DNA of 24,132 nucleotides from the IMG/VR virus record IMGVR_UViG_3300020045_013853, positions 1 through 24,132 of that record. One strand, 5' to 3'. The translations under genes were made by a program, and so were the position numbers. Shown piece by piece: positions 1-24,132 of the stretch. Origin of the DNA: a virus. Taxonomy: Duplodnaviria > Caudoviricetes. Numbering within the stretch: position 1 is the first letter of the stretch; each line of letters starts with the position of its first letter. A model generated the notes under the pieces. It was not told the origin of the DNA, made no database searches, and was given only the letters and a program-made list of their open reading frames with translations.

Positions 1-19
1 ACTGGACTCAATTACCTGA

Positions 20-193
20 GTTACCGAAGGCAAAGGCTTTAATGATGATAGAAACAGGGCTATAAGCACAGGTGAGCGCATTCTAAACCTAAGTGCAAGC
101 CCTGCCTACATTGCTAAAAATCGTTATGACATGCCTGCAACAATGCCGCTTCTTTGGTCAGAGTTTGCAAAGCACTTGCCGAGTCAAAAATAA
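20..193 (+). pseudogene. 3' fragment of a phage AAA-family NTP-binding protein (AAA_24/Sak4-like)
   Basis: Not in the ORF track. Frame 2 reads VTEGKGFNDDRNRAISTGERILNLSASPAYIAKNRYDMPATMPLLWSEFAKHLPSQK*, matching the GER...PAY.AKNRY..P..LPL.W C-terminal pattern of these proteins. An in-frame TGA lies at 17-19, so it is truncated or frameshifted at the window edge. Confidence 0.65.
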
Positions 194-240
194 ACAGCCA
201 TTAAAGCGTGAGCATCGTCTCACGCAACCGAGAAACCAAC

Positions 241-1755
241 ATGATTACATTAAGAGATTATCAGCAAGACGCTGTACAAAGTGCCTATGCGTACTGGCAG
301 AACGGCACAAGCTGCATTATTGAAGCCCCATGCGGTGCAGGTAAAAGCCTAATTATTGGCAAAATATGCCATGACTCAATCACCCATGATGTACGCGTAT
401 TAGTCGTCACACATCGCAAAAAACTACTAGAACAAAACGAGGCTGAATTAAAAAACCTGCTACCCAATGCCGACACGGGATTTTATAGCGCAGGATTAAA
501 CCAAAAAACACAGGACGCACAGATTATTTTTGCAGGAATCCAAAGTATCGCCAATGCAATAATCCAACACTATGAAATAATCATTATTGATGAATGTCAT
601 CTTGTTGCACCTGATACCGCAGGGCAATACCATAAACTTATTAGCAACCTAAAAGAAGTCAACCCCGACTTAAAAATACTTGGCCTAACCGCCACCCCAT
701 ACCGTTTAGATAGTGGTTATTTAACGCAATGGGATAACCCTATTTTTGAGCGTATCGTTTATAAGATTGATGTTAAATTGCTTATCAAGCGCGGCTATTT
801 ATGCCCTGTCGTGTCAAACGGTGGAGGTGTTAAAGTTGATGTAAGCAAGGTTAAACACAAAGGCGGTGAGTTTTTAGATAGTGCGCTTGAATCGTTATAC
901 ATGAGTAAAACAACAGAGATTGTCGCTGATATTGTTAAAAAAGGCGCAGACCGCAAAGCATGGCTTATCTTTTGTGTATCAATTGAACACGCTGAACAAG
1001 TTACTCAAGAGTTGATAACAGAGCATGATATTAACGCGGCTTGCTATCATTCACAAAGCGACAATGATTACATTTTAGATGACTTTACACATGGCCGCCT
1101 AAAATGTCTTGTTAATGTCAACATCTTAACGACAGGGTCAAACTTTCCCATTGCTGATATGTGCGTGTTAATTCGCGCCACCGAGTCAACCGCGCTTTAT
1201 GTGCAAATTGTCGGGCGCGTGATGAGATTGTACCCAAACAAAAAGAACGCGCTATTGCTTGATTATGGTGGCAACGTGCTACGGCATGGCTGTATTGACG
1301 ATGTGACAGTTAAGGCAAAAGGCGAAGGCGAAGGCGAAGCACCGTCCAAACAATGCCCGTCTTGTAAAACCATACTTCATGCCGCCGTCCGTGAGTGTCC
1401 TGAGTGCGGCCATATTTATGAAGTAAAAGACAATACTCCAAAACAAGTCGAGGGAAACCTTATGGAAATCACTGAGGAAACCAGACGCAAAAAAATAACT
1501 AAACAAGAGGTTGGCAGATCTCAGACTCTGGAGGATTTATTGAGAATTGGAGCCGAGCGTGGTTATGCGGAAAATTGGGCTCACATTCAGTTTTCCATCA
1601 AAAGCCAAAGACGCCAGGCACAACTTGATAAAATTCAGTTAAAAATTGATGCTCAGAAAGAACTGGAGGAATTGAATCCAGTTTTAGAGCTAGAGGTAGA
1701 AATAGAAACGGAACTGGAAACGGTTAGTGATTTCGAGGGAGATTTTAATTTTTAG
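241..1755 (+). CDS. Superfamily 2 DExH helicase, RadD/YejH-like, with C-terminal Zn finger
   Basis: Q motif LRDYQ, Walker A APCGAGKS, DECH, motif III TAT, motif VI QIVGRVMR, CPSC...CPEC Zn finger. ATG at 241 is preferred over the GTG at 208. Confidence 0.9.
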   Translation: MITLRDYQQDAVQSAYAYWQNGTSCIIEAPCGAGKSLIIGKICHDSITHDVRVLVVTHRKKLLEQNEAELKNLLPNADTGFYSAGLNQKTQDAQIIFAGIQSIANAIIQHYEIIIIDECHLVAPDTAGQYHKLISNLKEVNPDLKILGLTATPYRLDSGYLTQWDNPIFERIVYKIDVKLLIKRGYLCPVVSNGGGVKVDVSKVKHKGGEFLDSALESLYMSKTTEIVADIVKKGADRKAWLIFCVSIEHAEQVTQELITEHDINAACYHSQSDNDYILDDFTHGRLKCLVNVNILTTGSNFPIADMCVLIRATESTALYVQIVGRVMRLYPNKKNALLLDYGGNVLRHGCIDDVTVKAKGEGEGEAPSKQCPSCKTILHAAVRECPECGHIYEVKDNTPKQVEGNLMEITEETRRKKITKQEVGRSQTLEDLLRIGAERGYAENWAHIQFSIKSQRRQAQLDKIQLKIDAQKELEELNPVLELEVEIETELETVSDFEGDFNF

Positions 1756-1776
1756 CCATGTTTCAGACCGTGAATA

Positions 1777-1806
1777 ATTATACACCACATAATTATTTAA
1801 ATACAA
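1777..1806 (-). promoter_or_regulatory. Putative leftward sigma70 promoter with overlapping inverted repeat
   Basis: Minus strand TTGTAT-N18-TATAAT. Inverted repeat AATAATTAT/ATAATTATT at 1773-1781 and 1789-1797. Confidence 0.45.
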
Positions 1807-1837
1807 CACATTTATTTTTATTTTATTAAATAGACAT

Positions 1838-1869
1838 AAAAAAGCCCACGTTTTTAGGCGTGGGCTTTT
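1838..1869. terminator. Bidirectional intrinsic terminator
   Basis: AAAAGCCCACG...CGTGGGCTTTT stem with A and T tracts, between convergent genes. Confidence 0.8.
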
Positions 1870-1885
1870 GTTGGATGCAACGTGA

Positions 1886-2080
1886 TTATGTTACCGGTAA
1901 CTCTTCACTGACAAAGACACCAGCACCACCTACCAGCGCATACGTTTTGTCTTCTGCTTTTTTCAGCCATGCCGACATTGCAATAATGGTTTTATTAATA
2001 AATTTCGACAATGGAATTAATCCAATAATCAAGCCGATAATTAACAACGGAATCCGCAAAAAAAACCTCAAAACTTTCAT
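1886..2080 (-). CDS. Small membrane protein
   Basis: 64 aa with an N-terminal hydrophobic helix. GAGG RBS upstream. Confidence 0.6.
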   Translation of the reverse strand: MKVLRFFLRIPLLIIGLIIGLIPLSKFINKTIIAMSAWLKKAEDKTYALVGGAGVFVSEELPVT

Positions 2081-2128
2081 AACATAAACCTCGTAAAGAT
2101 TAAATTTAATTCTTTCTAAAAAGAAGTT

Positions 2129-2347
2129 TCATTGTAACACATTATTTTTTAATGCCAACCAGTTTTTAAGGCTTTCGCCCCGACTATATCTGCTTTTTAG
2201 CCTAACGCCATTATCGTATCCAGCCAGATAAGCATCTTTTACTTGATCTACATTTTTTGCTCCAAACCGGTCTAAAATCTTTTGCTGGCTTGGTGTAGGT
2301 TTATCGGAAAAAGTAAAGCGCCCTTTTTTATCTCTTGTGTACGTCAT
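2129..2347 (-). CDS. Hypothetical phage protein
   Basis: 72 aa, tightly packed in the operon, N-terminal RDxKGRF motif. Confidence 0.6.
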   Translation of the reverse strand: MTYTRDKKGRFTFSDKPTPSQQKILDRFGAKNVDQVKDAYLAGYDNGVRLKSRYSRGESLKNWLALKNNVLQ

Positions 2348-2348
2348 A

Positions 2349-2609
2349 TTAACCGTGCCTTTCTTTATCAGCCAATTGAGCTATATAGCTATCTGCCTCA
2401 ATCGCTTGTAGCCGTTTAAAAGCTGTGCCCCTTGGGTATTGATGCTTAAACTTTCTAAGCAAAACATACGTTCGCCTTCTTACTTCTGCCCGAGTGCTAA
2501 ACCCTTGTGGTTTTCCACGCTGATTTCTAACTTGTTTAATCACTTGTCTAGCTCGTCTAGGCAGTGCCATACGGTTAATTCTTTCTTCTATTTCTTGTAT
2601 TGTACTCAT
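2349..2609 (-). CDS. Hypothetical basic protein
   Basis: 86 aa, Arg/Lys-rich, ATGA overlap with the upstream gene. Confidence 0.6.
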   Translation of the reverse strand: MSTIQEIEERINRMALPRRARQVIKQVRNQRGKPQGFSTRAEVRRRTYVLLRKFKHQYPRGTAFKRLQAIEADSYIAQLADKERHG

Positions 2610-2803
2610 CTCTTCTCACGCTTGCCTTGGCACTTTACGCACCGTATAGCGTTTATTGCCTTTTGCCGTTCAGGTGGTATTTTATCACCGCAATCTACGC
2701 AATGAGTACGGCGCTCTTTCTCAATTGCCGCCTGTCTAATCCTGATTGACACGTCACGGGCTAGTTGCTCCTGACGTTCTGCCATTTCGGCTATGTCTGC
2801 CAT
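2606..2803 (-). CDS. TraR/DksA C4-type zinc finger protein
   Basis: N-terminal D..E.A motif (MADIAEMA) and CVDCG..IPPER..A....RCVKCQ. Confidence 0.92.
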   Translation of the reverse strand: MADIAEMAERQEQLARDVSIRIRQAAIEKERRTHCVDCGDKIPPERQKAINAIRCVKCQGKREKR

Positions 2804-2892
2804 TATTTATGCCTCTTTTTAGTGACTCTATGCCCTTTTATATCCTGAGCTATCAGCAAAACCAGTAACAAACCTAATAAATAAATGTTCAT
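2803..2892 (-). CDS. 29-aa membrane peptide
   Basis: MNIYLLGLLLVLLIAQDIKGHRVTKKRHK*. Fills the gap exactly, with start/stop overlaps at both ends. Confidence 0.5.
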   Translation of the reverse strand: MNIYLLGLLLVLLIAQDIKGHRVTKKRHK

Positions 2893-3158
2893 CATAGCCC
2901 CAGCTTGCGCTTAATTTCATCGCCAGTTAAAAATACAATCACCGCAACAATGACTTTACTAATGCCCAGAGTCCACTTTAAATCGACTTTTAGCTTTTCA
3001 AATTCTAACGCTACTCTATCATGATGATCTATTTTTCGCCCCTGTTCTTCCGTAACTTTTTCTAAATGCTCAATTCTGGCGTTTAGCACTTGATTTTCCT
3101 TAATCAAGTACCCTGTATTTTCGTCTTCGCGGCGGCGGTCTTTGTCTAATAAAGTCAT
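2892..3158 (-). CDS. Coiled-coil protein with C-terminal TM helix (XhlA/holin-like architecture)
   Basis: Heptad-like segment (LNARIEHLEKVTEEQ) followed by WTLGISKVIVAVIVFL. Confidence 0.55.
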   Translation of the reverse strand: MTLLDKDRRREDENTGYLIKENQVLNARIEHLEKVTEEQGRKIDHHDRVALEFEKLKVDLKWTLGISKVIVAVIVFLTGDEIKRKLGL

Positions 3159-3195
3159 TAAAATGTCCTAGCGTGGTTTTTATGATTTTATCATT

Positions 3196-3444
3196 TTACA
3201 ATGTCGGTTGCATAATTTCAGACAGGATTACAAAAGCCGGTCGTTGCTCAAATTCTGCTAACCGATCCAGAGAAACACCAAGATGATTGACCGCTAGATT
3301 TAGCGGAATGGCATGATTCCCGTTTGACCGCCATAATCCATGTTCTTCTGTCCAGCCTTTTTTGATTAAATATTGCTCAAATTTCGGGCGGCTTATTAAT
3401 CGCACCTTGGGATAAAACACGGTGATTCTTTCAATTTGACTCAT
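3196..3444 (-). CDS. Hypothetical protein
   Basis: 82 aa, GAGGA RBS, operon context. Confidence 0.6.
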   Translation of the reverse strand: MSQIERITVFYPKVRLISRPKFEQYLIKKGWTEEHGLWRSNGNHAIPLNLAVNHLGVSLDRLAEFEQRPAFVILSEIMQPTL

Positions 3445-3610
3445 TTTTTAAATCCTCATAAAGTTTTTTGAATTTATCGCGTTCTGCTATTGCATCACTC
3501 CAGCTCGATGCCACAACGCTTGCACTCCCTAGCATGTCAATTGCCTCCGCGATTCGCCCGGGTTTTTTCATGTTTTCGTCAACTTTTACAACTAATGTTA
3601 GATATTTCAT
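3431..3610 (-). CDS. Hypothetical 59-aa protein
   Basis: Own translation MKYLTLVVKVDENMKKPGRIAEAIDMLGSASVVASSWSDAIAERDKFKKLYEDLKNESN*. Overlaps its neighbours in operon fashion. Confidence 0.55.
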   Translation of the reverse strand: MKYLTLVVKVDENMKKPGRIAEAIDMLGSASVVASSWSDAIAERDKFKKLYEDLKNESN

Positions 3611-3699
3611 GGTTTTTCGATTTGCATAAAGTGAGTCATTGATTTAAGTTCTGACTCACTAATTCGCCAAAATGCGGCTTCTCCTGTTTCGCAGCTCAT
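3607..3699 (-). CDS. Possible 30-aa peptide
   Basis: MSCETGEAAFWRISESELKSMTHFMQIEKP*, ATGA overlaps at both ends. Confidence 0.4.
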   Translation of the reverse strand: MSCETGEAAFWRISESELKSMTHFMQIEKP

Positions 3700-4310
3700 T
3701 TTCTTGCTCCTATAAACATTTTGTGAAAACTAACAATTCCCTGGTTCACTTCGTGCGGTTGACTTTCAGACTCGCTAAAAACAGCCCTATCATTTTTATT
3801 AAAAAATACTCTCACGCCTTCGCGCTCGATTTTGCGCTCGTAGTAATTACCTTTTTTACCAATCAGGTTATCCAATTCTGACATGTCCATGCCCACTGAT
3901 TTGGCTATTTTAGCTAAATTTTCGTGTGATGTTTTGCCAGTACCCAAAACTAATTTATTAATCACCCCGGCGGATACCCCTGACAATTCACACAACAAAC
4001 TAACTTTTCCCCCGGCTAAAATAATCGCCTTTTTGATTGGTTCGTTTACCCATTTTTTAGACGATAGCCGCAAGTCTGACCGGCTAAAAATAAAGGCTTT
4101 ATCAATGCCTAAAAAGTCAGCTATTTTTTTGGTGTTTGCATCGCTGATGCTTTCTGCCCTGTCCATTGTCAGACTTTCAATTAGTGAGGTTGACAGGTTG
4201 CAGCCTTGCTTTTTTAGCACTATTGCTAATCTTCTGCTGCTGATTGTAGGTAAGCATCTGGCTCTTTCAATCAGCTTTTTTTTTATTTCCAGTTTTGTTA
4301 GTTTATTCAT
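3696..4310 (-). CDS. Transcriptional regulator with two XRE/Cro-like HTH domains
   Basis: Two HTH-like segments: SSRRLA...STSLIESL...KIADFLGI and VSLLCELSGVSAGVINKL...KIAKSVGM. Confidence 0.7.
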   Translation of the reverse strand: MNKLTKLEIKKKLIERARCLPTISSRRLAIVLKKQGCNLSTSLIESLTMDRAESISDANTKKIADFLGIDKAFIFSRSDLRLSSKKWVNEPIKKAIILAGGKVSLLCELSGVSAGVINKLVLGTGKTSHENLAKIAKSVGMDMSELDNLIGKKGNYYERKIEREGVRVFFNKNDRAVFSESESQPHEVNQGIVSFHKMFIGARK

Positions 4311-4521
4311 TTTTCACCTTAAATTTCATCATTGCTTCGGCGCGTTTTACTGCGTCACTTTCAGTGCTATAAGCCATCCCTATTTTTAATAGATAATCTG
4401 AAAATGCAGACAATCCGGCGGAATTTGCTTTTTGCCTTTCATCAAAAGTTACCGGATACCAAACAACATCAATCCCATCCAGCGACTCCAACGGTGCAGG
4501 AACTTCCACATCATTTACCAA
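4303..4521 (-). CDS. Hypothetical phage protein
   Basis: 72 aa, overlaps its neighbours. EVPAPL...GMAYSTE.DA...A.AM pattern recalled from small phage proteins. Confidence 0.6.
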   Translation of the reverse strand: MVNDVEVPAPLESLDGIDVVWYPVTFDERQKANSAGLSAFSDYLLKIGMAYSTESDAVKRAEAMMKFKVKNE

Positions 4522-4780
4522 TATTAAGGTCTATGAGTTCGATTTCTTCGGCATCATCAATGCAAAAGCTTTCTTCACAAGCGCAATTTGCATGTCTAAG
4601 ACCATCTTTACGAAGATACAAAAACTCTAAAAGGTTTCCGCTAATTTGTTTGTCTCCATTGCTCCACGATTTACCAGCAGCAAACCAAGCCTTCTGCATT
4701 TTTACAGACTGCTCCGGCGTTACTCTCACTTTCAAATTTTCGCCACATGTCGCGGCCTGTGTGTATGTTAATTTGCGCAT
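4511..4780 (-). CDS. Hypothetical protein
   Basis: 89 aa, AGGGGTG RBS. Confidence 0.6.
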   Translation of the reverse strand: MRKLTYTQAATCGENLKVRVTPEQSVKMQKAWFAAGKSWSNGDKQISGNLLEFLYLRKDGLRHANCACEESFCIDDAEEIELIDLNIGK

Positions 4781-4789
4781 TTTGCACCC

Positions 4790-4879
4790 CTAAATTGCAT
4801 CAATCAGTTTAACTGTAAAATCATAGACTAAATAAATTAGCCCGGCTAACGTCACAAATATATCAATAATGTCGTCCAT
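4790..4879 (-). CDS. 29-aa membrane peptide
   Basis: MDDIIDIFVTLAGLIYLVYDFTVKLIDAI*, GGTGG RBS, fills the gap. Confidence 0.45.
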   Translation of the reverse strand: MDDIIDIFVTLAGLIYLVYDFTVKLIDAI

Positions 4880-4899
4880 TTTGCCACCACCAAACTAAT

Positions 4900-4913
4900 G
4901 CACGTCCTTGTGC
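4900..4913 (-). promoter_or_regulatory. CsrA/RsmA-type ARGGA hexaloop hairpin
   Basis: GCAC-AAGGAC-GTGC on the transcribed strand, 12 nt after a stop codon. Confidence 0.5.
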
Positions 4914-4925
4914 TGAAAATTATAA

Positions 4926-6326
4926 TTAAAATTGAATTTTAACGTGCTGAATTTTACCCGCTTGAATCGCATTAACAACTAACACGGCAATATCACCTGC
5001 TATGTCTGACGCTACCAATTCAGAAAAGTCAATTTCTCTAAAAATTGCCTCAATTGCCACACGCTTTATTTGTTCAATGTGCTGTTCATCTGCCGCTAGT
5101 CTTGCTGCTTCACGTTCTTCTGCTTGTATTTCAGCTTGTTTTGCATCAGCTAAGGCTTTAGCTTCACGTTCTGCTTTGTCCTTAGCATCTTGAACGGCTT
5201 TAGCTTGTGCAATTTCAGCATCTTGTAGTGCTTTAATCCGTGCCTGTTCTGCTTTAGCTTCCGCTTCTGCTTTTGCATCTTCAATGGCTTTTGCTGTTGC
5301 TGCTACTTTTTCAGCATGTAATGACTCAAGTTGTGCGATTACGGCTTGCTTGGTATCAACCACATCACCATACAATTCTTTCCAGTAGTCAGCCTTATAA
5401 TTAAAAGCCTTTAACTTGCCAAGCTTTTCTAATATGCCGTCTGGTGTCCATCCTTTTGCCTCATCTGGCATATTTTTAAGGTTGCACAATTCGCCTTCAC
5501 GCTTGGTTTTTGCATCGGCTTCTTTCAGCGCATCAATGGCCGCATTGAGAGCGTTTAAAGCGGTTGCCAGTGCATTAATCGCATTGTCGAACTGTTCAAC
5601 ATAAACGCCTTTCTCAATGACAAAGCTGTTTAACTGGTCAATCCGCGCCAATAATTGATGCAATGGCAATCCAGTCAAATTGTAGCCAATAACAGCAATC
5701 GCATTAACCCATTGCGCTCTTTCTGCCTTTGCCAGTGTTTCAGCTTGTTCATCAGCGGCTTTTTCTTCTGCCAGTGTTGCTGTTAAAAGCGCGTTTAAAA
5801 CTTCCAGTGAATTAGCTTTTGTTTTTGTTGCGTCACTGTAAAAATCAGCATAAAACGTTTTATCTTGCTCAATTGCGCTTAACCAATCAATACGTTCTTG
5901 CACCTGTGCTGATGTTGGTTTAAAGCCATCAAAAACAACTGAGCTTTTTAACTGCTCAATACCTGCCTTTCTTGGTTCTTCAAAGTCAGTTACAGGCTGG
6001 CGAATTTCAGCGGCGGCGGTATCTAGCAATTCTTCAAGCTTTTTCATGTTAGCCCGGATTTCTTTCGGCTTGGTTTCCAAATCTTTTGCAAACGCAATAA
6101 CTGCTTTAGTCATTGCTGTTTTTTGCTTGGTTACTTCTGATGCTACTTTGATTGTTTTAGCGCGTCCGGTCGCGGTTTTTAAATCGCTAACTAATGATTT
6201 GCGCTCGACAATGAACGGCGTTACCTGTTGCTGTACAAAATAATCATAACCAACGTTGGTCATTGATTGAAAAATCAGCTCTTCGGGCAGTTTGATTTCT
6301 GCAATTGTTAATTGTGTGTTTGTCAT
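4926..6326 (-). CDS. Long alpha-helical/coiled-coil phage protein with three internal repeats
   Basis: 466 aa, Ala/Glu/Lys-rich. N-terminal DL.T..GR...K.A..V.K.KT motif recalled from phage early coiled-coil proteins. Confidence 0.8.
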   Translation of the reverse strand: MTNTQLTIAEIKLPEELIFQSMTNVGYDYFVQQQVTPFIVERKSLVSDLKTATGRAKTIKVASEVTKQKTAMTKAVIAFAKDLETKPKEIRANMKKLEELLDTAAAEIRQPVTDFEEPRKAGIEQLKSSVVFDGFKPTSAQVQERIDWLSAIEQDKTFYADFYSDATKTKANSLEVLNALLTATLAEEKAADEQAETLAKAERAQWVNAIAVIGYNLTGLPLHQLLARIDQLNSFVIEKGVYVEQFDNAINALATALNALNAAIDALKEADAKTKREGELCNLKNMPDEAKGWTPDGILEKLGKLKAFNYKADYWKELYGDVVDTKQAVIAQLESLHAEKVAATAKAIEDAKAEAEAKAEQARIKALQDAEIAQAKAVQDAKDKAEREAKALADAKQAEIQAEEREAARLAADEQHIEQIKRVAIEAIFREIDFSELVASDIAGDIAVLVVNAIQAGKIQHVKIQF

Positions 6327-6345
6327 TTTACTTGCCTATTTACAT

Positions 6346-6470
6346 AAAAAAACCGCTAAACCGCTACAGAATGGGGGGCTGGTAGCAGTAAAGCGGTCTA
6401 GGTTTGTTTTGAGCAAACTTTGAAAAGAAGCCCCCCGGCTGTTCAAAATTTACTGTTGATAATTATAGCA
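6346..6470 (-). promoter_or_regulatory. Promoter plus structured attenuator leader
   Basis: TGC-TATAAT at 6470-6462, a hairpin carrying GGGGGGCT, a second hairpin, then a terminator-like stem (6397-6352) with AGCCCCCC in its loop and a U tract. Confidence 0.6.
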
Positions 6471-6499
6471 GATAAATGTAGTTGTCGTGGTTTATTTTT

Positions 6500-6513
6500 G
6501 CGCGTCCTTGCGC
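6500..6513 (-). promoter_or_regulatory. CsrA/RsmA-type ARGGA hexaloop hairpin
   Basis: GCGC-AAGGAC-GCGC, 13 nt after a stop codon. Confidence 0.5.
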
Positions 6514-6526
6514 TTGGTGGTGGTTA

Positions 6527-6832
6527 TTATTCGATTGTTATTTTATGCGCTTTTGAAAATTCCTCAATTGTTTTAAAGTCCCTGTCACAACAAATACTTA
6601 CTGACCCGTCAGGATTTACATATCCAGCAACGTTGCTAATCACGCCATCTATTGTAATTCCTTCGACAAATTCAAACAATTCATTGGATTCATCTTGCCT
6701 TTCGTATGTGGATATTCGCCATGCTAAAACAGGCGTTATCCCTAAAAAATAACCTCCATCATCTTCAGCATAAATGGGTTTAAACCCTTCGTTAGCCGGG
6801 ATAACTGCAATATTTATTCTTTTCGGTTTCAT
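6527..6832 (-). CDS. Hypothetical protein
   Basis: Start moved to the ATG at 6832 (MKPKRINI...), which has a GGAG RBS. Confidence 0.65.
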   Translation of the reverse strand: MKPKRINIAVIPANEGFKPIYAEDDGGYFLGITPVLAWRISTYERQDESNELFEFVEGITIDGVISNVAGYVNPDGSVSICCDRDFKTIEEFSKAHKITIE

Positions 6833-6899
6833 TGTATTTTCTCCATTCATTTTAAAAAAACATTGGTTATACGGGTATAGCACCTCACCTAAAAATACC

Positions 6900-7192
6900 C
6901 TTGTCCCACTTGTACCACTTATTTAGCAAACTTCTTTATAAGATAAAAAAAGCGTTATTTTCTAGTATTAATCATAATTACATTGTATAAAAAAACTACA
7001 ATATACAGATAATAGCCGTTATTTATATTTATATATACATAATATAAATAAGTGGTACAAGTGGGACAAGTGGTACATACTTTTATAATCAATAACTTGG
7101 AACGTACCACTTTTGTCCCACTTTTTTATAAGTGGTACATTTTTTGTCCCACTTGTACCGCTTTGTTCCACTCTGTACCGGTCTTTGTACCG
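6900..7192. repeat. Iteron array / putative replication origin
   Basis: More than ten TGT(A/C)CCACT-like units in both orientations. Perfect 26-bp inverted repeat at 6900-6925 and 7045-7070 flanking a 119-bp AT-rich spacer. Lies directly downstream of the primase-helicase. Confidence 0.75.
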
Positions 7193-7195
7193 GTT

Positions 7196-9577
7196 TTAAT
7201 TATCAGAAAAATCTTCAAGATTTTCTGAATTGTCGCAGTCAATCAAAAAAGAATTTGCATGAATTTTTTCAGCATCACAAAAAATAGCCGCAGTTTCTTT
7301 TAAACTCAAAAAGGTTAAGTGCCTAGTGGGTGATGATGATATTGTTTTTTCATTATCCTTCAGAACAACAACACTTCGGCTTTTATCAGATTCAAATTTC
7401 ATCTTAGTAAAATACTGAGTAACTGAGTGTTGACTTAACTTATCCCAACCATTCTTGCCATGCTCCTTAGCCCACTGCAAAAAACCCGCATGGACAAGGG
7501 CAGTGCTAACCCTTGGCGATAAATCCCCTTCCCAGGTATCAGTGCCAATATTGCCAAACGTCTCATAAAGATAACCACGTTGCAAACAATCGGCAAAATA
7601 TTGGCCGACTGGACAGAGTGAGTGAAATCGCTGAACCTGGTTGCCTGATGTTTCAGGGTATGCCGTTATCCTAAACTCTGATAAGTCCATATTTTGCAAA
7701 TCGTACATAAACGCTTTTAAAACGTCTTTGTCCGCAATTGCCTTGTTAAGCCTATCCCAATAATCCCAATCCCCCTTTTTCGTGCTTGGCACATCTAAAA
7801 CAAACCACCGTCTTTCATCTTTTCCGCTTGGAACGACAAAATCATTATTACTGCTCATGAGTATTTTTAATCTGTTTACCTCTGATTGAGCATCTATGCC
7901 CTTTTTTTCAACCGTAAAAAAATCCTCTGTAACAATCCCTTTTAAAACGTTAGCCTGTTCATTACTACCCGCAAAAAAAGCCTCGTCTGCAAAGATAAAA
8001 GTTTTATTGGCTAAATGGGCGTTAAAATTCCCGGTCAAATGTTTGGCACTGCTTACCTGCATGGCATGACAGCCCCACAACCTTAACAACAGTTTTCCTA
8101 CTGTACCTTTTCCTATGCCCTTCTCCCCACGCATAACTACAGCTACCCCTGCCTGTTTTTCAGGATTTTGAAAGCCCCACGCTATCCATTTAATAAAATA
8201 TAGGAAATAATCCGCCACTCCGTCACAAATCACGTTTAAGAACAAATCTCTAATTAGATCAACTTGCTCAATAATGACTTTATCGGTTGATTGCATAGCA
8301 GGATAAGCAAAGCCGCGCCACAGGTTTAAGCAATGAGGTAGTTCAGGGATGCCGTTTTTAGCAGGTTGGAAAAAAACACCGTTAAGATATTGACACCGAC
8401 GCGGCGATTTAAACCACAAATTTCCAAGCGTCTCGAATTTTGGCTTGTCTTTTGAATCAATACCGACCTGTAAATGAATATTTGCATAACAGTCTAAAAA
8501 TGCGTTCTTGTGCAAATAAGCTATTTCCTCTTCGCCTTGAAAATTAATAGTTGTGCGTAAAATAAAAGTTTTCCCGCCTTGCGTGATTAAGTGATGATTG
8601 CGGTTAAGTTCGGCTATTGCCTGATTGATTTTTATCCAAAACTCATCATCTTCTGAGATAACATCCCCACTTATTGCCGCCGCTGGCTCTTCACTATCAG
8701 GAAAATCATCATAATTAATCTCATGACTAGACGGCACAAAACCCTGTTTTATCGCCCTATAAACGATGGTTTTGCAGGTGATAGAACTCGCATTAAACGA
8801 CCCCCATTTTTTTAAAGCCAGTTCCCGGTCATAGTCTTTATGCTTACTTGACCAGCTGGCAAACACTTCAAAATCATAGCCCCCGGCTTTCAATGCCTGA
8901 CCGTAATCAATCCAATCTTGATACTCATCACTACTTAAATAATCCAGTGCTTTTAAAACGTCATCATTCGCTTGATTTTCTGGCTTGACATAAACACTCA
9001 CATCTTTAGGCTTAGGCTCACTGAGAGCGATTAAAAGCGGTTCTGCATCAGGATTGTAATAAACGTCTGCATCAGTGCTAACAAAGCACGCGCGTCGAAT
9101 ATCTTTAATGCTTGGGTCGTTTGTGTAATTGCCAAGCAATGCTTGGACAGGCTCAAAATATTGCTTATATTCAAAGTCGTTTTTTACAGTTCCAATCCTG
9201 ATTCCCGCCTTTACTCCGTCGGCACTTGGTGACAAAAAAGCAAAAACACACTGCGGAATAGCCGACAAAAAAGCCCGGCACTCTTTCGCGCCTTGGTAGC
9301 CTAACCCATCAATATCAATGTTAAATATCCCACTGGCTACCAATAAAGAATCATTACTAACTTTCTTATTGAACGTGCCAGCGAATATGTACGATGGTAA
9401 ATTGTCTTTTAACTGCCTGTACTCGATAGATTTCCCATTCTCTAAAAATTCCATTCTGGCAGCATCCACTTTGCCGTTGTGTTTTCCTGTTTTTATCTCG
9501 TTGATAGCATCATCCAACGTCATGCGTCTAAATGATGACGGTGCATTGATTAGTGGTAAATAGGTTATTTCAAACAT
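7196..9577 (-). CDS. Primase-helicase: VirE_N/BT4734-like AEP primase + PriCT-2 + SF3 (D5/DUF5906-like) helicase
   Basis: K..LP...F.G.F and SG...IDID and F.SPS.DG.K primase motifs, Y.DWI..G.ALK...F..WS...KW.SF PriCT-2 pattern, Walker A GEKGIGKG, Walker B FADE, motif C SSNN, DERRWFV. Confidence 0.9.
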   Translation of the reverse strand: MFEITYLPLINAPSSFRRMTLDDAINEIKTGKHNGKVDAARMEFLENGKSIEYRQLKDNLPSYIFAGTFNKKVSNDSLLVASGIFNIDIDGLGYQGAKECRAFLSAIPQCVFAFLSPSADGVKAGIRIGTVKNDFEYKQYFEPVQALLGNYTNDPSIKDIRRACFVSTDADVYYNPDAEPLLIALSEPKPKDVSVYVKPENQANDDVLKALDYLSSDEYQDWIDYGQALKAGGYDFEVFASWSSKHKDYDRELALKKWGSFNASSITCKTIVYRAIKQGFVPSSHEINYDDFPDSEEPAAAISGDVISEDDEFWIKINQAIAELNRNHHLITQGGKTFILRTTINFQGEEEIAYLHKNAFLDCYANIHLQVGIDSKDKPKFETLGNLWFKSPRRCQYLNGVFFQPAKNGIPELPHCLNLWRGFAYPAMQSTDKVIIEQVDLIRDLFLNVICDGVADYFLYFIKWIAWGFQNPEKQAGVAVVMRGEKGIGKGTVGKLLLRLWGCHAMQVSSAKHLTGNFNAHLANKTFIFADEAFFAGSNEQANVLKGIVTEDFFTVEKKGIDAQSEVNRLKILMSSNNDFVVPSGKDERRWFVLDVPSTKKGDWDYWDRLNKAIADKDVLKAFMYDLQNMDLSEFRITAYPETSGNQVQRFHSLCPVGQYFADCLQRGYLYETFGNIGTDTWEGDLSPRVSTALVHAGFLQWAKEHGKNGWDKLSQHSVTQYFTKMKFESDKSRSVVVLKDNEKTISSSPTRHLTFLSLKETAAIFCDAEKIHANSFLIDCDNSENLEDFSDN

Positions 9578-9593
9578 TTGATACCACCAATGG

Positions 9594-10271
9594 TCATATT
9601 TTTTCGATTAACTGTAATAAATGATTAAAATCAGTAACCACACGCAATCGAAGTAAATTAATAAGCTGTTGCTCATAATCAGCACGTTGCTTAAGTTGCA
9701 AATAGTTAGCTGTATTCCAGTTGTTTCCATCGGGTTTAATTTTAACTTTCAGCGCAATTGCACAATCAATATAAGCTTGCACTTTGTCATAGTCTGCAAT
9801 TGTTAAATAGGCATCAATAGCAGCATTTAACCCAATAAATAAATCACCGCCATCATCCCGCCACTGTAAAATTTTTGACTCAATAAATGTCTTATACATT
9901 TCAAGTCTAAATTTCGCGTCCAGTCTTCCAGCAGCATCTAGTAAAATGTAAAGGTGCGCCCATGTGCCGCCGCCTTTTCCTCGCTTGGTTTTAATCAATG
10001 TACTTTTAATAGTGGGAACAACTCCATTTTTTAAATGTGTGGATTCCACACATTTACTTGCTATACCTAGGTCAGACTCAATTGCCCTGATAAACTCCAG
10101 AGTTTCCGGGCTTCTTAAAAAGTTATTAAGGTCTAAAGGATTTAATCCGTTTGATATTCTGTAACTATTGCCAATTTTCCATACATCAGTCAGAGAGCCA
10201 ATCATGGTTTTATGTTCAATCGGCAAAGCGTGAGAGCCTATTTTTACTAGCATTTGTTGATTAGTTTTCAT
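9594..10271 (-). CDS. KilA-N domain DNA-binding protein
   Basis: SLTDVWK, FLRSPET.EFI and RGKGGGTWAH..I..D.A..L..KF motifs. Confidence 0.85.
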   Translation of the reverse strand: MKTNQQMLVKIGSHALPIEHKTMIGSLTDVWKIGNSYRISNGLNPLDLNNFLRSPETLEFIRAIESDLGIASKCVESTHLKNGVVPTIKSTLIKTKRGKGGGTWAHLYILLDAAGRLDAKFRLEMYKTFIESKILQWRDDGGDLFIGLNAAIDAYLTIADYDKVQAYIDCAIALKVKIKPDGNNWNTANYLQLKQRADYEQQLINLLRLRVVTDFNHLLQLIEKI

Positions 10272-10304
10272 TGAATGTATTCTCTATAAGTTACTGTGTA
10301 AAAG

Positions 10305-10340
10305 ATTTTACTTGATTTTATAAAATACTTAAAGTAAAAT
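10305..10340. promoter_or_regulatory. Nested palindrome in the divergent promoter region (operator candidate)
   Basis: ATTTTACTT/AAGTAAAAT arms around an inner ATTTTATAAAAT palindrome, between divergent operons. Confidence 0.35.
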
Positions 10341-10527
10341 TTTCAACCAATGGAGCTACAGCAAAGAAAAGCTAGGATTTTGAGAAGTGATGCTGAAAAA
10401 GGCAGGATAAGGGATTTTTAGATTGATAATAGGATTATGCGACATATCGCCAGCCCGACATACTATAAAGTGATAGTTACCAATTGCCTATAGTGGCTAA
10501 CGTTATAATTAAAACAGGACAAACACT

Positions 10528-10740
10528 ATGAAACAATACAAAATTATTTTAACGGTTGAAATAGTCTTTGACTATCAACCCGCTGAACCGCAAAACGGGG
10601 TTAGGGAAGATATGAATTTTCATTCATGTACGCCACCTTATTTAGAGCGAATTTTAAACTGCCCAGAAATGGAGCTTATCGCATTGCGAGATAAAAAACT
10701 TAATGCGCAATTGGCAAAAGTTTTTGGAGATTATAAGTGA
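10528..10740 (+). CDS. Hypothetical protein
   Basis: 70 aa, AGGA RBS, first gene of the rightward operon. Confidence 0.6.
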   Translation: MKQYKIILTVEIVFDYQPAEPQNGVREDMNFHSCTPPYLERILNCPEMELIALRDKKLNAQLAKVFGDYK

Positions 10741-11168
10741 GCCTAGCAGACATAAACCCAGAAGTAGCACAAATCATTGGAGCTGCTGAACTGGTAGCAA
10801 AAGAGATTGAACAGCTTACAACTGTATCAAAGCAAATCAATGACAGACTGGATTTTTTAACACAGTACACAGTGGGAATCCATGAAATTTGTCATAATTT
10901 AGCGATAGCGGCTAAATTAGTAGCAACACCTGTCATAGAGACAGAATCAATTTGTCTAGGCATTGAAGAAGAACAGCGGCTAGTTTGGGATTTACTGAAA
11001 AAACTAATCTCAACGCCCGGCGGTGATAAAAAAGCCTCTGAGATTGTTAAAACTCACTGCCCCAAAATGGAAGGTAAAGCACTCGACAAAATCAGGGCAA
11101 TGACTGACGAAAATGCACTGTTTGAAATGCGTAAAGCAATTAATCAAGCAATGCCAGTTAAAGGCTAA
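10737..11168 (+). CDS. Hypothetical protein
   Basis: 143 aa, GGAG RBS, GTGA overlap with the upstream gene. Confidence 0.7.
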   Translation: MSLADINPEVAQIIGAAELVAKEIEQLTTVSKQINDRLDFLTQYTVGIHEICHNLAIAAKLVATPVIETESICLGIEEEQRLVWDLLKKLISTPGGDKKASEIVKTHCPKMEGKALDKIRAMTDENALFEMRKAINQAMPVKG

Positions 11169-11219
11169 AGCCGTGAGCCTATTTAATCATGGCAAAATTA
11201 AGCAAAAAAGGTAAACAAA

Positions 11220-11879
11220 ATGACTGTTAAAATCGAAACTTTAGACGCAAAAAATCACAATTACAGATTAAAAATTGCAGGATGTAGATTAGGCGCGTTT
11301 CCTAATTTGTTTGTACCATCAAAACAGGAAGGTAGCAAAGGCAATGCACGTTATACAGCTTCTTTTCATATTCCCGTTGGCGATGAAGGATTGGAAGAGC
11401 TGAAAAAACTCATCAGCGATTTAAGCCGATCCGAAGTCAGAAAACCCGCTGATATTATTGGCGGAACTAACTGCCCTTTGTCAGACGGTAACGAAAACAT
11501 AAACAAGGATGGCCAGATTTATCGCGGGTCTGAAAATACTTTTATCCTGAAAGCGGCACGACAAGAAAAACAGAACGCTCCTGCGGTTGTTAAAAAAATC
11601 AAAGGGCAGGTTTTACCAGCAACGGATAATGAGATTTATGCCGGGTGTTATGTAAACGCGATTATTGATATTTATGTGCTGAAAGCCAACCCTGCGAAAG
11701 AAATAGCAGGCCGGGTATGCGCTACTATTGTCAGTGTAATGTTTGCAAAAGACGGTGAACGGTTTGGCGGTGGTGGTAGTGTAGCTGCCGATTCAGATTT
11801 TGATGATTTTGAAGATTCACAACTGGAAGATTTCAGCGAAGATGAATCAGAAGAAATGCCGCCTTGGTTAGATAATTAG
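11220..11879 (+). CDS. Single-stranded DNA-binding protein, DUF2815 / T7 gp2.5-like
   Basis: RL.FP.LF, PL.DG, IYAGCYVNA, V.F.KDGERFGGG motifs and an acidic C-terminal tail. Confidence 0.88.
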   Translation: MTVKIETLDAKNHNYRLKIAGCRLGAFPNLFVPSKQEGSKGNARYTASFHIPVGDEGLEELKKLISDLSRSEVRKPADIIGGTNCPLSDGNENINKDGQIYRGSENTFILKAARQEKQNAPAVVKKIKGQVLPATDNEIYAGCYVNAIIDIYVLKANPAKEIAGRVCATIVSVMFAKDGERFGGGGSVAADSDFDDFEDSQLEDFSEDESEEMPPWLDN

Positions 11880-11889
11880 GATTTCCACA

Positions 11890-11903
11890 GCGCAGGGAAG
11901 CGC
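11890..11903 (+). promoter_or_regulatory. CsrA/RsmA-type ARGGA hexaloop hairpin
   Basis: GCGC-AGGGAA-GCGC, 10 nt after the SSB stop and just before the next RBS. Confidence 0.5.
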
Positions 11904-11923
11904 AATTTTAAGAGGAAAAAGCT

Positions 11924-12316
11924 ATGGAAATATCACTAATAGCAGACGGTCATGAATTTGTCCCGGTTGAAAGATTGGCGGTTGGTCACTCATTTATAGC
12001 AGTCGTTGAAAGAGTAGCAGAAGGGAAAGTTTTCGATCCTGAGATTGAAATTTTAGATGAAAAAACAGGCGAGATACGCCACCCTTTCAGCGTTCAGGAA
12101 TGTGTTTATTTTTTAGAGCGCAATCCCCAAACAGGCGAACAATATCACCGCTACTACGCGGCAAAAGTGCTAAAAGGAAAGATAATCGAAGGCATTGAGT
12201 CTGGTATTTACGAACTCAATAAAACTGTTTTAAAGGTGGTTTTGACTGGTTGGCAGTGGAATCATAAAAAAACGTATCAGTATTCAAATTGGCAAATATT
12301 CAGGGGTAAAAAATGA
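11924..12316 (+). CDS. Hypothetical protein
   Basis: 130 aa, GAGGA RBS. Confidence 0.7.
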   Translation: MEISLIADGHEFVPVERLAVGHSFIAVVERVAEGKVFDPEIEILDEKTGEIRHPFSVQECVYFLERNPQTGEQYHRYYAAKVLKGKIIEGIESGIYELNKTVLKVVLTGWQWNHKKTYQYSNWQIFRGKK

Positions 12317-13212
12317 CAGAATTAATTGATTGGGATGTTGATTTTGACGAGCCAACACAAAACAGCGAACAAGTTGAGTTCGCTCGTAAGCGTTCCGGTG
12401 GTGTAGGTGCTAGTAAAATCCACGCGATTTGCACTTATCAGCCTGACTATAACCAATTGCCAGATTTAAAAAAAGAATTAGCAATAATCGAATCAGAACT
12501 GGACAGAAAAGGCGTTTTTAATTATTTGGCAGAAAATACACCAAGCGAAACAATTGAAGCCGAATTAAAAAAAGCAAGTGCAATTACTGCATACCGGGCA
12601 GCGGAAGCAACACTAAAAAAGATTGACGCAATCAATAACGACTCTCTACCAGAAGGAGCGTTAGAACTTGCTGAAACAATCGCACTTGAAAGGCTCACTG
12701 GATTTTGTGAAGAGTCGGACGTTGGATTCGATTCCCCCGCTACACGATGGGGAAAAAAATACGAAGCTGAGGCAATTGAGGCGTTAAAAGCTGAATATCC
12801 CGACTATGATTTTTTATTCGTAAATGATGAGCAAAAAAGCTTTCAACTTTTAGATTATCCGCACCAATGGGCCACACCTGATGCGGTGCTGTCCATTGCC
12901 GGGTATCACATTGCCGCACTTGACATAAAATGCCCGTTCGATAGAAAAGTGCATTTTAGAAACTGTAAAAAACTAACTGACCGCGAAAGTTTTAAAAAAA
13001 TGCACTCAGCTTACTATTGGCAGGGTGTTTGTCAAATGTTAGCAACTGGTTTAACAGCGTTTTGGTTCGTAAGCTATGACCCGCGCTGCAAAGATATCAA
13101 GATTCCCTCGCTGGTTGCTCACAAATTTGAATTATACCAACCTGATGCGGATTTTCTGTTAAGCCGTGTGGCGATGTTTGAGAATGAAGTTTTGAGGATT
13201 ATGGAGTGTTAG
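12313..13212 (+). CDS. YqaJ/lambda-exonuclease-like PD-(D/E)xK nuclease
   Basis: R.G.VGASK, WG..YE..A, TPD, DIKCP, YYWQ...QM, F.SYDPR. Contains a helical insertion in the N-terminal half. Confidence 0.88.
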   Translation: MTELIDWDVDFDEPTQNSEQVEFARKRSGGVGASKIHAICTYQPDYNQLPDLKKELAIIESELDRKGVFNYLAENTPSETIEAELKKASAITAYRAAEATLKKIDAINNDSLPEGALELAETIALERLTGFCEESDVGFDSPATRWGKKYEAEAIEALKAEYPDYDFLFVNDEQKSFQLLDYPHQWATPDAVLSIAGYHIAALDIKCPFDRKVHFRNCKKLTDRESFKKMHSAYYWQGVCQMLATGLTAFWFVSYDPRCKDIKIPSLVAHKFELYQPDADFLLSRVAMFENEVLRIMEC

Positions 13213-13481
13213 AGCGCGACATAGAAAGATATTTTACAGCACAATGCAAAAAACACGGGCTACTCCAATATAAATTCAGTAGCCCAGCGGTTCGCAGTGT
13301 GCCAGACAGATTGCTGATACATAACGGCATAACGCAGTTTATTGAGTTTAAAGCCACTGGCAAACTACCAACCGAAAAACAATCCGCTGAACATTTTAAA
13401 ATCTATTCAGCGGGGGCTAAAGTTTGGGTCGTGGACTCGCGTGATGGTGTGGATATTTTAATTGGTGAGGTTTTGAAATAA
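13206..13481 (+). CDS. VRR-NUC domain nuclease
   Basis: E..IE, KF.SP....VPDR, FIEFKA, T..Q, V.VVDS motifs. Confidence 0.9.
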   Translation: MLERDIERYFTAQCKKHGLLQYKFSSPAVRSVPDRLLIHNGITQFIEFKATGKLPTEKQSAEHFKIYSAGAKVWVVDSRDGVDILIGEVLK

Positions 13482-13587
13482 TGATATAATTATTTTGTGG
13501 TCTAGGCTTAGCGGCTGAAAATGGCTTGAACACCCATTGACCACATAATCCTTTGTTCAATAACCTACCGTTCAATAGGTCATCAAA
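13482..13587 (+). ncRNA. Structured leader RNA, copy 1 (extended -10 + three-way junction + SD-masking hairpin)
   Basis: TGATATAAT 13482-13490. P1 TGTGGTC/GACCACA, P2 GGC-TTAGCG-GCT, P3 AATGG-CTTGAACAC-CCATT. Loop complements TGTTCAA 13554-13560 and GTTCAA 13570-13575. Confidence 0.75.
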
Positions 13588-14169
13588 ATGCAATTATACA
13601 AGTTAGATTTTCCAAACGGCAAAAGCTATATTGGAATAACATCAAAAACAGCTCAAGAAAGATTTAATCAGCATTGCTGCAAATCTAAAAACAAAAACCC
13701 TTGCCAACTAGCTATCCACAAATACGGCAAAGAAAATATAATTATCAATGTTTTAGCAGAATGTAACGATTGGGAGTTGCTCTGTCTGGCAGAACAAGAA
13801 GCTATTGAAAAATTTAATACATTCAAGCCAAGCGGATATAACCTTACAAAAGGCGGTGAAGGAGTTTTTGGCTTAAAATGGGATGATTTAAGTAATCATA
13901 GAAACTTGCGACCATTTTCAGATGAAACTAGATTGAAGATGTCCATTTCCGCTTCAAATAAAAGTAAAAATCATAGAAACAAAATTTCTCAAGCCAATAA
14001 AATAGCACAATCAACCATCGAGGCAAAGGAAAGACAAAGAAAGATTGCTATTGCACAGCGCAAAAAACAAAGAGAAGCAAAAGAACAGAAAGAAAAAGAA
14101 TTGGCATCCCATAAGGCAACAATCAGAACTAAAAGATTGTTACGCGAAATGGCGGATAGCTTTAAATAA
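13588..14169 (+). CDS. Free-standing GIY-YIG homing endonuclease with NUMOD3-like helical repeats
   Basis: QLY...GKSYIGIT, catalytic R (ERF..H), AI.KYG.EN, E...I, GYNLT.GGEG, FSDETRLKMS. Confidence 0.9.
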   Translation: MQLYKLDFPNGKSYIGITSKTAQERFNQHCCKSKNKNPCQLAIHKYGKENIIINVLAECNDWELLCLAEQEAIEKFNTFKPSGYNLTKGGEGVFGLKWDDLSNHRNLRPFSDETRLKMSISASNKSKNHRNKISQANKIAQSTIEAKERQRKIAIAQRKKQREAKEQKEKELASHKATIRTKRLLREMADSFK

Positions 14170-14174
14170 TTACT

Positions 14175-14219
14175 AAACCCTGCTCTATGGCACTCGTCCT
14201 GTCATATCAGGGTTTTTTT
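14175..14219 (+). terminator. Long interrupted-stem terminator/attenuator upstream of rha
   Basis: AAACCCTG..TATGGCA-CTCGTCC-TGTCATA.CAGGGTTT followed by a T tract. Confidence 0.65.
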
Positions 14220-14233
14220 ATGCGAGAAAGAAA

Positions 14234-14878
14234 ATGTTAGTAGTATTTAATAGTTCAGAAAACACAATGTCCAGTTTAGAGATTGCTGAATTAACAGGCA
14301 AGCCTCATAACGATGTTTTAAAAGACATCCGCCGGATACTTGCAGAAGCAGAAATAGGAGAGGGGAAATTTTCCCACACCTATTTATCATCCCAAAATAA
14401 ACAACTCCCATGTTTTAATCTTCCCCGGCGGGAATGTGATTTAGTTATTGCAGGGTATTCTGTCAAATATCGTCTTGCTATTATTGACCGTTGGCAAGAA
14501 CTAGAAAAGACTAAAAATGCACAATTACCACAAACCTACATTGAGGCATTGCAACAACTTATCATCAAAGAACAGGAAAGAGAAAGATTAGAGATTGAAA
14601 ACAAAAAACTAAACACACTCATAGATAATGAGTTTGGCTATGTCTCCATAATTCGCGCGGCTGCTTATCTTGAAGTAAATGAAAAAGTTTTTAATTGGTC
14701 TGTGTTAAAAACCATGACCAAAGGGTTAGGATTAGAAGTTAAAAAAGTACCAAGTCCACGTTTTGCATATATGAACCTTTACCCAATTAAGGCTTTTCAA
14801 ATGGCTTATCCTGATTATGATTTTTCAGACTTAGAGCCTGAGCATTTAGACGACAAAGCAAAACTTATTTTAAACTAA
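14234..14878 (+). CDS. rha: Rha-family phage regulatory protein / antirepressor
   Basis: TMSSLEIAELTGK.H..VLKDIR, GYS.K.R..IIDRWQELE, LPQTY.EAL..L coiled coil. Confidence 0.9.
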   Translation: MLVVFNSSENTMSSLEIAELTGKPHNDVLKDIRRILAEAEIGEGKFSHTYLSSQNKQLPCFNLPRRECDLVIAGYSVKYRLAIIDRWQELEKTKNAQLPQTYIEALQQLIIKEQERERLEIENKKLNTLIDNEFGYVSIIRAAAYLEVNEKVFNWSVLKTMTKGLGLEVKKVPSPRFAYMNLYPIKAFQMAYPDYDFSDLEPEHLDDKAKLILN

Positions 14879-14884
14879 CCACCC

Positions 14885-14920
14885 AACCCGCCGCGATAGC
14901 ATCAAAGCGGGTTTATTTTT
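14885..14920 (+). terminator. Putative intrinsic terminator
   Basis: AACCCGC...GCGGGTT stem followed by TATTTTT. Confidence 0.5.
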
Positions 14921-14931
14921 GAGATAAAAAA

Positions 14932-15306
14932 ATGTATTTAGAAACTCTTTTTAAAATTATATCAATCTCTGAAAATGTTGCTATTTTAAAATCACTTGAT
15001 AATAAAAACGAAACTATAACAATGCCTATAGGAGATGTTTATTGCATGACTGATTGGGATTATTACCCATTTGCACAAGATAGTTATGACATAAACCCAT
15101 TTAATCCTCTTCCTGATTTTAAAAAAGGAAAATTGCATCCTGCTTTTGATACTGAACATAGAATAAATTCATGGCTAATGTTTTGCCAATTTGAACGAAC
15201 TATTATTAGTGATAGAACAGATAGATGGGAGCAAGTGCGACTAACAGAAAAGCAATTAAATCGGTTTAATAAAAGATATTGGAGCAAGTTAAATGCTAAC
15301 CCTTAA
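14932..15306 (+). CDS. Hypothetical protein (AT-rich)
   Basis: 124 aa ORF that overlaps the helicase start. Confidence 0.6.
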   Translation: MYLETLFKIISISENVAILKSLDNKNETITMPIGDVYCMTDWDYYPFAQDSYDINPFNPLPDFKKGKLHPAFDTEHRINSWLMFCQFERTIISDRTDRWEQVRLTEKQLNRFNKRYWSKLNANP

Positions 15307-16605
15307 AAACCTGCACGGCTACCAAAAGCGGTTTATTCGATTTATTTTAGAGCGCAGAAAGGTTTGCGGATTTATAGACATGGGCATGGGAAAAACTGTA
15401 AGCACACTAACCGCCGTAAACCACCTGCTAACCACTAACAAAATTAAAAAGGTTCTTATTTTAGCCCCGCTTAGAGTGGCTTGGCACACTTGGGACAGCG
15501 AGGCTTTAAATTGGGAACACTTACAGCACTTGCAAATCAGCAAGATTTTAGGAGCTGTAGCAAATCGAGAACACGCGCTTAAATCTGATAAACCGATCCA
15601 CATAATCAACGTTGACAATATTCCGTGGCTAGTCGGTTATCTTGGCAAAAGCGGCTTTGATTACGATTGCCTGGTGATTGACGAACTATCGCAATTTAAA
15701 AACTCATCATCTAAACGCTGGAAAGAATTAAAAAAGACATTGCCAAGGTTTAAATACGTCATAGGATTGACTGGAACGCCCTGCCCTAACTCACTTTTAG
15801 AGCTTTGGAGTCAACTGTTTTTAATTGATAAAGGCGAAAGACTAGGAAAATCTTTTTATCAGTTTAAGCAGCACTATTTTACCCCTGATTACATGGGATA
15901 TAACCACACGATTAAGCCCGGTTCAGAAATTGAGATACAGAACAAAATAAAGGATATTTGCTTAAGCATGTCTGCTGCTGATTATCACCAGTTATTTTTA
16001 ACAATGTTTTAGTTGAGTTGCCACAATCGGCGCGTAAGGCTTACGACAAGCTTAAAAAAGACATGATTGCAGAGATACAAGGCATTCAAGTCAATCCAGC
16101 TAATGCTGCTGTTTTGGTTGGGAAACTACAGCAAATAGCACAAGGTTTCGCCTACTCTGAAACTGAGACTATCCAGATTCACACCGCAAAACTGGACGCG
16201 CTTGAAGAAATAATGAGCGAGGCGGGTAGTAATGCACTGCTGTTTTATAAATTCAAACGAGATGCTGAGGCGATAAAAAAAGCCTTTCCTGAATCTGTGA
16301 ACGTATCAGAACCAGGAGCGATTGAGAATTGGAATAACGGCAAAATCAGGCTGTTAATTGCCCACCCCATGAGTGCTGGACACGGGCTATCACTACAGTA
16401 TGGCGGTAACGTAATTGTATGGTATGGGCTTACTCATTCATGTGAGCTGTATTTACAGGGCAATGCGCGAATTGATAGACAAGGAAAAACCAAAACAACA
16501 ATAATTCATAGAATTATTTGTAAAGATACGGTTGATAGTTCAATAATTGCAGTAGTAGAGCGGCGTGAAAACATACAGACAGCTCTATTGAAATCATTAA
16601 AATAA
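15293..16605 (+). pseudogene. SNF2-family phage helicase split by a frameshift near 15981-16010
   Basis: N-half: HGYQ, DMGMGKT, DELS, LTGTP. C-half: HPMSAGHGLSLQ, Q.NARIDRQG. The -1 frame reads SPVIFNNVLVELPQ straight into the second ORF. Confidence 0.8.
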
Positions 16606-16708
16606 TGATATAATGATTTTGTGGTCTAGGCTTAGCGGCTGAAAATCCCTTCAGTAAGGATTGACCACTTATTCAATACTGCTTATAAACTTAACTGGAG
16701 TTTATCAA
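16606..16708 (+). ncRNA. Structured leader RNA, copy 2
   Basis: 46/47 nt identical to copy 1 over 16600-16646. P1 GTGGTC/GACCAC, P3 AATCC-CTTCAGTAA-GGATT. Loop complements TACTG 16677-16681 and ACTGGAG 16694-16700. Confidence 0.75.
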
Positions 16709-17599
16709 ATGTCAGAACAAATCTATTGTGTTTATAAACACACATCACCAAGCGGTAAAGCCTATATCGGGCAAACTAATAATTATAAACGTAGAGAATC
16801 AGAGCATAGGAATCATTCACGTGTTGAATGCAGAAGCTTTCAGAATGCCATAAAAAAATATGGATGGGATAATTTCAAGCATGAGATTTTAAAAGAAAAT
16901 CTAAATCTTGAAGAAGCTAATTATTGGGAAATTAAGCTAATAAATGATTTAAAAACATTTTCGCCCAATGGATATAATTTAAAAGGTGGAGGAAATGGGG
17001 TTTCTCATTCGCAGGAAACAATACAAAAAATGATAGCTACTAGGTCTAAAAAAGAATACAGGGATGCTCACTCAATACGCCAAAAATTAATTCATAATGA
17101 CCCTGAAAGAAAAGCTTTGGCATCTAAGAAAACTACTGATTATTTTAAAAAAGAAGAAAATAGAAAAGCGCAATCAATTAGACAAAAAGAATGCCAGAAT
17201 AGACCAGAAGTATTAATAAAAAAATCAGAAGCATCTAAAAAAGCATTATCAGACCCTTTAATAAGAAAAAAAATATCAGATGGGGTTAAGTTATCTCGGG
17301 AAAAAGAGGGATATAAAGAAAAAGTTTCAGAAGCTATGAAAAAATCACATGCTAGACCAGAGGTGAGAAAAAGATTATCAGATTCAATAAAAAAAGCACA
17401 ATCTAAAGAAGGCTATAAAGAAAAGATTTCAATAGCTTTAAAATTAGCTTTATCCAATAAAGATGTAAAAGAAAAAATGTCAATTGCAGGAAAAAATAGG
17501 CAAAAAAGGGAAAAACAAGAAAAAATAGATAGAGAAAAGAAAATAGCAATAGACAATAAGTCATTATTATTTAGTTGGATGCAAACAGATTTATTTTAA
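16709..17599 (+). CDS. Free-standing GIY-YIG homing endonuclease with nine 17-aa helical repeats
   Basis: CVY...GKAYIGQT, R...H, AIKKYGWDNF, E..LI, GYNL.GGG, HSQETIQKM. Start moved to the ATG at 16709 (GGAG RBS). Confidence 0.9.
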   Translation: MSEQIYCVYKHTSPSGKAYIGQTNNYKRRESEHRNHSRVECRSFQNAIKKYGWDNFKHEILKENLNLEEANYWEIKLINDLKTFSPNGYNLKGGGNGVSHSQETIQKMIATRSKKEYRDAHSIRQKLIHNDPERKALASKKTTDYFKKEENRKAQSIRQKECQNRPEVLIKKSEASKKALSDPLIRKKISDGVKLSREKEGYKEKVSEAMKKSHARPEVRKRLSDSIKKAQSKEGYKEKISIALKLALSNKDVKEKMSIAGKNRQKREKQEKIDREKKIAIDNKSLLFSWMQTDLF

Positions 17600-17716
17600 T
17601 CTGTAATAATGATAATCCACCGGATTATTGCATCAGATACAGTTGATACCGCGATTATTGACGTTTTAGAAAAAAGACAAACAATACAAAACGCGCTTTT
17701 ATCTGCCCTTAAATAG
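17600..17716 (+). pseudogene. Displaced duplicate 3' end of the SNF2 helicase gene
   Basis: IIHRIIASDTVDTAIIDVLEKRQTIQNALLSALK* versus helicase end IIHRIICKDTVDSSIIAVVERRENIQTALLKSLK*: 22/34 identical, ungapped. Confidence 0.9.
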
Positions 17717-17764
17717 ACTGGATTGATTATAAACTATTAGTTTAGCCTCTCTAAACCAATCAGG

Positions 17765-17810
17765 CGGTATTATTATAATACCGTTTATAAGATAATGAAT
17801 CACGGTCTGA
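17765..17810 (+). promoter_or_regulatory. Palindromic operator and putative promoter
   Basis: Perfect CGGTATTAT-T-ATAATACCG (17765-17783) containing TATAAT, then GATAAT and TCACGGTCTGA. Confidence 0.55.
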
Positions 17811-17852
17811 GAGAGACAGGATAATTAAAATTAAAAAGAAGAGGATAGCATC

Positions 17853-17975
17853 ATGAAAATTATTGATAAAGACGGGAATGAAGTTTTTAGAAGCTTTTCA
17901 GTCTTGGCAGTATGGGAAGAATTTCACGAAAAATATAATGCTTTGGGTTTTAGAGTAGTAAGCCTTAACTGGTAA
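17853..17975 (+). CDS. 40-aa hypothetical protein
   Basis: MKIIDKDGNEVFRSFSVLAVWEEFHEKYNALGFRVVSLNW*, GAGGA RBS. Confidence 0.55.
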   Translation: MKIIDKDGNEVFRSFSVLAVWEEFHEKYNALGFRVVSLNW

Positions 17976-18023
17976 ACCAAGTTCACCCATTCCCGCAGTC
18001 GCAGGGCTTTTAGGATAGCAATC

Positions 18024-18164
18024 ATGACCAGAACCACCACTGTTATTGGCAAAAAAGACGGTTATTTTAACCGCGTAGTTTTGCGTGGTCATTGGCGCAG
18101 TGAGTCTGTAAATCGCAATGCAATAAAAAGGGGTGTTGTTGTTGAAAAAATAACTTGGAATTAA
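18024..18164 (+). CDS. 46-aa hypothetical protein
   Basis: MTRTTTVIGKKDGYFNRVVLRGHW...; initiation region AGGATAGCAATCATG is nearly identical to that of the previous ORF (AGGATAGCATCATG). Confidence 0.5.
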   Translation: MTRTTTVIGKKDGYFNRVVLRGHWRSESVNRNAIKRGVVVEKITWN

Positions 18165-18168
18165 AATC

Positions 18169-18333
18169 ATGACTCGGTATAAAAAACAGGGATACAGAAA
18201 AACCTTTATAAATGATCGCGGCGTTAAATCAAGTCGCCAATTTTTTGTAAAAACTGTTAGCTACAATCAAATGATTACAGAAATTAATGCTGTGATTTGT
18301 AGAATAAAAGCCACTCACGCAACGGCAAAATGA
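18169..18333 (+). CDS. 54-aa basic hypothetical protein
   Basis: MTRYKKQGYRKTFINDRGVKSSRQFF...; ATGA overlap with the next gene. Confidence 0.5.
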   Translation: MTRYKKQGYRKTFINDRGVKSSRQFFVKTVSYNQMITEINAVICRIKATHATAK

Positions 18334-18533
18334 GACCGTTTGAACAATGCAAAAACGCTGGTCTAGATAGCCTTGCAGAACTTGCAAGGTTAAGCGGACA
18401 GCAAAAACAAAAACTAATCCGCTGGCATAAACAACAACCTTTTTTATTTGAATCGGTTTTAATGTTAGCGGTTTTTAAAAAGAATGGGGAAAATGATGAA
18501 CAGGTTGGAAAAGATTCAGGTCGTAACGCTTGA
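18330..18533 (+). CDS. Small HTH DNA-binding protein
   Basis: P.EQCK.AGL.SLAELARLSG.....LI.W.K..P.LF pattern. Confidence 0.7.
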   Translation: MRPFEQCKNAGLDSLAELARLSGQQKQKLIRWHKQQPFLFESVLMLAVFKKNGENDEQVGKDSGRNA

Positions 18534-18597
18534 TATTGAAGCTTTGGTTATTTTTATTATTGCAATCGTAGGTATTGCTTGGCTGGTGATGGAATGA
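18493..18597 (+). CDS. 34-aa membrane peptide
   Basis: MMNRLEKIQVVTLDIEALVIFIIAIVGIAWLVME*, GGGGA RBS, ATGA overlap downstream. Confidence 0.45.
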   Translation: MMNRLEKIQVVTLDIEALVIFIIAIVGIAWLVME

Positions 18598-18971
18598 ACG
18601 ATTGCGTATTTAGAGCTGTAAAAAAAGCGGCCAATGTTTTTGGTGTTGATATTGAATCAACCGTGTTTGACAGATACAACAACGGTCAAGGGATTGATAC
18701 TTTTTTAATGCCCGGCGTGATTGAAGAGGCAATAAACCCGCACGGATTAACAGTTAAAAAAATACTGGTTGAATCTATCGACGGATTTAAAACAATTGCA
18801 GAAATAAAAGAAAACACCAATTTTTTATTAGCAGAAAGAATCTGTTTTGGTGGTGATATTGTCAGTCCTGCGGTTTTGCTGATGAAGGAACAAGATCACG
18901 TCGAGGCATATACCGGATTTGAGGAGTTTGGAGCTGTAAAAATGGCTATTTGTATCGGAGTAAAAAGATGA
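18594..18971 (+). CDS. Possible papain-like (peptidase C39-like) protein
   Basis: Start at ATG 18594. N-terminal NDCVFRA (Cys) and C-terminal strand-turn-DHVEAY (His). Confidence 0.45.
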   Translation: MNDCVFRAVKKAANVFGVDIESTVFDRYNNGQGIDTFLMPGVIEEAINPHGLTVKKILVESIDGFKTIAEIKENTNFLLAERICFGGDIVSPAVLLMKEQDHVEAYTGFEEFGAVKMAICIGVKR

Positions 18972-19129
18972 AAAAACTATTATTTTTAGCTGTAGTTTTG
19001 CGGCTTGTTGGATTCGACGGTGCTGTTAGCTATTTTGAGCAAGCCAGTCTTGAGGCTTGTATTGCCAATGGTCAAACCGCTGTTAATAATGGTTATTACC
19101 GTTCATATTCGTGTGAGCTGGGGGATTAA
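18968..19129 (+). CDS. 53-aa putative exported peptide
   Basis: MKKLLFLAVVL... with two Cys, ATGA overlap. Confidence 0.5.
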   Translation: MKKLLFLAVVLRLVGFDGAVSYFEQASLEACIANGQTAVNNGYYRSYSCELGD

Positions 19130-19306
19130 ATGAAAAAAGATATGCTTTTATTATTTATTGCATTTATCGCAATGGTGTCGGTAATTGTGTTATCAAGAGA
19201 TAATGCTGTTGAAACTCACACAATACCGCAGAACAAAATGAGCGCGTCACAGGCGTTAGGATTGCAAACTTGTTACAACGATAGTGGCGAATGTAAGCCA
19301 ATTTAA
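19130..19306 (+). CDS. 58-aa membrane-anchored peptide
   Basis: MKKDMLLLFIAFIAMVSVIVLS... with C-terminal CYNDSGEC, GGGGA RBS. Confidence 0.5.
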   Translation: MKKDMLLLFIAFIAMVSVIVLSRDNAVETHTIPQNKMSASQALGLQTCYNDSGECKPI

Positions 19307-19373
19307 ATAAACACCACACTGCAAAGCCCGAAACGCTTGCAATGTGGCTAAACCTGAACAGAGGTCTAAAGAT

Positions 19374-19499
19374 ATGATACTCGAAAAAATAACATATTAC
19401 ATAGGATATGTGGCAATGGTCATAATCCTTTTGTCAGTTGGTGATATTTTTAATTTCATTGGCAAATTGCAATCTTTTTTAATTTCGGTGATGAGATGA
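19374..19499 (+). CDS. 41-aa membrane peptide
   Basis: MILEKITYYIGYVAMVIILLSVGDIFNFIGKLQSFLISVMR*, GAGGT RBS. Confidence 0.45.
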   Translation: MILEKITYYIGYVAMVIILLSVGDIFNFIGKLQSFLISVMR

Positions 19500-19645
19500 G
19501 AAATTACATTGCTTTATTCAACGATCACGGCAAACCGCTAAAAGTAGTCATCACGGCAAAAAATATCAATGATGCTTTTGATAAAGCCTTGTTAAAAGAG
19601 ACCCGGCGCAATCATTTAGTTTCTGTCTGTTTGCAACCGGAGTGA
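19496..19645 (+). CDS. 49-aa hypothetical protein
   Basis: MRNYIALFNDHGKPLKVVITAKNINDAFDKA...; ATGA overlap. Confidence 0.5.
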   Translation: MRNYIALFNDHGKPLKVVITAKNINDAFDKALLKETRRNHLVSVCLQPE

Positions 19646-19649
19646 TGCC

Positions 19650-21011
19650 ATGAAAAAAATCGGATTATTTTTAGGTTTAATGATTACCTGTGCCATTGCG
19701 GTTGCTGAAGTGATGTTTAGTTGGTCACTAGCCGCAACACTGCCAGAACGGCTGTTATTGTGTGCGATTACAGCACCAATGGCGTTAATCGGTGGTGTAA
19801 TTATCAGTGTTGGCAATGAGCATATAGTTCATGGCCGGGCGCGTGGTTATTTTATGTTGTCGTTTAGCGTGTTGTTGTTCTTCTATTGTTGGAATAACTT
19901 TTTAGGCTCGTTATCTATGATTGACAACGGCTATGCTGTCAATTCTGATGCTCAAAAAATGGAAGATTTGAAAAGAGAAATAGTACAAAAAAAGGTAGAT
20001 ATTCTGGCAGTTGGTAAGTTTGACGTAAACAAAGCGGCTGCCGATTTAGAGCGAATGGAGAGAGCAAAAGTACAGTGCAAGCTTTCATGGCGTGAAAAGG
20101 CTAAAGACATGAACGGCACTGGCTGCAAAAGTAAAGCCCTGGCTGGAGAAGATGCGATTAAAATGAAAATTGATGCACAACGCGATTATGTTAAATCGTT
20201 AGACGAGGCCAAGGAAACAATCTCTGAATCAACAGAGTCGGGATGGATGAAAACTAACCCCCACTTTCAGCAAGTAGCCAGGATTATTTTTGGAGCGAAA
20301 GAACGTGCCGAAGATGCCCAGGCATGGTTAAGGTTTATCGGTTCGTTTATTGCAATGAGTATTAGCTTTTTGACTGGTTTTTTCTTTGCCGACGAGTACA
20401 AAACAGCAATTAAAAGGCAGTTAAAAGCGGCTGATGCGATAGCAGCACAACAAGGCTATTCACAACCGCCCCGCCCTGACCCGATAACCGCACAAATAAA
20501 ACAAGCGGCTGCTAATCTGGATAATCGTTTAAATGAAATTATTGCAAAAGGTAAAGAGATAACAATGGCTAAACCAAGTGCTGAGGATTATGAATTGGAT
20601 GAAAGGTTTTTGGATAATCGGTCTGAGCCTAGAAAGCCGTTTATGGGTTTTATTGATACGGATAGTTTGCCGAAGGTTGAGAAGAAAGTACAAGATACAA
20701 ACCATCAGATTCAAAAGCCTATTGTAAAAAATACAACCGTTTGTACTCCCAGCGATACAAAAATACAGAATACAAAAACTGTATTAAACGCTGAAAGCCG
20801 CGATTCTGTAGCGTTCGCTTATGATAAGCTGAAAGAAAATGTACTGAATGGGAATTTTTACCAATCATTTAAAAAATGCAATGGCAGAAATGCAATGGCA
20901 TATTTGAGAAGTATTAATACAAAATGCTCACAAAATACAGCTTATGAATTGGTTGATACTTTGAAAAAAGAAAGCATTATTGATGATATTGGCTTAATAA
21001 AAAATACATAA
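19650..21011 (+). CDS. Multi-TM membrane protein with coiled coil, low-complexity linker and probable C-terminal HTH
   Basis: Three N-terminal hydrophobic helices, a coiled coil, a fourth TM (WLRFIGSFIAMSISFLTGFFF), and a helical C-terminal domain. Confidence 0.75.
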   Translation: MKKIGLFLGLMITCAIAVAEVMFSWSLAATLPERLLLCAITAPMALIGGVIISVGNEHIVHGRARGYFMLSFSVLLFFYCWNNFLGSLSMIDNGYAVNSDAQKMEDLKREIVQKKVDILAVGKFDVNKAAADLERMERAKVQCKLSWREKAKDMNGTGCKSKALAGEDAIKMKIDAQRDYVKSLDEAKETISESTESGWMKTNPHFQQVARIIFGAKERAEDAQAWLRFIGSFIAMSISFLTGFFFADEYKTAIKRQLKAADAIAAQQGYSQPPRPDPITAQIKQAAANLDNRLNEIIAKGKEITMAKPSAEDYELDERFLDNRSEPRKPFMGFIDTDSLPKVEKKVQDTNHQIQKPIVKNTTVCTPSDTKIQNTKTVLNAESRDSVAFAYDKLKENVLNGNFYQSFKKCNGRNAMAYLRSINTKCSQNTAYELVDTLKKESIIDDIGLIKNT

Positions 21012-21023
21012 TTTTGTATTTTC

Positions 21024-21133
21024 TGGTATAATGTAGCCTCAAAACGTGAATACTCTTAGCGGGGGAAAAGCAATTATCGGTAATTGCCTGTCACGTTTCC
21101 AACTCATACCGACAATTTCTAACCGAGGAAATT
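21024..21133 (+). ncRNA. Structured leader RNA, copy 3 (diverged)
   Basis: TGGTATAAT 21024-21032. P1 AAACGTGA/TCACGTTT, P2 CTC-TTAGCG-GGG, GAAAA linker, P3 GCAATTA-TCGG-TAATTGC. Loop complements TACCGA 21107-21112 and ACCGA 21122-21126. Confidence 0.7.
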
Positions 21134-21706
21134 ATGAACAAAATTGAACAGGCTATCGCCTTAATTCTAAGCACTTCTTTAAGTGACAATCAAAAACAAC
21201 AAGCTTTATTGCTTGTATGTTCATCAGAACAAAACCAACCAAAACCCCAATTCAAACCCGTAAAAAACCCGCCACAAGATACGTTTGTTTATCTCATTGA
21301 GAACGAACAAGGACATATCAAAATAGGCTTTTCTGGCAATCCTGAAAAGAGATTAAGCCAATTAAAAACCGGTTGCCCCAGTGCTAAATTGCTTCATAAA
21401 TTCATTGGCACTATGCAAGATGAAAAGCACTTGCAATCATTGTTTTCTGGAAAGAATATCGACAAGGAATGGTTTAGATTAAATGGCGGTGATATTGAAG
21501 AGATAAAGGAGTATTTTGAAGTAAAGAAATCAATCAAAAATACTCAGCTTGAACAGCTAATACAATCAATTAATACAAAAGAGTTTTTTAAAAAAGAAAG
21601 CTTTGTTGGTGTTAATTCAATAAAAAGACAGTGCAAAACTGGAACTGGAAAAGCACAAGTTTTAATGACCATGCTTATTGAGCGTGGGGTTAATTTGTCT
21701 AAGTAA
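21134..21706 (+). CDS. T5orf172/MUG113-like GIY-YIG superfamily nuclease with C-terminal HTH-like domain
   Basis: FVYLI.....IKIGFS.NPEKRL.QL.TG.P, E..L...F......EWF.L. Confidence 0.88.
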   Translation: MNKIEQAIALILSTSLSDNQKQQALLLVCSSEQNQPKPQFKPVKNPPQDTFVYLIENEQGHIKIGFSGNPEKRLSQLKTGCPSAKLLHKFIGTMQDEKHLQSLFSGKNIDKEWFRLNGGDIEEIKEYFEVKKSIKNTQLEQLIQSINTKEFFKKESFVGVNSIKRQCKTGTGKAQVLMTMLIERGVNLSK

Positions 21707-21753
21707 TAAACACACAACAACGGCTATCCAACCATAGCCGTTAGGAGTTCAAA

Positions 21754-21882
21754 ATGAAAAAAATAATAAAACAAATGTTCTGCAATCACGACGAAAAGAT
21801 GTTCTTTGCAGATTTAGGGCATGGCATTAAATTACCAACAGGGTTTAAATGTCACAAATGCGGCAAGGTTTGGCTGTTATGA
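21754..21882 (+). CDS. 42-aa Zn-ribbon protein
   Basis: MKKIIKQMFCNH...FKCHKCGKVWLL*, AGGAG RBS, C-x-H...CxxC ligands. Confidence 0.6.
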   Translation: MKKIIKQMFCNHDEKMFFADLGHGIKLPTGFKCHKCGKVWLL

Positions 21883-22472
21883 CCTTACAACAAATCATCC
21901 AACAAATAAAAAGACTGCCCTATTTTGAGCAGGTCATTATTCGGGAACATCTCGAAGCGGCTCGCGTTCGCTCTTTAGTAATAAAGGACAAAAGCATAGA
22001 GGAAGGCATAGAGCCACCGCTAAACGAAACAATAGCAGAGTTATTCTACAGCAAATGCAAAGAAGAAGAACTGAGCTACAAAGCCCGTCGGGTTATGCTC
22101 CATATTTATGGCTTTTCTGGAATTAGAACGGTTGCTGATATTGCACTAGAAGGCCATAAAATAGAGATTGCTAAAAATAAAGAAGTGCGAAAATTTAACG
22201 CAAAATTGCAAAAAATACACGACGACATTGAAAAGTATTTTAAATCACGTGGATGGATTTATCAGATAGTAAACAAATCGCCTTTTTTTATTAAAACCTT
22301 ACACAAACCGGACAGAGTAAGCAAAACTTTTATTTTGCACGGATTAGAAGAAGATACCGGAAAATATGTGCTTGTCAGAACAGATTACGACAAACAAACA
22401 GGCGAGCAGATTGGTGATGATGATGTTAGTCATTTTGCAACATTTAAAGAATTGAAGGGGGGCATTAAGTGA
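21879..22472 (+). CDS. Hypothetical protein
   Basis: Start moved to ATG 21879 (ATGA overlap). Confidence 0.65.
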   Translation: MTLQQIIQQIKRLPYFEQVIIREHLEAARVRSLVIKDKSIEEGIEPPLNETIAELFYSKCKEEELSYKARRVMLHIYGFSGIRTVADIALEGHKIEIAKNKEVRKFNAKLQKIHDDIEKYFKSRGWIYQIVNKSPFFIKTLHKPDRVSKTFILHGLEEDTGKYVLVRTDYDKQTGEQIGDDDVSHFATFKELKGGIK

Positions 22473-22801
22473 ACCTACTGGATGAAGTATGCCGTGAATG
22501 TGGAGGCTCAGGCTCTCCAAAATATTTGAGATTATCAGAGCAAATTCCCGATGAGATTCCTGCATCACTTTGCGGTGTTTGCGGCGGTTCTGGAAAGATT
22601 CCGCACAAATCAGAAACTAAAAAAGGGCATGATGAAATGAGTTTATTGGTTGAAGAAGCAAAAGCAGTTGTTAGGTCTGGACAATTGTCATATAAAGCAA
22701 TGGTTTTAATTAACGGATTGATTGCTGAAAATGAGCAATTAAAAGAGCAAATTAAAGAACTCGAAGCGGATAAACCGAATAAGGGGCTAGACGACAAATG
22801 A
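22469..22801 (+). CDS. DnaJ-type CxxCxGxG Zn finger protein with C-terminal coiled coil
   Basis: CRECGGSG and CGVCGGSG. Confidence 0.7.
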   Translation: MNLLDEVCRECGGSGSPKYLRLSEQIPDEIPASLCGVCGGSGKIPHKSETKKGHDEMSLLVEEAKAVVRSGQLSYKAMVLINGLIAENEQLKEQIKELEADKPNKGLDDK

Positions 22802-23301
22802 CAAGCATAGAATGGAATAAATTAGTAATTGAGTTTGGCGAACAGGCTTATAAACAGGTATGTATTCGTGTGCCGCCTAACCGTTTTAGTTTTGAAGATA
22901 ATTTTCAGGTTGCTACCTGTGAAGATTTTGAAGAGATTGAGTCGATGCCTTTAACTGAGCTTTTTAGGCTTGATGTTGAGGCGTATGGTGATAATGCGTT
23001 TTTAATTTATGGATATTGCCATTTTGAAGGTGATGTAATAAATGATTTTTCATTCAATAGTCAAATTTTAGGATTGATAGAATCAGGTTATAGCGATAGA
23101 TTAATCCGCAAACAATCCGCCGCTTTGCCGTTTGATTTAGAAAGAGCAAAAGCGGGGGATATTTTTGAGGTAAAAGGCATTGATAATGCGTGGTTTGTAC
23201 CGTCCGAAAGTGAAGAGTCAAATAGTTTGATTACTATTTTTGAATCTTGCCCTAATCGCAAGGATTTACGCATGAAATACCCACCAAGGATAAGCAAATG
23301 A
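22798..23301 (+). CDS. Hypothetical protein, paralog A
   Basis: Shares four conserved blocks with 23298..23831. Confidence 0.75.
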   Translation: MTSIEWNKLVIEFGEQAYKQVCIRVPPNRFSFEDNFQVATCEDFEEIESMPLTELFRLDVEAYGDNAFLIYGYCHFEGDVINDFSFNSQILGLIESGYSDRLIRKQSAALPFDLERAKAGDIFEVKGIDNAWFVPSESEESNSLITIFESCPNRKDLRMKYPPRISK

Positions 23302-23831
23302 CAAGTAAAGAATGGCAGGATTTAGTAAACGAGTTTGGTGATGATGCTTTTAAACGCATTGGAGTAACGTTCATGGGCGAAGGCATTGGATATTCCAACC
23401 CAGAATGTAATTGTCATGTTGAGTTTTATGGCTCTCCATTAAGAAGTTTACAAGAACTTTTTAAACTTGATGTTGAGACTTATGGTGATAATGCTTATTT
23501 AATGTGGTTATTTGGCATTGATATTGCCGATTATGGAAATAATCCAGAAGCAAACCCTATTATTGAATCTTTTACAGCAGAAAATAATGACGATGCTAGA
23601 GAATCTTTTTTAAAAGCAGATTGTTATAAGCGCAAACAATCCGCAGCTTTGCCGTTTGACATAAATCGCGCACAGAATGGCGATGCTGTACAGGTTTTTA
23701 TTAATGCCGAATTGATTGACATGGATTATAAAAACTTTAGACCTGTAGGGGATTGGGACAATTTCAGCTTTAAATTTCCTGAAGATTTGCGCATGAAATA
23801 CCCGCCAAGGCTTGATAATGAAAACCGCTAA
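23298..23831 (+). CDS. Hypothetical protein, paralog B
   Basis: MTS.EW..LV.EFG, ELF.LDVE.YGDNA.L, RKQSAALPFD..RA and DLRMKYPPR shared with paralog A. Confidence 0.75.
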   Translation: MTSKEWQDLVNEFGDDAFKRIGVTFMGEGIGYSNPECNCHVEFYGSPLRSLQELFKLDVETYGDNAYLMWLFGIDIADYGNNPEANPIIESFTAENNDDARESFLKADCYKRKQSAALPFDINRAQNGDAVQVFINAELIDMDYKNFRPVGDWDNFSFKFPEDLRMKYPPRLDNENR

Positions 23832-24009
23832 ATGGCAACCGCCGCCCATTTACGGAATGGATACCAAAGAGCATATATTCTGGACAAAAACAAAGCCGTA
23901 TTTAGTTATGGCTTTGTTGACTGTGTTCTGGTGTTACTCTTTTCAAGCCGGTGTCCATTGGGGTCAGCATCACTGCATTAAATCACACAAAATTAAAAGG
24001 CATAAATAA
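23812..24009 (+). CDS. Small membrane protein
   Basis: One TM helix (YLVMALLTVFWCYSF). Confidence 0.55.
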   Translation: MIMKTAKWQPPPIYGMDTKEHIFWTKTKPYLVMALLTVFWCYSFQAGVHWGQHHCIKSHKIKRHK

Positions 24010-24132
24010 ATGAAAAGATTAGAAACAGTAATGGCTGCAAATTTAGCAACAATCAACACACTACAAAACTGCAAAGTTGAAGATTTAGAAAATGAATGCC
24101 GACGGGCAAAAATGATTATTGAAGCATCAAAA
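24010..24132 (+). CDS. Hypothetical protein, truncated by the window end
   Basis: MKRLETVMAANLATINTLQNCKVEDLENECRRAKMIIEASK..., open to the end. Confidence 0.5.
   Translation, partial: MKRLETVMAANLATINTLQNCKVEDLENECRRAKMIIEASK

Follow-up and report, generated by a model that had tools for sequence, protein, structure and literature searches.

Leader copies and the genes they precede

The window, by which we mean the whole analysed stretch of 24,132 nucleotides of viral DNA, contains three copies of a leader on the + strand, each ahead of a nuclease gene. They lie where an initial annotation had placed them (13482-13587, 16606-16708 and 21024-21133), and the layout that it described, with P1, P2, UUAGCG, GAAAA and P3, is indeed found in their sequence. 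The first copy starts with an extended -10-like element (TGnTATAAT, 13482..13490; sequence-predicted) directly 3' of the stop of a VRR-NUC-like gene. The three-way junction behind it (13496..13545), recognised by its layout, the covariation of its relatives and a covariance model, consists of P1 (13496-13502/13539-13545), UA, P2 (13505-13507/13514-13516), GAAAA (13517-13521) and P3 with its loop at 13525-13533. Further downstream lie site A (13554..13560), complementary to the P3 loop over 7 bp, and a segment holding site B and the Shine-Dalgarno (13570..13580), in which site B (13570-13575) matches the same loop over 6 bp and ends 1 nt before a weak Shine-Dalgarno at 13577-13580. The gene that follows encodes GIY-YIG endonuclease 1 (193 aa, 13588..14169; PF01541, phrog_314).

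In the second copy the extended -10-like element (16606..16614) lies directly 3' of a helicase stop, and the junction (16621..16668) has P3 at 16646-16648/16658-16660 with its loop at 16649-16657. Site A (16677..16681) pairs over 5 bp with loop positions 16652-16656 when read from the sequence, of which the script scored a 4-bp core. Site B (16694..16700) pairs over 7 bp, including one G-U, with 16649-16655 and covers the Shine-Dalgarno GGAG at 16697-16700; its extended duplex reaches -8.0 kcal/mol versus -2.5 for site A. Endonuclease 2, also of the GIY-YIG type (PF01541, phrog_314), starts with the ATG at 16709 and is 296 aa long (16709..17599). The third copy follows a gene of unknown type, with its predicted -10-like element at 21024..21032 and a junction at 21042..21098 to which sequence, folding, Rfam and the covariance model all point. 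Site A (21107..21112) matches 21077-21082 over 6 bp, and in the segment at 21122..21128 site B (21122-21126, 5 bp) overlaps the Shine-Dalgarno GAGG at 21125-21128. The protein encoded behind it (190 aa, 21134..21706) has a T5orf172/MUG113 domain (PF13455, PF10544); both families belong to the GIY-YIG clan.

On the + strand of the window TGnTATAAT occurs only at 13482, 16606 and 21024, and the - strand has three further occurrences. The upstream stops end at 13481, 16605 and 21011, that is 0, 0 and 12 nt before the element. A promoter scan that demands a -35 did not list the three elements. Copies 1 and 2 differ by a single position (46/47 nt identical, as annotated), and despite these near-identical leaders their nucleases share only 38% identity across 92 aa. 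The stems given in the annotation are present with two corrections: P1 of copy 2 has 6 bp (GUGGUC/GACCAC), and the AA counted within P3 of copies 1 and 2 is unpaired junction in the relatives. A covariance model that includes these copies gives three matches in the window at 43-46 bits, which hold by construction; no other part of the window scores higher than 9.4 bits, in keeping with the earlier view that there is no fourth clear copy. A candidate ahead of a KilA-N gene was rejected as a chance-level match. A terminator scan of the leaders called no terminator, and P1 with its tail was rejected as an intrinsic terminator for being inconsistent across copies.

Relationship to the Rfam int-alpA motif

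Judged from its sequence, the leader is a divergent branch of the catalogued Rfam motif int-alpA (RF02996, typed ‘Gene; sRNA’) and not the novel family that had been suspected. Copy 3 matches RF02996 with 33.3 bits at 21043-21111 over the full model positions 1-71, below the gathering cut-off of 35.8, with E-values of 2.9e-5 and 4.2e-7 in two focused scans. The annotated absence of an Rfam match thus stands for the whole-window scan, which gave chance hits only, missed int-alpA and had no C4, CI or IsrK match at E up to 1, and falls for the focused scan of copy 3. Copies 1 and 2 gave no reported RF02996 match at E up to 10, and covariance-model alignment shows that they share the int-alpA layout P1-UA-P2-GAAAAG-P3-CU-P1'. 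Of 20 relatives that share their core with copies 1 and 2, hand-picked from 84, ten exceed the cut-off, six fall below it and four are unreported; for nine further relative loci these numbers are six, two and one. Most hits to a pattern derived from the Rfam consensus were redundant or due to chance (23 distinct), and this pattern was excluded from every count.

The window leaders resemble int-alpA in P1, UA, P2, GAAAAG, P3 with a pyrimidine-rich loop, CU, P1' and the tail. The consensus tail of int-alpA (auaAgG) complements its consensus loop (CCuUua) and corresponds to site A here. P2 differs, with 3 bp and a UUAGCG loop in the window copies and 4 bp and a 5-nt loop in the model, and the 71-position model stops short of site B and the Shine-Dalgarno. 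The neighbourhood differs as well: the name int-alpA presumably implies a position between integrase and alpA genes, whereas the window leaders lie between VRR-NUC-like, helicase or unknown genes upstream and nucleases downstream, and no AlpA was found among 119 genes downstream of viral relatives. The motif was reportedly first described in a survey of 224 motifs. The main text of that survey (PMC5737381) does not contain the name int-alpA. Literature searches, with most subscription journals outside their coverage, turned up no work on the function of int-alpA or of this two-site leader.

Fold, covariation and promoter

Single-sequence folding gives the three-way junction for copy 3 only, the predicted folds of lowest energy for copies 1 and 2 being different, and the folding z-scores of the three cores are modest (-1.4, -2.4 and -1.5); the three-way fold therefore rests on the covariation of relatives, which is strong. 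A search pattern that left P2 free found P2 paired in 84 of 118 distinct viral hits, so that about 71% of the IMG/VR pattern hits are real folds; P1 and P3 were present in 84/84 P2-paired hits versus 5/34 unpaired ones. The viral relative set (n = 139) is a union from which 1/66 and 34/118 distinct viral hits had been dropped beforehand. In the relatives' alignment each of the 14 pairs of the junction stems has changed on both sides, with a covariation of 0.687 versus 0.232 when shuffled and about 0.19 when slid, in sets that are non-independent through shared descent and near-duplicates and whose core is fixed by the search pattern, for viral and genome copies alike. The covariation that the initial annotation had read from three copies thus extends to the relatives. 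Both P2 and P1 include G-U pairs among relatives, which favours single-stranded RNA. The junction bases UA and GAAAA(G) are fixed within the relatives studied. The P2 loop differs from branch to branch, as does the junction itself (GAAC, GACAAG and GAAGAG forms), and copies that pass the Rfam cut-off carry loops other than the supposedly invariant UUAGCG.

A TAnnnT hexamer lies 17-23 nt upstream of the junction in 121/139 relatives versus 9/29 chance hits, and the fold would start right at the predicted transcription start. The TG of an extended -10 accompanies 23 of these 121 hexamers, so the extended form is not the rule it was taken for. Together with the helicase remnant behind cassette 2 described below, these sequence data support a structured leader with covarying P1-P3 that moves as a module behind a promoter-like -10.

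One loop and two sites

Complementarity of the P3 loop to two downstream sites appears to be the main feature, and the initial annotation overlooked it. Site A lies about 8 nt after P1, and site B covers or adjoins the Shine-Dalgarno. Both sites together reach a match of at least 4 bp in 136/139 viral copies and of at least 5 bp in 86/139, and this complementarity extends over 61 different loops. In a cross-pair control (13,054 pairs) both sites were matched in 16.3% and 0.7% at these thresholds, and in a control with upstream DNA in 28/139 and 1/139. Both sites are also matched in 64 of 72 genome copies. With start codons picked partly by Shine-Dalgarno score, 95 of 122 viral copies have a site B that overlaps the Shine-Dalgarno, 26 have it 0-2 nt upstream and one has it downstream. 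The overlap is present in all 54 genome copies; site A overlaps the Shine-Dalgarno in one viral and one genome copy.

Pairing strengths of the two sites are comparable overall. Loop-only pairing is stronger at A in 81 and at B in 35 of 126 viral copies, and 68 versus 57 when the P3 5' strand is included; for 57 genome copies the counts are 24 versus 26 and 19 versus 35. This energy and Shine-Dalgarno analysis left out 13/139 viral and 15/72 genome copies that had no usable start or a site below 4 bp.

Downstream genes, spread and mobility

The genes downstream of viral relatives (n = 119, after 20/139 without a distinct protein of at least 40 aa were left out) comprise 52 nucleases, 32 DUF1376 genes and 3 of antirepressor type. 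At least 37 of the 119 belong to non-nuclease Pfam families, and the module is thus not restricted to selfish nucleases as had been proposed. For one narrow leader branch, IMG/VR holds about 950 pattern-bearing stretches, and the genomes in which the leader is found bear the labels of several phyla. In E. coli CEC15 a prophage contains a leader (NZ_CP133657, about 1935880-1935970) that has both sites and passes the Rfam cut-off. No copy was detected by pattern R1 or RF02996 in eleven model phages (lambda, P4, T1, T5, P22, P1, T4, LUZ24, 933W, T7 and HK97), R1 being narrow enough for divergent copies to escape; a weak match in T5 was rejected because it lies inside the ltf coding sequence.

Behind cassette 2 lies an orphan second copy of the last 34 codons of the helicase (17612..17716, + strand; 22/34 residues identical, counted by hand), which is likely an insertion scar. 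R1 matched none of 21 helicase-relative loci and none of 40 loci of nuclease 2 relatives; a looser descriptor found the leader in 2 of 35 distinct regions upstream of the latter, with one or two more seen by eye. Since most nuclease 2 relatives are without the leader, the nucleases do not need it. One DNA sequencing run, with patchy coverage of the region, showed neither an empty site nor full leaders.

Proposed mechanism and alternatives

We lean towards the view that the predicted promoter and three-way-junction leader form a portable cis-acting translational switch, in which pairing of the loop with A would be ON and with B OFF. Transcription would start at about the first base of P1. Because site A emerges first in the transcript, it would probably pair first and leave the ribosome-binding site free; pairing with B would cover it. 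The fixed UA and GAAAA(G) junction would keep the loop in position. As both use the same loop bases, the pairings should be exclusive, and their near-equal strengths may keep output low or brief. Such a self-limiting signal could travel with a mobile gene needed in small amounts, such as a homing-type nuclease, a DUF1376 protein or an antirepressor. Masking of the ribosome-binding site by RNA has precedent at homing endonucleases (PMC2988022). Against the switch counts that the pairings extend over no more than 4-7 bp, that the lowest-energy folds of copies 1 and 2 lack the junction, that most relatives of nuclease 2 do without the leader and that site B of copy 1 abuts and does not cover its weak Shine-Dalgarno, and a purely passive switch does not explain the strong conservation of the junction and P2 loop.

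Feedback in trans is fairly unlikely in our estimate. Here a short stable 5' RNA, cut or terminated before site A and holding just the junction with a free loop, would bind site B on new transcripts or drive the loop of these transcripts off A and onto B; site A would be the default ON state and build-up of the short RNA the OFF state, for copy counting or immunity. This accounts for two targets of one loop. The 139 viral relatives have 61 different P3 loops on a fixed core. The three window loops cross-pair more weakly than they self-pair, and of ten records with two copies, nine have differing loops (two of the pairs were read by eye), although this within-genome comparison has no power, as unrelated copies cross-pair at 5 bp in only 8.1%. 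On the other hand, L285 and L286, two copies on one contig, share a loop, L486 and L487 of one two-copy record are near-identical, pairings of 4-7 bp are short for action in trans, and P1 is not consistently followed by a U-tract (42/139 have at least 5 T within 8 nt). Phage precedents are P4 CI RNA, which pairs with seqA and seqC, and the short IsrK, which acts on its own mRNA (PMC4825925).

It is likewise unlikely that the switch is gated by an input, with the junction (UA, P2 loop and GAAAA) binding a host or phage protein or a small molecule that tips A versus B, much as an aptamer might tip an expression platform. The multistem junction, the pseudoknot, the fixed junction bases and the spread over several phyla agree with it, as they fit criteria that PMC5737381 gives for sophisticated RNAs. 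The unrelated downstream proteins speak against control by the leader's own gene product. Branch variation in the P2 loop and junction would be unusual for a metabolite pocket, however, and the downstream genes have no common metabolic theme. Very improbable is a 5' stabilising or processing structure (a nuclease block or self-cleaving RNA) or a DNA signal with the second match as a by-product: the fold does start at the predicted transcription start, and its three-way junction with a P3-loop pseudoknot resembles exonuclease-resistant RNAs in topology, but a stabiliser would need neither the covariation of site B with the loop nor its position on the Shine-Dalgarno, the three copies gave no match to a ribozyme family at E up to 10, nor did the window in its Rfam scan at E up to 1, and the G-U pairs favour single-stranded RNA.

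Beyond the cis switch that we prefer, it is possible, if doubtful, that int-alpA as a whole is a widespread portable controller with one loop and two targets, in which the loop of the mRNA itself parks on A and B is shut by a second loop acting in trans or by a junction-binding factor, the variable loop serving as an address by which each mobile nuclease, replication or antirepressor gene counts its own transcripts. If true, this would add to phage biology a class of translational feedback switch that has not been described. Synthetic biology could also make use of a 90-nt switch whose loop address can be exchanged. The two-site anatomy makes an orphan Rfam motif sharply and cheaply testable, and the E. 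coli prophage copy makes the leader directly so.

Comparison with known systems

Self-limitation of free-standing homing endonucleases and other invading genes is known for a few T4-type hairpins only (PMC2988022). Similarity to phage P1 C4 and P4 CI RNAs had been annotated as topological only, and the three copies gave no match to the Rfam C4, CI or IsrK models at E up to 10; P4 and P1 themselves have no leader copy by the R1 and RF02996 scans. Like the window leaders, P4 CI and Gifsy-1 IsrK (PMC4825925) are phage leader RNAs with two complementary targets, ahead of antirepressor or replication genes. P1 C4 RNA is of this kind as well. According to PMC4825925, CI RNA has its targets on both flanks, whereas both targets of the window leaders lie downstream. 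Hairpins that sequester the ribosome-binding site of T4-type free-standing or intron endonucleases (I-TevI, I-TevII, I-TevIII, segB and Aeh1 mobE; PMC2988022 and PMC2677866) also mask a nuclease gene beside its own promoter. As described there, these are single hairpins from which late transcripts escape via a promoter inside or next to the hairpin. The window leaders, by contrast, have their -10 in front of the whole fold and their Shine-Dalgarno outside P1-P3, which sets them apart from the T4-type hairpins, and masking would be brought about by a pseudoknot of the loop, for which a second site competes.

A Structured Leader Upstream of Three Nuclease Genes

The window is a phage fragment, an entire virus record of 24,132 bases, which encodes a primase, an ssDNA-binding protein, a YqaJ exonuclease, a VRR-NUC-like endonuclease, an SNF2 helicase, Rha and KilA-N. 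Leader copies 1, 2 and 3 (13482-13587, 16606-16708 and 21024-21133) precede, on the plus strand, two GIY-YIG genes (starts 13588 and 16709) and a T5orf172/MUG113 gene (start 21134). Their layout and coordinates in the initial annotation, with stems P1 to P3 of a predicted three-way junction, were confirmed in the sequence, as were the 46/47 nt identity of copies 1 and 2, which breaks off at the start of P3, and the lack of a fourth copy in the window, the latter by a 68-sequence model that includes the three window copies. The nucleases behind copies 1 and 2 share 38% protein identity over 92 aa.

Single-sequence folding was weak: it gave the three-way junction from copy 3 only, and the core z-scores were -1.4, -2.4 and -1.5. 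Searching with the core of copies 1 and 2 returned 84 viral loci (66 distinct), with P1 and P3 present in 65. A second search pattern left P2 pairing unconstrained, and the three P2 positions were fully paired in 84 of its 118 distinct matches versus about 5% expected; P1 and P3 were present in all 84 of these versus 5 of the remaining 34. Two-sided changes occurred at all 14 pairs of a 68-row alignment, with a covariation of 0.687 versus 0.232 when shuffled and 0.18-0.21 when slid; since the rows are related and were picked as good examples, the values are not probabilities. Among named genomes, 72 of 95 pattern matches had the full fold, in records (many of them bins) labelled Beta-, Gamma- and Alphaproteobacteria, Planctomycetota, Nitrospinota, Acidobacteriota and Bacteroidota; none of the Bacillota matches in this set did. 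Judged from these sequence comparisons, the structured leader is real.

Relation to int-alpA

Instead of representing a new RNA family, the leader belongs to a known orphan motif as a divergent variant. In a focused Rfam scan, copy 3 matched int-alpA (RF02996) over its full length with 33.3 bits (cut-off 35.8), and copies 1 and 2 were not reported as RF02996. Of 20 relatives with the core of copies 1 and 2, hand-picked from the 84, ten passed this cut-off, six scored below it and four were unreported. Another nine loci, most of them carrying a different P2 loop, yielded six above it. Since the window copies missed the formal cut-off but their nearest relatives join them to the family, we file them as an int-alpA variant. 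The UUAGCG loop of P2, described as invariant, is a trait of one branch and not family-wide.

An int-alpA copy with both P3-complementary sites described below (45.1 bits, above the cut-off) occurs at 2496-2580 of a locus from the E. coli CEC15 prophage (NZ_CP133657). It precedes a DUF551 gene located between lysis and terminase genes. Of 5426 E. coli genomes, 52 contain a related match.

Two Sites Complementary to the P3 Loop

The leader anatomy of the initial annotation stood, but it had overlooked a feature of every window copy: complementarity of the P3 loop to two segments that lie after P1 and before the start codon, site A nearer P1 and site B near the Shine-Dalgarno. On the plus strand these are 13554-13560 and 13570-13575 in copy 1, 16677-16681 and 16694-16700 in copy 2, and 21107-21112 and 21122-21126 in copy 3. 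Both sites reach at least 4 bp in 136 of 139 viral copies and at least 5 bp in 86 (61 different loops). The corresponding values were 16.3% and 0.7% of 13,054 pairs when loops were set against the tails of other copies, and 28/139 and 1/139 against upstream DNA.

Site A starts a median of 8 nt downstream of P1, from which a linker poor in G (5% G) separates it. Its end lies about 23 nt upstream of the start codon, and that of site B about 8 nt upstream. Among 122 viral copies, site B and the Shine-Dalgarno overlap in 95 and abut in 26, and in one site B comes after it; 54/54 genome copies show the overlap. The Rfam consensus tail includes site A, and the model stops short of site B. With the loop alone, the stronger partner is site A in 81 of the 126 viral copies scored and site B in 35; with the P3 5' strand included, the counts are 68 (A) versus 57 (B) in viral copies and 19 versus 35 in 57 genome copies. 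The two predicted pairings are similar in strength.

The two-site match is kept in divergent leader forms at seven loci (L398, L401 and L477 and, by visual reading, L391, L389, L473 and L479), which have junction strands GACAAG, GAAAG, GAAC or GAAGAG, or longer loops; in L401 the start codon falls within site B. A weak AT-rich look-alike (about 10300-10370, minus strand) lies at the usual distance ahead of the KilA-N gene (start 10271). Only a loose descriptor picked it up, no more often than chance would give (about 1.6 per window); it was negative with R1, a covariance model that includes the window copies, and its two sites match different loop parts.

Downstream Genes

Restriction of the leader to nucleases did not hold. 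Among 119 distinct downstream proteins of viral relatives, hand-tallied by family, 52 are nucleases (HNH 45, T5orf172/MUG113 3, GIY-YIG 2, endonuclease VII 2) and 32 are DUF1376 proteins, a domain that we take to mark phage replication proteins. The others are AP2- or NUMOD4-only (2), DUF723-type (1), Rha/Bro/ANT (3), a helicase and an RNA polymerase alpha C-terminal-like protein; 27 had no family, many of them cut short by the locus end. DUF1376 is described as unknown in a passage of PMC5795418.

The leader is absent from most relatives of nuclease 2: R1 found it in 0/40 loci and a looser descriptor at 2 of 35 distinct upstream regions, with one or two more by eye. In one locus (L009, 2064-2148, plus strand), a DUF3800-VII RNA (50.5 bits, above its cut-off) lies about 260 nt downstream of a leader-bearing HNH gene.

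Promoter and Mobility

TGnTATAAT occurs three times on the plus strand of the window, each time preceding a leader copy. A TAnnnT hexamer lies 17-23 nt upstream of the junction in 121/139 copies versus 9/29 chance matches, a range set after viewing the data. The extended -10 is not a rule, with TG in just 23 of the 121 hexamer-bearing copies. Hexamer spacing suggests that the RNA would start at about the first P1 base. The upstream reading frame ends at most 30 nt from the junction in 63/109 copies.

Directly behind GIY-YIG gene 2, and in frame with its stop, lies an orphan duplicate of the last 34 helicase codons (17612-17716, plus strand), with 22/34 residues identical to the expressed end. 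Such an orphan is expected if recombination brought in a helicase end together with promoter, leader and nuclease as one cassette and stranded the old helicase end; 17612-17716 is a likely scar of this insertion. R1 matches were absent from 21/21 helicase-relative loci (39-51% identity).

The SNF2-type helicase itself (15293-16605, plus strand) is in two frames, with a break at 16012/16018, and both halves match successive parts of phrog_62; a frameshift or an assembly error is possible. A terminator-like hairpin (14196-14213, plus strand) between GIY-YIG gene 1 and the Rha gene would close the first cassette.

Other Features of the Window

On the minus strand, 6330-6470 contains a further TGnTATAAT (6470), behind which come GC-rich sequence, an imperfect long hairpin and a run of T. 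The region precedes a 466-aa gene (phrog_1376) and is a candidate separate structured leader or attenuator. Just behind the primase gene (6880-7190), short repeats, both direct and inverted (AAGTGGTAC, GTACCACTT, GTGGGACAA), flank an AT-rich stretch, a cluster that looks like a replication origin. Tandem paralogues of no known family (22798-23301 and 23298-23831, plus strand) have three common repeat blocks with 72-82% identity.

Possible Mechanism and Known Systems

Given the observed anatomy, it is somewhat more likely than not that the leader acts in cis as a translational switch. Pairing of the P3 loop with site A would give the ON state and pairing with site B the OFF state, and near-equal strengths could keep the output of DNA-acting proteins low or brief. 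Two main rivals seem unlikely, and about equally so: feedback in trans by a short form of the RNA, by analogy to P4 CI or IsrK, and gating by a factor that binds the junction. The trans model predicts distinct loops within one genome. Two leader copies occurred in 10 of 50 records; the loops differ in nine of these pairs (two judged by eye), and the tenth pair is nearly identical. L285 and L286, on one contig, have the same loop. At a cross-pairing background of 8.1%, these counts speak neither for nor against the trans model.

In the literature searched we found no functional study of int-alpA or a two-site leader, and 'RF02996' returned nothing. The term 'alpA' is absent from the main text of PMC5737381, whose supplement may describe a pseudoknot or second site, and in PMC13612085 the term denotes genes. 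The two-site design of the int-alpA-type leader is apparently unpublished, and it is easily testable. PMC12370729 lists int-alpA among predicted STEC small RNAs without a test, and the candidate RNAs of PMC10690425 may include branches of the leader motif. PMC4825925 provides, with P4 CI and IsrK, the precedent for short-form feedback, and PMC2988022 and PMC2677866 describe hairpins of T4-type homing endonucleases that mask the RBS.

Follow-up and report, generated by a model that had tools for sequence, protein, structure and literature searches.

Three nuclease-family cassettes and their RNA leaders

The window analysed here is a 24,132-nt stretch of viral DNA (Caudoviricetes; IMG/VR record IMGVR_UViG_3300020045_013853) in which three cassettes sit among replication and accessory phage genes, each with a nuclease-family gene that has a promoter-like box and a folded RNA leader at its 5' side (all features given below are on the + strand). 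Cassette 1 begins with an extended -10-like box (TG-n-TATAAT, 13482..13490; called from sequence, with no -35 match) that directly follows the preceding endonuclease gene's stop codon and is absent from the list produced by a two-hexamer promoter scan of the window. Its gene encodes a 193-aa member of the GIY-YIG homing-endonuclease family (13588..14169; Pfam GIY-YIG 4e-08, phrog_314 2.5e-29). Directly 5' of cassette 2 lies the resident 3' end of a SNF2-type helicase gene (16501..16605), followed by another extended -10-like box (16606..16614) and a second GIY-YIG homing-endonuclease-family gene (296 aa, 16709..17599) that is 38% identical to the first across the nuclease domain; cassettes 1 and 2 have a common 78-nt repeat, 85% identical, which includes the cassette 2 box. 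Cassette 3 carries its extended -10-like box at 21024..21032 and a MUG113/T5orf172-domain gene of 190 aa (21134..21706; Pfam MUG113 2.1e-11, T5orf172 8.1e-08), which we take to belong to the GIY-YIG superfamily.

A second, diverged copy of the last 34 codons of the helicase is present 3' of nuclease gene 2 (17612..17716; 22 of 34 residues identical, E 5e-15), and this duplicated end appears to be the insertion scar of cassette 2. Fourteen helicase relatives were nearer the resident end and six nearer the displaced end, with one tie and small margins. A GIY-YIG domain was found together with evidence that the cassette inserted at a conserved gene, as in a free-standing GIY-YIG cassette encoding a predicted nuclease. 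The leader was absent beside relatives of nuclease 2 (0/40 loci) and beside relatives of the helicase end (0/43 loci), so that no empty and filled allele pair was found.

The leaders form three-way junctions at 13495..13546, 16619..16670 and 21043..21097. Leader 1 comprises P1 (13497-13502/13539-13544), P2 (13505-13516), GAAAA (13517-13521) and P3 (13522-13536, with its loop at 13525-13533); the P3 loop of leader 2 spans 16649-16657, and in leader 3 P3 occupies 21070-21087, with the loop segment that reads the targets at 21077-21082. The core motif occurred three times in the window, relative to 0.22 expected. A family model built from 8 Rfam-called and 10 pattern-found sequences, with the window copies left out, matched the window exactly three times, at leaders 1 to 3, with scores of 42.0, 42.3 and 41.8 bits. 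Among 18 equal-length sequences, picked for good stems, 94.8% of cells were paired and 15 of 16 pairs showed two-sided change, a covariation equalled in none of 500 shuffles. Because the folding z-scores of single leaders were weak (-0.03 to -1.9), support for the leaders comes from the family and not from the window alone.

The sequence-only reading had proposed that each P3 loop has two complements downstream, here called T1 and T2, the second of them in a hairpin (P4) that buries the SD. All coordinates of these pairings were borne out on re-inspection. In copy 1, the loop UUGAACA (13526-13532) pairs with T1 UGUUCAA (13554..13560, 7 bp), and UUGAAC pairs with T2 GUUCAA (13570-13575) in the loop of P4 (13563..13580), which holds the SD AGGU (13577-13580) in its 3' strand. 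In copy 2, CAGUA pairs with T1 UACUG (16677..16681, 5 bp), and CUUCAGU, with one G-U, pairs with T2 ACUGGAG (16694-16700), which spans the loop of P4 (16685..16705) and the SD GGAG (16697-16700). In copy 3, UCGGUA pairs with T1 UACCGA (21107..21112, 6 bp) and UCGGU with T2 ACCGA (21122-21126), which lies in the loop of P4 (21114..21133) and overlaps the SD GAGG (21125-21128); pairing in this copy requires P3 to lose its two uppermost A-U pairs, as the MFE loop is only UCGG. The three hairpins also fold as had been claimed (predicted -3.7, -4.7 and -3.7 kcal/mol), and predicted folding of the T1 state gave the buried SD bases of the window copies unpaired probabilities of 0.00-0.12.

In copies 1 and 3, the loop-target helices exceed in length every other Watson-Crick helix that leader and tail could form; the T1 helix of copy 2 (5 bp) ties with one other. 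No loop in the window matches both sites of another copy, a result that is not beyond chance. A search for trans targets ahead of other genes of the window gave, for each loop, complements of 5-7 bp at 7-10 of the 42 starts, a number indistinguishable from background. The 40-nt tail shows no room for a leader ORF.

Relationship to the int-alpA motif

The int-alpA RNA motif, which reportedly first came from Weinberg et al. in 2017 (PMC5737381, whose main text does not use this name), is a catalogued but unexplained RNA family (RF02996; type Gene; sRNA). Its three-way junction, P1-UA-P2-GAAAA-P3-CU (YU)-P1', is also found in the window leaders. These differ in their P2 loop (UAGC), in P3 stems that are short and AU-rich, and in standing before nuclease genes, without the layout of integrase, orphan gene and alpA. 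Copy 3 scored 33.3 bits against RF02996 (E 4.2e-7), relative to a gathering cut-off of 35.8 bits, and copies 1 and 2 were not reported by the search; scanning the window against Rfam with E of at most 1 returned three chance matches only. Because they fall below the cut-off, which 9 of 20 pattern-found related loci pass, we filed the three leaders as a divergent branch of this orphan motif, outside its formal membership. The loop-target layout is absent from Rfam's model, whose structure line contains no loop-target pairs and stops before T2 and the SD hairpin. The same two-site layout was found in 105 of 136 Rfam-called copies, and a search of open-licence PMC and bioRxiv literature yielded no description of it.

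RF02996 matches were present in 71 of 151 genomes from a single bacterial family and, in a sample of a class, in 13 of 151. Cellular copies had an integrase upstream in 40 of 55 cases and AlpA or HTH_17 as the following short ORF in 19 of 46. The leader was also found on selfish phage genes of unrelated kinds (GIY-YIG, HNH, Rha, DUF1376 and integrases), and blastn against cultured phages gave weak partial matches only, two of which were confirmed by the family model. The leader is not specific to nucleases, as it also precedes Rha, DUF1376, integrases and the first genes of integrase-alpA islands.

Two target sites and their codes across the family

Both downstream sites paired with the loop (at least 5 bp) in 95 of 124 distinct loops, compared to 6.8% of 13,756 non-cognate pairs that have no 5-mer in common and 3.8% of shuffled tails. 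The co-variation of loop and targets that the sequence-only reading looked for in homologs was likewise present: loop substitutions were compensated at T1 in 123 of 165 cases and at T2 in 95 of 148, with T2 unchanged and unpaired after 32 of the 148.

The two sites differ in position. T1 is outside the SD hairpin, starting 7-9 nt past P1 in 139 of 181 copies (search window 2-19) and ending 19-27 nt upstream of the start codon in most; this tether of fixed length suits pairing in cis. Tether length was uncorrelated with P3 length (rho 0.02), and the P1-T1 linker contains 2% G. As a candidate second anti-SD strand, the linker was rejected for want of a cognate excess (4 bp in 63/107 vs 55%; 5 bp in 21/107 vs 23%). 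P4 was counted, without a shuffled control, in 156 of 159 copies, with T2 in its loop and mostly overlapping the SD (by at least 2 nt in 98 of 159) or meeting it with a 1-nt overlap or by abutting (55). By nearest-neighbour energy, T1 was stronger than T2 in 26 vs 11 of 48 viral copies and in 60 vs 25 of 115 cellular copies. A -10 box with its end 2-9 nt upstream of P1 was present in 21 of 48 viral copies and 43 of 115 cellular ones (shuffled, 7% and 5%), and UUUU followed P1 in 13 of 48 viral, 31 of 115 cellular and none of the three window copies; there is no dedicated terminator.

It had also been suggested that each leader carries a private address code and, as an alternative to the switch, that a released leader RNA acts in trans with cassette-specific immunity. 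The copies, 186 in number, have 89 different code cores. The code of copy 1 recurs in five other loci, and the same loop codes occur at unrelated genes in other phages, which speaks against immunity specific to a cassette. Copies within one cellular genome cross-read above chance (62 of 208 ordered pairs, 30%, vs 18%; P=0.0014), whereas none of 9 pairs within phages did so, as expected at a 5.3% background in a sample of only 9 pairs (P=0.61). Since codes are reused, cellular copies cross-read, and the orthogonality within phages equals chance, a private code is not supported; the loop sequence is a lineage trait kept near anti-SD sequences.

Candidate modes of action and known systems

The fold, both complements, their fixed spacing, the SD hairpin and the position of T2 at the SD characterize these leaders. 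We tentatively favour, as the best explanation, a translational switch acting in cis, in which the leader is translatable with its loop on T1 and locked with its loop on T2. Transcription would start at P1, and the P3 loop would dock on T1 first during transcription, because T1 is transcribed first. This state would be translatable, with only a weak hairpin left over the ribosome-binding site; the loop would then move to T2 in the P4 loop, and the resulting kissing state would lock the SD and turn expression off. The outcome may be a short, limited burst of risky protein per transcript, such proteins being the nuclease, Rha, DUF1376 and the first gene of integrase-alpA islands. Time, a protein, or a ligand at the conserved UA/P2/GAAAA junction could move the loop, a kinetic timer being a guess. 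The two-state pseudoknot or kissing-loop switch proposed in the sequence-only reading fits the family-wide covariation and the geometry.

The lack of a dedicated terminator and of selection for distinct codes is as expected of a device acting in cis, and SD-burying hairpins are a known means of restraining T-even homing endonucleases (PMC2988022). However, T2 is compensated less tightly than T1, and because the T1 duplex is more often the stronger, the loop could shift to T2 spontaneously only with a kissing-loop bonus. With the SD paired in P4 even while the loop is on T1, each of the two states looks partly off. The diversity of codes, each requiring three coordinated changes, would be easier to explain if change were rewarded, as in trans-acting RNAs.

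A close rival to the cis switch, which we consider possible and somewhat doubtful, is feedback in trans, in which released leader RNA silences new mRNAs through T2. The full-length mRNA would keep its loop masked on T1 until decay or cleavage in the G-free linker freed the junction RNA; this stable 55-60 nt RNA, without T1, would kiss the T2 of new mRNAs. The gene would fire on entering a cell that lacks the matching RNA and then silence itself, and all same-code elements would repress each other, a group rather than a private immunity. Because T1 is nearer, earlier and usually stronger, a loop acting in cis might stay there and not get to T2 at all; T2 is nevertheless conserved, and P4 presents it in its hairpin loop, with 679 of 877 T2 bases unpaired. 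The 5' end of the RNA would be closed in P1, code diversity is high, and the P4 CI and IsrK RNAs (PMC4825925) are precedents in similar elements. At one cellular locus, read depth decreases by a factor of 6 to 7 from one side of the element to the other (184 to 26 and 263 to 43), but at a second locus leader reads (1.5-12x) are not in excess of those on the gene (18-32x). No sharp end was called at either locus, in ordinary RNA-seq libraries in which a 60-nt RNA is not expected; seven X22 RNA reads end 4 nt past P1, with equal piles elsewhere. Against feedback in trans, moreover, most copies have no terminator behind P1, codes are shared within genomes above chance, pairing is only 5-7 bp without extension, and no upstream complement as in CI/c4 was found in excess within the 40 nt searched (25/181 vs 15.3% non-cognate). 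We regard as rather unlikely the broader form of this idea, a portable, gene-independent self-immunity module in which the loop is masked by T1 and the released 60-nt RNA kisses T2, so that a nuclease, antirepressor, replication or island gene bearing the cap would fire once in a naive cell and then be silenced along with same-code co-residents.

Pairing at T2 might instead activate, prising P4 open and freeing the SD, like the repZ pseudoknot or IsrK, with T1 as the off state (a decoy). This is improbable given that most copies have T2 overlapping the SD, and that T2 reaches the SD strand of P4 more often (83/156). An SD of at least 4 nt was left in 47 of 159 copies with T2 paired, compared to 138 without, so that less than 4 nt was free in 112 of 159, and P4 retained at least 5 pairs in 119 of 159. 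Less probable still is a structure that mainly affects transcription or RNA decay, as an attenuator or a barrier at the 3' end of the upstream message, translation being affected secondarily. The drop in read depth across the element and the U-rich tail behind P1 in the RF02996 consensus would fit such a role, but the drop is gradual and comes from one locus in one study, the U-tract is missing from most copies, and the positions of targets and hairpin are tied to the SD and the start codon. Complementarity arising by chance in AT-rich DNA, in keeping with helices of 5-7 bp, weak single-leader z-scores and 5-bp complements of each loop upstream of 7-10 of the 42 window starts, is ruled out with near certainty by the cognate excess and compensation throughout the family.

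To our knowledge, the dosing of free-standing homing endonucleases outside T-even phages, and of phage-satellite first genes, has been little studied. With the cis switch, a common orphan RNA motif would gain a concrete, cheaply testable mechanism. The same leader cap has been carried over to selfish phage genes of unrelated types. A switch of 90 nt, for which nature offers many orthogonal loop-target sets, could also serve as an off-the-shelf part in synthetic gene control.

The c4 RNA of P1/P7 is likewise a leader-derived RNA of a mobile element that pairs with its own transcript at two target sites. So are P4 CI and Gifsy-1 IsrK (PMC4825925); the CI targets, however, flank the RNA and lead to termination, whereas those of the window leaders are both downstream and short, one of them at the SD, and IsrK, unlike the window leaders, has its own terminator and activates. 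A likeness of the P2 loop to c4 RNA was rejected, as the motif lies in the c4-a1b1 targets (PMC2864571 supplement), and no C4, IsrK or related Rfam model matched in the window or in 20 related loci. The ribosome-binding-site hairpins of T-even phages (I-TevI, segB, mobE) likewise bury the SD of a selfish nuclease gene, but an internal late promoter removes their 5' arm (PMC2988022), whereas the window -10-like boxes are upstream of the whole leader; the window leaders differ further in having a weak P4 and an added upstream loop with two targets. In the repZ pseudoknot of IncI plasmids (PMC8383071, PMC10724649), an upstream loop pairs in cis beside the SD, as here, although with one target, in an activating role, and blocked by a counter-transcribed antisense RNA. 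The window leaders instead have two tandem targets, and their geometry favours covering of the SD, that is, repression.

The leader in the window and its relation to int-alpA

In the window, a linear virus record of 24 kb, all three leader copies share one order of elements: a TG-n-TATAAT box, a three-way junction, a linker, the near complement of the P3 loop (T1), the hairpin P4, which carries the Shine-Dalgarno sequence (SD), and AUG. The junction of every copy runs from P1 through UA, P2, GAAAA, P3 and two pyrimidines to P1'; the linker is short and without G, the loop of P4 contains the far complement (T2), and the 3' strand of that hairpin contains the SD. We counted three occurrences of the core UUAGCGGnnGAAAA in the window, versus 0.22 expected. 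Domain matches identified the genes behind the leaders as two GIY-YIG genes and one MUG113/T5orf172 gene. The sequence-only reading had assigned each loop two downstream complements, and all six are present where it placed them, except that pairing in copy 3 needs two A-U pairs opened at the top of P3. The window by itself gives weak support, because single-sequence folding of its leaders was unremarkable (z -0.03 to -1.9).

Exact-pattern searches returned 1, 64 and 11 loci from viruses, and cellular genomes gave another 29. The gathering cut-off (35.8 bits) of the orphan Rfam motif int-alpA (RF02996) was passed by 9 of the 20 viral loci scanned; window copy 3 scored 33.3 bits, below that cut-off, and copies 1 and 2 had no reported RF02996 match in the Rfam scan of the window. 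Our own model was trained on 18 relatives of equal length, with the window's sequences left out, and recovered exactly the three copies (~42 bits each); its helices covary strongly, a result favoured by the choice of sequences with good stems. RF02996 was present in 13/151 genomes of one class sample and in 71/151 genomes of the family of a Methylobacter genome, where it gave 148 matches; the cellular set analysed includes 111 of these, picked for multi-copy genomes. Cellular copies have an integrase upstream (40/55 loci) and an orphan gene right after them (45/47 without a Pfam match), which an AlpA or HTH_17 gene follows in 19/46 loci by crude picks. Behind viral and pattern-found copies we observed HNH, GIY-YIG, AP2, Rha, DUF1376 and integrase genes.

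We regard the two-site leader as a real and widespread element that is a variant of the catalogued orphan motif int-alpA and extends it in mechanism; it likely serves as a switch. In the open-licence literature, one paper (PMC12370729) has int-alpA as an RNA, in a table entry without follow-up, and a second (PMC13612085) uses 'int-alpA' for gene order. The name is absent from the main text of PMC5737381, whose supplement may already note a pseudoknot or cis role. We found no earlier description of the two-site layout in that literature.

Loop pairing with two targets and the sharing of codes

Among 240 candidate sites, 9 could not be parsed and 16 were exact duplicates, leaving 215 that include probable chance matches. 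Pairing of at least 5 bp was found with T1 for 107 of 124 distinct loops, with T2 for 102 and with both for 95, against 15%, 31% and 6.8% for non-cognate pairings of loop and tail that share no 5-mer and 17%, 22% and 3.8% for shuffled tails. Loop and targets also covary across relatives, as the sequence-only reading had proposed to check: where loops differed at 1-2 positions, the change was compensated in T1 in 123/165 and in T2 in 95/148 comparisons, which are not independent events. The layout is seen in Rfam-called int-alpA copies too (105/136), and the Rfam structure line has no loop-target pairs. Judged by these comparisons, pairing of the loop with both targets is real beyond reasonable doubt.

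The P3 loop sequence (the code) had further been called a private address. The loops are indeed cognate to their own targets, but the code is not private to each cassette: copies in one cellular genome share codes, and phage orthogonality is expected by chance. In the window and six two-copy records among 50 searched, 0/18 ordered pairs cross-read both sites, and zero in nine pairs is unsurprising (probability 0.61) because just 5.3% of pairs between phages cross-read. Within one cellular genome 62/208 ordered pairs did so (30%; the rate between genomes was 18%, and a permutation test gave P 0.0014 for the excess), an excess to which recent duplication or binning may add, and 22/32 multi-copy cellular genomes held such a pair. 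Shared codes plainly coexist in one genome. The code of copy 1 was found again at five other loci, ahead of HNH, Rha and unassigned genes, and the family has 89 cores among 186 copies, mostly anti-SD-like words. In the phage of locus L001 the sole leader copy has a code that differs again and precedes a nuclease-2-like gene; a GIY-YIG gene of this phage (L001:3-251, minus strand) has a start resembling window nuclease 1 by eye.

Cassettes, neighbouring genes and unusual copies

The leader was absent at 40/40 loci of nuclease-2 relatives and at 43/43 loci of helicase relatives; it is a cap that passes from gene to gene. Cassettes 1 and 2 share a repeat (13473-13550 and 16597-16674) that includes the promoter box and begins within the final codons of the upstream genes, which are unrelated and both end in ..LK-stop. 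With just 38% identity between the two nucleases, one cassette probably received a copy of the other's cap. The final 34 codons of the SNF2-type helicase gene are present on both sides of cassette 2, in versions that are 65% identical, and we infer this to be the scar of a homing-type insertion. The helicase gene lies in two frames (15293-16012 and 16018-16605), broken around 15990-16020 by a frameshift that may reflect either an assembly error or a pseudogene. A model search of the window found no leader at its Rha (14234-14878) and KilA-N (9594-10271, minus strand) genes; Rha genes elsewhere do carry one (phages L020 and L034; L322, judged by eye). Tandem paralogues at 22798-23301 and 23298-23831 have no Pfam match and share three stretches 72-82% identical.

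Among copies elsewhere, L149 (G003:C62:2247-2315, minus strand) has an intact junction, then a terminator-like hairpin and no gene behind, and is a possible stand-alone copy. T2 or the gene is lost in L236, L252, L273, L277 and L280. Two Planctomycetes leaders (L130, L146) lie immediately upstream of the integrase gene itself, and a DUF3800-VII RNA (50.5 bits) lies behind a leader-bearing HNH gene at L006:1862-1946.

Possible modes of regulation

We evaluated geometry in 181 unique two-site copies, with a start codon called in 159, using general SD and -10 consensus sequences. A -10 box ended 2-9 nt before P1 in 21/48 viral and 43/115 cellular copies (7% and 5% in shuffles), suggesting that the RNA probably begins at P1. 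T1 started 7-9 nt past P1 in 139/181 copies, behind linkers that are 50% U, 32% C and 2% G across the family, and T1-T2 spacing was 6-11 nt in 157. T1 ended 19-27 nt upstream of the start codon in 142/159, which we take to be about the edge of the initiating ribosome's footprint. A hairpin of -1 kcal/mol or lower followed T1 in 156/159 (median -4.6, given without a shuffled control). T2 overlapped the SD by at least 2 bases in 98/159 and by one base, or abutted it, in 55/159. T2 occupancy left at least 4 SD bases free in 47/159 copies (138/159 unoccupied) and P4 retained at least 5 pairs in 119/159, so pairing at T2 seems to put an additional lock on P4.

RNA evidence came from raw stranded reads of one study, for two cellular copies in genome G200. 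On the leader's strand at L285, depth on the upstream operon was 184 and 263 and dropped to 26 and 43 on the gene that follows the leader, and no sharp RNA end was called; at L286 it was 1.5-12x on the leader versus 18-32x on its gene. Ordinary RNA-seq libraries lose 60-nt RNAs. By eye, a toxin-antitoxin-like gene pair lies between integrase and leader at L285:1042-1528, and its transcript runs into the leader, where depth drops 6- to 7-fold.

The reading that we tentatively put first, at somewhat short of an even chance, is a two-state translational switch in cis. The P3 loop would dock on T1 as soon as T1 is made, leaving just a weak P4 over the SD, and docking on T2 would lock P4; a timer of this kind has a precedent in the MS2 maturation gene, whose leader folds with a delay. 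The fixed tether, the absence of a terminator behind P1 in most copies and the non-private code are consistent with this cis switch; it is weakened by T1 being the stronger duplex in most cases and by having no known trigger. Action in trans, a somewhat less probable reading and a close rival, would account for this: in the full-length message the loop would be kept masked by T1, and T2 would be reached only once the leader has been trimmed. Activation by T2 pairing is unlikely, fitting a minority of copies, copy 1 included.

For comparison, T-even RBS hairpins are described in PMC2988022, c4 in PMC2864571, and repZ, which an activating T2 would resemble, in PMC8383071 and PMC10724649; action in trans would be like that of P4 CI and IsrK (PMC4825925).

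Follow-up and report, generated by a model that had tools for sequence, protein, structure and literature searches.

Replacement of the 3' end of a gene by an incoming element is familiar from phage 21 and e14, whose integration into icd, dependent on an integrase and an att core, carries in a replacement 3' end and leaves the old end downstream. Among fungal mitochondrial genes, rps3 of Ophiostoma is a precedent for gene hybrids. According to the available text of PMC7282813, in WHO elements, which occur in the yeasts Torulaspora and Lachancea, the nuclease gene has a replacement 3' end of the target on one side and the old, displaced one on the other; the 5' part is near-identical between alleles, the 3' part is divergent, the downstream fragment serves as a homology arm, and no splicing is involved. 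The WHO proteins, for which cleavage has been shown, are of the HO-related intein/zinc-finger type, target the nuclear gene FBA1 and occur in tandem clusters (PMC7282813). Comparable gene hybrids are made by mobile endonuclease ORFs (mORFs) in fungal mitochondria, in atp6 of Allomyces and in atp6, atp9, cox2, and nad3 of Glomus (available text of PMC3630166; also PMC7487136). There, a foreign C-terminus stands in place and the native one, closest to the allele of a relative, lies about 1 kb downstream; the atp9 case of Glomus is a GIY-YIG one (PMC3630166).

In phages, the seg and mob genes of T4 are described in the available text of PMC2988022 as agents of intronless homing with allele co-conversion, and in ICP1 nuclease genes lie beside exchanged alleles (PMC10448857, available text). 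A duplicated terminus is not described in the available parts of either source (PMC2988022; PMC10448857), and no description of a terminus-replacing layout in a phage was found in the literature searched, which covered few subscription papers.

The locus presented here comes from an uncultured phage in which the end of a helicase gene is present in two versions, with a nuclease gene between them. It can be considered a well-polarised phage case of a terminus-replacing nuclease cassette, the underlying principle being already known. The window, i.e., the whole stretch of DNA that was analysed, is the complete virus record of 24,132 bases, estimated by CheckV to be 34% complete. The locus belongs to a replication module encoding a ssDNA-binding protein, a YqaJ recombinase, a PHROG 93 endonuclease, a first GIY-YIG protein (13588-14169), a Rha protein, an SNF2 helicase and, 3' of the latter and last of the listed members, a second GIY-YIG protein (16709-17599, plus strand).

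The Helicase Gene and the Two Versions of Its 3' End

As assembled, the helicase gene is split by a frameshift into two plus-strand ORFs, 15293-16012 and 16018-16605, a split on which the sequence-only reading of this DNA was silent. The former, the N-terminal half (Pfam SNF2-rel_dom, E 1e-18), shares 211 of 231 residues with P0003, the closest relative, an intact helicase of 446 aa, and leaves the helicase frame after codon 231, at about 15985. Three-frame translation and alignment place the frameshift at 15983..15987, with a net 10 nt missing with respect to P0003; it may be a real mutation or an assembly error, and no listed contig piece from run X1, discussed below, covers it. The latter ORF matches the PHROG 62 DNA helicase (E 7e-60, 16018-16602), and its part 16018..16359 is the native body of the C-terminal half, identical to P0003 in 109 of 113 residues. 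Within the N-terminal half, the segment 15413-15592 forms a second patch divergent from P0003 (43/60) with no cassette alongside, so the helicase gene is mosaic in any case.

The last 34 codons and the stop of the gene (16501-16605) have a second version at 17612-17716, as the sequence-only reading had claimed; the offset between the two is 1111 nt. The two align without gaps, with 22 of 34 residues and 63 of 105 bases identical and the stop at the same codon. In tblastn against the window each copy finds the other at E ~2e-11, the next match having an E of 0.5. That the tail is recoded is borne out by the base identity, by the third positions (12 of 35 identical), and by the use of different codons at 13 of the 22 common residues. 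Its frame is indeed that of the GIY-YIG gene (stop 17597-17599) and not that of the C-terminal half of the helicase, and it is indeed omitted from the ORF list, made with a 40-aa minimum; an ATG at 17609, 10 nt past the nuclease stop, opens a 35-aa ORF covering it. The longest exact run common to both copies is 7 bases, which explains the absence of the pair from the repeat finder's 20 largest families in the window.

Polarity of the Two Ends

In a search for longer proteins 53 helicases were found at E up to 1e-30, with P0003 84% identical and all others at most 52%. The near-identity of P0003 to the body, which extends to 16359, falls to 35/48 over 16360-16500 and to 21/34 in the in-place end, and returns to 33/34 in the downstream tail; in Fisher tests against the body the respective p values are 3.5e-5, 8e-7, and 1.0. 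With this one close protein as the reference, the tail (17612..17716, plus strand, 34 codons and a stop) can thus be identified as the native 3' end of the helicase gene, now displaced, and the in-place end as foreign. This is what had been anticipated in proposing that an empty allele should join the helicase body to the tail. The displaced native sequence may extend back to about 17601. A recent tandem duplication followed by divergence was rejected, as it disagrees with the 33 of 34 residues that the downstream copy shares with the relative and with the near-saturation of the two copies at third positions.

The drop over 16360-16500 marks a foreign patch and not a variable region, because the 52% helicase group conserves this stretch (about 36/48) above the body (50/113), i.e., the stretch is normally the better conserved of the two. 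The same group matches the two ends about equally (12-15 versus 10-13 of 34 residues), leaving the polarity undecided. The foreign replacement 3' end therefore runs on the plus strand from 16360 to 16605, comprises about 82 codons, and includes what are presumably helicase motifs V-VI. In the sequence-only reading it had started at 16501; its left edge is now placed at about 16360-16374 by P0003 and a contig of run X1 combined. The idea that the native tail was displaced holds for the last 34 codons, stranded downstream, and fails for about 47 native codons, which are missing from the genome. The greater AT-richness of the in-place end, on which the polarity had originally been based, pointed in the right direction (GC and GC3 of 0.295 and 0.17, against 0.352 and 0.29 in the downstream tail and 0.439 and 0.39 in the helicase body), yet it is a weak cue, since 16360-16500 is not AT-rich (GC 0.40-0.47 in 60-nt bins). 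The mobile unit proposed earlier, composed of the foreign 3' end, promoter, RNA leader, and nuclease, stands with a longer end than originally stated. The replacement end is in frame and complete. As the assembled helicase has already lost its reading frame ahead of the cassette, the restoration of the target gene put forward in the sequence-only reading is only a possibility.

A reciprocal arrangement is suggested by a 450-nt contig of run X1, two alignments of which were assigned to one record by size, depth, strand, and end. It has 67 differences from the window over 16108-16549, only 15 of them within 16374-16549, so that the identity rises from about 80% over 16108-16373 to about 91% over 16374-16549 (p 0.0017), a rise partly expected from motif conservation and traced on a contig that stops at 16549, before the cassette. 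The 10 differences listed away from the contig ends are all synonymous to the in-place allele, while P0003 differs at 7 residues there. This pattern implies that the in-place allele is joined elsewhere to another helicase body. In the run search one DNA run and no RNA run were listed as containing words of the window, the share in any run being at most 0.05; no piece or joint from run X1 crosses the cassette.

The Probable Empty Allele

P0003 is encoded on a contig of 10,747 bp, as are 90%-cluster partners of the window genes at 17853 and 18330 (seven proteins, P0003 included, were found). The first gene after the tail (17853..17975, plus strand) has as its partner P0177, identical in 36 of 40 residues, and belongs to the right homology arm, because it is common to the window and the probable empty-allele contig. 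Of 8 proteins found in another cluster search, none has a partner on a contig of this length. The nuclease forms a cluster by itself, and among the best 120 of its 480 relatives none lies on a contig of 10,747 bp. With P0003 and the partners of two downstream genes on contigs of this length and no close nuclease relative there, the contig, its records being equated by the length of 10,747 bp alone, is probably the empty allele. The nuclease gene, which has its own stop and leader and lies outside any intron or intein, is present in the window and absent from this probable empty allele; no intron RNA family was found in the window with Rfam.

Scans of further helicase loci gave best identities of 52% (viral and metagenome), 23% (genomes), and 46% (annotated phages). 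No short proteins resembling the replacement end were found, and no record in the annotated-phage DNA search covers the cassette. Nor was a second copy of the cassette detected, as none of 94 distant helicase loci, i.e., those with at least 1.2 kb of flank among 123 fetched and all at most 52% identical, has a GIY-YIG match. A generic end-duplication test on 167 loci gave the layout in the window only.

The Nuclease

The GIY-YIG endonuclease (16709..17599, plus strand, 296 aa) consists of an N-terminal catalytic domain and a repetitive basic C-terminal region. It matches Pfam GIY-YIG (E 8e-7, above the cut-off) and the PHROG 314 homing endonuclease (E 4e-26), and scores 53.6 bits against TIGR01453, under the 56.05 cut-off; a PDB sequence search returned no GIY-YIG match. 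Residues Y19, R29, H33, E74, and N90 are invariant across 12 aligned proteins and agree by spacing with Y17, R27, H31, E74, and N87 of I-BmoI, as given in the available text of PMC2853131. On this alignment the set of catalytic residues can be regarded as intact, and the free-standing enzyme combines a GIY-YIG homing endonuclease domain with the predicted catalytic Tyr, Arg, Glu, and Asn. Its relatives were found only at 55% identity or less. Three of them end with the same C-terminal motif and stop, so the stop preceding the tail is the gene's own, and a programmed fusion of nuclease and tail is unlikely.

Promoter-like Box and Leader RNA

Directly abutting the helicase stop, a putative extended -10-like box, TG-n-TATAAT (16606..16614, plus strand), was read by eye, without being listed by the -35/-10 scan. 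The same box precedes the other nuclease leader, and a -10-like hexamer precedes L084 and L085. The leader RNA that follows (16621..16668, plus strand) has a three-way junction with an outer stem (16621-16626 with 16663-16668), a short conserved hairpin, a GAAA linker, and a variable hairpin whose loop is 16649-16657. The surrounding segment 16597-16674 is 85% identical to 13473-13550, upstream of the other GIY-YIG gene. A 16-base leader core is present in 106 viral loci, and 14 of the 16 scanned loci with this core match the Rfam family int-alpA, RF02996, 7 of them above the cut-off. In the window, Rfam returned no family at a meaningful score: neither GIY-YIG leader copy was detected by RF02996, the one at 16621-16668 not even at E up to 10 (cut-off 35.8 bits), and the third leader copy, 21043-21111, scored 33.3 against the same cut-off. 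Alike in three-way junction and core and unlike in score, the leader can be classified as a divergent int-alpA-type RNA. Folded alone, it gave no significant result (z -1.4 and -0.1).

The variable loop is complementary to two downstream plus-strand sites, read by hand: 16677-16681 (5 bp) and 16694-16700 (7 bp, one G-U), the latter covering the GGAG located 8 nt upstream of the nuclease ATG. Such complementarity of the loop to two downstream sites (at least 5 bases) was found in 36 of 52 leaders, among which some near-duplicates remain, the redundancy filter being ungapped, and the window leader at 16621, mis-parsed in this count, is entered as a miss; 500 mismatched pairings gave 2.65 on average and never more than 8. 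The 52 were obtained from 108 matches by dropping 32 that lacked TA before the core or had an outer stem of fewer than 5 pairs, and by collapsing near-duplicates. The likely role of the leader is to repress translation of the nuclease. Among 36 ORFs downstream of leaders 13 are HNH, 2 GIY-YIG, 1 NUMOD3 only, 1 AP2 only, 4 DUF1376, 2 Rha, and 1 Bro-N, and 12 are unassigned.

The C4 antisense RNA represses in trans through a processed RNA; Rfam gave no C4 family match in the window or at the scanned leader loci. The loop-to-target logic of the leader resembles that of the C4 RNA of P1 and P7 as presented in the available text of PMC8198154. A function of int-alpA was not found in the literature searched, which included the main text of PMC5737381 and few subscription papers.

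Recurrence of the Layout at Other Leader Loci

Duplication of a gene end beside the leader was found in 3 of the 66 other leader matches with enough flank. At L187 the last 15 codons of an exonuclease gene reappear as the end of an HNH protein; in the 7 closest relatives the downstream copy is matched at 13-14 of 15 residues, the in-place copy at 11-12 of 15, and a second copy is present in none of 79 relatives. At L198 the duplicated end is a terminase tail of about 57 codons, found past a nuclease-like gene in convergent orientation; the two closest relatives (73%) agree with the in-place end at 41 of 54 residues versus 25 of 54 for the far copy. Of the two loci tested for polarity, L187 therefore agrees with the window and L198 is opposite. 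The third, L185, has a 20-codon N-terminal duplication in a head morphogenesis gene. The other two leader cassettes of the window have no duplicated gene end.

Relation to Described Elements

The cassette resembles WHO elements in layout (replacement end, nuclease, displaced end), in the allele pattern, and in the lack of splicing, and differs from them in the GIY-YIG enzyme, the phage helicase target, the single copy, the loss of about 47 native codons, and a cleavage that is only predicted. It is not a WHO element in the strict sense, the enzyme being a GIY-YIG one in a helicase gene and not an HO-related nuclease homing into FBA1. With mORFs it shares the order of body, replacement end, nuclease, and second end, with the native copy downstream, so that the analogy to fungal elements drawn in the sequence-only reading stands; mORFs are, however, mitochondrial and often in frame with the host gene, whereas the phage cassette has its own promoter-like box and regulatory leader. 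Like phage 21 and e14 in icd it brings a replacement end, without an integrase and with ends that share at most 7 consecutive bases. The seg and mob genes of T4 are alike in being phage-borne, in free-standing GIY-YIG enzymes beside a replication gene, in co-conversion of neighbouring alleles, and in translational control by RNA structure; they differ in being intergenic or in splitting the host gene into two polypeptides (available text of PMC2988022 and PMC10448857).

Proposed Mechanism and Alternative Explanations

Taken together, the GIY-YIG cassette is probably a WHO/mORF-like homing element in the 3' end of a phage helicase gene, whose nuclease is predicted to cut the empty allele and to spare the replaced one. 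In a mixed infection the nuclease would cut the native equivalent of 16360-16500 (motifs V-VI) in the empty allele, the cut being predicted there because no other part of the native end is missing from the cassette-bearing genome. The donor would then be copied during repair, with the helicase body as the left arm and the stranded tail with the downstream genes as the right arm. The recipient would gain a resistant, in-frame helicase end, and its own end would be left as the downstream fragment, in line with the WHO model (PMC7282813, available text). Synthesis of the nuclease would be limited by pairing of the leader loop with the ribosome-binding site; neither splicing nor an integrase would be required.

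The main rival to homing, though an unlikely one, is passive phage mosaicism, in which the module of promoter, leader, and nuclease would have arrived with a donor helicase end through two crossovers, one homologous and the other illegitimate, the end being a hitch-hiker with no role in resistance and the nuclease having its target elsewhere or none. The second divergent patch of the helicase, formed without a cassette, fits such an origin, as do the lack of a duplicated end in 63 of 66 leader matches and in both other leader cassettes of the window, the leader's presence ahead of genes other than nucleases (DUF1376, Rha, or Bro-N in 7 of 36 ORFs), and the opposite polarity at L198. The two ends of the cassette share a 10-nt direct repeat (16601 and 17605), which hints at microhomology joining, and the cuts made by free-standing T4 nucleases lie at distances of hundreds to thousands of bases (available text of PMC2988022). 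Passive exchange accounts less well for a foreign patch that restores the exact frame and stop and replaces the best-conserved motifs right beside an intact nuclease, for the recurrence of the layout with unrelated nucleases and genes, and for its match to elements with demonstrated allele-specific cleavage (PMC7282813, available text).

Two further explanations are both very improbable. A chimeric assembly, in which two related phages from the same sample were joined, would also explain the helicase frameshift, which could be an assembly error, and it is compatible with a locus that is represented by a single contig, with no run containing more than 0.05 of the window words and no piece spanning the cassette. 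Yet at most 7 consecutive bases are common to the two ends, and at most 10 to the C-terminal half of the helicase and the right junction region. Assembler word lengths are far above 7-10 bases. Misassembly is thus unlikely, as there is no repeat to confuse an assembler; moreover, the nuclease ends in the C-terminal motif of three relatives and the same layout occurs in other contigs. Alternatively, the downstream tail could yield a useful product, either a 35-aa peptide started at the ATG at 17609 or an extension of the nuclease through its stop, perhaps as one part of a helicase made in pieces; the position of this ATG in the nuclease frame, the lack of decay, and a frameshift near the middle of the helicase agree with this, and split T4-type enzymes reassemble (PMC2988022, available text). 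Nevertheless, no Shine-Dalgarno-like purine run precedes 17609, the in-place helicase end is complete, the nuclease stop is common to relatives, and the 33/34 identity of the tail equals the rate of the body, as expected for a recent displacement without selection.

Significance

If the cassette is the homing element proposed here, a strategy of yeast nuclei and fungal mitochondria is extended into phages, and the availability of a probable empty allele with a predicted target of about 141 bp makes allele-specific cutting directly testable. It is conceivable, and put forward tentatively, that phages harbour widespread splicing-free WHO-like homing elements, in which a self-limiting leader of the int-alpA type combined with any nuclease, GIY-YIG or HNH, would enter conserved genes (helicase, exonuclease, terminase, head protein) at their first or last codons by means of a resistant replacement terminus, swapping protein ends between phage lineages. 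Were this general, it would account for hybrid protein ends and for gene fragments hidden in phage genomes, and the orphan int-alpA RNA would be tied to the control of selfish nucleases.

Ends of the cassette and the interrupted helicase

The window holds only three copies of the 10-mer AATAATGATA: one at each cassette end (16601-16610 and 17605-17614) and one at the promoter of the other GIY-YIG gene (13477-13486). The residues directly ahead of the displaced helicase tail (17601-17611) read S-V-I-M in the window versus K-T-V in P0003, the closest intact relative of the helicase, and this stretch is possibly a junction scar. The displaced tail is followed by two hairpins (approximately 17718-17786; z of -2.8 for 17717-17860). 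A 40-nt inverted repeat (73%) has its copies 16 kb apart, at 1742-1781 and 17792-17831, each arm lying directly past a helicase gene.

The SNF2 helicase also carries a mid-protein frameshift at 15983-16018, with a net shortage of 10 nt relative to P0003; a TTG at 16018 lies 5 nt past the stop of the N-terminal half. The frameshift may be an assembly error, an inactivating lesion, a repair scar or the sign of a two-piece enzyme. A second patch divergent from P0003 (15413-15592, 43/60 residues) is flanked on both sides by near-identical sequence.

Other leader cassettes in the window

The second GIY-YIG gene with a leader (13473-14169) is located behind a PHROG 93 endonuclease gene, and has the same promoter-like box and leader as the cassette; its leader loop matches two downstream sites over 7 and 6 nt. 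At 21043-21706 a third int-alpA-like leader (33.3 bits) is followed by a T5orf172/MUG113 nuclease-like gene. A duplicated gene end was sought at both of these cassettes and found at neither. Elsewhere, a tandem pair of paralogous ORFs of 167 and 177 aa (22798-23831), without a Pfam family, shares DNA blocks 72-82% identical and approximately 500 nt apart, and the AT-rich segment immediately past the primase gene (6900-7180), with several inverted repeats, is origin-like.

Duplicated gene ends at other leader loci

At locus L198 (L277:3854-4976) the tail of the terminase large-subunit gene is present on both sides of a convergent cassette of leader and nuclease-like gene, and the in-place end is the copy matched by the closest relatives. 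At L187:2430-3282 a second copy of the last 15 exonuclease codons is fused to an HNH nuclease and forms its C-terminus; comparison with relatives favours the downstream copy as the native end. Finally, at L185 (2394-3580 in leader orientation) a head morphogenesis gene has its first 20 codons stranded upstream of a leader-plus-HNH cassette, and another start lies downstream; this is an N-terminal version of the duplicated-end layout.
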